Notes under the pieces: model-generated
What the model saw: only the letters and a program-made list of their open reading frames with translations
What the model was told of the DNA's origin: nothing
Databases searched by the model: none
Assembly (NCBI GenBank): GCA_031414955.1
Contig: JANOQV010000105.1
Span: 40,653-104,652, forward strand
Length of the DNA: 64,000 bases
Direction of reading: 5' to 3'
Origin: Pedosphaera sp.
Lineage (GTDB): Bacteria; Verrucomicrobiota; Verrucomicrobiia; Limisphaerales; SIBH01
Translations under genes and position numbers: made by a program
Shown: one piece after another, positions 1-64,000 of the stretch
Layout: each line of letters starts with the position of its first letter
Position numbering within the stretch: the first letter of the stretch is position 1

Positions 1-879
1 CTCACGCTCGGAGTCAATGTGCAGCAGGGATCGCGCAGTCTGTCCTGGACCGGATCGGGCGTGCTGATTCCCTGCGAGGAAAAGGCGGCGGATGTTTTCG
101 CCCGGATGTTTTTGCAGGGCACCAGAGCGGAGACGGAGGCGCAGGTGCGCAAGCTGGAGACGGGGCAAAGCATTCTCGATGCGGTGGCCGGACAGGCGAA
201 GGATTTGCAGCGCCACGCCGGAGCGCGTGACCGCGACCGCCTTGATCAATACTTCACCAGCGTCCGCGATCTGGAGCAGCGGCTGAAGATGTCGCGCGAA
301 TGGGAACGGCAGCCCAAGCCGAAGACGACCGCCTCCGTCCCGCTCGATCCGGCCAGCCCCAAGGCCTACATGGAAAAGGTCAAACTGATGTACGACATGG
401 CCCGCCTGGCCTTCGAGACGGATTCCACCCGCGCCATCTCGCTCCTGCTCGACAGCGTGAACTCACCCGCCATCGACGTGGACGACGTGAAGATCACCGA
501 CGGCTATCACAACCTCTCGCACCACGGACGATCGAAGGAGAAACTGGCGCAGTTGAAAGCCATCGACGAATGGCACATGAAGCTGCTGGCGAACCTGTTC
601 ACCGAGCTCAAAGCCGTGCGCGAGGACGGCTCCACCCTGCTCGACCAGACCATGATTCTCTACGGCTCGAACCTCGGCAACGCCAACACCCATGTGACCA
701 CAAATCTGCCGACGCTCTTTGCCGGCGGCGGCTTCCGGCATGGCCAGCATCTGGCCTTCGACACGGAGCGGAATTACCCGCTGCCCAACCTCTTCGTCTC
801 CATGCTGCAACGCTTGGGATTGGAGACGGAGAAATTTGCCTCGGCCACGGGCACGATGCGCGGACTGGAGCTGGCCTAA
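1..879 (+). CDS. DUF1552 family protein, 5' end outside the window
   Basis: Motifs [52 protein letters not shown] and [10 protein letters not shown] are typical of the PVC DUF1552 family. Confidence 0.85.
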
Positions 880-888
880 GTTGCGCGA

Positions 889-1386
889 CTAGAAGACCAC
901 TTGGCCGAGAATTTGGTCGAGGCGGACTTTGACCAGCACCGAGACCGCGCGGTTGTCACCCATCACGTAATAGGTCTCGAATCCCAGCACCACGGCCTCA
1001 ATTGGCCAGGGAACTTGCGTCTCGACATACTTCTCCTCCAGGCGCGCGCCATTGATGTGGACGAGGCCGTTGGTGAAGCTGATTTCCTCGCCGGGCAGCC
1101 CGATGATGCGCTTGATGTAGATATTCTCGCTCGACACCTGCACCCCTACCACGTCGCCGCGCTGCGGGGGATCGGCACGGTAGGCGAACTTATTGATGAA
1201 ATGGCGTTCACCGGCGTGGTAGTTCGGCTCCATGCTGTCGCCGAGTATGCTCACCGGCCACAGCACCCAGCGGAGGATCGCGTAAATCACGAAGGCGACC
1301 AGCATGGCGGTGAAGAGCACCTTGAAGCGGAGCACTCCGAGCCGGCCCGCCTTTTCGCCGGGGATGATGAATTTCGTCCAGTCCAC
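889..1386 (-). CDS. lepB: Signal peptidase I (S26)
   Basis: TM segment followed by GDSMEP (catalytic Ser), IKRIIGLPGE (catalytic Lys) and VMGDNR. Start taken at GTG 1386 and uncertain. Confidence 0.85.
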   Translation of the reverse strand: MDWTKFIIPGEKAGRLGVLRFKVLFTAMLVAFVIYAILRWVLWPVSILGDSMEPNYHAGERHFINKFAYRADPPQRGDVVGVQVSSENIYIKRIIGLPGEEISFTNGLVHINGARLEEKYVETQVPWPIEAVVLGFETYYVMGDNRAVSVLVKVRLDQILGQVVF

Positions 1387-1742
1387 AAATTCAATTGTCT
1401 GCCCTGGACAGTCATCGGCGGTACGACGGCGGCACTGAATCCGATCGTTGAAATGGAGTTGTGCCTGGACACAACTCAACGCGCCTGGAGGCCGACGGGA
1501 AGGAACGGCTCTGAGTTGGAACGTCCGCAGTTGGGTCCGGCAGAAACCGTTCCAGCCGCGGCTGAGTTCATCCATGATTCTCTGTCTCCAGCGGTGGCTC
1601 TCCCCTTCCGACCTCTAGCCTTGGACTGAACTACACCCTACCTTCCCTCCTGCGCTTGCGACGGGCGCGTTCCCACTCACGCGCTGGTCCTCGCCCCCTG
1701 CACAGTGGTTGCCATGGGGCCGATCAAACGCTTCACTGGCTC

Positions 1743-2555
1743 ATGGCCTGGTCGAAAAAAAGAATCGCACTCGTCGCACTCCTGATCGTATGCGCTGCGA
1801 ACAGCCTGTTGCTCGTGGCCATCCTCCTGGGGCAGCGTTGGCTGGCCCGCCCGCTCTTTCCCGCCGGAGCCGCGCGCTCCCTCATCGCCTACGAACCGTT
1901 CGACTATCCGTCCGACACCCTCCTCGAGGGCCAGGGCGGCGGGCATGGTTTTGCCGGCCCGTGGGAACCAGGTGGTTTCAACGTCGCCCGATCCGACGTC
2001 ATCCAGATCAACCCCGGTGCGCTCACCTTCTCCAACCTCGCGACCACGGGCGCGAATCATCTCCGCATCGACGCGCCGCCGGAAGGCGATGCCTCCATCT
2101 GCGGACTGGCCCGACGGCTTGGCTCCGACCTCGCTGCGGCCGGGGGCACGTATTATCTCAGCTTCCTCTACCGTCCCCTGGGCGAAGGCGGGTATGGCAC
2201 CCTCGTGCTCGGAACGGGCCAGGGACGCGAGCTTTCGATGGGCAAATCCAGTTCCGGAGCTCAGTTTCACCTCTCGCAACGGGGCGGGACGGGGCGGGTC
2301 TTTTCCGATCAGGAAGTCATCGTGGGGCAGACGGTGTTCCTCGTGGTCAAGCTCGAGTTCCGCGACGGCCCGGACCGTTTCACCCTTCAGGTAAACCCTG
2401 CCCCCGGCCAACCCGAGCCGGCCGGCGGCTTCGTGAAAGAAGACCTCGATCTCACCGCCGCCAGCCACCTGATGATCTATTCGCGCGCCGCCTGGAGCCT
2501 GGATGAACTCCGCCTCGGCACCTCTTGGGCCGCAGTGACTCCAGCACGCCATTAA
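1743..2555 (+). CDS. Membrane-anchored or secreted beta-sandwich (lectin-like) hypothetical protein
   Basis: N-terminal hydrophobic anchor. YEPFDY...GGHGFAGPW start and DELRLGTSWAAV end resemble domains common in PVC exoproteins. Confidence 0.6.
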   Translation: MAWSKKRIALVALLIVCAANSLLLVAILLGQRWLARPLFPAGAARSLIAYEPFDYPSDTLLEGQGGGHGFAGPWEPGGFNVARSDVIQINPGALTFSNLATTGANHLRIDAPPEGDASICGLARRLGSDLAAAGGTYYLSFLYRPLGEGGYGTLVLGTGQGRELSMGKSSSGAQFHLSQRGGTGRVFSDQEVIVGQTVFLVVKLEFRDGPDRFTLQVNPAPGQPEPAGGFVKEDLDLTAASHLMIYSRAAWSLDELRLGTSWAAVTPARH

Positions 2556-2640
2556 CCTGGAGCCGGGAAGATCAGAGTCCAAGTCCGCTCGTCCGGTGTT
2601 GGGGAAAGATTCGCGACGTAGTATTGAGCCGTAGTTCTAA

Positions 2641-2818
2641 AAGCCTGTCTGAAAAATCGTTTGGGCGGCGCAGGCCACTGGCCCCGGAGTGCGCCCGTCC
2701 CCGGGCGCAGCCACTTGGCCAAGGCGGACGGTGTGGATTTTTCCAACGCGCTCGGCGTCATCACCTGGCTGCGCCCGAGGACGGGCGCACTCCGGGGCCG
2801 AATTTTCAGACCGGCTCT
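2641..2818. mobile_element. MITE-like element: IS-type terminal inverted repeats enclosing a REP doublet
   Basis: Ends AGCCTGTCTGAAAA / TTTTCAGACCGGCT. Internal ~34-bp arms GGCCCCGGAGTGCGCCCGTCCCCGGGCGCAGCCA / TGGCTGCGCCCGAGGACGGGCGCACTCCGGGGCC. Confidence 0.65.
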
Positions 2819-3028
2819 CTGACTGAATTCAGACTTCTGCCCCCGATCCACTTCGATGTTCGCTGGGGTATAGAACTCAAACCTTGGCTTCACATGCTTG
2901 TTCCGCGTAACAGAAACTTCCCTTGTCCGACACATTTTCGTAACCTTTCACCGAACCCAAACATTCCAGAAGCCGTGCTCTGACTCTCAGCGCACTCTCT
3001 TTTGGAGCAGTGCAAAAACTCGAAAGCT

Positions 3029-5344
3029 ATGAAAACGTCCATGCATCCCTTGGGATGGAGCCGAACGCGGCCATCCTTTTCCCCTCGCAAAATCACCGCC
3101 ACACTGCTCGCCGTATTGGCGCTCGGCGCGGCTTCCTTAACGGCCCGTGCGGCCAACATCCTGTGGGTCAGCGACGCGCCTCCAGGCACCGCGAACAACA
3201 GCGTGTTCTCCGGGCCAGGCACAAGTTTCACCGATCAGGGCTTTGTGAAACTGCTCCAGGACGCCGGGCACAACGTCAACCGCATGAACACCCCGGACAG
3301 CGGAGCGACCAACATCACGGTCGCGGAACTCGCGGCCATGAACACCAATGACCTGATCATCGTGGGCCGCGCCGCGGGCAGCGCCGGGTGGCAAAACAAC
3401 CAGGCCACGAACTGGAATCGCGATGTGACCCGGCCGGTCGTCATCATGAGTCCCTATCTGGTGCGCACCGACGGCAATCGCGTCGGCTGGTTTGGCGGCG
3501 GCAATGGCGTCCTGCCCGACTCCACCCCTGCGCCTTTGACTCCTGGCCTGTCCGGCCATCCGGTGATTGATTATATCTTCCAGGATGTCCCGACCAGCGG
3601 GACCAACACGACCGAGCTTTTCGAGGAACCGATGGACCGCAACACCAGCCTGATTGCGAATCCTCCGGTCGCCGGGGCTTTGGTCATCGCCACGGCCACG
3701 TTCGCCCGCGAGGACAATCTGGCCATCATCACCAATGCCAACGTCATCGTCGGTTTCCCGGCCGGGACAGTGGTGCGAGGCGGTTTTGATGTCCTCCCGG
3801 CCTACCGGATGTTTTGGGGCGGCGGCACGCGCGAATCGGCCACGGCCCTCAACGTCATTCCGCTCTACACCGGCCGCGAGAATCTCACGCCCACGGGCGA
3901 AAGGGTTTTCCTGCGCTCGATCGAGATCGCCTTGAACAGCGGCGTGGCCCCCACCACCAACGATGGCCCGGCGGGGATTTCCAGCCAACCGGCCAACGTC
4001 ACGGTGCCGCAGGACACCGCGACCGCCTTCTCCGTGACTGCGACCGGCGCGACTCCGCGGCTCGTTTTCTGGCAGCGCGGCGATGGCGTGGGCGGTTTCA
4101 CGAACATTCCCAACACGGAGAGCGTGCTGACCAAATCCACGTTAAAGATTCCTGTAGCCGGGCTGACGGACAGTGGCGCGCAGTTTCAAGCCGTGGTTTC
4201 CAACTCCCTGATCATGGCGACCAGCGACGTGGTGACACTGACGGTGACCGCCGACACGGATGCGCCCCTGGTGCTGGGCGCGGCCAGCCTGGACGGCCTG
4301 AACATCGTGGTCTGTTACAATGAACTGGTGCAGCCGGGCACCGCCGGCGACGCCGGCAATTACCAGATCAACGGCGGCCTGGGACCGGATGTGTCCCTAG
4401 CCACCATGCGCCCCGACGGACGCTCGGTGAATCTGCTCCTGCTTAGCCCCATGGGCAGCACGGCCACGGTGGACGTGCTGGCGCGGAGCGACAACAACGG
4501 CAACTTCTCCGCCGATCCGGTGACCCTGACGGCCACGAATTACGGGCTGACCGGCGTCGATGTCGGGGTGCTCAATCCCGTGGGCGCGAACGTGGCCTGC
4601 GACGCGAACAGCTTCAGCGTGACCGGCGGCGGTCTGGACATGGCCAGCACGGCGGACTTCCTTCGCTTCGTGTACAAGAACATCACCGGTCCCTTCGACG
4701 CGCGGGTGCGGGTCGTCTCGTTCGTGGGCACCAACGACCACTTCGAGACCACGGCCAAGGCGGCGCTCACCGCGCGTGAAACCACGGCCAACAACTCCAC
4801 GGCGGTGAACATTTTTATCACGCCAGCCGCTCCGGGAGACAACAACATCGTCTCAAACTTCCGCGGCGCGATCGCCGCCGTTACGAACTCGCTGGGCGCG
4901 AGCGTCCCGCGCACGACCTCGAACACCTGGTTGCGCATCCGCCGCGTGGGCAGCGCCTTCACCACCTACCACAGCACCAACGGCACGGACTGGGTGACCT
5001 ACGGCACGGCCACGACGGTGTTCGGTCCCACCATGAGCGTCGGCGTCGGCGTGGTCTCGCACCGTAACGGCAAGGTCGTCACCGGCACTTTCAGCGATTT
5101 CACCATCGTACCGGTGCTGCTCCCGACCATGCTGACCAACTCGGTGCCGGGCGTCGGCACCTTCACCTCGTCCTTCCAGACGCAGAATGGATTCAGCTAC
5201 ACGGTGGAATACAAGGATGACCTGAACCTGGTCCCGTGGACTTGGCTGGAAACCATCCCCGGCGACGGCACGCTCAAGACCTTCACCGATCTCGGCCCGG
5301 CTTCGCTGACCGGCACGCGCGTGTATCGGGTCAACGCGCAATAA
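3029..5344 (+). CDS. Large secreted protein with Ig-like and ConA/DUF1349-like domains and a verrucomicrobial C-terminal tail
   Basis: Signal peptide ending ARA; ISSQP..VTV Ig repeat; WLRIRRVGSAFTTYHSTNGTDW; tail YTVEYKDDL..W...GDG...FTD...VYRV. Confidence 0.7.
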   Translation: MKTSMHPLGWSRTRPSFSPRKITATLLAVLALGAASLTARAANILWVSDAPPGTANNSVFSGPGTSFTDQGFVKLLQDAGHNVNRMNTPDSGATNITVAELAAMNTNDLIIVGRAAGSAGWQNNQATNWNRDVTRPVVIMSPYLVRTDGNRVGWFGGGNGVLPDSTPAPLTPGLSGHPVIDYIFQDVPTSGTNTTELFEEPMDRNTSLIANPPVAGALVIATATFAREDNLAIITNANVIVGFPAGTVVRGGFDVLPAYRMFWGGGTRESATALNVIPLYTGRENLTPTGERVFLRSIEIALNSGVAPTTNDGPAGISSQPANVTVPQDTATAFSVTATGATPRLVFWQRGDGVGGFTNIPNTESVLTKSTLKIPVAGLTDSGAQFQAVVSNSLIMATSDVVTLTVTADTDAPLVLGAASLDGLNIVVCYNELVQPGTAGDAGNYQINGGLGPDVSLATMRPDGRSVNLLLLSPMGSTATVDVLARSDNNGNFSADPVTLTATNYGLTGVDVGVLNPVGANVACDANSFSVTGGGLDMASTADFLRFVYKNITGPFDARVRVVSFVGTNDHFETTAKAALTARETTANNSTAVNIFITPAAPGDNNIVSNFRGAIAAVTNSLGASVPRTTSNTWLRIRRVGSAFTTYHSTNGTDWVTYGTATTVFGPTMSVGVGVVSHRNGKVVTGTFSDFTIVPVLLPTMLTNSVPGVGTFTSSFQTQNGFSYTVEYKDDLNLVPWTWLETIPGDGTLKTFTDLGPASLTGTRVYRVNAQ

Positions 5345-5378
5345 GCTAGCCAACCCAGTTGGGACCAACCACTTCGTC

Positions 5379-5412
5379 ACGCCGCGCCCCTCGGGGCGCG
5401 GCGTTTTGCTTT
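5379..5412 (+). terminator. Rho-independent terminator
   Basis: ACGCCGCGCCCC-TC-GGGGCGCGGCGT hairpin followed by TTTGCTTT, 35 nt after the stop codon. Confidence 0.75.
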
Positions 5413-5508
5413 CCAGACCGAGGCGGGCCATTGGTTCCTGATGGCCCCGCAATTCCCCTACGCCGAGACCGGGGTTGCAGCGCGGCGGTCTTTCGCTAAC
5501 CTGCGCGC

Positions 5509-6114
5509 GTGCCGGGCCAGCAAATTTTTCATCTTCGCCGCGTGTTCCTAACCGCGTTTCTCGGCGTCATTCTCCTGGCCTTTCCAAAACTTCAAGCCAC
5601 CAGCGTGCGCGCTCCGGGCTTCCACGCGCTGGTGGATCGCGCCGAACTTATCTTCACCGGCCAGATGCTCTCGCAGCACTGCGAGTGGCGCGTCCTCGAA
5701 GGGCGGCGCAGCATCGTCACGCTGGTGTCGTTCGGCGTGGAAAGGTGGCACAAGGGTGTGTCCCCGGCGGTGGTCACGTTGCAATTCCTCGGCGGCACGA
5801 TGGGCGAGATCACTTTGAGTGTGTCGGAGATGCCAAGGTTCAAGACCGGCGAACGCACCGTGCTCTTCGTCGAAGGCAACGGGGTGACGGCCTGCCCGGT
5901 GATTGGGTTTTATCACGGACGCTTCTCGCTGAAGCGCGATGACTCAGGCCGCGAGATCGTGCTCAAGCACGATGGTGAACCGCTGACCGAAACCAGCGGC
6001 GCGGGCCAGGACAAGGCGGTGAAGCAAGCACCGTCCGCGCCCCGCCCGGCCCTGTCACACGACGAATTTTCCACCGTGGTCCGTGCCCGCGTCGCCGCCG
6101 CGCCTCGCCCTTGA
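5509..6114 (+). CDS. Secreted hypothetical protein, probable NTR/TIMP-like OB fold
   Basis: Signal peptide, then LVDRAELIFTGQ...V.F.VE..KG...LGG...P.F..GE..VLF pattern. Abuts the matrixin gene. Confidence 0.55.
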   Translation: MPGQQIFHLRRVFLTAFLGVILLAFPKLQATSVRAPGFHALVDRAELIFTGQMLSQHCEWRVLEGRRSIVTLVSFGVERWHKGVSPAVVTLQFLGGTMGEITLSVSEMPRFKTGERTVLFVEGNGVTACPVIGFYHGRFSLKRDDSGREIVLKHDGEPLTETSGAGQDKAVKQAPSAPRPALSHDEFSTVVRARVAAAPRP

Positions 6115-6116
6115 CC

Positions 6117-7226
6117 ATGAAACAGCTTGCTGTCATCGCCTTGCTCTTCCTCGGGTGCTCCGCCCGCGTGGCGCACGGCTACGACTTCCTCGGCCTGCGC
6201 CCGCTCAAGTGGGAGCCGGGCAGCATCGCGATGGATTTGCAACTCAACGCCACCCAGCCGCCGGAACCTTTGCGCGATGGCCGCAGTTCGTGGAATTCCG
6301 TCGCGCAGTCGGCCCTCGGACTCTGGAACGCGCGCCTCTCCCAGGTGCGATTCACCACCTTCACGGACAACACGCACGGCCAAGGCAACCGCAAGAACGA
6401 GGTCTTTTTCAGCCCCACGATTTACGGGCACGCCTTCGGACGGGATGTGCTGGCCGTGACCACGGTCTGGCGCGTCGGCCGCGCGCGCGTCGAAGCGGAC
6501 ACCATTTTCAACACTGCCATCGACTGGAACTCCTACCGGGGCGAACTCGGCGTCAGCAGCATGGATCTGCGCCGCGTGGCCCTCCATGAGTTCGGTCACA
6601 CGCTCGGGCTGGACCATCCCGATCAGGCCCGGCAGATCCGCGTCGCGATCATGAACAGCACCATTTCCGATCTCGACACCCTGGCCACCGACGACATCCG
6701 CGGCGTGCGCGGCCTCTATCCGTCGTTTGACCGCTACGTGCTCGACCTACAGGTGCTCTCGACCGGACGGGGCGTCATCCTGGCCGATCCCGCGCCCGGC
6801 CCGGACGGCAAATATCCCGCCGGCCAGATCGTCACGCTCACGGCCCGGCCGCGCCGGGGCAACCGCTTCAACTATTGGGACACGACCTCCGACCCCACCC
6901 GCCGGACCATCCGGGTGCAAGTGGTCGAGAACGAAACCATTCGCGCCGACTTCTCCACCAATCGCGCCCCGCTCATCACGGTGCAGCCCCGGGGGAAACT
7001 CGCCTCCTACGCCGAGACGGTGAGCTTCCGCGTGGCCGCGTTGAACGCCACCGGCGCGAGCCACCAATGGCAGTATAATCATGTCGATCTTCGTAATGCC
7101 ACGAATGCCTCGCTGGTGTTGTATCTCGTGACTCATGGCGACTCAGGACTCTACTCCTGCCGCGTCACCACGCCGCGCGGCTCCACGCAGAGCCGGTCCG
7201 CGCGGCTGGTTGTGGACGGCTATTGA
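6117..7226 (+). CDS. Matrixin (M10)-like zinc metalloprotease with C-terminal repeat and Ig domains
   Basis: HEFGHTLGLDH zinc motif, Met-turn AIMNS, DDIRGVRGLY, signal peptide, and a C-terminal Ig domain (DSGLYSCRV). Confidence 0.85.
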   Translation: MKQLAVIALLFLGCSARVAHGYDFLGLRPLKWEPGSIAMDLQLNATQPPEPLRDGRSSWNSVAQSALGLWNARLSQVRFTTFTDNTHGQGNRKNEVFFSPTIYGHAFGRDVLAVTTVWRVGRARVEADTIFNTAIDWNSYRGELGVSSMDLRRVALHEFGHTLGLDHPDQARQIRVAIMNSTISDLDTLATDDIRGVRGLYPSFDRYVLDLQVLSTGRGVILADPAPGPDGKYPAGQIVTLTARPRRGNRFNYWDTTSDPTRRTIRVQVVENETIRADFSTNRAPLITVQPRGKLASYAETVSFRVAALNATGASHQWQYNHVDLRNATNASLVLYLVTHGDSGLYSCRVTTPRGSTQSRSARLVVDGY

Positions 7227-7302
7227 CCGGCTGCGCGCCTGGTTGGGAGGCAGGGCTTTTCGCTCCTCCGCGCCGCCCGCTGTCTCCGCCGCTTCCCGTC
7301 TC

Positions 7303-7773
7303 GTGAAACGCTGCGCCGATGGCAGCGTGGTGGAATTTGGTCGCGGACGCTTCGATGACTGGTGCGTTTACGTGCGCCGGCCCGGAGGCGAACGCCGCGC
7401 GCCGCGCGACGTCGATTACTTCTCGGAGTTGAAGCAGTTGCACGCGCAACACCCCGGGCTGCACGACGACTTCATCACCGTGTTCATGGCGACCGGGAAG
7501 GCAATCGATCCCGTCGTCAGCGAACGCATTTCCGAACTGGCCGGATCGTATCCCGCCCCCCTGCGCACCGACCTCGAGGTGCTGCTGGCCACGCTATACG
7601 CCGCCATGATCGCCGAGGAAAACCGCGCCCACGCCCCGCTCGGCAAACGCATCAAGCGACTCGGCGTGCATCAGGTGCTGGTGGAAGGAATGCCGGTGGA
7701 GGAGGCCGCGAACTTCAGCCGGGGCAAACCGTGGCGGGAATTGGAGCAGATCTGCGTAGCGCGCGGGTTTTAG
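7303..7773 (+). CDS. Conserved hypothetical helical protein of a family recalled next to DNA adenine methyltransferases (possibly DUF7004)
   Basis: Motifs DGS.VEFGRGRFDDWCVY, APRDVDYF, MIAEEN, LGKRIKRLGVHQ and AANFSRGKPWREL..C..RGF. Start uncertain (GTG 7303 or TTG 7210). Family name is from memory. Confidence 0.6.
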   Translation: MKRCADGSVVEFGRGRFDDWCVYVRRPGGERRAPRDVDYFSELKQLHAQHPGLHDDFITVFMATGKAIDPVVSERISELAGSYPAPLRTDLEVLLATLYAAMIAEENRAHAPLGKRIKRLGVHQVLVEGMPVEEAANFSRGKPWRELEQICVARGF

Positions 7774-7800
7774 CAGGCGTTGGCAGCCGGAGAAAAACAG

Positions 7801-7924
7801 GGTCTCGCGAAGGCGGCAAAGGAGGCGAAGGAGAAAATAAAGTCCTCCTTGATTGCGCCCGCAACTGAACGAGTGAAGTTTTCCGACACCGCCTCCTCAA
7901 TTCCTTCGCCGCCTTCGCGAGACC
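7801..7924. repeat. Intergenic inverted repeat between convergent genes
   Basis: Perfect 17-bp arms GGTCTCGCGAAGGCGGC (7801-7817) / GCCGCCTTCGCGAGACC (7908-7924). Confidence 0.75.
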
Positions 7925-7949
7925 ATCCCTTGCCGTTTCACATTTCCGA

Positions 7950-8348
7950 CTACTCCAGCGGCAGCCCGAAGTAGAGCCGCAGCCACGGCTCCAGTTCCTC
8001 GAACTCGACCGCCTTGCCCGTGGAGACGAGGAACGAGCGCATGTTGTCCGAGAAACCCGTGCCGGCGAAGACCACCAGGCCGGGGATGGGCCAGGCCTCG
8101 ATGTCCTTGATCGTGGCCGGGATTTTTTCCTCCGCGCTGCCGACCACGGATTGGAATTTGCATTCGAGTCCGAGTGTCTTGCGTGACCCGGGATGAATGA
8201 GCACCACGTCGATGTGGCGCACCGCGCCCCAGATGCGGCGGGCCACCCGGACCTGCTCGCGCGCTTCCAGTCCAAGTTCCTGGCCGAGCGCCACCACGGC
8301 CTTGGCCAGCCCGTCTCCATTCTGAACTGCAAGCGCGCGTCCGGCCAT
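7950..8348 (-). CDS. Small PD-(D/E)XK nuclease, putative restriction endonuclease
   Basis: RHIDVVL...LECKFQSVVGSAEEKIP motif (ID...ECK). Last gene of the methyltransferase operon. Confidence 0.7.
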   Translation of the reverse strand: MAGRALAVQNGDGLAKAVVALGQELGLEAREQVRVARRIWGAVRHIDVVLIHPGSRKTLGLECKFQSVVGSAEEKIPATIKDIEAWPIPGLVVFAGTGFSDNMRSFLVSTGKAVEFEELEPWLRLYFGLPLE

Positions 8349-8349
8349 G

Positions 8350-9156
8350 TCAGTCTTCCGCTCTGAAAATATGAAGCTGGTGCCTCATCCCACTTTCGAG
8401 CAACCAAATCTCATCCTCTCCGTTAACAACTTCGAGGATCGTCTCAACAAATAATTTCTCAAAGAACCAGCGAATCTGTGCTGCCCTGCATTCCGCTTCG
8501 TTCATGTCTTTTCCGCTCCCACACGGAAAAATAAACCTTACAACTGCCGTGGTTTCATCAACCAGGTACCGATTAACGCCAACAGCTTCCGCTTCCACAA
8601 TTTCCCTTCTGCTCTTGAGGTTTCCAACCTTGAAACGACCGCTGACGTGACTAATGGAATACCCGCCGAAAACGTCGGAGATCCACTTGCATAGTCGTTC
8701 GAGGAATTCGTCATTGGTTTCGTCTTTCCGAGGAAACTGAGCTTCGAGCTTGTCGAATCCGATAGCTTTTAGCCGGGGAACAACTGCGTCTTTGAAGAAC
8801 AAAGAATCGAGAGCCGACTTAAGCCATTCCTCATTTCGTAATGGCATGAAGAATTCAAATAGCAGGACATGGTTGTAGCAAATGGCCTGGTATTTGCGCC
8901 GGAAGCGGCGCTTCTGCGTGGCAATCTCGTCTCGAAATTTCGGCCAAGTGAATTGCCGGAACGCTAGAATTACCCGAAACGTGTTCCCCGGGCGTGGCTC
9001 AAGAAGTGACCTGAATTGTTTTGACAGATAAGTGTCGAAAGAACTCCGACTGAACCCCGTCGCGGCACGAAACTCATCCAGCGTAAACGGCTCCTGAGTG
9101 ATGCAGCGTTGGTGCAAAAAATCGAACGCTTTGTGATGGTCAGATCCGAGTGTCAT
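8350..9156 (-). CDS. Low-GC hypothetical protein: N-terminal HTH-like region plus a possible PII/ferredoxin-like domain
   Basis: 268-aa ORF coupled to the methyltransferase stop (ATGA overlap). FTLDEFRAATGFSRSSFDTYL is HTH-like. Visibly AT-richer than its flanks. Confidence 0.65.
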   Translation of the reverse strand: MTLGSDHHKAFDFLHQRCITQEPFTLDEFRAATGFSRSSFDTYLSKQFRSLLEPRPGNTFRVILAFRQFTWPKFRDEIATQKRRFRRKYQAICYNHVLLFEFFMPLRNEEWLKSALDSLFFKDAVVPRLKAIGFDKLEAQFPRKDETNDEFLERLCKWISDVFGGYSISHVSGRFKVGNLKSRREIVEAEAVGVNRYLVDETTAVVRFIFPCGSGKDMNEAECRAAQIRWFFEKLFVETILEVVNGEDEIWLLESGMRHQLHIFRAED

Positions 9157-10109
9157 ATCGCCTTTTTGCCTTCACCTGTCAGCTCAGGGTGGAGTATTGA
9201 GGCCTCCTTCATGCGTTTGATGGCAACCCGAACGTGATTTTCATCCAACTCGATACCGATGAAGTCACGGTCCAATTGAACACAAGCGACACCAGACGTT
9301 CCCGCGCCCATGAACGGGTCCAGCACAATCGCCCCCTTGTTTGTAGAGGCTTTGAGGCACAACTCGATAAGCGCGATGGGTTTTTGAGTGGGGTGCTTTC
9401 CAAAAACCTTTTCGCGCTTCGGCGGAGCGGCAATTTTCCAGACTGATTTCATCTGCTTTCCCGCGTTCAGCCGCTTCATGTCCTGGTAGTTGAAAAGATG
9501 CTTACTCTTCTCGTTCTTTGCCGCCCAGAGAATCGTCTCGGTCGAGTGCGTGAAGTAACGGCAGGAGAGGTTCGGCGGCGGGTTGGGTTTTTCCCACGCG
9601 ATGTCGTTCAGGATTTTCATCCCGAGCTGCTGCATGGCGTAGCCGACGGAGAAAATGACGTGCTGCGTGCCGGTGACCCAGATCGTGCCGTTGGGCTTGA
9701 GCACGCGCTGGCAGCGGCGCAGCCACTCGGTGTTGAACTCGTGGTTCAGCTCCGGCCCCTTCGACTTGTCCCAGTCGCCCTTGTCCACCTTGACCATCTT
9801 GCCGGCGTGGCAGGTGATGCCGCCGTTGGAGAGGAAGTAGGGCGGATCGGCGAAGATGCAGTCGAAGCAGCCGTCGGGAAATTTCTCGTGCATGGCGTCG
9901 AGCACTTCCAGTGAATTGCCCTGCACCAGCGCGGCCCCGCCGATCTCGGCGCGCAGATGCGTTCGCACCACCTCGAGAATTTGGGGCCAGCCGGGAAACT
10001 GGGCCGGGGTCTTGCCGCGTTTGAGCACGCGCGACGATACAGTCGCCGCGCGCGGCGGGTGCAAGAGAAATGAGCGCAGGCGCGCGACCCCAGGCTCATC
10101 GGGAGACAT
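9153..10109 (-). CDS. Beta-class N6-adenine DNA methyltransferase, DpnA/M2.DpnII-like (probably GATC)
   Basis: IFADPPYFLSNGG, KGDWD, WEKPNPPPNLSCRYFTHSTETILWA, HPTQKP and VLDPFMGAGT (catalytic motif IV before SAM motif I). Start at ATG 10109 or GTG 10154. Confidence 0.9.
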   Translation of the reverse strand: MSPDEPGVARLRSFLLHPPRAATVSSRVLKRGKTPAQFPGWPQILEVVRTHLRAEIGGAALVQGNSLEVLDAMHEKFPDGCFDCIFADPPYFLSNGGITCHAGKMVKVDKGDWDKSKGPELNHEFNTEWLRRCQRVLKPNGTIWVTGTQHVIFSVGYAMQQLGMKILNDIAWEKPNPPPNLSCRYFTHSTETILWAAKNEKSKHLFNYQDMKRLNAGKQMKSVWKIAAPPKREKVFGKHPTQKPIALIELCLKASTNKGAIVLDPFMGAGTSGVACVQLDRDFIGIELDENHVRVAIKRMKEASILHPELTGEGKKAI

Positions 10110-10220
10110 ATTTTGCCTGGGTTTGAACTTCCTCAGAATTTTTCTTCTCGCCACTCGTCGGTTTAATTCGGAGAAATTGACGCTCTCGCTCCCAAGGGGA
10201 GCCGGTGTGAGCAGTCTTCA

Positions 10221-11879
10221 ATGAAGAAAGTTTGGCCAATTCTATGTCTGGTGTGCGGCGCGCTGCTGTTGGGCGGCGCACTGCTCGTGCCGGTGCATTG
10301 GCGCGCGGTGGATGCCTCGGCGGTCGAACGCGCAGGCCGGGGAGGCGCCGGCGCGGCCACCCCCACTTTGATTGAGGAAGGTCTGACTTTCCTGAGCGTG
10401 GAAAAACTCGGCCCGGCTCGGATGCTCTTGCGCACCGCTCAATCGGAGGGTGTGCCGCGCGCCGAGGTGCTGGCGGCGGCGGTCGCCCAGTTTGCCAAGG
10501 ACAATCCCGCTCAGGTGGCACTGGGCGGCGAGGAACCGGTTTTGAGCAAGGTGGATCTGGCTCTGGGCGCGCTGACCGAGCCGCGTCCGATCGTGGAGTT
10601 GCTGGCCCGCCGCACGGCGCGCGAGAAGGCGCTGCAATCCTTGCAGCAATCGCGCCGGCCCGCCGTGTTGCAGATTCTCAAGAACCGTAATCTCACCCGG
10701 ACGGTTCACTTTCCTGCGGCGACGTCCTCCTCCGGTCAGGCCCTGGAAGCAGCCATCATTACCGCCGGCCTCTTGTTTCAAGGCGACTATTTCACGGCAT
10801 CGTTCCGCGAGGCGCTGGAGTGGCTGGCGGTGAGCGCGAATCGCGGCGAGAACTCCGGCGCACTCGAACTGGTCTATCTCGATCTGCTCTCCGTGGGCAA
10901 ACGCCTCGACTGGGTGTCCATGACGGAACTGGTCAAACATGTGGACAGCATCGCCACCTTGCGCGACCTCGCCGAAGCGGTGCGCTCCCACGAGGACGCC
11001 ATGCCGAACATCTTCGCGGCCGTCGCCCTGTCGGGCAACGGCCGGGGCGTGGCCAAGTATCTCGACACCTTTTCCGAGACCGGGATGAATGACGTCAACT
11101 TCGCCCTGCGCCACGGGCGCGGCGCGGTGGATTTGCTCATCAAGCAGCAGCAGCGCATTTATTCCGCCGGCCAGTTTCGCAGCCAGGTCGTCAAGTATGA
11201 TCCGTTTGGTGCGTTCTTCCACGGCCTGATGCCAGCCGCCATTGGCTCCCATGTCGGCGCCTTGTTTCTAAAGTATGCCCTGCTGCTCTTTGCCGCTTTG
11301 TTCATCGCCCGCACCATCGGGTTCATCGTTCCGCCGGTCGGCCATCGCTTCGGCGTGCGGTTCGGTGCCGACCTGGTGCTGGCCGCAGCCATCGCCTTCA
11401 TCGTCGCGCTCTCGGTCGAGCCGTTCGTCGGGCTGCCCGCCCAAATCACGGAACTTCCTTTTCGCATCCAATTCCCCGGCTTCGGGGACGCCGCCGCCAC
11501 CAATCCGCAAACCATCCATCAACCATTTATGAAACAACTCAGCCTTGTCTCACTGTCGGTGTTCTTCGTCATCCAGGCGCTGATCTACGTCTGGTGTCTC
11601 GCCAAGATCGCGCAGATCCGCCGCGAGCCAAACAGCGCCCGCGTGAAGCTGCGCCTCCTGGAGAACGAAGACCACCTCTTCGACGCCGGCCTCTACATCG
11701 GCTTCGCCGGCACGGTCATCTCGCTCATCCTCGTGGCGCTGAACATTCTCGGCAAAGGCAGCACGATGATGGCGTATTCCTCGACCTCGTTCGGCATCAT
11801 CTTCGTCTCGGTGCTGAAGATTTTTCATCTCCGCCCGCTGCGCCGGAAGCTGATCCTCGAAAGTGAAGAGCAGCCATGA
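10221..11879 (+). CDS. Polytopic membrane protein with a MotA/TolQ/ExbB-like C-terminal channel segment
   Basis: N-terminal anchor, large soluble domain and about five C-terminal TMs, including GLYIGFAGTVISL and AYSSTSFGI. Confidence 0.55.
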   Translation: MKKVWPILCLVCGALLLGGALLVPVHWRAVDASAVERAGRGGAGAATPTLIEEGLTFLSVEKLGPARMLLRTAQSEGVPRAEVLAAAVAQFAKDNPAQVALGGEEPVLSKVDLALGALTEPRPIVELLARRTAREKALQSLQQSRRPAVLQILKNRNLTRTVHFPAATSSSGQALEAAIITAGLLFQGDYFTASFREALEWLAVSANRGENSGALELVYLDLLSVGKRLDWVSMTELVKHVDSIATLRDLAEAVRSHEDAMPNIFAAVALSGNGRGVAKYLDTFSETGMNDVNFALRHGRGAVDLLIKQQQRIYSAGQFRSQVVKYDPFGAFFHGLMPAAIGSHVGALFLKYALLLFAALFIARTIGFIVPPVGHRFGVRFGADLVLAAAIAFIVALSVEPFVGLPAQITELPFRIQFPGFGDAAATNPQTIHQPFMKQLSLVSLSVFFVIQALIYVWCLAKIAQIRREPNSARVKLRLLENEDHLFDAGLYIGFAGTVISLILVALNILGKGSTMMAYSSTSFGIIFVSVLKIFHLRPLRRKLILESEEQP

Positions 11880-13303
11880 ACCGCTCGATCCTCATCGTCA
11901 TCTGCGACTTCCTGCTCGTCACGCTGGTGGCGTTCTCGAACTTCGACACCGACAAGCTGGAGCAGCCCGAGACCCGCATCGCCCAGGCGCCCAAGGGCAT
12001 CGGCGGCAACCAGGACATGATGGGCACGCTCCAACTCGCCCTCGAGGACGAGAAGCAGACGCGCGAGAAGTTGACCTCTGATTTGCGCGCGCAGGAGCAG
12101 GCGGCCACCGAGCGCGAGCAGAAGATCAAGGAGTTCCAGGAAAGCCTCCGGCGCACCGAGGAGCAGGCCAAGCAAATCGAAACGCAACGGTCCGCGCTCG
12201 CCCAGCAGGCGGCCGCCGCCCAGTCGAGTTTGCAGGATGTGCAGGGCAAGCTCTCCACGGTCAGCGCGCAGAATCTTGTCTCCCAGGAAAAGCTCGCTTC
12301 ACTCCAGGCGGATCTGAAGAAACGTGAAGAGGAAGCCAAGGTGCTCCAGGCGAAACTCTCCGAGACCGAGCGCGCCGCGCAGGCCACGCTGGCGGAGAAG
12401 CAGCAGATCTCGGCGCAGCTTCAAGTGTCCGAAGCCGAAAAGCGCCTGACCCGCGAGCAAGTCGCCGAACTGCGCGGCACCGTCGCCACCGAGCGCCAGG
12501 AAAAGGCGAAGCTTCAGGAGCATGCCTCGTCCCTGGCCACGAATCTCTCCACCCTGGCCCAGCAATCGGGTGAACTGACCAAGGAGATTCGCGACACCCG
12601 GCCGCTCTCGCCGAATGCCATCTTCAACGGCTTCCTCAGCAACCGTATCACGGCCAGGTTCGATGCGGCCCGCAGCGGCCTCTTCGGTCGCGACGTGGCC
12701 AAGGAGAAGAGCAGCCAATGCCTGCTGTTCACCGAGGGCACGCAGACCTTCGCCCTGTTCCATGTGGACAGCACGCCGCTGACGATTTGGAATCCAGGCA
12801 CGGACTGGAGCAGCCTCACCACAGTCCTGCAGCACGGAAAAGTCGCATTTTCTGGCGTGAGATTGTCGTTCCTCGCCCAAGATCCACGCGTGGTAGTGGT
12901 GCCCATCGGCACCGCGCAGGCCAAACAATATGGCGTGAAGATTTACAATGCCGGCATCGATCCGTTCAAATTCCAGGAGGCCGTCATCGTGGGAGCCAAC
13001 GAAGGCTATTACGGCGAGTGCAAGTTCCAAATCGACACCAGCACGCCCAACTACGTGAAGGTCGATCGCAGCCTGCTCAAGGGCTTGTTCGGACAGTTCA
13101 ACCCCTCGCGCGGCGACTTCGTCCTGACCAAGACCGGCGACCTCATCGGCGTCATGGTCAACGGGGAGTATTGCGCCCTGCTGAACAAGGTCATGCCCAC
13201 GCGCACTATCACCCTCGGCAACGATGTCTCCACCCAGCAGACCGGCCAGATGCTTTCGCAGCTCTACGATCGCATCTTCCAGATGCCGCTGAAGCTGCAG
13301 TAA
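11876..13303 (+). CDS. Single-TM protein with an intramembrane Asp (MotB/ExbD-like), a long coiled coil and a trypsin-like C-terminal domain
   Basis: ILIVICDFLLVTLVAF; a Q/E/K/A-rich heptad region of about 190 aa; NPSRGDFVLTKTGDLIGVMVN. ATGA-coupled to the upstream gene. Confidence 0.55.
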   Translation: MNRSILIVICDFLLVTLVAFSNFDTDKLEQPETRIAQAPKGIGGNQDMMGTLQLALEDEKQTREKLTSDLRAQEQAATEREQKIKEFQESLRRTEEQAKQIETQRSALAQQAAAAQSSLQDVQGKLSTVSAQNLVSQEKLASLQADLKKREEEAKVLQAKLSETERAAQATLAEKQQISAQLQVSEAEKRLTREQVAELRGTVATERQEKAKLQEHASSLATNLSTLAQQSGELTKEIRDTRPLSPNAIFNGFLSNRITARFDAARSGLFGRDVAKEKSSQCLLFTEGTQTFALFHVDSTPLTIWNPGTDWSSLTTVLQHGKVAFSGVRLSFLAQDPRVVVVPIGTAQAKQYGVKIYNAGIDPFKFQEAVIVGANEGYYGECKFQIDTSTPNYVKVDRSLLKGLFGQFNPSRGDFVLTKTGDLIGVMVNGEYCALLNKVMPTRTITLGNDVSTQQTGQMLSQLYDRIFQMPLKLQ

Positions 13304-13309
13304 CGGCCG

Positions 13310-13963
13310 GTGAAAACCAACGCCTCGGGAATCCTGCTGCTGGGTTTGGGGTTTCTTATCGTCGGCTGCGCTTCGTTCGCGAAGCGCCTGGAAGCGGTCA
13401 CGGTTTCAAAAATCCAGCCTGGGTCCACGACGCGCCCAGAAGTGGAGCAACGTCTCGGTGTACCCAGCGAAACCGTCCGGGGAACCAATGGCACCAGGGT
13501 GGTGAGATATTTCTTTCATGAGTTTGAACGCTCAATGGATGTGAGCCACCACCGTCGGCGCTTCGAGCCGGGCCTCGTCCTTTTCCGCACGCTCACGCTG
13601 AGTTACAGCCCCGAGGAGGTTGTCACGCGCCGGCTATACGATGAAAGCCTCACGCCAATTTACCGGACCAACGCCTGGTTCTCAGCTGGGCCGGTGCTGA
13701 CGTCCGCATCGACTGCCTTTTGCCAGCGCGGCGTCACGACGCACTCTGAGGCCGTGGACCGGCTCGGCAGGCCCAGTTCGCACACTTTTGATCAGACTGA
13801 AGGTTCAGTGCTCGTCTGGTTCAGCCTCAAGACCCGCCAATCGAACTGGAGCGATCCAGACATCGGGAAACTAATCATGAGGTTCGACGAGCGTGGAGTG
13901 CTTGGAGACTTCACCCTGGTCGAACACGTCCGGATCAACCTTGATCCATTGGCTCTCCCCTGA
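13310..13963 (+). CDS. Lipoprotein with tandem SmpA/BamE-like repeats
   Basis: Lipobox LIVGC; two copies of the motif G.TT..EV..RLG.PS. Confidence 0.55.
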   Translation: MKTNASGILLLGLGFLIVGCASFAKRLEAVTVSKIQPGSTTRPEVEQRLGVPSETVRGTNGTRVVRYFFHEFERSMDVSHHRRRFEPGLVLFRTLTLSYSPEEVVTRRLYDESLTPIYRTNAWFSAGPVLTSASTAFCQRGVTTHSEAVDRLGRPSSHTFDQTEGSVLVWFSLKTRQSNWSDPDIGKLIMRFDERGVLGDFTLVEHVRINLDPLALP

Positions 13964-14077
13964 ATAGAGAGCGGCCCCGGCGACAATCGGCCGATCACGG
14001 CTGAAGCGCGCCCGTTTTCCGTACCCCATTAGGAATTGAAGATTGCCCGTGACCAGCCTCTCCGGTAAGTCACACCC

Positions 14078-14464
14078 ATGCGTTTCCTGCGCCAGTATCG
14101 ATTCATTGTCGCGTTCTTTCTGCTGCTGATCTTTTGCACCGTGATGTGGGTCCGGCAGATGAATATTCGCCAGTCCAAGCATGTCGAAATGCGCGAGGCT
14201 TTCATCCTGCTCTTCATGCGCAACTACACCCTGGAGGCGCGGCATCTCTTCGACAAGCTGGTCATCGAGGTGCCTAAGTACACCGGGAAGCTTTCCGACA
14301 AGGAAGTGCTGGATGACTTCCAGCGCACCCTGCTGCTGGTGGATCCTTACTCCAACCAGACCAACAACCTGATTTGGAAGTACCATTGGATGCTGAGTGA
14401 GGAACTGGACAAACGCTCCGTGGATCTGCTGGAGCGTGCCCACCAACTGGCCGAAAAGGAATAA
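14078..14464 (+). CDS. Membrane-anchored hypothetical protein
   Basis: 128-aa ORF with an N-terminal TM helix and host-like codon usage. Confidence 0.65.
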   Translation: MRFLRQYRFIVAFFLLLIFCTVMWVRQMNIRQSKHVEMREAFILLFMRNYTLEARHLFDKLVIEVPKYTGKLSDKEVLDDFQRTLLLVDPYSNQTNNLIWKYHWMLSEELDKRSVDLLERAHQLAEKE

Positions 14465-14546
14465 TGGCAAAGGCCGAGCGCGCCGTTGACAGCCAGGTGG
14501 ACGCGGCATACTTTTCGCCGTCACTTAAACCCTTTGGATTGAAGTC

Positions 14547-15302
14547 ATGTTGCTGCGAATCAGTTTAATTTTGGCGATCCTGGCCGGTCTCGGCACGATC
14601 GCGGTCATCCACACCAAGACCCGCGAGCACATCAACGGCATCCGGACCGTGCGGGACGAAAACATTCAAGGCCGCGCGAAGGAAAAGGGCCGCGCGGAAA
14701 AAGCCGAGAAGGAACTGGCCTCCACCAAGGACACTCTCACTCAGACCAAAGACACCCTGGCCAAGACCGAGGAGGAATTGAACGGAGCCAAGCAGCGTCT
14801 CGTCGTCGCGGAGGAAAGCATCGGCAAACTGAAGGGTGAGTTGGCCGGTGCCGTAGAGAGCCGGAAGAAGGCCGAGGCTGACTTGGCCAAGTGGAGCTCG
14901 CTGGGGCTTACCCCCGAGCAGGTGGTGGAACTAGGCAAAAAGGAAAAAGCGCAAAAGGATGCCATCGCCGCGTTGGAGGACGAGAAGTTGATTTTGGCGC
15001 GCAATGCCAAGGAACTCCAAAACAGGCTCGACATTCTCCTGGGGGGCGATGAATTCGTCGTCAAACTCCCGGCCAACACCAAAGGCAACATTATGGCGGT
15101 TGATCCCAAGTGGAATTTCGTCGTGGTCGATCTCGGCAAGAACAAGGAAATGCTCGAAGGCGGCGTCCTCATGGTGCATCGCAACAGCCAACTCGTCGGC
15201 AAGGTCCGCATCCGCGAAGTGCAGGCCGACCGCTGCGTGGCCACGGTGATGCCCGGCTGGCAATTGGGCGAAATCGAAGAAGGCGATCAGGTCATTTACT
15301 GA
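14547..15302 (+). CDS. Membrane-anchored coiled-coil protein with a C-terminal beta-barrel domain
   Basis: N-terminal TM, long coiled coil, then G.I.AVD..WNFVVVDLG...G..L.V.R....VGKVRI..V...GD.V. Confidence 0.7.
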   Translation: MLLRISLILAILAGLGTIAVIHTKTREHINGIRTVRDENIQGRAKEKGRAEKAEKELASTKDTLTQTKDTLAKTEEELNGAKQRLVVAEESIGKLKGELAGAVESRKKAEADLAKWSSLGLTPEQVVELGKKEKAQKDAIAALEDEKLILARNAKELQNRLDILLGGDEFVVKLPANTKGNIMAVDPKWNFVVVDLGKNKEMLEGGVLMVHRNSQLVGKVRIREVQADRCVATVMPGWQLGEIEEGDQVIY

Positions 15303-15303
15303 A

Positions 15304-15462
15304 ATGAACTTGTTCCGATTAATTTTTCTCTGTGCCGCCGTCGTTGCCGCCTGCACGGGATGCAAGACCTCTCCGGAGCCGGAGAACGCTTCCGAGCGTC
15401 CCTGGAACGGCCAGCGCGGCTGGGAGCACGGACTGCCAGCGGGCATCAATCAGGGACGGTAA
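15304..15462 (+). CDS. Small 52-aa lipoprotein missing from the ORF track
   Basis: MNLFRLIFLCAAVVAACTGC-KTSPEPENASERPWNGQRGWEHGLPAGINQGR. Lipobox present; ATG begins 2 nt after the upstream stop. Confidence 0.7.
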   Translation: MNLFRLIFLCAAVVAACTGCKTSPEPENASERPWNGQRGWEHGLPAGINQGR

Positions 15463-15552
15463 ACCTCGGCAGTTTTTCCCGTTCTCCTTCGATTCATTTC
15501 GGCGGCATGACTTCAATTGACAGCCCGCGCACCCTTTCCGCACTCTAGTTCC

Positions 15553-16461
15553 ATGTCGAAACCCGCTCTTGGCCGTGGACTCGGCGCGCTGCTCGGGAAT
15601 ACGCCCGTGGCACCCGCCATGCCGGCCAATCCCCCCCCTGCCCCGGTCGATGACCGAGATCGTGTCTTGCGCGTCAAGCTCGACCGCATCAAGCCCAGCC
15701 CGCTCCAACCCCGCAAAGATTTCACTCCGGAGGCGTTGCAGGAACTGGCCGCCTCGATCAAGGAGCAAGGCATTGTGCAACCACTCATCGTGCGCGATCA
15801 AAAGACGCACTACGAACTCATCGCCGGCGAACGCCGCTGGCGCGCGGCGCAGTTGCTCATGCTGGCCGACGTGCCGGTCATCGTGCGCCAGGCCGACGAT
15901 CGTTCGGTCCTCGAACTGGCGTTGATTGAAAATCTGCAGCGCGAGAATCTGAACCCGATGGAGGAGGCGCTCGGTTACTCGCAACTCATCGGGCAATTCC
16001 AACTGCGCCAGGAAGATGTCGCGACCAAAGTGGGCAAGAGCCGCGTGGCCGTGGCCAACGCCCTGCGCCTGCTCAAGCTTGCCCCCGAGGTTCAGATTTA
16101 CGTGCGCGATGGCCGCCTCTCCGTCGGACACGCCAAAGTGATCTTGTCCCTGGCGCTGGGCGAGCAGCAGAAGCTCGCCGCCGAGCGCGTGCTCAAGAAC
16201 GGTCTGACCGTGCGCCAGGTTGAGGAACTGGTCTCGCACTTGCAGAACCAGCCCGCAGCGACGTCCGGCACCCCGATGCCGGCCGGACTTCCAGCCATTC
16301 GTGACCTGCACGTCGTCGCGGTGGAGAACAAGATTCGCGAGCGCTTCGGCACCAAGGTCCAGTTGCGCTACCGCCAGGGTAAAGGCTCCATCGAAGTGAA
16401 GTTCTACAGCGAAGCCGACCTGGATCGAATCCTCAACGTCATTGGAGTTAAACCCGACTGA
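15553..16461 (+). CDS. parB: Chromosome partitioning protein ParB/Spo0J
   Basis: ALGRGLGALL, QPRKDF, IAGERRWRAA, ALIENLQRENLNPMEEA and HTH VGKSRVAVANALRLL. Confidence 0.95.
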   Translation: MSKPALGRGLGALLGNTPVAPAMPANPPPAPVDDRDRVLRVKLDRIKPSPLQPRKDFTPEALQELAASIKEQGIVQPLIVRDQKTHYELIAGERRWRAAQLLMLADVPVIVRQADDRSVLELALIENLQRENLNPMEEALGYSQLIGQFQLRQEDVATKVGKSRVAVANALRLLKLAPEVQIYVRDGRLSVGHAKVILSLALGEQQKLAAERVLKNGLTVRQVEELVSHLQNQPAATSGTPMPAGLPAIRDLHVVAVENKIRERFGTKVQLRYRQGKGSIEVKFYSEADLDRILNVIGVKPD

Positions 16462-17594
16462 TGCTTGCCTTGCCCCAGGAACTGCGCGAGCAGTGCGCCA
16501 AACAACTGCTCGCCTCGGCAGAAAAAGCCAGCCAACTCACGGCCTTCGTCGGACTGGATGGCTTCGTCGATGAGATCCTCCATCTCGTCGATGTGCGCCA
16601 CAACGCGGCCGAGTTCGAGCGCCTCCCGACCATCGCGCGATTGGCGGAACGGCTGGCCGGCGCCGCCGGCCAGAGCACCAACCTCGAGGCCGTGACCCAG
16701 CGCGTGAAGCTCGGTGGCAACGGACCCATCATGGCCAATGCGCTTTGCCGCTTCGGCGTGAAAGTCACTTATGTCGGCGCGCTCGGTTATCCGAGCCTGC
16801 ATCCGGTGTTCGCTGACTTCGCCGCCAGCGCCGAGGTGCATTCCATCGCCCCGCCGGGACTGACTGACGCCTATGAGTTCCAGGACGGCAAGGTGATGAT
16901 CGGCAAGACCGTGCAACTGGGCGAAATCACCTGGGAGAACATCCAGTTGCGCGTCGGCCGCAAATGGTTCGCCGATAAATTCTTCAGCTCGGACCTCGTG
17001 GCCTTCGTGAACTGGACCATGATCCCGTTCATGAGCGACATCTGGGAAGCCGTGCAAAAGGAACTCTGCCCGGCCAGTAAAGTCCGGCGGCGGAAAATCT
17101 TCTTCGACCTGGCCGATCCCGAGAAGCGGACCCAGGAGGACATCGGGCGCGCGCTGAAATTGATCGAAGGATTCCGCGCCTACTTCGACGTGATCCTCGG
17201 GCTGAACGAAAAGGAGGCGAGGGAACTGGGCGCGGTGCTCGGTCTCGGCGAGGACACGAGTTCGCGCGCCGCTCTCTCCAGCCTGGCTCGCAAAATCCGG
17301 CAGACGACCGGCGTGGACACGCTGGTCGTGCATCCGGTGACTTACGCCGTGGCGGTCACGGGCGATGATTGTGAAATCGTGGACGGCCCGTTCATCGCCC
17401 AACCGCTGATCACCACCGGGGCCGGCGATCATTTCAACGCCGGCTTCTGCCTCGGCAAATCCCTCGGCCTGGACGACGAAATGTCCTTGCTGGCCGGCGT
17501 GACCACGAGCGGCTTCTACGTCCGCAACGCGCAAAGCCCGCGCCTCACCGATCTCGCCGACATGATGCGGCACTGGCCCAGCAAAGAATCGTGA
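16461..17594 (+). CDS. PfkB/ribokinase family carbohydrate kinase
   Basis: KLGGNG..MANAL, LNEKEA and TTGAGDHFNAGF. Confidence 0.85.
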   Translation: MLALPQELREQCAKQLLASAEKASQLTAFVGLDGFVDEILHLVDVRHNAAEFERLPTIARLAERLAGAAGQSTNLEAVTQRVKLGGNGPIMANALCRFGVKVTYVGALGYPSLHPVFADFAASAEVHSIAPPGLTDAYEFQDGKVMIGKTVQLGEITWENIQLRVGRKWFADKFFSSDLVAFVNWTMIPFMSDIWEAVQKELCPASKVRRRKIFFDLADPEKRTQEDIGRALKLIEGFRAYFDVILGLNEKEARELGAVLGLGEDTSSRAALSSLARKIRQTTGVDTLVVHPVTYAVAVTGDDCEIVDGPFIAQPLITTGAGDHFNAGFCLGKSLGLDDEMSLLAGVTTSGFYVRNAQSPRLTDLADMMRHWPSKES

Positions 17595-18163
17595 AACTGC
17601 CCATCCACAAATTTGGCGATCCGATCCTCCGGCGCAAAGGCGCGCGGATCGAGAAGATCACTCCCGAGATCCAGAAGTTCGTCGCCGACATGTTCGACAC
17701 CATGTACGACGCGCGCGGCGTGGGCCTGGCTGCGCAGCAGGTCGGCCAGGCTTTGCAAGTCACGGTCATCGACGTGCGGGGCATCAAGGATCGTCCCTCG
17801 ACCATGCACATCGCTGGCCAACCGGTTGATCTCGAAGCCCACATGCCTTTGGTCCTGATCAATCCCGAGTTGAAGCCCGGCCCGGACACTGTCAAAGGCC
17901 CGGAAGGCTGTCTCAGCTTCCCGGAAGTTTTTGCCGACGTCATCCGACCCGCCGAAGTGGACGTGACGGCGATGAACAACCAAGGCGAGACGTATTCCTT
18001 CCGGGCCGGCGGACTGCTGGCCAAGGCCGTCCAACACGAGTTCGATCACTTGCAGGGAATTCTCTTCATCGACCGCATGACCACCGAGGACAAAGCCGAC
18101 GTGCGGGCCGAGATCGACCTGCTGGCGGAGGAGACCAAGGCGGAGTTGAAGAAGAAGCGGTGA
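17591..18163 (+). CDS. def: Peptide deformylase
   Basis: GVGLAAQQ, EGCLSFP and QHEFDHLQG motifs. Confidence 0.95.
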   Translation: MKLPIHKFGDPILRRKGARIEKITPEIQKFVADMFDTMYDARGVGLAAQQVGQALQVTVIDVRGIKDRPSTMHIAGQPVDLEAHMPLVLINPELKPGPDTVKGPEGCLSFPEVFADVIRPAEVDVTAMNNQGETYSFRAGGLLAKAVQHEFDHLQGILFIDRMTTEDKADVRAEIDLLAEETKAELKKKR

Positions 18164-18207
18164 AGTGAAAATCCTGCGTCTGGTCGAGGCCCGAAGCACC
18201 CTTGCGC

Positions 18208-18954
18208 TTATCGGGCCGGAGCCGGAACCGGAGATCCGGCCTCAGCGCGCGGGCGCTTGGCCTTCTTCGACGCCTTGAAAATGTCGCCGAGGGCAGGAAA
18301 CAGATTTTCGCGCACCACCTCGTTCGTGGACAGCACGGGCAGCAGCGCCCACATCAACTTGCCCGTGATGTCGTCTTGCGTTTTCAAGTTCTGCATCACG
18401 GCGTCCTTCAGGCCGATGTTGAGCACCTGATTCTTCCGGGCGTCTGCGAGGTCGGTAAACCTGAGCCGGTCGATGGTGAGATACAGAGTGTCGATGCCGT
18501 CGAAATTGTCCCCGGCGCTGGGGTCCTTCTCCTTGTTCCGGCGTTTGCGCTCCTGGGCGTGCTTATCCAGCAAGTCGAGATTGGAAACACCGTTCTTGTC
18601 CTTCACGAGGTGAAGTTCGGCCAGATGCACTCGCAGGGTCTTGAGCCGGATTTTCCCTTGGCCCGCCGCGTCGATGTCGTACTCCATGCGCATCTCGGGC
18701 AGATCGAGCAGGCTGCCGCCGCCGAAGCCAGCCGGGTTGTAAATCTTCAAGCCCTGCATGTTCATCGTGGGGGTGGCCAGGCCCAGTTCCATTCTCGTGA
18801 TCTGCGCGTCCATGCCGGTGCCGTCGCGCAGGTTCCGTTCCGTGAGGGTTTTGGCCAGCACGTCCTTGAGCAGCACCAACGCCACCACCAGCAGCACGCC
18901 GCTAAAAATCAGCGTGACGGTGGCGCGGATGATCCAGCGTAGAATCGTTCTCAT
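18208..18954 (-). CDS. AsmA-like membrane-anchored protein
   Basis: N-terminal TM, then GLKIYNPAGF and LVKDKNGVSNL beta-rich AsmA-like pattern. Confidence 0.6.
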   Translation of the reverse strand: MRTILRWIIRATVTLIFSGVLLVVALVLLKDVLAKTLTERNLRDGTGMDAQITRMELGLATPTMNMQGLKIYNPAGFGGGSLLDLPEMRMEYDIDAAGQGKIRLKTLRVHLAELHLVKDKNGVSNLDLLDKHAQERKRRNKEKDPSAGDNFDGIDTLYLTIDRLRFTDLADARKNQVLNIGLKDAVMQNLKTQDDITGKLMWALLPVLSTNEVVRENLFPALGDIFKASKKAKRPRAEAGSPVPAPAR

Positions 18955-19054
18955 GTAACTTGGTCCACAATCCTGACCGATGGCCGTCCCGAGGCCGATG
19001 GCCCCGGCCCCGAAGTCCAGGACACCAACGGTTGGTCGCATCTCCTTGTCACCT

Positions 19055-19663
19055 TCAGAGCGGAATGTCCTCCGGCCGAACTTCCAGGCACTCATCCTGA
19101 TCCTCCCAAATCACGGCCGCGTAACTCTCCAGCAACCTGGGCGCAAGCGTTTGCCCAGCGGTGGCCAGCAGACGCTCCGCCGTCTGCGCGGCCTCCTCCA
19201 GTTTGTCCTGATAACCGCCGCCTCGCTTCTGCTTCTCCTTCTCCCAATGCGCCACGCCGTGGACCGGCGCGTAGTCGTCAGCCCATTGGGCCAGCTCAGT
19301 TTGGAGCGCGGACGGAATGTCTTCAAACGCCACGGCCGTGCCGCCGCAATGCGTGCAGCCCAGGCCCGACTCCTTCACATCGCGCGTCAGCAACGGCACC
19401 AGCGGCGCGCGGCAACACTCCGCTTCGAGATAAGCGGCCGGCAGGGTGGCCAACCGTCGCAATGAGAGTCCCCGGTCATGCGCCGTTTGCGCCGCGAGCC
19501 GGTAGGCACCGAGCAACGGGTGCGAGAGACGCCAGGTCCGGCCTTCCAACTGGCCGAGCGTCTGCGCCATCCACCGCGCCAGCTTCAAGTCGTCGAACTC
19601 TTTGAAGACGTTCGCGTACTCCTGCCAAAGTTTGTCGAGAGGTGATTCCGGATTGCCCGCCAT
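19055..19663 (-). CDS. Conserved hypothetical protein with a putative zinc site
   Basis: ECCRAP and CTHC cysteine motifs; host-like codon usage. Confidence 0.6.
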   Translation of the reverse strand: MAGNPESPLDKLWQEYANVFKEFDDLKLARWMAQTLGQLEGRTWRLSHPLLGAYRLAAQTAHDRGLSLRRLATLPAAYLEAECCRAPLVPLLTRDVKESGLGCTHCGGTAVAFEDIPSALQTELAQWADDYAPVHGVAHWEKEKQKRGGGYQDKLEEAAQTAERLLATAGQTLAPRLLESYAAVIWEDQDECLEVRPEDIPL

Positions 19664-19905
19664 TGGCGCGGACGTTCCGGGTTCACCGGGCAAAGTTCAA
19701 GGGTGAAGGCGCGAGGAGAATGACTGCGCGTGCTGTTCGGCCCGGTGGCCGGTTAGCCAGCGGGGCGGGGCGCACTGGTGGCGATGAGACAATTTCCACC
19801 TTGCCGGCACGGGTCGTTGAGACTTTCCAGATGCACCGACTTTGACGATCTCGGCAACTCTCAACTTCCAACCTTGAACCTCCTCTGCTACCAACGGCGC
19901 GCTCA

Positions 19906-20979
19906 ATGCGCAGTGAATTGAACAACGCCCAACGAATCGTCGTGAAGCTCGGCACGGCCGTGCTCACGGACCAACACAAGCAGCCCGACCTCGCCCAAAT
20001 GGGGCAGCTCGTGGCGCAAATGTCTCAACTCCGCAAAGACGGGAAGGAAGTCGTCATCGTCACCTCCGGCGCGGTCGGCGCAGGCATGGGCGTGCTCGGA
20101 TACGAGGACCGGCCCAGCTCGGTCGCGGAACAGCAGGCCTGCGCGGCCGTCGGCCAGTCGCGGCTCATGGCGACTTACGAGAAGCTCTTTGCCCACTACG
20201 GTTTGCACGTCGGGCAAGTGTTGGTCACGCACGCGGACTTGCAGGACGAGCAACGCCATCGCAACGCGCGCAACACTCTCACCACCCTGCTCCGCCGCGG
20301 CGTCATCCCCGTCATCAACGAGAACGACGCCGTCTCCACCACCGAGCTGAAGTTCGGCGACAACGACAAGCTCTCCGCGCTCATCGCCGCGCTGCTGCCG
20401 GCGGATCTGCTGGTGATTCTCACCAGCGTGGACGGGGTGATTGAACACTTTGGCAAGGCGAACGCGCGGCGGCTGTCCGTGATCGAGTCCATCGACGGAC
20501 AGATCGAATCGATAGCCGGCGGAACAACGAGCGCGACGGCGGTGGGCGGGATGAAGTCGAAAATTCAAGCGGCGAAGATTGTCGTCCGCAGCGGCATCCC
20601 GCTGATCATCGCACCGGGACGTGGCAAGAAAGTGCTCGCCGAAATCATGGCAGGCGAAGATGTCGGCACACTGTTCCAACCGCAGCCTGGCAAACTGCGC
20701 GGACGCAAGCGCTGGATCGCATTTTTTCATCATCCGCAGGGCGCAGTCATCGTGGACGCAGGCGCGCGACGCGCGCTCGTCGAGAACGGCCGCAGCCTGC
20801 TGCCGCCCGGCGTGACCCGCTGTGAAGGCACGTTCGCCGCCGGCGACATCGTGAGCATCTGCGACGGCGACGGCCTGGAGTTTGCGCGCGGCATCGCACG
20901 CTGCGGCGCGGCGGAGATCAGCGAGCGCAAGGCGGCGCGCGGTGAAGTCGTGCATCGGGATGACTTGGTAATTCTGTGA
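19906..20979 (+). CDS. proB: Glutamate 5-kinase
   Basis: VVKLGT, VTSGAV, AAVGQ, INEND, FGDNDKLSA, GGMKSK and a C-terminal PUA domain (VHRDDLV). Confidence 0.95.
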   Translation: MRSELNNAQRIVVKLGTAVLTDQHKQPDLAQMGQLVAQMSQLRKDGKEVVIVTSGAVGAGMGVLGYEDRPSSVAEQQACAAVGQSRLMATYEKLFAHYGLHVGQVLVTHADLQDEQRHRNARNTLTTLLRRGVIPVINENDAVSTTELKFGDNDKLSALIAALLPADLLVILTSVDGVIEHFGKANARRLSVIESIDGQIESIAGGTTSATAVGGMKSKIQAAKIVVRSGIPLIIAPGRGKKVLAEIMAGEDVGTLFQPQPGKLRGRKRWIAFFHHPQGAVIVDAGARRALVENGRSLLPPGVTRCEGTFAAGDIVSICDGDGLEFARGIARCGAAEISERKAARGEVVHRDDLVIL

Positions 20980-21632
20980 AAAGGAAATCCCCCGCCATCA
21001 ACGACCTGCTCGCCGTCATGGCAAAACTCCGCTCGCCCAAGGGCTGCCCGTGGGACCGCGAGCAGGATCACATGACCCTGCGCTTTCACGCGGTCGAGGA
21101 AGTCTATGAACTGATGGACGCCATCGAAGCCGGCGACGATCACGAGATGGCGGAGGAACTGGGCGACCTCTTGCTGCAAGTCGTCTTTCATTGCCAGCTC
21201 GCGCGCGAGCGCGGCGCGTTCGACTTCGAAAAGGTGGCGCGCATCATCACGGACAAGCTCATCCGCCGCCACCCGCACGTCTTCGGCGACGTGAAGGTGA
21301 AGAACGTCGCCCAGGTCTGGGCCAACTGGGAGCAGATCAAGCGGGCCGAGAAGAAGGGCACGAAACATGACCGGCCCTCGGCCTTCGACGGCATCCCGAA
21401 ACACCTCCCCGCCCTGCTCCGCGCCGAGAAACTGGTGAAGAAGGCGCGCAAGGCGAAGGTGTTTGGTGAATTGAAGGGCGGACCGAAGTTCTCACGTCAG
21501 GATGTCAGTCGCGCGCTCTTTGCCGCGGTGGAAATGGCCCAGCAACGCGGCTGGTCCGCCGAGGAATTGCTGCGCGCAGAAACCAAGCGATGGGAGCGCG
21601 TGTGGCGCAAGATGGAGGCGAAGAAACCTTAG
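20976..21632 (+). CDS. mazG: MazG-family nucleoside triphosphate pyrophosphohydrolase
   Basis: LRSPKGCPWDREQ, EEVYEL, EELGDLLLQVVFH and KLIRRHPHVFG. Second domain shortened. Confidence 0.85.
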   Translation: MKRKSPAINDLLAVMAKLRSPKGCPWDREQDHMTLRFHAVEEVYELMDAIEAGDDHEMAEELGDLLLQVVFHCQLARERGAFDFEKVARIITDKLIRRHPHVFGDVKVKNVAQVWANWEQIKRAEKKGTKHDRPSAFDGIPKHLPALLRAEKLVKKARKAKVFGELKGGPKFSRQDVSRALFAAVEMAQQRGWSAEELLRAETKRWERVWRKMEAKKP

Positions 21633-21638
21633 CGCCAA

Positions 21639-21828
21639 AGCCGCGGCAGCAAGTAGCCCACAGCGTGAACTGTGGGCCACGAGTCATCAAAGATTTCAGC
21701 CCCGGCGGGGCGAAAGAACTTTGGCCCGATGGGAGTCTCTATCTTGCGCCCCGCTGGGTCTTGAGCCTTCTCGTGCGCTGATCCCACGGCTGACGCCGTG
21801 GGCTACTCTCCAACGCCGCTCTGCGGCT
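21639..21828. repeat. REP doublet (REPIN-like), empty form
   Basis: Left arm TAGCCCACAGCGTGAACTGTGGG...AGCCCCGGCGGGGCG; right arm CGCCCCGCTGGGTCT...CCCACGGCTGACGCCGTGGGCTA; about 34 bp between arms. Confidence 0.75.
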
Positions 21829-21869
21829 CCAGTGTCGAGTCCACGCGCAACTGCACCCGTCTTGTCCTG

Positions 21870-22745
21870 CTAAAACTTCACACCTTCGAGATACTTCAAA
21901 CTGCCCGGCATGTGCCGCGCGGCCTCATCCGCCTCGTCTTCGATGAAGTACCATTTCACATCCGCCTTTTTCGCCGCCGCGAGAATGGCCGGCCAGTCCA
22001 TGACGCCGGTGCCGAGTTCCACGTCGTTGTTCACATCGGACTTGCCGGTGAGGTCGCCCTTGGTGCCGATCTTCATATCCTTGACGTGCATCAGCTCGAA
22101 ACGGCTGCCGTACTTGTTGAGCAGCTTGACCGGGTCCTGGCCGGGATGGACGACCCAGAAGACATCCATCTCGTAGCTCACCAGCTTGGGATCGGTCTCA
22201 GCCATGATGAGGTCGAAGAGCGTGCCGTTGCCGTGCGGACGGAACTCATAGCCGTGCGTGTGGTAGAAGAATTTGATGCCGTGCTCGGCCAGCGCCTTGC
22301 CGGCTGCGTTGAACACCGCCGCTGCGTCGCGCGCTTCCTTCTCATCGAAGTCACCCTGGTGCGGAATCCACGCGCAGCCGGCGAACTTCAAGCCCAGTTC
22401 CTCGGCCAGATGCGCCACGCCGTGGGCGTTGGTGCGATACATGTCGTAGGAAAAATGGCCGCTGACCGCATTCAACCCGTTGGACTTGAGCAGGGCGAGG
22501 AAAGGCTCCGGCTTCATGTCGTAAGTGCCGGCGAGTTCCACGTCCTTGAAGCCGAAGGTCGCAACCCGGGCCATCGTGCCCGGCACGTCCTTCTTGAAAT
22601 CCGCGCGCAAGCTGTAGAGTTGGAGGCCAATCGGCCCCTTGAAACTCGCGCCGGTCCCGGCAGTGGGAGCGCTGGCGCAGCCGGAGAACAGCAGCGCGGC
22701 CAGGACGGTTGAACCTACAACGGCGAACAAGGTGAAGTGCTTCAT
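21870..22745 (-). CDS. Sugar phosphate isomerase/epimerase (TIM barrel), lipoprotein
   Basis: Lipobox [37 protein letters not shown] and FIEDE. Confidence 0.85.
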
Positions 22746-22842
22746 GCGCGGATTAAGCCGAAGCGGCGCACGGCCCGCAAGTGGAGTTTGGTGTTGGCCC
22801 CGCCCCGGCGCATCCCTACGCTCGCGCCGAATTCCAAAAGGC

Positions 22843-24318
22843 ATGAACGACGCAAACACGACCGCCGCGGTTTCCTCCGATGCGCCCGCGCGCGAAGCGG
22901 AGACGCTCCGCGAGATCTCGCCCCAGCAATGGAAGTCCGGCACCGCCGCGTGGCTGGGCTGGCTCTTCGACGGGCTGGACATGCACATCTACACGCTGGT
23001 GGCGACGGCGTTCGTCGCGATTCTTCTGAACGGCGACAGCTTCCGTTCGGAGTTCTCCAAGCTCGACGCGGATGGCAACAGCCAGATCACGATGCTCGAA
23101 TGGGCCGGCGCAGAACAGTTCGCTCAAGCGGATCGAGATGGGAGTGGAACCGTCTCGCGCGAAGAGCATGAAGTTTTCGCCGCGCGCAGCCACACCGGCG
23201 ATCAGGCGACGAAGGAGAAAAGCTCGTGGATTCAGGCGGCGTTCCTCGTCGGCTGGGCGCTGGGCGGGGCGTTCTTCGGGCGCATTGGCGATTTGCTCGG
23301 ACGCAGCCGCGCGCTCTGCCTCACGGTCCTGACTTATGCACTGTTTACCGGCCTCTCGTTCTTCGCGCAAGAATGGTGGCATCTGCTCATCTTCCGTTTT
23401 CTCGCCGCGCTTGGCATTGGTGGTGAATGGGCCGTCGGCTCCACGTTGCTCGCCGAGACCTGGCCCAAACGCTGGCGGCCTTGGACGGCGGCCGTGTTGC
23501 AAACCGGGGTGAACCTCGGCGTGCTCGTCGCCTGCCTCGCGGGCGTGTTGCTCCAGGGGCGTCATCCGAAATGGATCTTCCTCATCGGCGTGGTGCCGGC
23601 GCTGCTCGTCTTCTGGATTCGCCGCCATGTCCCGGAGCCGGAAGCCTGGAGCGCGGCGGCGGCGAAAAAGGCGCGTCCACCCAGCGTGGGCGATTTGTTT
23701 CGCGGCCCCACGCGCCGGATCACCCTGGTCTCCATCCTGATCTGCGCGCTCGGCCTCACCGGATGGTGGGCCTTCATGTTCTGGCAGGCGCAACACGTCC
23801 GCAGCCTGCCCGAGGTCGTCGCGATGGGCGCGGGCGAGCGGGACCGGTTGGTCGCGGTCACCTTCGCCCTCATCATCAGCATCTCCATCATCGGGAACTT
23901 CGTGGCGGGCGCGCTGGCGAAAAGATTTGGCTACAAAACCGCGCTCGTGATCATGTTCGGCGGATTCTTCGTCACCTTCCTCGCCACCTTCGGCCCGGAG
24001 CATCCGCTGCCGGCGCTGACCCGCTTCTGGCTGCCGGCGGTGGGATTCTGGAGCGGCTTGTTCGGACTGTTCACCATGCTGCTGCCGCCGCTCTTTCCGA
24101 CCCTGCTGCGCACCACGGGCGCGGGCTTCTGCTACAACATCGGCCGTATCGCCGCCGCCGCCGGCACGATCTTCGCCGCGCAGATTTCGCGCGGGGGCAA
24201 CTTCCGACAGACGCTGTTCTACACCGGCTTCCTCTTCCTCCTCGCCATTCCCGCCGTGCTGCTGCTGCCCAAGTCCACCGGCGAGGAACCCGCGGCCGCC
24301 ACGGAACCGGTGGATTGA
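22843..24318 (+). CDS. MFS transporter with an inserted EF-hand pair
   Basis: [30 protein letters not shown] and ELFPT-like [20 protein letters not shown] and [12 protein letters not shown] lie between TM1 and TM2. Confidence 0.85.
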
Positions 24319-24365
24319 TTCCGCTTGCCAGTCCGCGCGGCGGACAGGAACTTCGCCGTGCTCGC

Positions 24366-25523
24366 ATGAATGTCCGCTTAAACAGCTTCGTTGGAGCACT
24401 GCTGCTGGCCGCCGTGGCGCAGGCCAGTCCGCCGGGAGAATCCTTCTTCACCAACCGCGTCCCGCACGCCTTCGAGATCGAGATCCCCTGGACGAACCTC
24501 GTCGCGTTGCGCCGCGAACCGCGCGAGTACGTGCGGGCTACCGTCCGCTGCGCTGGCCTCAGCTACACCAACGTCGGCGTTCACATCAAGGGCGTGGCCA
24601 CCTTCCGCCCCATCGACGACAAGCCGTCGCTGACCTTGAACTTCAGCAAGTTCGCCCCCAAGCAACGCTTTCACGGGCTGAAGAAGGTTCATCTCAACAA
24701 CGGCAAGGAAGACCCCTCGTTCCTCTGCGAAGCTCTCAGTGCGGAAATGTTCGCTGCCGGTGGTCTGTCCGTGGCGCGCGTGACGCACGCCAGCGCGAAG
24801 TTGAACGGCCGCGACCTCGGGGCCTACGCGGCCATCGAGGGATTCACCGAGGAATTCCTGGGCCGCTACTTCGAGAAGACCAAGGGCAACCTCTACGACA
24901 GCGGTTTCCGCAAGGACATCAACGCCTCGCTGGAGAAACTCTCGGGCAAGAAGCCCCACGACTGGGCCGACCTGCAACAGCTCGCCGCCGCCGCGCGCAC
25001 GCCCGACCTGACGCAGCGTTGGGAGCGCTTGACGCGCTCGCTCGACACGAACAACTTCGCGCGCTACCTGGCCATGCAGGTGCTCACGGCCAACTGGGAC
25101 GGCTACGCGATGTACAAAAATAATTACCGCCTCTATCACGACCCAGCTTCCGACCGGCTCTTCTTCATGCCCCACGGGATGGATCAGATGTTCGCGCGCC
25201 CCACCATGCCGATGGTGCCGGTGTGGCAGGGCTTGGTGGCGAATGCATTCATGGCAACCTCCGAGGGCCAGGCGCTGTACCAGGAACACGTCGCGATGCT
25301 CTACACCAACACTTATCAGACCGAGGTGCTGGTGGGCCGGGTCGATGAACTCGCGGCCCGCGTGCGTCCGCTGCTCGGGGCCGGCCACGATGTGCCGCCC
25401 GAGGAACACGACGCTCTCGTCGCCCTGCTGCGCCGGCAAATCGTCCAGCGCGGCGCGTTCCTCGGCCAGCAACTCGGCACCACCAACTGGATGACCCCGC
25501 GCCGCTGGGTGGCGCGGCCTTGA
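24366..25523 (+). CDS. CotH kinase family secreted protein
   Basis: Signal peptide; VGVHIKG, KPSL.LNF, LNNGKEDPSF, NWDGY...NNYRLYHD and FMPHGMD. Confidence 0.85.
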   Translation: MNVRLNSFVGALLLAAVAQASPPGESFFTNRVPHAFEIEIPWTNLVALRREPREYVRATVRCAGLSYTNVGVHIKGVATFRPIDDKPSLTLNFSKFAPKQRFHGLKKVHLNNGKEDPSFLCEALSAEMFAAGGLSVARVTHASAKLNGRDLGAYAAIEGFTEEFLGRYFEKTKGNLYDSGFRKDINASLEKLSGKKPHDWADLQQLAAAARTPDLTQRWERLTRSLDTNNFARYLAMQVLTANWDGYAMYKNNYRLYHDPASDRLFFMPHGMDQMFARPTMPMVPVWQGLVANAFMATSEGQALYQEHVAMLYTNTYQTEVLVGRVDELAARVRPLLGAGHDVPPEEHDALVALLRRQIVQRGAFLGQQLGTTNWMTPRRWVARP

Positions 25524-25639
25524 GGTCAGGGTCAGTTTGGAGGCCACCCGGCCCACGCCCCGCCGGAAGAGAGACGGAAAAGCGAAAGGCCAGGGAGGTG
25601 GCGGCGACCTCCGACCGTGTGCCGGGCGGGTTCAACCCC

Positions 25640-25870
25640 CAGGGCCGACGCATCTCAATTTGGTGAGATCCCACGGGGGAAAACCCAAACCCCAAACACC
25701 AGGGAAGCTCCAAACCCCAAGATCCAAGCGGTGGCGGCTCCGACTGGGCCGATGGCCTGGAGGCTCCGGGGCGCTTTGAGGTTTGGAGCTTGGGGTTTCT
25801 CTGGTGCTTGGTGCTTGGGGTTTGGGGTTTCGGAGGCTCGTGGCGCGCCGATTTAGATGCGTCGGCCCGG
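25640..25870. mobile_element. 231-bp MITE with 16-bp TIRs and a 10-bp target-site duplication
   Basis: TIRs CAGGGCCGACGCATCT / AGATGCGTCGGCCCGG (15/16). Flanked by GTTCAACCCC at 25630-25639 and 25871-25880. Interior made of inverted heptamer-like repeats. Confidence 0.8.
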
Positions 25871-25972
25871 GTTCAACCCCGGATGGAAAGGACGCTGCGC
25901 GCGACCACACCCCACTTCCAAACCATCCTCCCCGCCGCGCTCCGGTCCTTTCCAATCCTTTGGTGATTAGGC
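25871..25972 (-). other. Degenerate integron attC site
   Basis: Minus strand reads GCCTAA(TCAC)C-AAAGG-ATTGGAAAGGAC ... GTCCTTTCCAT-CCGGG-GTTGAAC: R''/L''/L'/R' layout with an extrahelical base and a GTTRRRY end. Confidence 0.65.
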
Positions 25973-26428
25973 GGCATCGTCTTCATACCAAAGTGAAAAG
26001 TCAGCAAATCGAATCTGCAACTCAATGCCGGATGAGAACAGAATACGATGCTCGAAGAGGCCAGCCGAGATGACCTCAATCTCGTCATAGCCTAAATCGC
26101 CGTAACCATGCGGCCCACCCAAGCCCTTCTTGGGGTCGGCAGTGCTGGTGAGCGAGCGAACATCTCGGTAAGTCAGCCGAAACTCACGGCTGCCGGGAGA
26201 ATACTTGCCTTTGTCTCTGCGCTCACCATCAAGTCGCAACTCAAGTGTGCCGTCCATGAAATGTAGCCGGCGCAAATGAGAATCGTGCAAACTGACATCC
26301 CAATGAAGCCGCTTGAGGTCGGCTGGGAGAGATGCCTGAACCGACTCCATGTAGCGACAGTATTTGTCGTTTACAGCCATCTGGTTCTTCACTTTGCCTT
26401 CCCACCATTTGAGCGTGAAATACTTCAT
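25967..26428 (-). CDS. Integron-cassette hypothetical protein (DUF4085-like)
   Basis: 153-aa low-GC ORF with MKYFT..W, LP..L..L...SLHD and GYDEIE...FEHRILFSSG.E..I.F. Stop codon lies inside the attC R'' box. Confidence 0.75.
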   Translation of the reverse strand: MKYFTLKWWEGKVKNQMAVNDKYCRYMESVQASLPADLKRLHWDVSLHDSHLRRLHFMDGTLELRLDGERRDKGKYSPGSREFRLTYRDVRSLTSTADPKKGLGGPHGYGDLGYDEIEVISAGLFEHRILFSSGIELQIRFADFSLWYEDDAA

Positions 26429-26445
26429 GCGCGTAACAGGGTGCC

Positions 26446-26465
26446 GCCTAACATTGTTATTAAGC
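26446..26465 (-). other. attI-like recombination site
   Basis: Minus strand GCTTAATAACAAT-GTTAGGC resembles the attI1 simple site (CCCTAAAACAAAGTTRRRY). It ends 17 nt upstream of the cassette ATG. Confidence 0.6.
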
Positions 26466-26529
26466 CGCAGTGCTTGCACGGCATCGTGCAAGGTTGATTT
26501 CCACTGGAGCCTTTGTTTTCAATGGTCCG

Positions 26530-26754
26530 ATGCAAGCCGACTTCCGCATTTCTGTAAAGGATTCTGCGCGCGGTAAAACCCTCAAGGTCCAGCTCGCGCG
26601 CGTCCCTTTCAGCCGCCACTTCCTCGTGCGGATGAACGGGGCCAAGTGGCCGGGGGATGGGCGGCCGGTCTCGTTGTCCAAGGTCTTTGCCTCCTTGCGT
26701 AAGGCGGTGGTGCGGCGGGTGGAAGGTGGGTCGGCCGAGCCTGGTGCGGACTGA
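26530..26754 (+). CDS. Small basic hypothetical protein (74 aa), divergent from the attI-like site
   Basis: MQADFRISVKDSARGKTLKVQLARVPFSRHFLVRMNG.KWP.DGRPVSLSKVFASLRKAVV; GC-ending codons. Confidence 0.55.
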   Translation: MQADFRISVKDSARGKTLKVQLARVPFSRHFLVRMNGAKWPGDGRPVSLSKVFASLRKAVVRRVEGGSAEPGAD

Positions 26755-26883
26755 GTGGGCGAAGGTGGACCTGGCCTGGACCACCGTGGGGCGGTGGCAG
26801 GAGGTTCCATTTCTGAGCCACGTTTTCCAAGGACGGGACAGGGGCCGCTTTTTTTCCTCGAAAACCCCGTCGGGAGTGGTCGC

Positions 26884-26946
26884 CAGTTGATATTTTGGCG
26901 CGGTCAGTTGATAGGGAGCGACGGACAGTTGATATTTTGGCGTCGG
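26884..26946. repeat. Three tandem 21-bp repeats
   Basis: CAGTTGATA at 26884, 26905 and 26926. Units 1 and 3 share CAGTTGATATTTTGGCG. Confidence 0.8.
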
Positions 26947-27094
26947 CACTCGGTCGGGCGGCGCGGGCGTGTCCTATTTTTGGATCAACTCTGGATCGGG
27001 AGGCGTGGCGAGTGGCGGTCGGCGCGGTCCGATGGGGTGCGGAAGCGCCAATATCGTATGGCGGTGCCTGGCGTGGGGGTGGGCGATTTCCCAT

Positions 27095-27176
27095 TTCAAA
27101 GTTCAACTGTTCAAAGTTCAGAGTTCAAAGTTTCCGGTGCAGGGCAGGGAAAAACTTTGAACTTTGAATTCGAACT
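27095..27176. repeat. Inverted heptamer repeat array
   Basis: (TTCAAAG)-like x5, a short spacer, then (ACTTTGA)-like x3. Confidence 0.7.
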
Positions 27177-27295
27177 CCGAAGCAGCGGCGGCGCAGCCGC
27201 CGGGGTAGCCCGGGCCACTTTTTCCCATTTCAGAGTTCGGATTCAGAGCAGACACCATGAATCTTCCCGCGCCGGCCTCAGTCCATTTCCGCTTC

Positions 27296-29962
27296 ATGAA
27301 ATGGAGCAATTGTTTGAGTCGCGCGGCGTCGGTGTGGGTGCTGTCGCTGTGGGTGCCGTGCTCGCGCGGGGCCGAAGTCCCGCCGGACTACCGCTTCAAG
27401 GCGGAGACGCTGGCCACCGGCATGGCGCAGCCGATGGAACTGGAGTTGGCACCCGACGGGCGCATCTTCTTCAACGAGATCAACGGCAAGCTGCGCCTCT
27501 GGAAACCGGGCGCGGGCCTGTTCGAGGCGGGGAAGATTCCGGTGTTTACGGCGCAGGAGAATGGGTTCCTCGGCTTCGCACTCGATCCGAAATTCGCGCG
27601 CAACGGTCACATCTTCCTCTACTACTCGCCGACCAATCACACCGGTCAGCGCCTGAGCCGCTTCGTGATGAAGGGCGACACGCTGGACACGGCGAGCGAG
27701 AAGACCGTGCTGCAATTTCCCGAGCAGCGGAAGGATTGCTGCCATCATGCCGGCTCGGTGGAGTTCGCGCCGGATGGAAATCTGTTCATCTCCACCGGCG
27801 ACAACACGCATCCCGGCGGTGACTCGGCGGGCTACGCGCCGATGGACGAGCGGCCCGGCCGCGACGAGTACGACGCGCAAGATGGCCCGGGTAACACGCA
27901 CGACTTGCGCGGGAAAATTCTCCGCATTCGCGTGACGGCCGACGGCGGCTACACGATTCCCACTGGCAATCTGTTTCCCAAGGACGGCTCGCAGGGTCGC
28001 CCGGAGATTTACGCGATGGGCTGCCGCAATCCGTGGCGCATGAGCGTGGATGAGAAGACGGGGATCGTCTATTGGGGCGAGGTCGGGCCGGATGCGGGCG
28101 GCGACGGCTCGCGGGGGTCGCGCGGTTACGACGAGATCAATCAGGCGAAGAAGCCGGGGTTCTTCGGCTGGCCGTTTTTCGTGGGGAGCAACTCCGCTTA
28201 CGCGCGCTACGACTTTGAAACGAAGAAGGTAGGCGAGAAGTTTGATCCGGCGCGTCCGCTCAACGAGGGGCGCAACAACACGGGCGCGAGAGTGCTGCCG
28301 CCCGCGACCCCCGCGTTCATCTACTGGCCCTACGGCGCGTCGAAGGATTTCCCCATGCTCGGTGAAGGCGGGCGCACGGCCTGCGCGGGGCCGGTTTTTC
28401 ACTTCAAATCGAGCTTCAAGAAGACCGGCGGCTTTCCCGAGCACTTCGACAATTGTCTGCTCTTTTACGATTGGCAGCGGCCGTTCATGAAGTGGGCGCG
28501 GCTGGACAAGGATTCCAACCTCAAGGGCATCGAGCCGTTCACGAGTGCGGTGTCGTTGATGAACGAGCGCACCAGAATCAACGCCGCCGAGCAGCGGGGC
28601 GAATACGTCCTTCGTCGCGTGGTCGATTCGCAGTTTGGTCCCGACGGTTGCCTCTACCTGCTCGACTACGGCGAGACGTGGGGCGCAAACGCCGACGCCA
28701 AGCTGGTGAAGATTTCTTATCAGTGGGGCAACCTTGCTCCTGTCGCCAAAGCCACCGCCACTCCGGGTGCCGGACGCGAACCGCTCATGGTTGCACTTTC
28801 CGCCGCTGGCTCGAAGGATCATGAGGGCGACGCCTTGCGCCATGAGTGGCGCTTGCACCCCGGCGGAAAACTACTGGCCAAGGAAGCGAACGCGCGGGCG
28901 ATCATCGACCAACCCGGCAATTACGTCCTCGAACTCATCGTCACCGACAGCAAGGGCGCGAGGGGCCAGACCAGTCTGCCGTTGACCGTGGGGAACACGC
29001 CGCCCCAAGTCGCCTTCAAGGAACCGCACGAGGGCGATTTCTTCACGCCGGGCAAACCACTGGGCTACGAAGTCGCCGTGCGCGACGCCGAGGACGGCCG
29101 TTCCGAGAATGAAGACGAGTTCATGGACGCGCGCGTTTACGTCAGCGCGAAGTGGAGCCGCGGCGAGGGCAAGGAACAGACTGATGAACCGGGTCTCGCG
29201 CTGATGAAGCAGAGCGATTGCTTCAACTGCCACGCCGTCGAGTCGAAGATCGTCGGCCCGCCTTTCCTCGACGTGGCGAAGAAGTATCGCGGCCAGCCAG
29301 GCGCGTTCGAGGCCAGCGTGCAGCGCGTGCGCCTCGGCAGCAGCAAGGTCTGGAGCGAGGTGCCGATGCTCCCGCATGAATCGATGAGCGCGGACCAGAT
29401 TCAACTGATGGTGCGCTGGGTTTACGGCCTGGAGCCGGGCAAGGCCGGCGCGGGGCTTATCCGCGGCCTGCGCGGCGAATTGAGGGCGCCGAAGGACGAT
29501 AAGATGCGCACCGCCATTCTCGAAGCCAGCTACACCGACGGCGGACGCGCGCCCGCTGGTTCGCTCGCTGGCTCCACGACTGTGAAGCTCCGTCATCGTC
29601 GCCTCGAAGCCGAGCGCGCCGACACCATCACCGGCGCGAAGATTCTCGGCAGCAGCGTCGGGGCGATTGATCACGGCCATTGGCTCCGCTTCGCCGCGTT
29701 GAATCTTTCAGACTCAACGAACGCCACGGTGCGGGCCTCATCCGGCAACGTGGGCGGCGTCATCGAAGTGCGTTCGGGTTCAGCGACCGGCGAACTGCTC
29801 GCCAGCTTCGAGGTAAAATCCACCGGCGGCTGGGACAAATGGGTGGAACTCACTTCTCCGCTCAAGCCGGCGACTCGCGGCGATGTGTTCGTCGTCTTCA
29901 CCAATCCCGGCAAAGGCGGCTTGATGAACCTCGACTGGATTCAGTTCAACGCGCAGCCGTAG
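27296..29962 (+). CDS. PQQ-dependent sugar dehydrogenase (GSDH-type) fused to PKD, cytochrome c and CBM6-like domains
   Basis: CCHHAG, DLRGKILRI, EIYAMGCRNPWR, FGPDG.LY, PKD segment, CFNCH heme motif and STGGWDKW. Alternative start at 27257. Confidence 0.85.
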   Translation: MKWSNCLSRAASVWVLSLWVPCSRGAEVPPDYRFKAETLATGMAQPMELELAPDGRIFFNEINGKLRLWKPGAGLFEAGKIPVFTAQENGFLGFALDPKFARNGHIFLYYSPTNHTGQRLSRFVMKGDTLDTASEKTVLQFPEQRKDCCHHAGSVEFAPDGNLFISTGDNTHPGGDSAGYAPMDERPGRDEYDAQDGPGNTHDLRGKILRIRVTADGGYTIPTGNLFPKDGSQGRPEIYAMGCRNPWRMSVDEKTGIVYWGEVGPDAGGDGSRGSRGYDEINQAKKPGFFGWPFFVGSNSAYARYDFETKKVGEKFDPARPLNEGRNNTGARVLPPATPAFIYWPYGASKDFPMLGEGGRTACAGPVFHFKSSFKKTGGFPEHFDNCLLFYDWQRPFMKWARLDKDSNLKGIEPFTSAVSLMNERTRINAAEQRGEYVLRRVVDSQFGPDGCLYLLDYGETWGANADAKLVKISYQWGNLAPVAKATATPGAGREPLMVALSAAGSKDHEGDALRHEWRLHPGGKLLAKEANARAIIDQPGNYVLELIVTDSKGARGQTSLPLTVGNTPPQVAFKEPHEGDFFTPGKPLGYEVAVRDAEDGRSENEDEFMDARVYVSAKWSRGEGKEQTDEPGLALMKQSDCFNCHAVESKIVGPPFLDVAKKYRGQPGAFEASVQRVRLGSSKVWSEVPMLPHESMSADQIQLMVRWVYGLEPGKAGAGLIRGLRGELRAPKDDKMRTAILEASYTDGGRAPAGSLAGSTTVKLRHRRLEAERADTITGAKILGSSVGAIDHGHWLRFAALNLSDSTNATVRASSGNVGGVIEVRSGSATGELLASFEVKSTGGWDKWVELTSPLKPATRGDVFVVFTNPGKGGLMNLDWIQFNAQP

Positions 29963-30014
29963 CGGACCAGTCTCTGGGGTTGAACGGACACTGGTCCTTG
30001 CTCATGCTCGCGAC

Positions 30015-30793
30015 ATGAACCCATTGCGCGCCTGACTTTGCTCCCAGCCTTCGCCGTGGGGACTGTGCCCGCAGCCCGACTCGCCGCCGCCGATGCACCC
30101 GCGAAGCCAGAGTCAGGTTCCGCGGCTGAAGTGGCGAAGCAAACGTGGACCTTCACTCCGGATCCGAAACTGCCCGACGTGCTCATCCTCGGAGACTCAA
30201 TCTCGATCGGCTACACGCTGGAGGTGCGAGCCTTGCTGGCGGGCCAGGCCAATGTTTTTCGCCCCATCTCGACGGACGGGAAGAGTGCGGAGAATTGCAG
30301 TGGTACGACCAAGGGCGTCCAGGCGGTGGACTGCTGGCTGGGCGACCGCAAATGGGCGGTGATTCATTTCAACTTCGGCCTGCACGACTTGAAGCATGTG
30401 GCCAAGCCGGGGGCCGACACTGCCACAAGCAAGACCCCGGATCCGCGTCAGGCGGACGTGGAGCAGTATCGCAAGAATCTCGAAGCGATTGTTCCCAAGC
30501 TGAAGGCCACGGGCGCGCGACCGGTCTTTGCCACCACCACGCCCGTTGCGCCGGGCACGGCCAGTCCGCTACGCGAACCCGACGCCCCGCCCCGCTACAA
30601 CGCCACCGCGCTGGAGGTGATGAAGGAGCACGGCATCCGGGTGAATGACCTGTTCGCCTTCTGCACACCGCAATTGGAGAAGCTGCAGTTGCCGAAGAAT
30701 GTCCGCTTCTCTACCTCCGGATCAAAAGCCCTCGCCCAACAGGTGGCGCAAGTGATCGAGATGGAACTCAAGGCGAAGGCGGCGAACAAATGA
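30015..30793 (+). pseudogene. SGNH/GDSL hydrolase, probably decayed
   Basis: GDSIS and HFNFGLHD present, but the block V His is Arg (NVRF). The ATG at 30015 is out of frame with the body. Confidence 0.55.
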
Positions 30794-30824
30794 TCAGCAC
30801 GCCCGGGAACGAACTTTGCCGACC

Positions 30825-31006
30825 ATGAAAACTCTGGCGTTGATTCTGAAATCTCTCGTTCTTGTTACGGCGCTGGCGGCGTCACCGGGAATGCTTTCCG
30901 CGGCGGACCGGCCAAACGTCGCCATCTTTCTCGCGGATGATTCGGGCTGGGGCGATTACAGCATCAACGGCAACAAACAGTTACGCACGCCGAACATCGA
31001 CTCACT
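30825..31006 (+). pseudogene. Truncated arylsulfatase N-terminus
   Basis: Signal peptide plus RPNVAIFLADDSGWGD...RTPNIDSL. Homology stops at the 3' end of the convergent kinase gene. Confidence 0.8.
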
Positions 31007-34000
31007 CTATGGATTCTGCCCCACGTTCTCGGCATCAATGGACTCCAGGCTGGGCGGCCGCCAGTGCCAGAGATCTTTTTCGCTCAAGCCGAGAACAGTG
31101 TCCGCATCCAGGAAGATCGGGGTGAAGCTTTGCAGGCGGGCCACCTGCCGGTTCGCCTCCAGATCGAAGAGCAGCGCATCGCTCCATTCATTCACGAACA
31201 ACCGCTTGCCGTCCGGCGAAAACGAGACCCGGAAAAAACTGGTGCGGCTCCCACGAAAGCGCGCGATCTCCCGGCGCGTGGCCAGATCCCACACCCGGAC
31301 GGTGGCGTCCCAGCTCGTCGAGGCCAGCCGCCGGCCGTCGCTCGAGATGGCCACGCGGTTGATCGGATCATCGTGTCCGGCCAGATCCACCAGGCGGCGG
31401 CCGGAGGCAACTTCCCAGACTGAAATTTTTCCGCCGCGGTGGCTGAAGGCGATCTGCCTGCTGTCGGGTGAGAATTGTCCGGTCACGGCCTCCACCGGAG
31501 TTTCTTTCCAGTGATGAGCGAGATATGCCGGCTCCAGCGACCAGAGGTAAAAAGACCGGTCTTTCGCCACGCCGGCCAGCCAGCGATCGTCGGCTGAGAA
31601 CACGAGGCTGGACATCTGGTTGGAACCGGGCGGCTTCAGCAAGGCCGCGCGCGTCGTCCCGTCGGTTTCCCAAAGGCCCAGCCCTTCGCCGCTGTCGATG
31701 GCCAGCAGCCGGCCCGCCGGACCGACCGCCACCTTGGTCACGTTCGTAACGGGCAGGGCCAGTTCCTTCCGCACCCGCCCGGCCCGCGGATCGATCAGCA
31801 CGCCGGTGCCGTCCGCTCGCAGCGCCGCGAGGGCCGAGGCGTCGGGCGCGATGCCGCCGTTTCTTTCGGAGACAATTTCCGACGCCAGCTCCAGTCGCAT
31901 TTTGCCCCGCAACGGAAAATCACTTCCCAGGGGGCGGGCCAGGATTTGCCCGTCCGGTCGCGCGCTTAAAAGCAGGCCGGCCTTCGGCAGCACCGTGATG
32001 GTCAGGTGGGACTCGCTCGACTTGAGCATGGCGACGGTGCGCCAGGTGCCCTTCTCCCGAACTTCGATCATCTGATCGTAGCTCATGGTGATTAGTTGAG
32101 AGTCGTCGGCGGAGAACTTGACCCAGGTGACCTGATCCAGATGGGCCGCGAAGTTGGTCGTCTGGAGGCCGGTTTCCAGGTTCCAAATTTGCACGCGGTA
32201 ATCCGTACCCACGCCAAACGCCACCGCTGCCGCGAGCGTCTTGCCGTCACCGGCGAGCGCCAGGGCCAGCGGATGGCCGGTGAACATGTGGCCGGACTGG
32301 AAGACCGTGGTCTTGTCCGTGTCCGCCCGCCACACGGTGATCTCCCGCTGACCGGAACTCACGGCCAGCGTCGAGCCGTTGCGCGACCAGGCCGTGACCG
32401 TCCCGCGCGGCACGGTGTGTTCGCGGAGCAACCGGCGCGAGACCACGTCCCAAATCCGCAGGTGCTTGCCGCCGGAAGTGATCAGGCTCTCGCCGTCCGG
32501 ATGGAAATGCATCGAGGTTAATGCGCCGGGATGCTGGATGGGCGGCCCGCTGCTTTCCAGGTTCGTCAACGACCAGAAACGAATCAGGCCCTTTTTGTCG
32601 AAGGCGGCGAGGAGTTGATCCGACAGCGCGGGAGCCGGCTCGCCGCAGCCGTGGAGTTCCAACGCCTCACGTTGCTCGGGCACATTCCAAAGCTTCAACG
32701 TGCCAGCCTTGTCCTGCGAGGCGATCCAACGACCGTCCGGGGATACACCAAGCCCGGTCACTCCGGTGGCGTGGCGGGCCAGCGGCGTGGCAGGCGGGCC
32801 GCGCAACTGTTCCCAGAGGTAGCGCCACTCCCAGCCGCGCACATCCATCTGGCCGGTGTCGGGGCGGTGCGAGGCGAGCAACTGCCGGGCGTAACTAAAG
32901 CGCCGTTGATCGATGGCCTGCTGGACGAGGCCCATGTCCGCACCGTAGGCGTTGCGGCGCGCCTTCAATTCGCGCTCCTCGGCGAGGATGCGCGCGCGGT
33001 TGATCCGGAAGGCCGCGATGGGCGAGCCGACCGCGACCACGACCAGCAACAGCAAGGCCGCCAGGCCGACGCCGGCCAGCGCGGGCTTGCGCCGGCACCA
33101 GCGGAACACGCGCTCCGGCGCGCTGACCGGTCGCGCGGAGATGGGCTCATTGTTCAGGAACCGGTGCAGTTCATTCGCCAGATCGAGCGCGGTGGAGTAG
33201 CGCCGGTCGCGCGGTTTTTCCAGGCACTTGAGACAGATGGTCTCCAGATCGCGCGGCAGCCTGGGGTGCAGCAGGCGCGGCGCAACCGGATCTTTTTCCA
33301 AGACTTGCCGCAAGGTTTCGACCGGCGTCTCCGCCCGGAACGGCGGCCGGCCGCAGAGCAATTCGTAGAGCACCGCGCCCAGCCCATACACATCGCTGCG
33401 CACATCCACCGCGTGAATGTCGCCGCGGGCCTGCTCCGGCGGCATGTAGCTGGGCGAACCCATGACCGTGCCGCTCAAGGTCGCCCCGGATTCGGTCTGC
33501 ATGACTTTCGCCAGTCCGAAATCCGTGACCTGCGGCTCGTCCTCCGGATCGATGAGCACGTTGGCGGGCTTGAGATCCCGGTGCAGAATCTGCCGGGAAT
33601 GCGCGTAATGAATGGCGCGGGCGATTTTCTCCACGTAGCGGGCCGCCTCGCGCGGAGCCAGGGTGTGGTCGCGGGCAAGGTCGGAAAGACTCCGGCCCGC
33701 GACGAAATTCATGGAGTAGAAGTGCTGGCCTTCCACCTCCCCGACTTCGTGGATGGCCACGATGTTGGGATGATTGAGCTGGGCGGCGGAAGTGGCTTCG
33801 ACCTGGAAGCGGCGAATTTCATCCGCGCCCGCCAGCAGCTCGCTCCGGATCATTTTCAGCGCCACGACGCGGCTGAGCGATCGTTGCCGCGCCTTGTAAA
33901 CCACGCCCATGCCGCCGCGCGCGATCTCTCCGAGCAATTCGTAATCGCCAAAGACCTGGCTCGAGCTGGATGGGCTCGCAGCCCCGAGGTCCTCGATCCG

Positions 34001-34150
34001 GTGCAACCGAATAGTCTCCGCCGCCGCCTTCACCGCGCCCGCCCCCGCTCCGTCCGCCGCGAGGAAACTGGCGCAGTCAGGACAAAGCCCCGCCGCGACA
34101 CCCTCCGGCAGCGCGCGACGGCACTCCGAACATCTTTTGATCAAGCTCAC
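31007..34150 (-). CDS. Ser/Thr protein kinase with TM segment and WD40 repeats
   Basis: N-terminal CxxC..CxxC; IARGGMGVVY, VALKMI, HRDLKPAN, DFGLA, GSPSYMPPEQ; WEWRYL linker; WD40 repeats. Confidence 0.95.
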   Translation of the reverse strand: MSLIKRCSECRRALPEGVAAGLCPDCASFLAADGAGAGAVKAAAETIRLHRIEDLGAASPSSSSQVFGDYELLGEIARGGMGVVYKARQRSLSRVVALKMIRSELLAGADEIRRFQVEATSAAQLNHPNIVAIHEVGEVEGQHFYSMNFVAGRSLSDLARDHTLAPREAARYVEKIARAIHYAHSRQILHRDLKPANVLIDPEDEPQVTDFGLAKVMQTESGATLSGTVMGSPSYMPPEQARGDIHAVDVRSDVYGLGAVLYELLCGRPPFRAETPVETLRQVLEKDPVAPRLLHPRLPRDLETICLKCLEKPRDRRYSTALDLANELHRFLNNEPISARPVSAPERVFRWCRRKPALAGVGLAALLLLVVVAVGSPIAAFRINRARILAEERELKARRNAYGADMGLVQQAIDQRRFSYARQLLASHRPDTGQMDVRGWEWRYLWEQLRGPPATPLARHATGVTGLGVSPDGRWIASQDKAGTLKLWNVPEQREALELHGCGEPAPALSDQLLAAFDKKGLIRFWSLTNLESSGPPIQHPGALTSMHFHPDGESLITSGGKHLRIWDVVSRRLLREHTVPRGTVTAWSRNGSTLAVSSGQREITVWRADTDKTTVFQSGHMFTGHPLALALAGDGKTLAAAVAFGVGTDYRVQIWNLETGLQTTNFAAHLDQVTWVKFSADDSQLITMSYDQMIEVREKGTWRTVAMLKSSESHLTITVLPKAGLLLSARPDGQILARPLGSDFPLRGKMRLELASEIVSERNGGIAPDASALAALRADGTGVLIDPRAGRVRKELALPVTNVTKVAVGPAGRLLAIDSGEGLGLWETDGTTRAALLKPPGSNQMSSLVFSADDRWLAGVAKDRSFYLWSLEPAYLAHHWKETPVEAVTGQFSPDSRQIAFSHRGGKISVWEVASGRRLVDLAGHDDPINRVAISSDGRRLASTSWDATVRVWDLATRREIARFRGSRTSFFRVSFSPDGKRLFVNEWSDALLFDLEANRQVARLQSFTPIFLDADTVLGLSEKDLWHWRPPSLESIDAENVGQNP

Positions 34151-34336
34151 AGACCCGAGTCATCAGCGCAGGTGCATCTCGCGCTGCGGTTCGGACGCAG
34201 GCTACCAGAGTGCGGGATCTGGAGGCCAGCATCGCCTGCCACGGGCGCACGGCCCGGGCGCTGTCTGAATTGATCTGGGACTCGTCCCGCCCGCAGTGCT
34301 AGCGTCGCCGCATCCCGAAATGACCGCTTGTTCCCG

Positions 34337-36088
34337 ATGAAACTCTGGCGATGGTTGGCGTTGCTCTGCGCTCTGTGCGGCCCCGTGTTTGGGGCTGTGA
34401 AACCAAGCGTCGTCATCTTTCTCGCGGATGATTCGGGCTGGGGCGACTACGGCATCAGCGGCAACACGCAGGTGCGCACGCCGAACATCGACTCCATCGC
34501 GCGAGGCGGGGTAACACTCGATCGGTTCTACGTGTGCGCGGTGTGTTCGCCAACGCGCGCAGAGTTTCTCACGGGGCGTTATCATCCGCGCACCGGCGTG
34601 CGCGGCGTCTCGACCGGACAGGAACGGTTGAACACGGACGAGAAGACGTTGGCCGATGCGTTCAAGGCGGCGGGCTACGCGACCGGCGCGTTCGGCAAAT
34701 GGCACAACGGAAGTCAGTGGCCGTATCATCCGAACGCGCGCGGCTTCGACGAGTATTACGGGTTCACGTCCGGGCACTGGGGCGAATACTTTGACCCGCC
34801 GCTGGAACACAATGGCCAACCCGTGCGCGGCAAGGGTTACGTCGCGGATGATTTCACCAGTCGCGCGCTGGAGTTCATCGAGAAGAATCGCGAGAAGCCG
34901 TTTCTCTGCTACGTGCCGTTCAACACGCCGCATTCGCCGTGGGCCGTGCCGGATGAATTCTGGCAACGGTTCAAAGACAAACCCATCTCTCAGCGCGGCA
35001 CTGATGCGAACAAGGAACAGTTGGCTCAAACCCGCTGTGCGCTCGCGATGATGGAGAACCTCGACGCGAACGCGGGCCGCGTGCTCAAGCGTCTCGACGA
35101 ACTCAAGCTGAGTGAGAACACCATCGTCATCTATTTCTCGGACAACGGCCCGAATGCGTGGCGCTGGAACGGCGGGATGAAGGGCATCAAAGGCACGACG
35201 GACGAAGGCGGCGTGCGCTCCGTGTTCTTCATGCGCTGGCCGGGCGGAGGAATCAATGCGGGCACAGTGATGAAGGAAATTGCCGGAGCCATTGATCTGC
35301 TGCCCACGCTCACCGCGCTGGCGGGCGTGAAGCGTGTCGGCGACAAGCCGCTCGACGGCCGCGACCTTTCGCCACTGTTGCGCGGTGAATCCGCGGGATG
35401 GCGAGACCGCCTGATTTTTTCCCACCAGAACGGCAACGTCAGCGCGCGCTCACAGCAATATCGCTTGGACAATCGCGGTGCGCTCTTCGACATGATCGCC
35501 GACCCCGGCCAGACGAAGAACATCGCGAGTGACAAGCCCGACATCGCCACGCAGATGACGAAGGCCGTGGCCGACTGGCGCGCGGAGGTTTTGCCCAAGT
35601 CCAAGGACGACCGCCCGTATCCCGTCGGCTTCTCCCAGTTCCCACGCACGCCACTGCCCGCGCGCGACGGTGTTCCGCACGGCAGCATCAAGCGCAGCGC
35701 CGGGGCACCGAACTGCTCCTACTTCGTGAACTGGACAAACCTCGACGACGAGATGACGTGGGACATCGAAGTGAACACCACAGGCAATTACGACGTGGAA
35801 ATTCTCTACACCTGTCCCGTCGCCGACGCCGGTTCGACCATTGAACTCGAATTCAACGGCACGAAACTCACCGGCACCGTCACCCCCGGCTGGAATCCGC
35901 CGCTCTACACGAATCAGGACACCATCGCGCGCCCGCCCGGCGAATCGAAGATGAAGGAGTTCCGCTCGCTGGCTCTCGGCACGATGCGACTGGAAAAAGG
36001 CCGTGGCCCGCTCACGCTGCGCGCACTGAAGATACCCGGCCAAAGTGTCATGGATGTCCGGCAGGTGAACCTCACGCTCCGGAAATAA
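34337..36088 (+). CDS. Arylsulfatase (formylglycine-dependent) with a C-terminal beta-sandwich
   Basis: FLADDSGWGD, CSPTRAEFLTGR, FGKWHNG, SDNG and EGGVR. Confidence 0.95.
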   Translation: MKLWRWLALLCALCGPVFGAVKPSVVIFLADDSGWGDYGISGNTQVRTPNIDSIARGGVTLDRFYVCAVCSPTRAEFLTGRYHPRTGVRGVSTGQERLNTDEKTLADAFKAAGYATGAFGKWHNGSQWPYHPNARGFDEYYGFTSGHWGEYFDPPLEHNGQPVRGKGYVADDFTSRALEFIEKNREKPFLCYVPFNTPHSPWAVPDEFWQRFKDKPISQRGTDANKEQLAQTRCALAMMENLDANAGRVLKRLDELKLSENTIVIYFSDNGPNAWRWNGGMKGIKGTTDEGGVRSVFFMRWPGGGINAGTVMKEIAGAIDLLPTLTALAGVKRVGDKPLDGRDLSPLLRGESAGWRDRLIFSHQNGNVSARSQQYRLDNRGALFDMIADPGQTKNIASDKPDIATQMTKAVADWRAEVLPKSKDDRPYPVGFSQFPRTPLPARDGVPHGSIKRSAGAPNCSYFVNWTNLDDEMTWDIEVNTTGNYDVEILYTCPVADAGSTIELEFNGTKLTGTVTPGWNPPLYTNQDTIARPPGESKMKEFRSLALGTMRLEKGRGPLTLRALKIPGQSVMDVRQVNLTLRK

Positions 36089-36100
36089 GTGCCACAGCCG

Positions 36101-36203
36101 GAGCGCCGTAGGTGCGGCAAGAAAATAGCCCAGGGCAAGCGAGACGAAGTGCGCGCCGCCCTGGGTTCACGTCCCCAAAAAATCTCCAAGCCCTGTAGGG
36201 GCG
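36101..36203. repeat. Left arm of a split REP doublet
   Basis: AATAGCCCAGGGC...GCCCTGGGTT...AAGCCCTGTAGGGGCG, ending flush with the endonuclease stop codon. Confidence 0.7.
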
Positions 36204-37067
36204 TTACACGGCCAAATCAAGAGGCAGGTCTGCGATGTCGCGAAGCCTTTTGCCTTCGACCATGATTTTGAGGGACTCTTGTGAATCCTCGTTTCCTTCC
36301 GCCTCAACCGCTTGTTGCAATTCCGGCAAGGCGAAGTGGTAAACGCAATCGATGTCTCCCGTGCCCAGCGCCAGCGATGAAAGGCGGCTCGGCAAGGGTT
36401 CTGAAGTGAGCACCGCGATGTGGGGAGTCCGGCCCTTTCGGTTGCGGATGAGGTTCAACGCTTCGGAGCGGGCATTCTGCGCGCGGTCGCTGCGGAGCGT
36501 CAGCTTGCAGGAGATGCTGGCATGGATGAGCGGAAGCCCGCCGTTCCGCGCTCGCAATCCCGTGTGACGCGCAATCGAGTCATCCACTAAAACTTCGGGC
36601 TCGTTGATACGTTCGTCCGGTTCCGGGTGGCGCATGATCACGATGTCAGGGCAGATGAAGTAGTCAGTGCCAAGTGTCGTCGCAAGGACAGTGTTCCCCT
36701 TGCAAGCTTCGGCAATCGCGGACAAGTGGCCGTATTGTTCGTATCGCGCGATGCCGATCCGGTCGCCTTGGCCGATGCGAATTACTTCCCAATCACCGGG
36801 CCGGATGTGCTGGAGCTTGAGAAAAGTAGCTTCAAGAAAATCAGCGCAGATGGACTCGAATTCGTTTCCAGCGGTCTGGGCCGCAAGTTTGTCGGCGTTC
36901 ACAGCTTGTCCCAACTGTTCCACGATGGCCTTTGCGATACGGATGCTTGCTCCGTTCTTCTTGTCCGCAATGCTGGGTATGCCGTCTCTAACGGTCAGCA
37001 AGTGCTCGAATAGTTGCTGATGAAAACGTCGGCGTGCTGCCTGCATGAGTGCGTGTTTGATCATCAT
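36204..37067 (-). CDS. NgoMIV-family type II restriction endonuclease (GCCGGC)
   Basis: GNEFE, PDIVI, HASISCK.TLRSDRAQNARSEALNLIRNRKGR and LALGTGDIDCVYHFAL. Confidence 0.9.
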   Translation of the reverse strand: MMIKHALMQAARRRFHQQLFEHLLTVRDGIPSIADKKNGASIRIAKAIVEQLGQAVNADKLAAQTAGNEFESICADFLEATFLKLQHIRPGDWEVIRIGQGDRIGIARYEQYGHLSAIAEACKGNTVLATTLGTDYFICPDIVIMRHPEPDERINEPEVLVDDSIARHTGLRARNGGLPLIHASISCKLTLRSDRAQNARSEALNLIRNRKGRTPHIAVLTSEPLPSRLSSLALGTGDIDCVYHFALPELQQAVEAEGNEDSQESLKIMVEGKRLRDIADLPLDLAV

Positions 37068-38146
37068 GAGTGGGATGGTTTGGGCTTTGACGACTTAGCG
37101 GATGCGCGCCATTTCGGAGGCGACTCAAGAAGTCGCATTCCCTCGTCCGAACTTTCGATCTTCGCAATGGGAACACGGCGTTTGTGGAGGGCATTTGCTA
37201 TGGCGAGCCCGACCGCGCGAGCCACGAGCGGCGGAAAAGCGTTGCCAACTTGTCGATACGACGCTGTCTTTCGTCCGCTGAATTTCCATTCGTCGGGAAA
37301 ACTTTGGATTCGGGCGACCATGCGAACTGTCAGCTTGGGCAGTTCATCTCGTGGAAACGTCTGATCTGGAGCTGCATCGGCAACGCCCATTGCGTCCACG
37401 CCCATCTCACGCCATTGGCGCTTTGCTCGCGTGGGGCCGAGGTCAGGTCCGCCGTGCTTCTTCGATCCACCAACGATAGTTGGGGCAACCCGGTTGGCTT
37501 TTTGGATCCAGTCTTCGACCCCTGACCAACCATTCACCGCCATGAGGTCTTTGAGAGTTGGGCCGACGGTTCGGTATTCTCGGCAGTGTTCCGGCCATTC
37601 AAAGAACTTGAAGTTGGCTGGACGAAGTCCGACGAGGATGAACCGTGGGCGAAGCTGTGGAACTCCGTAGTCCGCTGCTTGAATCACAAGCCCTTCGGCC
37701 TCGTAACCAAGCCTGCTGATCTTTGCCAAAAGCCTGCGACGGTAGTCTTGGAACTTCGCGCCGGCGAATCCCGGCACGTTTTCGAGCAGTATCGCCGCAG
37801 GCTGAATCTGCTCAATCAGATGGAGCGCTGTCGGGAACATGTCCCGATCGTCATCTGCGCCGAGTTGCTTTCCAGCGATGGAGAAAGGAGGACATGGAAC
37901 ACCTGCTGCGAACAGATCCACGCCACGCCAGCGCTGTCCGTCCACTTGGCGCATGTCGTCCTGCCGCACATCCCAATGCGGGCGGTTCAGGCGCAGTGTG
38001 GTGCAACAGTCCGAGTCAATCTCGACTGCGCCCGCGCACGAAAAACCGGCCATCTCCAGACCAAGAGCTTGCCCTCCTCCGCCCGCGCAGAACTCAACAA
38101 CGCTCAGGCCCACTGTTCCCTCCTCGTGTGAGGGCGGCGCGTCCAT
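37064..38146 (-). CDS. C5-cytosine DNA methyltransferase, M.NgoMIV/M.NaeI-like
   Basis: EFCAGGGG, GVPCPPFS, ENVPG, PQLRPR, TRD segment TIVGGSKKHGGPDLGPTRA and RQVGNAFPP. ATGA overlap with the endonuclease. Confidence 0.92.
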   Translation of the reverse strand: MDAPPSHEEGTVGLSVVEFCAGGGGQALGLEMAGFSCAGAVEIDSDCCTTLRLNRPHWDVRQDDMRQVDGQRWRGVDLFAAGVPCPPFSIAGKQLGADDDRDMFPTALHLIEQIQPAAILLENVPGFAGAKFQDYRRRLLAKISRLGYEAEGLVIQAADYGVPQLRPRFILVGLRPANFKFFEWPEHCREYRTVGPTLKDLMAVNGWSGVEDWIQKANRVAPTIVGGSKKHGGPDLGPTRAKRQWREMGVDAMGVADAAPDQTFPRDELPKLTVRMVARIQSFPDEWKFSGRKTASYRQVGNAFPPLVARAVGLAIANALHKRRVPIAKIESSDEGMRLLESPPKWRASAKSSKPKPSHS

Positions 38147-38570
38147 GCCTGAGCGCGCGTGGTGGATGTTCTACGGCGCGGCAGTCGCGCACATGGGCAG
38201 CGGCAAGATGCCGCCACCTTCTCTGCAAAAAGAGGTGGTAAATACACAGGCTGAAACGCTCGCGCGCGAATCAGCCTGCTGTGTGGTGACTGTCTTCTGT
38301 GGGAACTCTGGTGCCTGAAAAGAAATGGGACGCACTTACTTACGTCCCACCTCAGGCACCTAGGAGGCCCCACAGAGGAACGCTTTCAGCGCGCCCCGTG
38401 TGGGGCGCGCTTCAAGCGCTGTCCTCTGGTCGAAATTCCTAGGTTTCGAGGTGAACAGCAGCCGAAGCTGCGCGAATTGGTTTAGTAAAAAGTTTCTGGT
38501 CGTTTTGTTTTTCCGAACGCCGTGAGAGTAGCGGGAACGGAACGGTGGCGACAAGCGCGGGGATTTGTGC

Positions 38571-38652
38571 CGCCCTTTCAGGGCTTGGGTTCTTGTTGGG
38601 TGATTAACCCAGGGCGTTGCCCTGGGCTATTGTCTGTCGGGCTTTCAGCCCT
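38571..38652. repeat. Right arm of the split REP doublet
   Basis: CGCCCTTTCAGGGCTT...AACCCAGGGCGTTGCCCTGGGCTATT, reverse-complementary in layout to 36124-36203. Confidence 0.7.
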
Positions 38653-38924
38653 TCGGTTTCTTTGCGCTCTCTGCGTTCTTTGCGGCTATTCCATCCGTGG
38701 TTCATCTCACCGGCCTGCGACCACGTTGACTCGCTCGCGCCCGCTCGTTCGGCCCTGTCGGGCTTTCAACTCCGTTGAACTCCTTTCACCGCTTCCCAAG
38801 CGGCTCAAGTCTCCCCATCCTATGCGGAGAAGGAAAAACCGATGGGCGAGGGCGGCGTCGGACTCTCCCCGGGCATGGCGGTGAGGGAAGGCGTCGCGGG
38901 TATTTGACTCCTTACCCGACTCGC

Positions 38925-39311
38925 CTACCAAACAGCCCGGACACCGTAAGGCGGGAAGGACTCGTCGGGAGACACGACGACGAGGTCGTGCATCAACGCC
39001 TGGGCGAGGATGACGCGGTCGAAGGGGTCTTTGTGATGGGCGGGCAATTCGCTGCCGCGCAGCAGGGCTTCGGCGGTCAGGGACAGTTCGACGAGTCCCC
39101 ACTTGCCAGCTTGCTCCGTCCACCATCGGCGCGGCGCGGAGGGCAGCGTCAGTTTGCCGGCACTGTGTTTGAGGGTGATTTCCCAGAGGGTCGCGTGACT
39201 GACGTGCAGGATGGCATCCGGGGTGTTGATGGCGGCGACAGCGGTCTGGCTCAGGCGGGTGGGTTCACTGGCGAGCCAGATGGGGGTGCAGGAATCCAGG
39301 AGCAGATTCAC
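38925..39311 (-). CDS. vapC: VapC/PIN-domain toxin
   Basis: LLLDSC..IW, S.ATLWEI.LK and HKDPFDRVILAQA...SPD. Confidence 0.9.
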   Translation of the reverse strand: MNLLLDSCTPIWLASEPTRLSQTAVAAINTPDAILHVSHATLWEITLKHSAGKLTLPSAPRRWWTEQAGKWGLVELSLTAEALLRGSELPAHHKDPFDRVILAQALMHDLVVVSPDESFPPYGVRAVW

Positions 39312-39550
39312 AGCAGGCCGAGTTCTTTGATGCCGGCGCTATCGAGCGCGGCGAAGGAAGCAGTGTTCCATTTCACCGGGGCCGAGGTTGTTTCTCCAAC
39401 TTTGGGGCGGGCCGTGGCGCGGGGAGCAGGGAGTGGAACGATTTTCGCCACCGCCGTCGCGCCGTCGCGCAGCAGGACTTCTTCGCCGCCTTTCACATGG
39501 CGCATGAGTTGCGGGAAATGGCTCCCGGCGTAGTCCAGCGTTGCTTCCAT
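39308..39550 (-). CDS. Phd/YefM-family antitoxin
   Basis: A.SHFPQLM..V..GEEV.L...G..VAKIVP; overlaps the toxin start. Confidence 0.85.
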   Translation of the reverse strand: MEATLDYAGSHFPQLMRHVKGGEEVLLRDGATAVAKIVPLPAPRATARPKVGETTSAPVKWNTASFAALDSAGIKELGLL

Positions 39551-39650
39551 GCCAGCAACCTTGCCACCGGGCTGCGCAGCGTGCAAGGACGCAGGCGGCG
39601 TGGGGTGCGATTACAAGTGCGGTCAGAAATGCCAGACGCGCGTGCCGGTC

Positions 39651-39779
39651 TCCTTCTCCCCTCAACGGGGAGAGGGCCGGGGTGAGGGGTGGGAATGTGG
39701 CGAGGCTTCCGACCTGGCTAAAATCACGAGACGCATCACCCCTCACCCTCAATCCCTCTCCCCGTTGAGGGGAGAGGGA
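39651..39779. repeat. CCCTCTCCC/GGGAGAGGG-type palindromic doublet
   Basis: CCTTCTCCCCTCAACGGGGAGAGGG..GGGTGAGGGGT / ACCCCTCACCC..CCCTCTCCCCGTTGAGGGGAGAGGG. Confidence 0.8.
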
Positions 39780-39893
39780 AGCCAGAAGCAATGACCCTCA
39801 CTTGCCATCGCACCCGGCCGCGCATTTCGGCTAACGCAACCGCTCGTCCACTGTTCTCTTTTCACGCGCGGAACGATCCTTCACACTCTGCGC

Positions 39894-42800
39894 ATGTTCA
39901 CTCGATTGCTTGGCGTCATCAGCGCGTGCGTCTTGGTCTTTAATTTGCCGGCCCAGGAGGCGCCGGCGGCCAAGCCGGACACTTCACCACACGCGCCGAA
40001 AGCGTTGCCGCCGGAGGCCAAGTCCGCGCGGTCGCAGGCGATGGCGCCGCCGGCGGCGGGCGAGCGCATCGTGTTCATCGGCAACGGGCTGGCGGAGCGC
40101 GATGTGTATTACAGCCGCATGGAGACGGAGCTGCATCTGCTTTATCCGGCGCAGCAGCTCGTCGTGCGCAACATGGGGCGGCCGGGGGACACGCCGGGAT
40201 TTCGTCCGCATCCGGCGCGGAAGTCGCAGTGGGCATTTCCGGGCGCGGAGAAGTTTCATCCGGAGTTGAAGCAGCACAACGGCATCGGCTTTTTCCCCAC
40301 GCCGGATCAGTGGCTCACCCACCTGAAGGCGGACACCATCGTGGCGTTCTTCGGCTACAACGAGTCGTTCGACGGGCCGGCGCGCGTGGCGAATTACGAG
40401 GCGGAACTGGAAGCGTTCGTGAAGCACACGTTGAGCAAAGCTTACAACGGCGTGGCCGCGCCGAGGCTGGTGCTGGTGTCGCCCATCGCGTTTGAGGATT
40501 TGTCGGCGAAGCGTGATTTGCCGAATGGCAAAACCGAGAATGCAAACCTCGCGCTCTACACCGCCGCGATGGAGAAGGTGGCGAAGCGGAACGGGCTGAC
40601 GTTTGTGAATTTGTTCCAAGGCACGCTGGCGCGTTACGCGAACAAGAGTCTGCCGCCGCTCACCATCAACGGCTTCGCGCCGACCGAGGCGGGCTACACG
40701 GAGATCGGCGCGCTCCTCTACGACGGCATGTTCGGCAAACAGAAGCACCAGTCGAAGGCCGACGCCGCGCTCGTGAATGCGGCCGTGAAGGAAAAGGATT
40801 TCTTCTGGAACAACGATTACAACCTCGTGAACGGCGTCCACTCGCACGGCCAGCGTTACGCGCCGTATGGCCCGCAGAATTATCCCGAGGAAGTCGCGAA
40901 GACGCGGGAGCTGATGGCGATTCGCGAAGCGCGGCTGCACGAAGTCGCGAAGGGCACCACGAAGAGTCTCGCCGTGGACGACTCGAAGACGCGCGTGCTG
41001 CCGCCGGTGCCGACGAATTTCAAGCGGCCCATCGAGTATCTCGACGGCAAGAAGGCCATTGAGAAAATCAAGATGATGAACGGCTATCAGGTCGAGCTGT
41101 TCGCGTCGGAGAAGGAATTTCCCGACATGAAGAATCCGGTGCAGATGTCCTTCGACGACAAGGGCCGGCTCTGGGTGGCGGTGATGCCGGCGTATCCGCA
41201 TTACAAGCCGGGCGACGAGCGACCCGACGACAAGCTGCTCATCCTCGAAGACACGGACGGCGACGGGCGCGCGGACAAGCAGACCATCTTCGCGCGCGGG
41301 CTGCATCTGCCCATCGGCTTCGAGCTGGCGCCGGAGGGAGTTTATCTTTCGCAAGAGCCGAACCTCTGCCTGCTCGTTGATGACGACAAGGACGACAAGG
41401 CCGACCGCATGGAGATTCTCATGCACGGCTTCGACACGCACGACACGCACCACGCCATCTCGGCCTACTGCGCAGACGCGAGCGGCGCGTTCTATCTGCT
41501 CGAAGGCCGCTTCCTGCACAGCCAGGTCGAGACGCCGTATGGCCCGCGCCGTTGCAACGACGGCGGAGCGTGGCGTTTCGATCCGAAGAACTTCCGCCTC
41601 GAACGCCACAACCAGGTGGACATCAACAATCCGTGGGGCTACTCGTTCGATTATTGGGAGCAGGATTATCTCTCGGATGCGTCGAGCGGTGAAAATTTCT
41701 GGTCGCTCCCGCTCTCCGCGAAAATGCCCTACGGCGTGGAGATCAAGAAGGTCGGCGAGTTCGCGCCGAAGCGTTCGCGGCCCACGTCCGGTGCGGAGTT
41801 TGTTTCCTCGCGGCATTTCCCCGATGAGGCGCAGGGCGACTTCATGATTTGCAACAGCATCGGCTTCCTCGGCATCAGCATGCACGACGTGTGGGAAGAC
41901 GGCTCCGGCTTCTCCGGCAAGGTCGCGGGCGATTTGCTCTCGTCGAGTGATCCGAATTTCCGTCCCGTGGATTTGGAGTTCGCGCCCGACGGCTCGCTCT
42001 ACGTCGTGGACTGGCACAACGCGCTCATCGGCCACATGCAGCACAGCGCGCGCGACCCGAACCGCGACCACGATCACGGTCGCATCTATCGCATCACCTA
42101 TCCGGGCCGCCCGCTCGTGAAGCCCGCGAAGGTGGATGGCGCGAGCGTGGCGGAACTGCTGGAGAACCTGAAGCTGCCCGAGTATCGCACGCGCTACCGC
42201 ACGCGCCGCGAGTTGCGCAGCCATCCCGCCAGCGTCGTGATTCCCGCCGTGAAGGCGTGGGCCGCGAAGCTCGACAAAACCGATCCGAAGTATGAGCACC
42301 ATCTTTGCGAGGCGCTCTGGGCAACGTGGGCGCAGAACAAGCCGGACGCCGGCCTGCTCAAGCGCTGCCTCCAGGCCAGCGCGCCGCAGGCCCGCGCCGC
42401 CGCCGTGCATGTGCTGCGTTTCTCCGCGCATCAGATTCCCAATTCCACCGACCTCTTCCTGCAAGCCGCCCGCGACGGACATGGCCGTGTGCGCCTCGAA
42501 GCCATCGTCGCCGCGTCGTGGCTCGATAACGCCGACGGCGCGCGCATCGTGCTCGAAGCGATGAAAATGCCATTCGACAAATGGATGGGCCCGGTCACGA
42601 AACAGATTCTGGAAAACACCTTGAAGGACGACGTGGCCGCGCTGCAAAAAACTTCCGGCTTCACGCTGGCCGGCAATCTGAATGCGCAGGCCTATCTCGC
42701 CGGCACTTTCAAGTTCGCGCCTGCGCCGAAGACCGAGGAGGACAAAACCTTTGGCCCGACCCGCGCGCTCACCGGCGATGATTTGAAGTCGTATCAACTG

Positions 42801-43244
42801 GGCCGCTCGATCTACTTGCGCGACGCGCATTGCACCACCTGCCACCAGCCGAACGGCGAGGGCATGACCGCCATGTATCCCACGCTGGCCAAGAGTGAGT
42901 GGCTGGTGGACGAGCAACGACTGATCAAGATCGTGCTGAAGGGGCTGTGGGGCCCGATGGAGATCCACGGCCAGAAATTTGATCCCACCAAGGGCGTGCC
43001 GCCGATGCCCGGCTTCGGCGGTTTCCTGAGCGACGAGGAAGTGGCGGGCACGATCAACTACGTGCGGCAATCCTTCGGCAACGATCTGCCGCTCGTCACC
43101 GCCGCGCAGATCGCGAAAGTTCGCGCCGCGACCAAAGACCGGGCGGACTTCTACATGGTCGAGGAAATCATGAAGGAACATCCCCTGCCCGGCTGGGAAA
43201 AGTGGGAGAAGATGGCGAAGCCCACCCAGTCGGAATTTGAGTAA
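39894..43244 (+). CDS. PVC-type multidomain protein: SGNH-like domain, beta-propeller dehydrogenase, HEAT repeats and cytochrome c
   Basis: FIGNGLAER, LFASE..NPV.MSFDDKGRLWV, DTDGDGRAD, FRPVD..FAPDGSLYVVDW, RDHDHGRIYRI and CTTCH. Confidence 0.9.
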   Translation: MFTRLLGVISACVLVFNLPAQEAPAAKPDTSPHAPKALPPEAKSARSQAMAPPAAGERIVFIGNGLAERDVYYSRMETELHLLYPAQQLVVRNMGRPGDTPGFRPHPARKSQWAFPGAEKFHPELKQHNGIGFFPTPDQWLTHLKADTIVAFFGYNESFDGPARVANYEAELEAFVKHTLSKAYNGVAAPRLVLVSPIAFEDLSAKRDLPNGKTENANLALYTAAMEKVAKRNGLTFVNLFQGTLARYANKSLPPLTINGFAPTEAGYTEIGALLYDGMFGKQKHQSKADAALVNAAVKEKDFFWNNDYNLVNGVHSHGQRYAPYGPQNYPEEVAKTRELMAIREARLHEVAKGTTKSLAVDDSKTRVLPPVPTNFKRPIEYLDGKKAIEKIKMMNGYQVELFASEKEFPDMKNPVQMSFDDKGRLWVAVMPAYPHYKPGDERPDDKLLILEDTDGDGRADKQTIFARGLHLPIGFELAPEGVYLSQEPNLCLLVDDDKDDKADRMEILMHGFDTHDTHHAISAYCADASGAFYLLEGRFLHSQVETPYGPRRCNDGGAWRFDPKNFRLERHNQVDINNPWGYSFDYWEQDYLSDASSGENFWSLPLSAKMPYGVEIKKVGEFAPKRSRPTSGAEFVSSRHFPDEAQGDFMICNSIGFLGISMHDVWEDGSGFSGKVAGDLLSSSDPNFRPVDLEFAPDGSLYVVDWHNALIGHMQHSARDPNRDHDHGRIYRITYPGRPLVKPAKVDGASVAELLENLKLPEYRTRYRTRRELRSHPASVVIPAVKAWAAKLDKTDPKYEHHLCEALWATWAQNKPDAGLLKRCLQASAPQARAAAVHVLRFSAHQIPNSTDLFLQAARDGHGRVRLEAIVAASWLDNADGARIVLEAMKMPFDKWMGPVTKQILENTLKDDVAALQKTSGFTLAGNLNAQAYLAGTFKFAPAPKTEEDKTFGPTRALTGDDLKSYQLGRSIYLRDAHCTTCHQPNGEGMTAMYPTLAKSEWLVDEQRLIKIVLKGLWGPMEIHGQKFDPTKGVPPMPGFGGFLSDEEVAGTINYVRQSFGNDLPLVTAAQIAKVRAATKDRADFYMVEEIMKEHPLPGWEKWEKMAKPTQSEFE

Positions 43245-43331
43245 GAAGCCATGCGGTAGAGGATGTTGGCGAATCGTAATCGCAACACGCCCACGCCAGA
43301 GGAGGCCGGCGGGGCGCAGGGTGATTTCCAA

Positions 43332-44090
43332 TCACCCGCCATGAAACTCGGCGCGAGCCACCGTCCAAACCACAACCCTGGCTGCGCCCGCTTGAAGCAG
43401 AAGTTTGGCGCACGCGCTGGTGGTCGCACCGGTGGTGAACACGTCATCGATGAGCACCAATCGCTTCCCCGCCAGCGAGGATGAACCGCGCAGGGCAAAG
43501 GCGCGGCGCATGTTGTCCGCACGCTGACTGCGGGAGAGGTGTGTCTGACTCGGGGTCGGCACAACTCGCTGGAGCAGCCGGGACTCGACGGGCACGCCCA
43601 GAGCCGAACCGAGCCGAGCCGCCAACCGCTGGGCCTGATTGAATCCGCGCTCGCGTTCCTTGACCGGAAACAGGGGCACCGGCACCAGGCCATCACAAGG
43701 TTCACACTGAACCCAGGCCCGGGCCGCAGCGATGAAATACTCGGAGAGAAAATCCTCAAACCACATTTCACCCTGGTATTTGTAGCGATGAATGGACTCC
43801 AGCACGGGGCCGCGCGCGGCGACGGCGGAACGCGCCGCCGCGAAATGCAATTCCAACTCCCGACAGTTGGCACATTGAAAACTCGCGGTGATCTCACCCG
43901 CGAAAGGCAGCCCGCACCGGTCGCAGAAGGGCGGCTGAATCACGCGCACCAGTTCGCGGCATCCGGCGCACACATAGCCGGCCCGGCGGTCGGCCGGACG
44001 GACTCGACACAACTGGCACACCTCCGGGTAGATGAAGCTCCAAGCAACATCCAGCCAGGGCACGAGCAGTTTTGGAACGCGGCGCCACAT
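43332..44090 (-). CDS. comF: ComF-family competence phosphoribosyltransferase-like protein
   Basis: Double zinc finger (CQLC, CAGC, CDRC, CANC), RGFNQA and LIDDVFTTGAT. Confidence 0.9.
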   Translation of the reverse strand: MWRRVPKLLVPWLDVAWSFIYPEVCQLCRVRPADRRAGYVCAGCRELVRVIQPPFCDRCGLPFAGEITASFQCANCRELELHFAAARSAVAARGPVLESIHRYKYQGEMWFEDFLSEYFIAAARAWVQCEPCDGLVPVPLFPVKERERGFNQAQRLAARLGSALGVPVESRLLQRVVPTPSQTHLSRSQRADNMRRAFALRGSSSLAGKRLVLIDDVFTTGATTSACAKLLLQAGAARVVVWTVARAEFHGG

Positions 44091-44205
44091 GGGATTTTTC
44101 CGATGGGTGATTGGTCTGCCAGGAACCGTAAAATTCCCGCCGCGTCCTGCCAAGCGATTATCTTTTGCCCGACCACGAGCCGCGTGGTACATATTCGCGC
44201 GCCCA

Positions 44206-45063
44206 ATGTCTCTGACCGAACAGCCTGAATTCAGCCCGGACGCCGCGCCGCCCCCGGGTTCGTTTGGGCGTTTTTATTTGCAGGAACTGATCAACTGCGG
44301 TGGCATGGCCGAGCTTTGGCTGGCCACGGATCAGCAGCACAAAACCTTCGCCCTGCGGCGTATGCGCAAGACCGGGCGGTTCGACTTCACGAGCAAGAAA
44401 AACTTCCTGCGCGGTTGTGACATCCTCTCGCGCATTCACAACCACGAGTTCGTCATCGGCTACCACGAACACGGCAAGATCGAGGGCACTCCGTATCTGC
44501 TCATGGAATACGTTGAGGGCGAAAACCTCAAAGTGCTTCAGAACCTCGCCGACGAATCCCTCGGCGATCACGTCGGCAACATCCTCCTCGACATGGCTCA
44601 TGCGCTGGAACATGTCCACGACAGTGGCTTCATGCACCTCGACTTCAAGCCCGAGAACGTGATGGTAAGCCGCAATGTGAACGTGCGGCTGATTGATTTC
44701 GACCTGGCCCGGCCCATTCCCAAGGCACCGATCAAGCTCTCCAAGAATCCTGGCACACCGAGCTACATGGCGCCCGAACAACTGCGCCGCGCCGGCATCG
44801 ATCATCGCGTGGACCTCTTTGCCTTTGGCGTCACTGCGTATGAATTGCTCACCGGCAGCAAGCCCTTCCCCGGCGAGACGCCCGAGGATGTGTTGCGCCA
44901 GCAACTCGACATCCACTTCCTGGCGCCGCCGCGCGAAGTCAACCCCGGCATCCCCCCTGCCCTGGAGAAAACCATCCTCAAATGCCTGGAGCGCGATCCG
45001 AACAAGCGCCACCCCATCATGAACATGCTGGTGCTGGAGTTGCAGGCGGCGCTGTACGTTTGA
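44206..45063 (+). CDS. Soluble Ser/Thr kinase-fold protein with atypical motifs
   Basis: GGMAELW, HLDFKPEN and GTPSYMAPEQ are present, but ALRR, FLRGC and DFD replace the canonical residues. Confidence 0.85.
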   Translation: MSLTEQPEFSPDAAPPPGSFGRFYLQELINCGGMAELWLATDQQHKTFALRRMRKTGRFDFTSKKNFLRGCDILSRIHNHEFVIGYHEHGKIEGTPYLLMEYVEGENLKVLQNLADESLGDHVGNILLDMAHALEHVHDSGFMHLDFKPENVMVSRNVNVRLIDFDLARPIPKAPIKLSKNPGTPSYMAPEQLRRAGIDHRVDLFAFGVTAYELLTGSKPFPGETPEDVLRQQLDIHFLAPPREVNPGIPPALEKTILKCLERDPNKRHPIMNMLVLELQAALYV

Positions 45064-45458
45064 TCCGACCGCAAAGACCGGTGCGTGAAAATGGCGGCTT
45101 GCCTCCGAATGCGCCCTGGCCATTCCGCGATGGCGGACGAACCCAAGAGCAGGCTTTCGCACGGCTCAGGCAAAAGCGCTTGGATGGCGTGGGCGTTGGC
45201 CGGAGTCTCCAGTTTAAGCTCACTGGCCATCAGCCGGAACCGCCCGCTCGCTCAAATGCAGGTTTGCGCCCCGTCGCCAGAGTCAGCGAATTGCGTGCTT
45301 GCGAGTGTCGAGATTGTCCGTGTATGAATACGCTCGCTTGCGAGACATCGCGCTGCACTTCATGACTGCAAACTGTGGCAAAAATTGGATCAGCCAGCAG
45401 TGCATCAGTCGCCAATGAGTGACGCAATGTCCGCTTTAAGAAGTTCATTTTACTGGTT

Positions 45459-45545
45459 GCCGGCGTGGCGGAATTGGCAGACGCGCTAGACTCAAAATCT
45501 GGTTCCCTTACGGGAGTGTGGGTTCGACCCCCTCCGCCGGTACCA
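45459..45545 (+). tRNA. tRNA-Leu(CAA)
   Basis: GCCGGCG acceptor stem, D-arm GGCGGAATTGGCAGACGC, anticodon loop CT-CAA-AA, long variable arm, GGTTCGACCC T-arm and encoded CCA. Confidence 0.95.
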
Positions 45546-45630
45546 ATCAAAACAGACTGAATTCGCGGTTTCACTGACGGGTTACTGACAAAGTAACCCG
45601 GTCTATAGCAAGCCGAAGTTTCCCACGACC

Positions 45631-45846
45631 GTGAAGCTCATCGCTCAAGCTGCGCATCGAACCATTGCCCGATGCCGTGAAGCTTTCCTGGCAAGGGGGA
45701 GCAATGCGGCGCAGGTGTTGCAGCGTTCATTCGCCGTCCCGTCCGGCTGGCAGGATGTGTTTACGAATCCGGCGTCCGGGCCCGGTTTGTTTACAAATGC
45801 TGTGTCCGTAACCAACTCGTTCTACCGACTGCGCCTTGGACCGTAG
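45631..45846 (+). pseudogene. Remnant C-terminus of a secreted protein
   Basis: LQRS....GWQDV.....TNSFYRLR resembles the verrucomicrobial exoprotein tail; no N-terminal part is present. Confidence 0.4.
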
Positions 45847-45964
45847 TTATGTCGCTGCTCAAGCCTTGAAGCCAGCGGCGTCCGAGGCCCGGGCTCCCTG
45901 AGCGTGGCACGGAAAATTCCATGTTCATCCGCTTGCATCCGTGGTTAAAACTCCCGCGCCTTTT

Positions 45965-47446
45965 ATGGAATACGAATCCGTTATCGGGCTGGAGACACAC
46001 GTCCAGCTCAAAACCAAGTCGAAGATGTGGTGCGGGTGCGCGAATGCGTTTGGCGCGGACCCAAACACTAACGTCTGCCCGGTCTGCCTCGGAATGCCGG
46101 GCGTGCTGCCGGTCGCAAACGACGAGGCCATGCGCCTGACCGTGCTCACTGGCTATTTGCTGAATTGTGAGATCCCACGCTTCGCCAAGTTTGACCGCAA
46201 AAACTATTTCTATCCCGACGTGGCCAAGAATTATCAGGTCACCCAGTACGACGCACCGAGCACGAAGAACGGCTTCGTGGAGTTTGAATTTAACGGCGGC
46301 ATGTCACGGCTAAACATCACGCGCGCGCACCTCGAGGAAGACGTGGGCAAGAATTCTCACTTCGACCGCACCAGCGGCGTGGACTTCAACCGCGCCGGCG
46401 TGCCGCTGCTTGAAATTGTTTCCGAGCCGGAGTTGACCAGCGCAGACCAGGCTTACGCCTATCTCAACGCCCTCAAGGACATCCTCATCTACGGCGGCAT
46501 CAGCGACTGCGACATGGAGAAGGGCATGGTGCGCTGCGACGTGAATATCAGCGTGCGGCCCAAGGGGCAGAAGGAGCTGGGGGCCAAGATCGAGATCAAG
46601 AACATGAACAGCTTCAGCGGCGTGCGCCGCGCGGCGGAGTACGAGATCGCGCGCCAGATCGAAGTCGTGTCCAAGGGCGGCAAGCTCATGCAATCCACGC
46701 GCCGCTGGGATGACGTGGCGGGCCTCACCGAGGAAATGCGGACGAAGGAGAGCGCGCACGACTACCGCTACCTGCCCGAGCCGGATCTGATGCCGTTCAA
46801 GCCCACCGACGCCTGGCTGGCCCTAGTGAAGTCGCGCGTGGTGGAGTTGCCACTGGCCCGCAAGCAACGGTTCACCACCGCGTATCAGTTGCCGCCGCAG
46901 GACGCGCAGACCTTCGTGGATGACGTGCCGCTGGGGAATTATTTCGAGGACATCGCGAGACAGTCGAAGTCGCCGAAGGCCGTGGCGAACTGGGTCATCA
47001 ACAACCTGCGGGCGAAGATCACCGAGGCGAACACCGCCGAGAGAACCGAGCAGGCGGCGGTGGGATTGGATGCGACGGAGATGACGCTGACCACGCTCGC
47101 GACGTTGGAGTTCAAACCCGAAGCCTTGCTCGAACTCGTCGCACTGGTGGAGAGCAAAGCCATCAGCAACTCCGCAGCGCAGCAGGTCTTCGCCGAGATG
47201 TTCGAGAGCGGCAAAGCCCCCGCTGTCATCGTGCAGGAAATGGGACTGGCCCAAGTCAGCGACACCGGTGCCATCGAGAAGTTTTGCGACGAGGCCATCG
47301 CGGCGAATCCCAATCCCGTCGCGGACTACAGGGCGGGCAAGGTGGCCGCGCTCAATTCGCTCAAGGGCCAGGTGATGAAACTGAGCAAGGGCAAGGCAAA
47401 CCCGGCACTGGTCGGGGAGATTTTGGAACGGAAGTTGAAGGCCTAA
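45965..47446 (+). CDS. gatB: Asp/Glu-tRNA amidotransferase subunit B
   Basis: IGLETHVQL, CPVCLGMPG, RKNYFYPD, HLEEDVG, NRAG.PLLEIVSEP and RCDVNISVR. Confidence 0.97.
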   Translation: MEYESVIGLETHVQLKTKSKMWCGCANAFGADPNTNVCPVCLGMPGVLPVANDEAMRLTVLTGYLLNCEIPRFAKFDRKNYFYPDVAKNYQVTQYDAPSTKNGFVEFEFNGGMSRLNITRAHLEEDVGKNSHFDRTSGVDFNRAGVPLLEIVSEPELTSADQAYAYLNALKDILIYGGISDCDMEKGMVRCDVNISVRPKGQKELGAKIEIKNMNSFSGVRRAAEYEIARQIEVVSKGGKLMQSTRRWDDVAGLTEEMRTKESAHDYRYLPEPDLMPFKPTDAWLALVKSRVVELPLARKQRFTTAYQLPPQDAQTFVDDVPLGNYFEDIARQSKSPKAVANWVINNLRAKITEANTAERTEQAAVGLDATEMTLTTLATLEFKPEALLELVALVESKAISNSAAQQVFAEMFESGKAPAVIVQEMGLAQVSDTGAIEKFCDEAIAANPNPVADYRAGKVAALNSLKGQVMKLSKGKANPALVGEILERKLKA

Positions 47447-47461
47447 CGGCCTCCCAAGAGT

Positions 47462-48304
47462 TCATGGGCCGCGCCGAACCTCGCTCGGAGCCACCCATCG
47501 CGCCAGGAAACGGCAGAGCATCAGCATCGCGCCCAGGGTGCAGACCACGGCCGCCCCGGTCGGAAGATCAAGTTGGTATGAGAGTCCCAAGCCTCCCACG
47601 CTGGCCAGCGTGGCCGCCCCCCAGCCCAAGAGCAGCCGGCGACCTAGAGATCCGGCCAGATAAGTGGCGCAGGCGGCCGGCACGATGAGATACGAAAACA
47701 CCAGCAGCACTCCGCCCACCTGCACAAAGCTGGTCACGATCAGGCCAAACAGCGCGTAGAATAAAAAGTCCCAGAGCAAGATCTTGAAGCTGCGCTGCTC
47801 CAGATGATGCGTGTCAAAAGAAAGCGCGATAAACTGCCGGCGAAAAATAAAATGCACCACAGCAATGACCGCGTAGAGACCAGCCGTCTTCCAAATACGC
47901 GGCCAGCTCACGGTGAGCAGGTCGCCGACGAGCGTCTTTTGCAATTCCTCCTTGCCGTGCGGACTCTTGCTCAACAACAGAATGCCGGCCGCCGCCGCGA
48001 CCACGTAGATGATGCCGATGAGCGCCTCCTGCGGCACCTTCGCCCCGCGGCGCGGACGCGTAAACGTGAAGAGCAGCGCCCCCGCCAGGGTGAATCCGAG
48101 CGACCAGAAGAAGTTGTGGATGTCATCCGCCTCGTGGCCGAAGTAAAGGCAGACGCAGGTGCCGAGAATCGCCACCTGCGCCAGGGCCAGATCCACGAAG
48201 ATGACTTCGCGCCGGATGATGTGCAGTCCGTAATAGACGAGGAGACCCGGCAGCAGCAGGCACGCGACGAGCGGCGCGAGCATCACCTGGAGCATTTCGT
48301 TCAT
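47462..48304 (-). CDS. Metal (Zn/Mn-type) ABC transporter permease
   Basis: RREVIFVDLALAQ.A.LG, EALIGIIY, L.GDLL and GVLLVFSYLIVPA. Confidence 0.9.
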   Translation of the reverse strand: MNEMLQVMLAPLVACLLLPGLLVYYGLHIIRREVIFVDLALAQVAILGTCVCLYFGHEADDIHNFFWSLGFTLAGALLFTFTRPRRGAKVPQEALIGIIYVVAAAAGILLLSKSPHGKEELQKTLVGDLLTVSWPRIWKTAGLYAVIAVVHFIFRRQFIALSFDTHHLEQRSFKILLWDFLFYALFGLIVTSFVQVGGVLLVFSYLIVPAACATYLAGSLGRRLLLGWGAATLASVGGLGLSYQLDLPTGAAVVCTLGAMLMLCRFLARWVAPSEVRRGP

Positions 48305-48334
48305 GGAGAAATTTGGGTTGGAGTTTTGGGCAAA

Positions 48335-49240
48335 CTATTTTTCCGCCAGCGCAGCCGCGAGCGAGTTGACCAGGTAATCCATCATCTGGAGATAGCCGCC
48401 TTCGGTGCCCTTCTGGCCGCCGGGAAACTGCGTGACTGGCACCACCGTGGCTCCCGTGGCCTTGGCCACCGTGTCCGCCGTCTTTCGATCCAGAAAGGGG
48501 TCGTGAAGAATGGCGCGCACTTTTTGCTCCTTCATTTTGGAGATCACGCCCGCCAGATGCGCGGGTGAAGGCGGAATGCCGGGCTTGGGCTCCAGGAAGA
48601 GATTCATCTCCAACTCAAACCGCCGGGCGAAGTACGGCCAGGAATTGTGATAAGCGACCACCTTGGCGCCCTTGAAGGGAGCGAGTTTCGCCCGCCAATG
48701 GGCCAGCTTTTCCTCAAGCTGGGCGGTGAACCTGGTCTCGTTGGCGCGGTACTTGTGCGCCGAACCTGTGTCCAGTCGGGCGAAGGCCTCGGCGATGTTG
48801 TGGGCTACGATCCTGGCGTTCTCGGGATCGACCAGGTAGTGCGGATTGCCCGCCGCGTGAATGTCGCCCTTGGCCCGATCCAGACTGGCCGGCACCTCCA
48901 GCATGTTCACGCCGCCGCGGCAACGAACATCGCCCGGCGCGCCGGGGGCAATTCTCGGGTTGCGCGTTCCGGCCACCAGCGCGGGCAGCCAGCCATTCTC
49001 CAGCTCTGCCCCGCCCTGCAACAACGCATCCGCCTTGTTCAACCTCACGATGAAGCTCGGCTTGGCATCGATGAAGTGCGCGTCCTCGCTGGGACGCGCC
49101 AGGGCGGTGACCTCGACGTCCGGCCCGCCGATCTCCTGCGCGAGCGCCGCCAGATCCGGCGTGCTGGCCACGACGTTCAACTTGGCCTGCGCACTCGCCG
49201 TGACGGCCAGCGCCAAAAAAGTTGTCCAAAATGTTTTCAT
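48335..49240 (-). CDS. Metal ABC transporter substrate-binding protein (ZnuA/TroA-like)
   Basis: VVASTPDL, EDAHF, GDIH..GNPHY, YHNSWPYF and EPKPGIPPS..HL. Confidence 0.9.
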   Translation of the reverse strand: MKTFWTTFLALAVTASAQAKLNVVASTPDLAALAQEIGGPDVEVTALARPSEDAHFIDAKPSFIVRLNKADALLQGGAELENGWLPALVAGTRNPRIAPGAPGDVRCRGGVNMLEVPASLDRAKGDIHAAGNPHYLVDPENARIVAHNIAEAFARLDTGSAHKYRANETRFTAQLEEKLAHWRAKLAPFKGAKVVAYHNSWPYFARRFELEMNLFLEPKPGIPPSPAHLAGVISKMKEQKVRAILHDPFLDRKTADTVAKATGATVVPVTQFPGGQKGTEGGYLQMMDYLVNSLAAALAEK

Positions 49241-49252
49241 GGTCGTGCCTCT

Positions 49253-50812
49253 TTAGAATTTATGCACCGCGTGCGCGCCGAGCAGAAATTCGAACTGCAG
49301 CCAGATCGAATGATCCACGCCGGAGCCGCGCCGGTCATCGTAATTGTATTGGAGCCGAATTTTCGAGAACTCCGTTGGATACCAGGTCAGGTCGGGGGAA
49401 ATGCGCCAGCGTTGATCCCGTTGCGGGTCGCGGCCCAAAGTCTGGCCATCCAGAGTCAATGGAGTTCGCTCGTAGGCCCCACGTTCGCCGGTCACGAAAT
49501 CAGCCCGCAACCCCGCCACCCAGCCGGGACGAAAGCCATAGAGCACCTGTGAGTAGAAACCCCAGTCCGTCACGGTCTCACGCCGGAGCAGGGCCGGACC
49601 ACCCGTGACGGCGTTGGCCAATTCACCGTCATCGGCGAGACCGTTACCATTTTCGTCCCAGTCAAACGCTCCCAACTGGTAGCGCCGCAGCATCGCTTCC
49701 GTCTGCCAGGAGAGGAACGGAAACCCGGCGTGGGCGTTGGCCGGTTTCCATTTCCAGTAGGCATCCACGCCGTAAATCTGCGTGGCGGTGTCGCCGCGTG
49801 CCCCGCTGCTGTTCGGGCCGAACGCCCCCGACGCGCCCAACAAGATCGTTTGCTGTTCCGTGAGTTCGAACGAAGTCGAAAGCCGGGGCGTGAACAGCAG
49901 ATCGTCCAGTCCCTGCACTCCGCGATCGTTGTCCGGATGGCGATAACCGAACGGCAGACCGTCCTCCGCGCCGTCTCCATGACCTTGGCCGCCGCTGCGG
50001 AAACTCGCCGCCGTCTCCCCGTGGCTGTTCTGAACGCCCAGCGCCAGTTCGGTATAGAAGGGCGTCGGCGCGAGCCACGAGATCCGCGCTCCGGGATTGC
50101 GCAGACCGTCGGCGCCGAAAAAGCGACCGTTTACCAGCGGTTGGTCGACGAAGGCCCAGGTGTGCGGATGCTGCGGGTTGAGACGGCCAAACTCGGTGAA
50201 GTATTGCCCGGCCTTCACTTGCAGATTCCACGGCAGCGCCACCGTCTCCAGGTAGGCTTCCTCCGCTTCGATGATCGTTTCGCCATCAGGATCGATCTGC
50301 AACACGATGTTGGCCTGGCCGCGAAAATATGGGTCAACCGCGCCCGCGAAGGTCGTCTCCAGATTTTGCACGGTGAAGCCGCGTTGCTTGGGATCGTGCC
50401 CGCCGGGCTGCAAAGTTTCGATGTCATTTGCCGTCGAGGCTCCCGCCGCGAACAAGGCGTCGAAAGATATGTTCAGGTAACTCTGCGCGCCGCCCAGCAG
50501 GCGAATGGGATCCGAAGGCGACCAGGCCTTTCCGACCGGAGCCGGGCCGCCTCCCGATCCTGGAGGCAGTCCGCCGGCCAGCATCGTTCTCCGCAACTCG
50601 GCCTGCTGGTTCGTGACCGCCGCCTGTTGTGCTTCGAGCGCATTCACCTTCTTCGTCAGCGCGTCGATGACCTGGCGTTGCTGGTCCATCGCCTTCTGGA
50701 AGTTTTCTGCGGCTTCCTTCAACTGACGCTTCACCGCTTCCAACTCACTCACTTGCGCGGGCAGCAGCGCCGCGCTTAAACAAACCCATCCGATGATAAA
50801 TAACTTTTTCAT
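49253..50812 (-). CDS. Outer-membrane beta-barrel, metal-uptake-associated porin-like protein
   Basis: Signal peptide, N-terminal coiled coil, GGHDP, VDPYF, EEAY, FGRLNPQHPH and C-terminal SEFS-like TEFSKIRLQY...LGAHAVHKF. Confidence 0.8.
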   Translation of the reverse strand: MKKLFIIGWVCLSAALLPAQVSELEAVKRQLKEAAENFQKAMDQQRQVIDALTKKVNALEAQQAAVTNQQAELRRTMLAGGLPPGSGGGPAPVGKAWSPSDPIRLLGGAQSYLNISFDALFAAGASTANDIETLQPGGHDPKQRGFTVQNLETTFAGAVDPYFRGQANIVLQIDPDGETIIEAEEAYLETVALPWNLQVKAGQYFTEFGRLNPQHPHTWAFVDQPLVNGRFFGADGLRNPGARISWLAPTPFYTELALGVQNSHGETAASFRSGGQGHGDGAEDGLPFGYRHPDNDRGVQGLDDLLFTPRLSTSFELTEQQTILLGASGAFGPNSSGARGDTATQIYGVDAYWKWKPANAHAGFPFLSWQTEAMLRRYQLGAFDWDENGNGLADDGELANAVTGGPALLRRETVTDWGFYSQVLYGFRPGWVAGLRADFVTGERGAYERTPLTLDGQTLGRDPQRDQRWRISPDLTWYPTEFSKIRLQYNYDDRRGSGVDHSIWLQFEFLLGAHAVHKF

Positions 50813-51041
50813 TTTCCTGTCCTGTAATTGGCGTTCAGCACAATGGCTGACGCGGTTAAACGCATTTCCAATTCTGCGGAGATGGGAATCAACTCCACGG
50901 CAACGCGGGGATTCGGAGCAACTGACGAACGGAAAGAGCCTGGAACGGCTTGCGGTGCGACCGGGGCCGCGCTCCGATGCGTCGTCCGTCTAACTTCGGT
51001 GGTGGAAAATGCTCACACCGCCGGGCCGACGGATGGCGAAC

Positions 51042-51365
51042 TCAGGACAGGCTGGGGGGACCGCGCTCGGGATGAAGCGCGACATCGTGCGAGATGAAAA
51101 ACGATTCAAACGGGAGCGCTGAAACGGCCGCGGCGACCGTCTCCGGCACCGACGACGGCCCCACGCTCTCCAATTGCGTGTGCCCCTGATCCAGCGCGGA
51201 GACAAGGCAGTAATGCGTGGGCGACTGGTGATCAGAATGCAGCCAGGCGTGCAACTCGGGACAGGCACTGGCCAGAACCGACGCACAGAGCAGGAACAAC
51301 AGCCCGCCGGTCATCACCAGCTTGACTGAAGCCCGCCAACTTGCGGCTGTTCGTGTAGTCATCAT
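51042..51365 (-). CDS. DUF2946/CruR-like His/Cys-rich leader protein ending in RGPP
   Basis: TM helix, CPELHAWLH.DH...HYC and C-terminal ERGPPSLS. Confidence 0.7.
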   Translation of the reverse strand: MMTTRTAASWRASVKLVMTGGLLFLLCASVLASACPELHAWLHSDHQSPTHYCLVSALDQGHTQLESVGPSSVPETVAAAVSALPFESFFISHDVALHPERGPPSLS

Positions 51366-51466
51366 CTCCAGTTACTGAACCAATCTTCTCCGTTAGCGGC
51401 AAGCGCGGATCCAAACTCAAACGATCCTCGGAGGCAACGGCCCGACCCGAACCGGCCTCGCCGGGG

Positions 51467-52789
51467 TTATCGCACGGGGTTGGCAATGCAGAAGAGATGC
51501 TGGTCCGAGCGGATGAAAAATCTGGAGCCTGACACCGCCATGGAGGCCTGGCACTTCTCGCCCAGCGGGTTCCGAGCCAGCACTTTGAACTGTGGCCCCG
51601 CAGCAATCACCGTCGTGTCGCCGGCTTCGGAAAGGAAATAGATTTTGCCCCCGGCGCAGACGGGCGAGGCGCTGAAGTTCCCGCCCACGCGCTCCTGCCA
51701 GACAATTTCGCCGTTGGTGGCGTTGTAGCAGGAGACCATGCCGCTGTCCGTGATGGCGTAGAGATGCGGCCGCGCGAAAATGGGCGAGGGCTGCGTAGGC
51801 ACGCCTTTCTTCTGCTCCCAGACGATGTGCGAGGTGGTCACATCGCCCGTGGCCCCGCCAAGCTTCACAGCGCGCAGGGTGGATTTCTCGAAGCCGGAAG
51901 AAGTGAACACGACGCCGTCGCCGAGCACAGGTGAAGGGGTCACACCTTCGCCTTGGGCGTAAATATGCCAGAGCAGCTCGCCGGTCGCAGGGTTGAACCC
52001 CTGCAAGCGATCCCCCGCCCCGCTGATGATCTGATCCTGCCCGTCCACCTGGGCCAGGACAGAAGTGACATGGGCGATGCGCGACATCCCGCGCCGGCCT
52101 GTCCAGACACGCCGGCCCGTTTTAGTGTCGAGCGCCACGACCAGCGCCTGGTCCCAGGGAATCTGCCAGCCGGTTCGTTCGGTATCGCTGACCTGTGGGT
52201 AATTCCCGGCTGCGGTGACGGGATTGCTGCCGTCGTACGACATGATGAGCAGGCCGCCGTAAAGAATCGGCGAGGCGCCCAGTCCATGCCGGCTGTAGAA
52301 CTGCACCTCGCGATTGGTCCAAACGATCTCCCCCGTCAAGGTGAGCGCGACCACGCCGCCACCGCCAAAGACCGCGAACACATTCCGGCCGTCGGTCGTG
52401 GCGGTGGGCGTGGCGTGGGAATTTTTGCCCTCCTTGCGCCGCGGCTGCTGGTCGAGAACGTGTTTGCTCCAGAGCATTTTTCCGCTGCCGACCTCGACAC
52501 AGTGGACGTGGCACTTGGTGCCGTTGTCCGTGGTGCTGGTGAGGAAGAGTCTCCCCTCCCACACGATGGGGGACGACCAGCCGTCGCCGGGGACGGCGGT
52601 CTTCCAGACGAGATTGGATGTACCACTCCAATTCAGCGGCAGATCCGTTTCAGCGGAGTGACCCTGGCCATTCGGCCCGCGAAAGCGTGGCCAGTTTTCC
52701 CCGGCGAACTTCGGCGGCTGGCTCGTGGACACACAGGAGGTGACCAGCGCCGCACCAAGGCAGAGCGTGAACGCGGTGAATGAGTGCAT
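51467..52789 (-). CDS. PQQ-like beta-propeller repeat protein (BamB-like, PVC type)
   Basis: NWPRFRGPNGQG, GWSSPIV, HG.GASP and FSASPV repeats. Confidence 0.85.
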   Translation of the reverse strand: MHSFTAFTLCLGAALVTSCVSTSQPPKFAGENWPRFRGPNGQGHSAETDLPLNWSGTSNLVWKTAVPGDGWSSPIVWEGRLFLTSTTDNGTKCHVHCVEVGSGKMLWSKHVLDQQPRRKEGKNSHATPTATTDGRNVFAVFGGGGVVALTLTGEIVWTNREVQFYSRHGLGASPILYGGLLIMSYDGSNPVTAAGNYPQVSDTERTGWQIPWDQALVVALDTKTGRRVWTGRRGMSRIAHVTSVLAQVDGQDQIISGAGDRLQGFNPATGELLWHIYAQGEGVTPSPVLGDGVVFTSSGFEKSTLRAVKLGGATGDVTTSHIVWEQKKGVPTQPSPIFARPHLYAITDSGMVSCYNATNGEIVWQERVGGNFSASPVCAGGKIYFLSEAGDTTVIAAGPQFKVLARNPLGEKCQASMAVSGSRFFIRSDQHLFCIANPVR

Positions 52790-52903
52790 GGTGGCCGAGG
52801 CTAGAATGGGCGGGCGGGATTTGCAACTCACAGAAGGACGCTGAGGAGACGGGCCTTCGAAGGAGCGGGTGATGGCACCCGGAACCAGCTCACGGAGGAC
52901 GAA

Positions 52904-53254
52904 CTATTGCGGCACGACTTTGATGGTCCCGGCCTTCGAGTCGTAATCGTATTTCATCCCACGGGGCGCGGGCGGAATCTGGCTGATGTCCCCCTTGGTC
53001 ACGAGTTCGTTCAAGTCCGTGGGGAACCGGCCTTGCTCGGTGTAGAAAGTCTTGAGCGCCTGGTCGAGGCCAACCGTGCTGAGGGTCTTCTGCGCGGACT
53101 GCTGCGCCTTCCCCAATGCGCCCACGTAGTCAGCCGGAGCGGTCAGCGGGTTGCCCGAGGAGGCGCCGGCTGCGGGCGGTGTCTGCTTCTCCTGCTTGCA
53201 GCCCAAGAAAATGAAACAGGCCACCGCGAATAAAAGCGCAAGGCTTGTCTTCAT
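52904..53254 (-). CDS. Lipoprotein with a pseudopilin-like C-terminal motif
   Basis: Lipobox FLGC; LKTFYTEQGRFPTDLNELV.KG...P..P.G..YD. Confidence 0.65.
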   Translation of the reverse strand: MKTSLALLFAVACFIFLGCKQEKQTPPAAGASSGNPLTAPADYVGALGKAQQSAQKTLSTVGLDQALKTFYTEQGRFPTDLNELVTKGDISQIPPAPRGMKYDYDSKAGTIKVVPQ

Positions 53255-53300
53255 GCGGTGGCCTGTCTGTGGAGGCTCCGGTCAAACCGGAGCCGGGCAA

Positions 53301-53459
53301 TTACTTCTTGAGCGCGTCGGTGGCACCCTTGGCGGCGTCGGCGCCAGCGGCCTTCACGTCGGCGGCGGCACCCTCGACCTTCTTCTCGTCGCTCTTCTGG
53401 CAACCGACGAGGACGAACGACACGGTGGCAATCAGGGCCAGGCTAAACAGTTTTTTCAT
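53301..53459 (-). CDS. Small Ala/Lys-rich lipoprotein (52 aa)
   Basis: MKKLFSLALIATVSFVLVGC lipobox followed by an amphipathic tail. Confidence 0.75.
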   Translation of the reverse strand: MKKLFSLALIATVSFVLVGCQKSDEKKVEGAAADVKAAGADAAKGATDALKK

Positions 53460-53829
53460 AATGGTTGTGCTGAGTTTATTTTCCTGGCCGTCCCTGCTTT
53501 CCTGCACTCACAGGCAGCAGTTTCGACTTTAACCGTCAGGGTCGGGCGGCTTCTTAAAATCCGGCCCAGCATCCTGAACTGATTACCCCTGACGGGCAGG
53601 AGAACGCTCTCATGCGGCGCACTGTACAAAAGGCTTCCCTCATGCCAAGCGTTAAAATCACCCCCCGCAGTTCAGGTCGCACCAGGACACTGCGCCTGAA
53701 ATGGCGATGGAGTTCAGGCGGGAAGCCGCGCGCGGAGCCGAGCGGGCCATGAACACGCGCCTAGCGCGCCAGCGGGGTGAGTGCTGGACCGAATTTGAAC
53801 TAGGCACCGCAGCGATACCGCCTGGCGGC

Positions 53830-55491
53830 CTACTTCTTCACCTGCGTCTGCATCCAGAGCAGCCAGTCACCTTCGCTCGGCGTGGGGAATTGCGCGGTGG
53901 TGTCGGTGATGACGGCGACGGCGGCGCTGTTCTCGCCCGTGCGCGGGTTGAACCATTTCACTTCGGGCGAGGGAGGCAGAGCGGTGAGCAGGATCTCAAT
54001 CGTCCGCTCCTCGGGCACATAAACCACGGTCAGATCTTTCTTTTCCGAACGCGCGGCGGCGATGTATTTGCGCGGCGACTGGTTGCCGGGATTGTTCACC
54101 ACGGCTTCAGGCATCGGGCGCAACTGGTTGAACTCGATGGAGGTGAAGAACTTCACGAGATTCGTCATCTGGTCGGCCCCAGGAAGGTGGAGCGCCTTCT
54201 GCCACGGGAGCGGTGTGCCGGTGCCGGGATGGTCGGCCGGCGGCTTGGTGCCGTCGTCCCAACCCCAGACGCCGTGACCTCCGTAGGTCACGCCCGCCGT
54301 GGGAGCGTTCAGCAGCGACCAGTAGAGCGTGCGGCGCACGAGATCGGCGGAGAGCGGTTTCTTCGAGTCGTAGGCGAGATGCCCCTCGTAGGGCGGTTCA
54401 AGATTGATGAGCGGGTGATTGGACTTGTTCCATTCCTGCACGACGGGCCCGCTCGTGAGCCAGCGCAGCGCCTCGTCGCTGTCCCCGTGGCCGCTTTGGT
54501 AGCCGATGATCCCCACCCACTTCTCGTGGTTGAATTCGTTCAGCACCCAGTGGCGTCCCTGCGGATGCATCACCACCGGCGCGTGCGCGATGTCGCCGAA
54601 GATCGCCTGGCCAACGCGCCGCCACTTCGCGCCCTCGCTGCCAAAGTAATGACCGTCACCGCCCAGAATCCACACCACGTCGTTGGCTTGCCAGCGCGCG
54701 ACCATGTAGCGCGCGAGCAGGACGGCCTGATCCTCGGGCAGAAACGCGCCGGGGTTGTGCTCCGCGCTCCCTCCGCCGATGGCCCAGAGCAGCGTCGGCA
54801 CGTTCAGCAGGCCGGCTTTGTTCGCGGCGTCCGCCTTGGCGTCGAGACGACGGAAGAAATCAGGGTTCAGCACGATCTTCTCCTTGCCCGTGAACGCGGC
54901 CTCGCCCTGGGCATCACCCTTGGTTGAAGCCCGCCATTGAGTCGCGACCCATTGCACGGCGGTGAATTGCTGCCGCGCGCGGGATTGCAGATAAAAGCTC
55001 CAGTCGTTCGGAGTGGCCAGCAGCGCGCCGTTCCAAGCGGTGTCGGCCAGCCAGAAGAACGGCGTGCCGTCGTCGTGCTCGAGCGAGGCCTGATCGCGCG
55101 AGACACGCACCGGGCCGTGCTGCTCGAAACGACCCTTGGCCACGGGGGCCGTGCAGAGGAAGGTGCCCGACTGGAGATGCAAGCCGGTGTTCTTCAGGTC
55201 CGAGCAGAGCGTGGCCCAACTCCATTTGCCCGGCATGTTGGGCGCGAAACGCACCCGCCAGGTCTTGCCCCCATCCCAGAAGCCAGGCACGCGGTTGGTC
55301 TCGCCCAGCGGTGAAATAAAAATCGCGTTGAGCGTCGCGTCTTGGATCGGGTTCTCGTATTTGGCGCTGCTCTCAAACGACTGCTCAAAGCGGCTCCACT
55401 TCGAGATCAGCGGTTCGGCGGCGCCCAGCGCCAAGGTAAGAGCGCACACAAAAAGAGCGGCCAGCAGGATGGGAAACGATTTCACTTTCAT
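53830..55491 (-). CDS. DUF5060/DUF4038 apiosidase-like glycoside hydrolase
   Basis: GFWDGGKTWRVRF, PFFWLADTAW, WILGGD, YQSGHG, NLEPPYEG and WFNPRTG. Confidence 0.85.
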   Translation of the reverse strand: MKVKSFPILLAALFVCALTLALGAAEPLISKWSRFEQSFESSAKYENPIQDATLNAIFISPLGETNRVPGFWDGGKTWRVRFAPNMPGKWSWATLCSDLKNTGLHLQSGTFLCTAPVAKGRFEQHGPVRVSRDQASLEHDDGTPFFWLADTAWNGALLATPNDWSFYLQSRARQQFTAVQWVATQWRASTKGDAQGEAAFTGKEKIVLNPDFFRRLDAKADAANKAGLLNVPTLLWAIGGGSAEHNPGAFLPEDQAVLLARYMVARWQANDVVWILGGDGHYFGSEGAKWRRVGQAIFGDIAHAPVVMHPQGRHWVLNEFNHEKWVGIIGYQSGHGDSDEALRWLTSGPVVQEWNKSNHPLINLEPPYEGHLAYDSKKPLSADLVRRTLYWSLLNAPTAGVTYGGHGVWGWDDGTKPPADHPGTGTPLPWQKALHLPGADQMTNLVKFFTSIEFNQLRPMPEAVVNNPGNQSPRKYIAAARSEKKDLTVVYVPEERTIEILLTALPPSPEVKWFNPRTGENSAAVAVITDTTAQFPTPSEGDWLLWMQTQVKK

Positions 55492-55577
55492 AGTCCGTTC
55501 AGAAATTTTGCAGGATGAGACAGGAATTCGGCGGACCTGTCAAACGGGAGGGAGCATCGACGAACCACCATCGCGTC

Positions 55578-56528
55578 TCACGGCGTGAAGTAATAACGGA
55601 CGGCATGAAAGAACACCGGCGCGGCGAAGCAGATCGAATCGATGCGATCCATCACGCCGCCGTGACCACCGATCAACTGCCCGTAATCCTTCACCCCACG
55701 ATCCCGTTTGATCGCCGACATGACTAACCCGCCGGCAAAGCCCATCAATGTGATGATCAGCGACATGATGGCCGCTTGCCACGGCTTGAACGGCGTCGCC
55801 CACCAGAGGGCCGTTCCAATCAGCGTCGTGGTGGCGATGCCGCCAATGAAACCCTCCCAGGTCTTGTTCGGGCTGACGTGCGGGGCGATTTTGTGCCGGC
55901 CACAGGTCTTGCCCCAGACGTATTGCATCACGTCGCTCAGTTGCACGATGAGAATGAAGAAGAACAGGAGCTTGCCGTTTTGATTTTCATACCCAGGGAT
56001 GCGGAGGCTCAGGAGAGCCGGCGCGTGGCTCACGCAATAAACGCAAATCATCAGCGCCCATTGAATCTTGGCCGTCCGTTCCAGGAAACGATCACAATCC
56101 CCCGCCAGCACCGAACGCAGGGGAATAAACAGGAACGCATAGACGGGGATGAAAATCGAGAATAGGCCGTACCAGTCCACAAAGACGAGCCAGTATTGAA
56201 CCGGCGTGATGACGAAGAACGTCCAGAACAGCACGCGGTGATCCGCCGGGCGGCTCGGTGTGAGGGTGATGAATTCGCGCAAAGCCAGGAACGAAGTCAC
56301 CCCGAAGAGAATCACCGAGCCGACGCCGCCAGTCGCCAAGGCCAGCAGAAAGATAATTACCATCATCCACCACGCGCGGGTGCGGGCGTTGAGATTGGCC
56401 ACGGTCACTTTGAAGGCATCGCTGCCGCCGCGCCTCGATAGCGCCCAGCCGATGATGCTGGCGAGAGCGAGCAGGCCGACGACGCCTCCAACGAGCCAGA
56501 TGGTTTGCTGATCGATTCGCAGTTTCAT
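55578..56528 (-). CDS. Phosphatidate cytidylyltransferase (YnbB-like)
   Basis: SFLALREF, SDVMQY.WGK, SPNKTWEG and SAIKRD.GVKDYG.LI.GHGGVMDRIDS. Confidence 0.9.
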   Translation of the reverse strand: MKLRIDQQTIWLVGGVVGLLALASIIGWALSRRGGSDAFKVTVANLNARTRAWWMMVIIFLLALATGGVGSVILFGVTSFLALREFITLTPSRPADHRVLFWTFFVITPVQYWLVFVDWYGLFSIFIPVYAFLFIPLRSVLAGDCDRFLERTAKIQWALMICVYCVSHAPALLSLRIPGYENQNGKLLFFFILIVQLSDVMQYVWGKTCGRHKIAPHVSPNKTWEGFIGGIATTTLIGTALWWATPFKPWQAAIMSLIITLMGFAGGLVMSAIKRDRGVKDYGQLIGGHGGVMDRIDSICFAAPVFFHAVRYYFTP

Positions 56529-57127
56529 GTGAGATGGAGGTTCCAGACAGCACAGCGCGCCCGTTCGAGAAATTCAGCCTTGCTCTCATTGGGCTCAATT
56601 ATCACCGGCGCGCCGATCGTGACGCTGCCCAGCATCGGCACGGGAAGAATCTCCCCTTTCGGAAGCACACGATTGAGATTCTCGAGAAACACTGGAACCA
56701 GCTCAATCCCAGGGCGCCGCCGGGCCAAGTGAAACAACCCGCTCTTGAAAGGCTTTGGCTCATGCCCGGTCGACCGGGTGCCTTCGGGAAAAATGATGAG
56801 CGACCCACCCGCATCCAGCACGGCCAGCATGGGTTCGAGTGGATTGCCGCGCACGGTGACGTTCTGGCGTTCAATCAGCAGCGCATGGAAGCCCCGTCCG
56901 GCGAGAAAACGCCGCAACGCGCCCTGAGTCCAATAATCCTTCGCCGCTACGGGGCGGGTCTTGGCACGAATGGAGGCCGGCAGCGCCGCCCATAGCACCA
57001 CGGCGTCGAGATGGCTGGTGTGGTTGGCGAAATATATTCGAGGTTTCAACTCCGGAGCGCAGCCAAGCCAGCGCGCGTTCGCGCCGCAGAGCAACTTGAC
57101 GATGCCGGTGATGAGCGAGGCGATCAT
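56525..57127 (-). CDS. Lysophospholipid acyltransferase (PlsC family)
   Basis: ANHTSHLD and IFPEGTRS. Confidence 0.9.
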   Translation of the reverse strand: MIASLITGIVKLLCGANARWLGCAPELKPRIYFANHTSHLDAVVLWAALPASIRAKTRPVAAKDYWTQGALRRFLAGRGFHALLIERQNVTVRGNPLEPMLAVLDAGGSLIIFPEGTRSTGHEPKPFKSGLFHLARRRPGIELVPVFLENLNRVLPKGEILPVPMLGSVTIGAPVIIEPNESKAEFLERARCAVWNLHLT

Positions 57128-57786
57128 TTGCGCTCCAACTCGCCAATGATTCTCGAGGTTCTGCGGACGATCGTCACTACACATCCGGCAGCGATGGTGA
57201 TGAGAGCCCAGCCCACGAGAGCGAAATCGATGCGGCACCAGAGCAGGACAGCATTGCCCAGTGACGCGACTGTCATCACAGCCATGCGATGAGGCTTGGC
57301 CATCGGCCCGCAGAATTGTTGCGATGCTCCAGCCGATGCGCCGAGGGCGCGCACGTATGCCGTGGTGACGGCAAGAATCGCCGCTGTCCACCCCAGCAAC
57401 GGCATCCACGCCAGTTTAGGCATCGCGTAACCGGCGCCGATCAAAATGAAAGCATCGGCGAAACGATCAGGTAATTCGTTGAAGATTTCGCCGGACTTCG
57501 TCTTAAAACCGCCTTCGACTGCCACCATCCCGTCGAACAAATTACAGAGCAGACGCATCTGGATGAGCAAAGCGGCGGCAACCAACAACCAGGCACTGAT
57601 CGAACTGTTCACCCGGGCTGTGGACCAAAAGCAGGTTCCCGCGCCTGCTGCGAAGGCAATGCTGGCAACGGAAATTTGGTTGGGGCGAAGGTGCATCTGG
57701 ATGAGCGCGCGAGCGCATGCGCCGGCCCAACGCGTGTTTCGAGTCTTGAGAGGCCTTCGGGTTGGAGTGGGTTCGGCTGCCGCCAT
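57124..57786 (-). CDS. CDP-alcohol phosphatidyltransferase
   Basis: PNQIS and NLFDGMVA...GEIFNELPDRFAD. Confidence 0.9.
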   Translation of the reverse strand: MAAAEPTPTRRPLKTRNTRWAGACARALIQMHLRPNQISVASIAFAAGAGTCFWSTARVNSSISAWLLVAAALLIQMRLLCNLFDGMVAVEGGFKTKSGEIFNELPDRFADAFILIGAGYAMPKLAWMPLLGWTAAILAVTTAYVRALGASAGASQQFCGPMAKPHRMAVMTVASLGNAVLLWCRIDFALVGWALITIAAGCVVTIVRRTSRIIGELERK

Positions 57787-57861
57787 AAAACAAGGGCAGT
57801 TAACTGGAGAATGAGTCTCCGTCAAAGCTCTTTCACCGCGCCCCCGGCGGAGATTCGCTGA

Positions 57862-58368
57862 TCATTTCCCCATCCCCGGCTTGCGGTTGGCCAATACCTT
57901 CGCCGTCTGGCTGGCGCGAAATTTCTCGTAGCTTTTGCGAAACTGCGGGTGCTTGTTGCCCAGGATGGTCGTGGCGAGCAGTGCGGCGTTGATCGCACCG
58001 GCCTTGCCGATGGCGAGCGTTCCCACCGGCACGCCACCGGGCATCTGCGCGATGGAGAGCAGCGAATCGAGACCCTTCAAAGTCTTGGATTCCACCGGCA
58101 CGCCCAGCACGGGCAAGGACGTTTTCGCCGCGCACATGCCGGGCAGATGAGCCGCGCCGCCCGCGCCAGCGATGATCACTTCGAGACCGCGCTTGGCCGC
58201 CCTCTCCGCGTATTCAAAAAGCAAATCCGGCGTGCGATGAGCAGAGACCACTTGCGCCTCGTAGGGCACACCGAGCGCGTCCAGCTGCGCGGCCGCGTGC
58301 TGCATGGTTTCCCAGTCGGATTGGGAACCCATGATGATGCCGACGAGGGGAGCGGGTTTTTTGGACAT
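57862..58368 (-). CDS. purE: N5-CAIR mutase
   Basis: [24 protein letters not shown] and QMPGGVPV. Confidence 0.97.
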
Positions 58369-58402
58369 GAAATCAGGGGATTGCTTGTTCAGGAATCTGG
58401 CA

Positions 58403-58882
58403 TCACGGCGATACGGCGAGTCTTTCTTCGTTCGCCTCCCGCTTCATCAACACCCCCTGTTCCTTGTACGGTTTGAGCATGAAGTGTGTGGCGGTGGAGA
58501 TGACGCCCTGGACCGTGGCCAGTTTTTCGGAGACAAACGTCGCCACCTCGCGCAGCGTCCGCCCCTGCACCACCACGAGCAAATCGTAGCCGCCGGACAT
58601 CAGGTAGCAGGATTCGACCTCGCTGTATTTGGCGATGCGCTCGGCCAGACGGTCGAAGCCGCCGCCGCGCTCGGGCGTGATCTTTACTTCGATCAAGGCG
58701 CGCACGGATTCGAGGCCCAGCTTCTCCTCGTTGAGAATGGCACGGTACCCGAGCACGATGTGTTCGTCCTGATACTGGCGGATGCGGGCCAGCACTTCGG
58801 CCTCGGTGAGATTGAGCATGGCGGCGAGATCGGCCGGGTTCCACGCGGCGTTCTCACGAATCAACTTCAGCAACGAATCCAT
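58403..58882 (-). CDS. Lrp/AsnC family transcriptional regulator
   Basis: N-terminal [12 protein letters not shown] and STATHF.LK.YK. Confidence 0.9.
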
Positions 58883-58983
58883 GCGCGAGACGTTAGCGGG
58901 GAAAAAGCTTTTGGAAATCACAAAGAGCCGCAGACGGAATGAGGAGGAGATAGGAAGTCCTGCCTCGGTGTTTCATCCGGGGC

Positions 58984-59898
58984 TCAATTCATCAGACGGC
59001 GCAAAGCCGTCAGCACCTGATCCGTTCCCAGCCGGGCCAGTCCGCGCGGCTCTGGCAGCAACTCAAAGCGTTCACTACGCGGACGCCAGATCACGGGATT
59101 GCTTCCGCCCCACAAGGCCAACCCGCGCAGGCCCGCCGCCGCAGCGAGATGCGTGATGCCCGAGTCGTGCCCGATGAACGCGTCCCCAGCGCGCAGACGC
59201 GCGGCGAGTTCCGGGAGTGGTTGGTGCAACGCCGCGCTGATCCGAGCGACCGGCAAGAGCGCCGCGAGGCGTTGCAGGCGCTCGCCCTCGGCCTCGCCGC
59301 CCACGAGCAGGATGCGCCAGTCCGATTCGGTCCCGAGGCGCAGCAGCAATTCCGCCCATCGCTCTTCGGGCCAGTTTTTTTTCTCGCTGCCGCTGCCGGG
59401 ATGCACCGCCAGGGTGGCGCCGCCTGGGGACCGGGCGGCGGCCTCAAGATTGAGCCAGGGCACTGGATCCGTACCGAAGATGGCCAGTCGTTCCAACGGT
59501 CGGAGAAATACATCCGTGGCGTGAACCGGCTCCATCTCATCAGGTCGATGGGGGCCGGCGTGAAACTGCGCCTTGGAACAGCGCACGATGTTCTCGCGGA
59601 AGATTTCGTCCGGGTCGAAGAGGTAGGAAATGATGATGTTGAATCCGGCAAAGTATTCGCCGAGGGCCGGGTCGAGGGCGCCGCGCCGCGCAAAAAATCC
59701 GGCCATCGCCCGCGCCTCAATGGAACGAACTTCGTTCACGGTCCCGGCCAGTTTCGCCAGCGAGGCAATGTGGGGATACCCAAGCACTTCCAGACGGGCC
59801 CGGGGAAACCGCTTCCGCAAGGCCGCCAGCGCGGGCAGGGTCAGGATGAAATCGCCGATGGCACCGCCGCGGATGACGAGGATGCTGCCGCCGCTCAC
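58984..59898 (-). CDS. Glycosyltransferase family 9 (LPS heptosyltransferase-like)
   Basis: IRGGAIGDFIL, HPGSGSEKKNWP and GHDSGITHLAAA. GTG start overlaps the upstream stop. Confidence 0.9.
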   Translation of the reverse strand: MSGGSILVIRGGAIGDFILTLPALAALRKRFPRARLEVLGYPHIASLAKLAGTVNEVRSIEARAMAGFFARRGALDPALGEYFAGFNIIISYLFDPDEIFRENIVRCSKAQFHAGPHRPDEMEPVHATDVFLRPLERLAIFGTDPVPWLNLEAAARSPGGATLAVHPGSGSEKKNWPEERWAELLLRLGTESDWRILLVGGEAEGERLQRLAALLPVARISAALHQPLPELAARLRAGDAFIGHDSGITHLAAAAGLRGLALWGGSNPVIWRPRSERFELLPEPRGLARLGTDQVLTALRRLMN

Positions 59899-60509
59899 AA
59901 GGTCAGCGTTGCGGGCGAGGTCAGCGCGGCTTGGGGCAGCGGCGCTTTCTGCTCCGCCTGCTTGAAGACCGTGAGTCCCAGCACCAGCACCAGAATTCCG
60001 AAAGACATTCGGACGCCGCTCAACCAGCGTGTGCGTGATTCGGTGGCCACTGACCAGTTGAGAATGTCGCGCAGCCGCCAGGGCGAAATGGTGAACCACA
60101 TCCCGGCCAGCACCAGGACATAAGCCCAGGTTGAAATCACCAGTCGCCAGTCCGTTGCTGCCCAGCGAGCGGTGTCCACCATCAGCTTGGCCAGCAACAG
60201 AAAGATCACGGCCAGGCCGCGCACGGACAGGAAGTCGCGGACAAACAGACAGGCACCCAAACCCACGCCGCCGAAGATGACGTAGAAGTATTTCTTCATG
60301 CTGGCGAAGTCGGAGACCTCTTCCTGACGGAGGTAGTAAAGAAACCACAGCGTGCCAAGCAGAGTCAGCACGAAGCCCACCGGCAGGGAGCGCGGGAACT
60401 TGCGCGCGGCCGCCGCGAAGACCTTCGGCTTGAGCACACCCACGGCGTTCAGCACGGCGACGAACAGCCCGAGGATGATCGCCAGCGTGGACAGTTTCAG
60501 ATCAGACAT
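59895..60509 (-). CDS. Integral membrane hypothetical protein
   Basis: About six hydrophobic helices; coupled to the GT9 gene. Confidence 0.7.
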   Translation of the reverse strand: MSDLKLSTLAIILGLFVAVLNAVGVLKPKVFAAAARKFPRSLPVGFVLTLLGTLWFLYYLRQEEVSDFASMKKYFYVIFGGVGLGACLFVRDFLSVRGLAVIFLLLAKLMVDTARWAATDWRLVISTWAYVLVLAGMWFTISPWRLRDILNWSVATESRTRWLSGVRMSFGILVLVLGLTVFKQAEQKAPLPQAALTSPATLTL

Positions 60510-60752
60510 GGCGGTGATTTACAGGGAAGCAAGGAGCCAACTCCAGCTTTCGTTGGCGAAGCGCGGACTTTCCAGTCCGCAGCAAGGCCCACAGGAGCAA
60601 GGGCCTCCGTCCGCGCCAAGGCCAAGCCTCATCCCGCCTTGCTTCGGGCTGGAAAGCCCGCGCTCCATTTGTGAACAACCGTGAACGGCGGCACAAAAAA
60701 AGTTCCCGCCGGGCTTCCGTTGCCGCCGGCCATTTGCTACAGGCAACGCCGC

Positions 60753-61304
60753 ATGTCCGCACCGTCGTCCCGAAACATTGTTTATTTCGATTTGGAAACG
60801 CAGAAGTCGGCTGAAGAAGTCGGCGGCTGGCACAACATCCCCGCCATGCGCATGAGCATCGGCGTGACTTACAGCACGGCACGGGGCGAATACAAAATCT
60901 ATGGCGAACGCGAGGTGAACGAACTCATCGAGGAGTTGCGCCGCGCCGATCTCGTGGTGGGCTTCAACAACCAGCGCTTCGATTACGCCGTGCTCCAGGG
61001 GCACAACGATTTCTTCGATGCCGAGCAGATCCCCACCCTCGACATGATGGTCGATTTGCAAAACACCCTCAACCACCGGCTCTCCCTCGACTCGCTGGCC
61101 AATGCGACCTTCGGCGTGGAAAAGACCAGCGAGGGCTTGCAGGCCATCCGCTGGTTTCGCGAAGGCAAGCTGATGGAGATCGCGGAGTACTGCTGCTTTG
61201 ATGTGAAGCTGACCAAGATGGTCCACGAGTACGGCGCCACCAACGGCCAGGTTTATTTCACGAACAAATTTGGGAAGAAGATCACCGTGCCGGTGAAGTG
61301 GTGA
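60753..61304 (+). CDS. RNase H-like 3'-5' exonuclease domain protein (YprB-like)
   Basis: YFDLETQ, VGFN..RFD and YC..DV (DEDD-type residues). Confidence 0.85.
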   Translation: MSAPSSRNIVYFDLETQKSAEEVGGWHNIPAMRMSIGVTYSTARGEYKIYGEREVNELIEELRRADLVVGFNNQRFDYAVLQGHNDFFDAEQIPTLDMMVDLQNTLNHRLSLDSLANATFGVEKTSEGLQAIRWFREGKLMEIAEYCCFDVKLTKMVHEYGATNGQVYFTNKFGKKITVPVKW

Positions 61305-61349
61305 CGGCCCTGGCCTCGGCTGGCTCTCCCCTCGAGAAGCGCTGAATAA

Positions 61350-61445
61350 TTCACCACCGCAGAAGCGGGAAGAGCGCAGAGAATTGAATTCCGATTTCGG
61401 GTGGAAGGCGTTTCTCTGCGGCCTTCCCGTCTCTGCGGTGGTGAA
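61350..61445. repeat. Intergenic inverted repeat, possible bidirectional terminator
   Basis: TTCACCACCGCAGA.GCGGGAAG.GCGCAGAGAA / TTCTCTGCG.CCTTCCCG.CTCTGCGGTGGTGAA between convergent genes. Confidence 0.75.
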
Positions 61446-61456
61446 CCAGCGTTTCC

Positions 61457-62770
61457 CTAGTTCAGCTTCAACGGCCCGCCCTCGCACAACGACGGTTTGC
61501 CGAAGGTCTCGATGCGATGGCCGACCGCGTGCGCGAGCGCGAGGTGCAGGCGATTGTGCGCCGTCTTCTTGAAGTCGTGCGCGCGGCCCATCTGGAATCC
61601 AAAGCCGCCACCCAGCAGCAGGAACGGAATGTTGTCCAGCGTGTGCGAACTGCCCTTGCCCAATTCATTCGTCCAGATGATGAGCGTGTGATCGAGCATC
61701 GAGCCGGACCCGCCCGGCTCGGGCGTGCTGGCGAGGCGCTCGCTCAGATAACGCAGCTCGTCGCAGAACCACTTGTTAATCTTCGTGAGCTTCGTGATCG
61801 CCTCCACGTTCTTGTCCGGCTCGTGCGACAGCTCGTGATGGCCGTTCTTGATGTCGAGCCAGTTCATCCGGGCCGAGCCGACGGACTTGGTGTATTGCAA
61901 GGTGGCCACGCGCGCCATGTCGTTGACAAAGCTGTTCACCAGCAAATCAATCTGCATCCGGCTCAGGCGCGGCACGTTGTCGTTCTGGTCGGCCACGCCT
62001 TCCTGCAACGTCGGCGGATTCACGCGCAACTTCTGTTTGCCGGACTCCGCGATCTCCTTCTCCATCTGCCGCACCAGCGATTGATGCTCATCGATCAGGC
62101 GGCGATCCTCGGCACTGATCAATTTGCGCACCTTCTTCAAGTCGCCTTCCACGTCGGTCAGCACACTTTGCAGGCTCTCCTTGTCCTTCAACTGCCCGTA
62201 GAGCCTCTGGTACATCTGATACGGATCAGAGATGGGTGCCACCGGCTTGTTCGGCCCCGCGTAGCTCATGCGCGTCCACGGATCAGCGCGATCCGTGACC
62301 CCAACCCCGAACTCCAGCGAGCCAAAGCGCGTGCGCGTTTCTTCCTTGCTCTGGAAATAATTCTTCAGTTCCTGATCGATGGAGATGCCGCTGGCCCAGC
62401 CCGCCGGCGTGTCCGAGCCGCCCTGGATGTTGCCGGGGAACAGCTCGATGCCCGTGAGCAGGCAACTCATGCCGCGCATATGGCCGTCGCCGTCGCCGCG
62501 CACCTTGTTCGACAAGCCCTTGAGAAAGAGCATCCGATCCTTGAAGGCCTCGAGCGGCGACACGATTTCCTTCAGTTTGAAATCAGCACCCACCTCGTCC
62601 GGCCAAAACTCCGTGGGGATGGTGCCGTTCGGGCTGAACATCACCACCAACCGCTGGCGCGGGCGCGCCGGCGCGGCCAGACCGAGGCTCGGCAGCCCCA
62701 TGAGAAACGGCAGCGAAGCCGCAGAAAGCCCGAGGCTCTTGACGAACTGTCGGCGATGGATGGCGTTCAT
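61457..62770 (-). CDS. DUF1552 family protein (Tat-like signal)
   Basis: [40 protein letters not shown] and LLGGG. Confidence 0.85.
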
Positions 62771-62832
62771 GGTTTGTTATTGAGTCCAAAGGCTGACGAG
62801 AGATTACGCCATGATATTCGAGCCGCAAGAAA

Positions 62833-62971
62833 GGTGGGGTGAGACTCCGTCGAACCCTAACTGCCGATACAGGAGGCGCGAGCATGATCGCGCGCTCGTC
62901 CCACCGGGGAGATGCTCACTGCGTTCGCCTCGCTCCGCTCGTTCGACGGCTCGACGGAGTCTCGCCCCACC
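62833..62971. repeat. REP doublet
   Basis: GGTGGGGTGAGACTCCGTCGAACC / GGCTCGACGGAGTCTCGCCCCACC. Confidence 0.8.
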
Positions 62972-63193
62972 GATTCATACCCAACGAGCCGGGTCGGAGA
63001 CCGGCGCTCCAATCTCCGGGGAACAGGGACGGACGCGCACGCCCCACGTTCGAGGTCTTCCGGTTGGGGCCAAACCCAAAAGCCAGGCGAAGGATGGTCG
63101 GGGCAAGGAAAGATCCCGCTGAAGTGAAGTTCTGATTGACACTCGATTCCACTGAGGCAGCTTCCTGCACGAATGATACTGAGTTGATACTGC

Positions 63194-63388
63194 ATGCCAC
63201 GCAAGGTTCGCCAATTGATGGCCGATTTGGAAGGTGCGGGGTTTGTGAACCGTGGCGGCAAGGGCAGCCACCGGAACTACACGCATCCGAAAGGCCAGCG
63301 GGTGACGGTGAGCGGCGGGGCCGGCGACGACGCCAAGCACTACCAGGAACGGGACGTGAAGCGGGCCTTGAGCGCGGTGAAAGACTGA
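63194..63388 (+). CDS. hicA: HicA toxin
   Basis: L...GF....GKGSHRNYTHP and DAKHYQ. Confidence 0.9.
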   Translation: MPRKVRQLMADLEGAGFVNRGGKGSHRNYTHPKGQRVTVSGGAGDDAKHYQERDVKRALSAVKD

Positions 63389-63395
63389 AATCGTT

Positions 63396-63746
63396 ATGAC
63401 TCGAAAACAGATCAAAGAACAGGCAGCGCGTTACGCGAAATTTGTGGAATGGAGCGACGAAGATGAATGCTTCATTGGCCGCTGTCCTGAACTCATGGGC
63501 GGCGGCGTGCATGGCAGTGACGAGGCGAAGGTGTACGCCGAATTGTGCGAGGCGGTGGAGGAATGGATCGAGTTGCTGCTCACCGACGGCAAGTCGTTGC
63601 CTGATTCCATCGGCGCGGCGAAGAAGTTCAGCGGGAAGTTTGTGTTGCGGGTCGAGCCGGCCTTGCATCGCCGCCTCGCGGCCAAAGCCATCGCCGCCGG
63701 GGAGAGCCTGAACAGCTATTGCGTGAAAACACTGGTGAAGGCGTGA
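63396..63746 (+). CDS. hicB: HicB antitoxin with a C-terminal RHH
   Basis: WSDEDECFIGRCPEL..HG and FSGKFVLRVEPALHRRL...GESLNSY. Confidence 0.9.
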   Translation: MTRKQIKEQAARYAKFVEWSDEDECFIGRCPELMGGGVHGSDEAKVYAELCEAVEEWIELLLTDGKSLPDSIGAAKKFSGKFVLRVEPALHRRLAAKAIAAGESLNSYCVKTLVKA

Positions 63747-64000
63747 GGGCGCTCGCCCCACGTTCGAGGTCTTCCGGTTTGGGGCCAAATCCACAGGCCG
63801 GGCAATGGATTGGTGATAGCAAGGATCGACCCCGTTCCAAGTCCCGTAGGGACGGCTGAATCGGCGGCGCGTGGGCGATGGTTTTCCCGACGCGCGCTGG
63901 GCCGCGAGCCTCCGGAGTGCGCCCGTCCCGGGCGCAGCAACGTGCGGCGTGGAGAGGCGTCTGGTCCATTCTTGCGCGTCCCTGCGGTCGGATGTCGCTG

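Follow-up and report, generated by a model that had tools for sequence, protein, structure and literature searches.

A small basic protein gene and an attI-type site head integrase-less cassette arrays in Limisphaerales, a probable satellite integron platform

The window is the whole stretch of DNA that we analyzed, 64,000 nucleotides from a Pedosphaera sp. contig. From its sequence alone, an original prediction had described an integron unit without an integrase: an attI-like site, one low-GC cassette with an attC-like fold, a palindrome, and a 74-aa ORF where intI should be. We found these elements in the following arrangement.

25640 to 25868, no strand: repeated palindromic element of about 230 bp with 14-bp terminal inverted repeats, outside the platform
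25871 to 25972, minus strand: atypical array-terminal attC-like site, a 102-nt fold, with R'' GCCTAAT carrying 4 extra bases and R' GTTGAAC
25967 to 26428, minus strand: low-GC cassette gene, 153 aa (ATG at 26428, stop codon ending at 25967)
26446 to 26470, minus strand: attI-type simple site with an A/T-rich left part and core G/TTAGGC, classed on core turnover and likeness to intI-linked attI
26452 to 26446, minus strand: core GTTAGGC, read from the window sequence
between 26452 and 26451, minus strand: predicted crossover point, at the G/TT of the core
26474 to 26491, no strand: palindrome TTGCACG-N4-CGTGCAA, predicted operator, platform-specific across the family's loci
26494 to 26523, plus strand: predicted promoter of the small gene, with -35-like TTGATT at 26494-26499 and a -10-like element at about 26517-26523
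26530 to 26754, plus strand: small basic platform gene, 74 aa here with a conserved core of about 65 aa, divergent from the cassette array

Indeed, the cassette ORF starts 17 nt past the core GTTAGGC, with a GC content of 0.52 versus 0.64-0.65 in the flanking genes, and its end, TGCCGCCTAA at 25976-25967, is the complement of TTAGGCGGCA at the cassette start over the predicted 10 bp. Its product shows a partial match to DUF4085 (E 1.8e-7), and a 79% identical relative of the gene lies behind a different att-like site in genome G005. Contigs of four DNA runs contained neither another cassette nor an empty site at the window core. The palindromic element at 25640-25868 sits directly after the attC, is flanked by repeated 12-mers GGGTTCAACCCC, and has further copies on host contigs C89, C229, C199, and C208. 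Behind the small gene, the spacer carries short repeats (26880-26950 and 27095-27180; CAGTTGATATTTTGGC occurs twice), and TTCAAAGTTC-type repeats from the same region recur on other host contigs.

The small ORF belongs to a conserved family. A single-sequence search yielded 43 homologs, and a profile search yielded 975 among the 8000 candidates scored; clustering at 50% identity gave 306 clusters, and the homologs listed are unnamed or "hypothetical." The protein is about 65 aa long with a pI of 11-12. With a median dN/dS of 0.17 across 23 intact copies, the ORF is a real gene under purifying selection. Its distribution is patchy: 30 of the 401 genomes of the order carry it, and the 38 genome loci come mostly from Verrucomicrobiota or Limisphaerales. 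A search of viral contigs gave one weak partial match. Longer forms of the protein turned out to be over-extended starts or chance fusions, and none contains an integrase domain. A 33-nt relic of the gene start, with no start codon or site, persists on host contig C67 (about 29711-29743). Six platforms (L118, L121, L141, L149, L167, and L174) have in common, 3' of the gene, a convergent neighbor sequence at 73-84% identity.

Structure prediction, one of the checks originally proposed, gave a model with a pLDDT of 88.8 (96-row alignment; four strands, then one helix) but no clear fold match. The protein has no family match in Pfam, NCBIfam, PHROGs, or PDB sequences, and a search of the ESM Atlas, with scores of 0.81 or lower, found no family. 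The best hit in fold searches reached Z 4.1, which does not imply a new fold. PC4/PUR-type single-strand binders have the same order of four strands and a helix, in a known fold that is a swapped dimer. Pur-alpha matched a first model of the protein (Z 3.6, rmsd 5.1-7.2, 62-66 aligned) and was absent from the top 50 structural matches of the better model. PF11680 and PF02229 have no match in the host genome. Among arm-type integrase DNA-binding domains, 3rmp_C appeared at E 1.4 and probability 0.08, and Pfam returned none.

We then considered the gene together with its site. The unit occurs in more than 100 loci of related bacteria, and the captured genes differ. Our genome set holds 39 loci (38 homologous loci and the window), and the metagenome set is the best 80 of 258. 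The family palindrome has the consensus CGTGCACG-N4-CGTGCACG. The small ORF diverges from the palindrome and a G/TT core in 35 of the 39 genome loci; among 75 readable loci of the best 80 of 258 from metagenomes, 74 have the palindrome and 64 have both palindrome and core. In 47 of 54 loci of the latter set, 76-79 nt separate the start codon from the core. Five homologs at 35-43% identity, which come from another family of the class, also diverge from att-like cores and cassette-like genes. Three of the five have attC model matches; the five differ from the window platform in their upstream motifs, and none has an IntI match within about 1.5 kb. Collecting homologs and scoring their surroundings, as had been suggested, tied the small gene to att cores and attC arrays.

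The small protein could still have no connection to DNA at this satellite attI, for example as a defense or array-stabilizing passenger, with the palindrome serving as a promoter element or host-factor site. The lack of a recognized DNA-binding fold fits such a passenger, and so does frequent decay of the gene, which is broken or partial in 15 of the 38 genome copies. However, an intact gene away from the site was not seen, barring single disrupted cases at L035 and L153; the palindrome does not recur as a motif in the host genome; and the link between gene and site holds even at 35-43% protein identity. We consider a passenger role improbable.

The platforms carry cassettes of the integron type. 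At 17 of 31 homologous loci, a reverse complement of at least 9 nt to the sequence after the core lies downstream, versus 6.6% of swapped pairs; the complement at cassette ends exceeds chance. Beyond it come typical attC sites. We built a clade attC model from 23 attC sites of the homologous loci. It gave 104 matches in 40 loci, the 23 training sequences included, of which 100 were on the cassette side; all 100 matches in the metagenome loci (best 80 of 258) also fell there. The cassettes are attC-bounded and in a single orientation, and arrays are long in places, with at least 16 attC sites within 8 kb at L034 and at least 11 at L027. Far-side matches were confined to 2 of 40 loci, and three of the four are part of a distinct array with a bare attI at its head.

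Near-identical platforms allow a direct comparison. In 18 of 34 pairs, in 8 groups, the sequence differs from the core onward, and the differing pairs mostly keep one and the same flank behind the small gene. Judged from sequence, cassettes turn over at the platform core, and the site is active. This turnover, the end complements, and the likeness to intI-linked attI (below) together point to insertion at the G/TT of an attI-type site.

Another view is that the unit began as a cassette, its ORF inverted and its attC decayed, or else as a genomic attG hotspot that gathered cassettes. The bases preceding the core presumably resemble an attC right end. In 20 of 82 copies the stop codon coincides with AAC, versus a 13% background, but this excess is modest and inflated by kinship. 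The unit also heads arrays: far-side attC matches occur in only the two loci mentioned, one of them being the separate bare-attI array. An attG site is described as unlike attI (10.1101/2022.09.11.507474), whereas the platform site scores as attI-like and, where an attG would be unconserved, is conserved across loci. We find a cassette or attG origin very hard to credit.

The neighbors of the platforms vary widely and include dnaN, tRNAs, and a Mu-like prophage; 10 of 40 loci contain tRNA genes, and there is no common target. A transposon-like unit is not supported, since the platforms have neither terminal repeats nor a common boundary past the stop codon of the small gene. At L021 (5700-8250), a platform and its cassettes lie within a Mu-like prophage region, with a portal gene on one side and protease and major head genes on the other; the prophage is a possible vehicle for this copy. 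At L033 (8200-9140), the platform abuts the 3' end of dnaN, a slot that intI holds in the host genome (C17). At L135 (22-564), the core is followed immediately, on the cassette strand, by a gene for a tyrosine recombinase with no more than 30% identity to IntI.

The original prediction had left two options, a satellite attI served in trans together with an undescribed small protein or an integron whose intI was deleted. A full-length intI beside the small gene was found in none of the 38 genome loci and none of the best 80 of 258 metagenome loci; 35 and 41 of these, respectively, have at least 1.2 kb of sequence behind the gene. IntI searches returned partial matches alone, in 3 of the 38 and 3 of the 80 (best 80 of 258). 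Two of them may be true intI pieces: at L048, 52% identity over 93 aa, 5.2 kb from the platform, and at L134, 58% over 59 aa, 2.2 kb away, both on the opposite strand. A further partial match is the fusion at L044 described below. Conversely, the small gene occurs in 0 of 57 intI loci, and the palindrome in none of the 47 whose 5' region could be read (flanks of up to 1.5 kb, with some loci counted twice).

We compared the platform sites with an attI matrix made from 27 intI-linked attI sites, which we picked by rule and two of which are doubtful. Over the proximal 18 nt, 72 of 77 platform sites score above the 95th percentile of random cores, with a mean of 5.5 against -3.4 for composition shuffles. 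In the distal part, just 5 of 77 exceed the 95th percentile. By sequence, then, platform and intI-linked attI have the core-proximal part alone in common. The window site presumably also resembles attI1 itself.

An ordinary integron that lost intI, with attI left next to an unrelated small gene, can draw on several observations. A decayed intI (a pseudo-intI on C120) exists in the host genome, and intI loss is among the CALIN origins given in PMC4889954. At L044 (7830-8150), an in-frame fusion joins an intI-type attI and the first intI codons to the 3' part of the small gene, which suggests a deletion between two tandem platforms. However, the counts for full-length intI and for the small gene and palindrome at intI loci run against loss of intI, as does the high variety of genes flanking the platforms. 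This alternative is largely refuted. The conservation of ORF and site, the turnover at the core, and the presence of intI elsewhere argue instead for a satellite attI platform, the first of the two options.

The integrase is absent from the locus as predicted, and all integron-integrase matches of the genome lie on other contigs. The one match above the TIGR02249 cutoff is on contig C17 (383 bits), in a complete integron: next to intI lie a separate attI and a single cassette, whose attC matches that of the window at 96% identity. In other genomes, too, the platform and intI arrays of one genome have common attC stretches up to 98% identical. An intI match is present in 22 of 30 carrier genomes versus 138 of 371 others (Fisher P = 1.5e-4, which overstates the association because kin are not independent); a separate count gave 26 of 34 carriers. 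Eight of the 30 carriers have no intI match, one of them a single-contig genome. Service of the platform by an IntI encoded elsewhere is likely.

More integrase-less arrays headed by a bare attI are found on host contigs C184, C120, and C195 and at L027 (about 11800-11830); the one on C120 carries the truncated intI start mentioned above. With these alongside the platforms, the host and related genomes each operate multiple satellite arrays, and the arrays are of different types. Since the bare-attI arrays lack the small gene, it is not needed for a satellite array.

The attC of the window deserves separate attention. The predicted fold of about 100 bp was recovered as 102 nt ending in GTTGAAC, but it is atypical. 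Two findings together were to count against the original prediction, a blank from an attC model even once the 4 extra bases were taken out and no integron association of small-gene homologs. The clade model, built from 23 sites, indeed misses the window attC with its 4 extra bases, which goes partly against the prediction; the homologs are integron-associated. The fold is no more stable than shuffles on the cassette strand (z 0.06; z -1.8 on the other strand). Modeled as an excised circle, the site has ends that base-pair and leave the 4 extra bases as a small bulge, and this pairing and the 96% identical copy on C17 support the site.

Eight near-full and two half copies of this attC are present in the host genome, with relatives in G011, G002, and L161. 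The family's loci are host C311, C30, C184, C17, C161, C120, C195, C8, and C154, together with L196, L198, and L161. Members stand behind different cassettes and head types, and those on C30 and C161 are cassette-less. Wherever the far side is readable, this type of attC is the last of its array, and the 3' flanks beyond it are alike. Such a site may recombine poorly and act as a terminal anchor, or fixed array terminator.

The region between gene and core has the features of a small promoter. Of 113 loci, 96 have a -10-like element at a distance of 5-8 nt from the ATG and 94 a -35-like element, by patterns fitted post hoc; in the window the -10-like element ends 6 nt ahead of the ATG. None of the 113 loci has a Shine-Dalgarno-like word ahead of the gene. 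A consensus scan of the window did not list this predicted promoter and found no consensus promoter (Pc) on the cassette strand. A Verrucomicrobia LexA motif was found neither at the platform nor before intI. The palindrome abuts the conserved -35-like element. Its position, the close -10, and the lack of a Shine-Dalgarno word suggest that the small gene is leaderless and autoregulated.

These data lead us to a satellite integron platform that is likely loaded in trans and whose small protein is predicted to bind the palindrome and tune the unit; we give this reading a probability of roughly 0.6. That the unit is an integron head without its own integrase we hold with considerably more confidence. 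An IntI from another locus would recombine a folded attC with the double-stranded core of the platform, as at any attI. The small protein would be made from a leaderless message and, as a putative dimer, bind the palindrome beside its own -35 element. When bound, it would regulate its own gene and either cassette expression or access to the core. The protein is a predicted DNA binder at the palindrome, with no family or fold match pointing to DNA binding, and a role as palindrome-binding regulator seems to us reasonably probable.

On the same satellite platform, the protein might instead be an architectural or directionality cofactor that shapes the attI x attC synapse from a palindrome about 20 bp off the core, replacing the accessory repeats of attI1. 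The nearly fixed spacing of start codon and core (76-79 nt in 47 of 54 loci) agrees with such a cofactor. The palindrome also takes the place of the distal part of intI-linked attI, and PMC8946536 proposes that attIA x attC lacks accessory proteins still to be found. However, L050 and L051 have a common frameshift in the small gene, yet they differ in their first cassettes, which argues against an essential recombination factor encoded in cis. The palindrome also abuts the predicted -35 of the gene, as an operator would. Taken with the other broken copies and the bare attI arrays that occur without the gene, this favors a palindrome-binding regulator over a required cofactor, and we judge the cofactor role rather unlikely. 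The small protein is probably a modulator and is not essential to strand exchange.

The platform works like an integron head without integrase. A complete integron (intI, attI, and Pc, including that on C17) also has a divergent head gene, an attI simple site with G/TT, and a common attC pool. Unlike it, neither the window nor the homologous platforms have a full-length intI next to attI; the divergent gene of the platform encodes a 65-aa non-recombinase, and the distal site is a palindrome. We would class the unit not as a complete integron but as a satellite attI platform that has a gene dedicated to it.

In PMC4889954 and 10.1101/2022.09.11.507474, CALINs and SALINs are, respectively, attC clusters and single attC sites without an integron integrase, with intI loss, rearrangement, and off-target insertion offered as CALIN origins. 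Like the platform, they have attC-bounded cassettes and no intI nearby, and loading by an IntI encoded at another place in the genome has been proposed for them. The window has one attC-like site, short of the two that a CALIN takes, which many homologous loci have (L034 and L027, for example). It would count as a SALIN were its attC detected; the clade covariance model is silent, and the 96% copy ends the complete integron on C17. CALINs are defined by absence, whereas the platform has a conserved head of its own, made up of gene, palindrome, and attI-type core, which recurs at many sites in chromosomes and continues to exchange cassettes.

The CALIN in Shewanella prophage M16-3 also is an integrase-less array headed by attI, with intI in the same genome; its attI, unlike the platform's, is a copy of the integron's own, and the accessible text of PMC9892861 describes no dedicated gene. 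The DR1 and DR2 sites of attI1, like the putative binding site at the palindrome, lie ahead of the simple site as additional binding positions; they favor attI x attC (PMC8946536). They are direct repeats bound by IntI1, whereas the platform has an inverted repeat that travels with its own small gene.

A literature search covering main texts, with few subscription papers, gave no description of a gene-plus-site unit. Such a conserved head is not described in the available portions of PMC4889954, 10.1101/2022.09.11.507474, 10.1101/2022.02.06.479319, PMC9892861, PMC8946536, PMC8618304, and PMC13323075; these portions do cover CALINs, SALINs, attG sites, one CALIN with a copied attI, and suspected accessory proteins.

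According to PMC4889954 and 10.1101/2022.09.11.507474, cassette clusters without an integrase are more numerous than complete integrons, and where they come from is an open question. The platform would supply one specific source for them, namely an active head of the attI type that carries its own gene. Tools that scan for intI and attC alone would miss this head. The small protein offers a specific candidate for an accessory protein of integrons; the accessible part of PMC8946536 proposes this class but identifies no member. Site, protein, and integrase come from one genome and make a short and directly testable set. More tentatively, and at somewhat less than even odds, the platform may represent a second, non-autonomous class: a landing pad that is portable and encodes a DNA-binding accessory protein, which would be the first integron-encoded cofactor besides IntI. 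One integrase could then run several independently controlled arrays per genome, and the platform would perhaps be a branch of a wider array-heading module.
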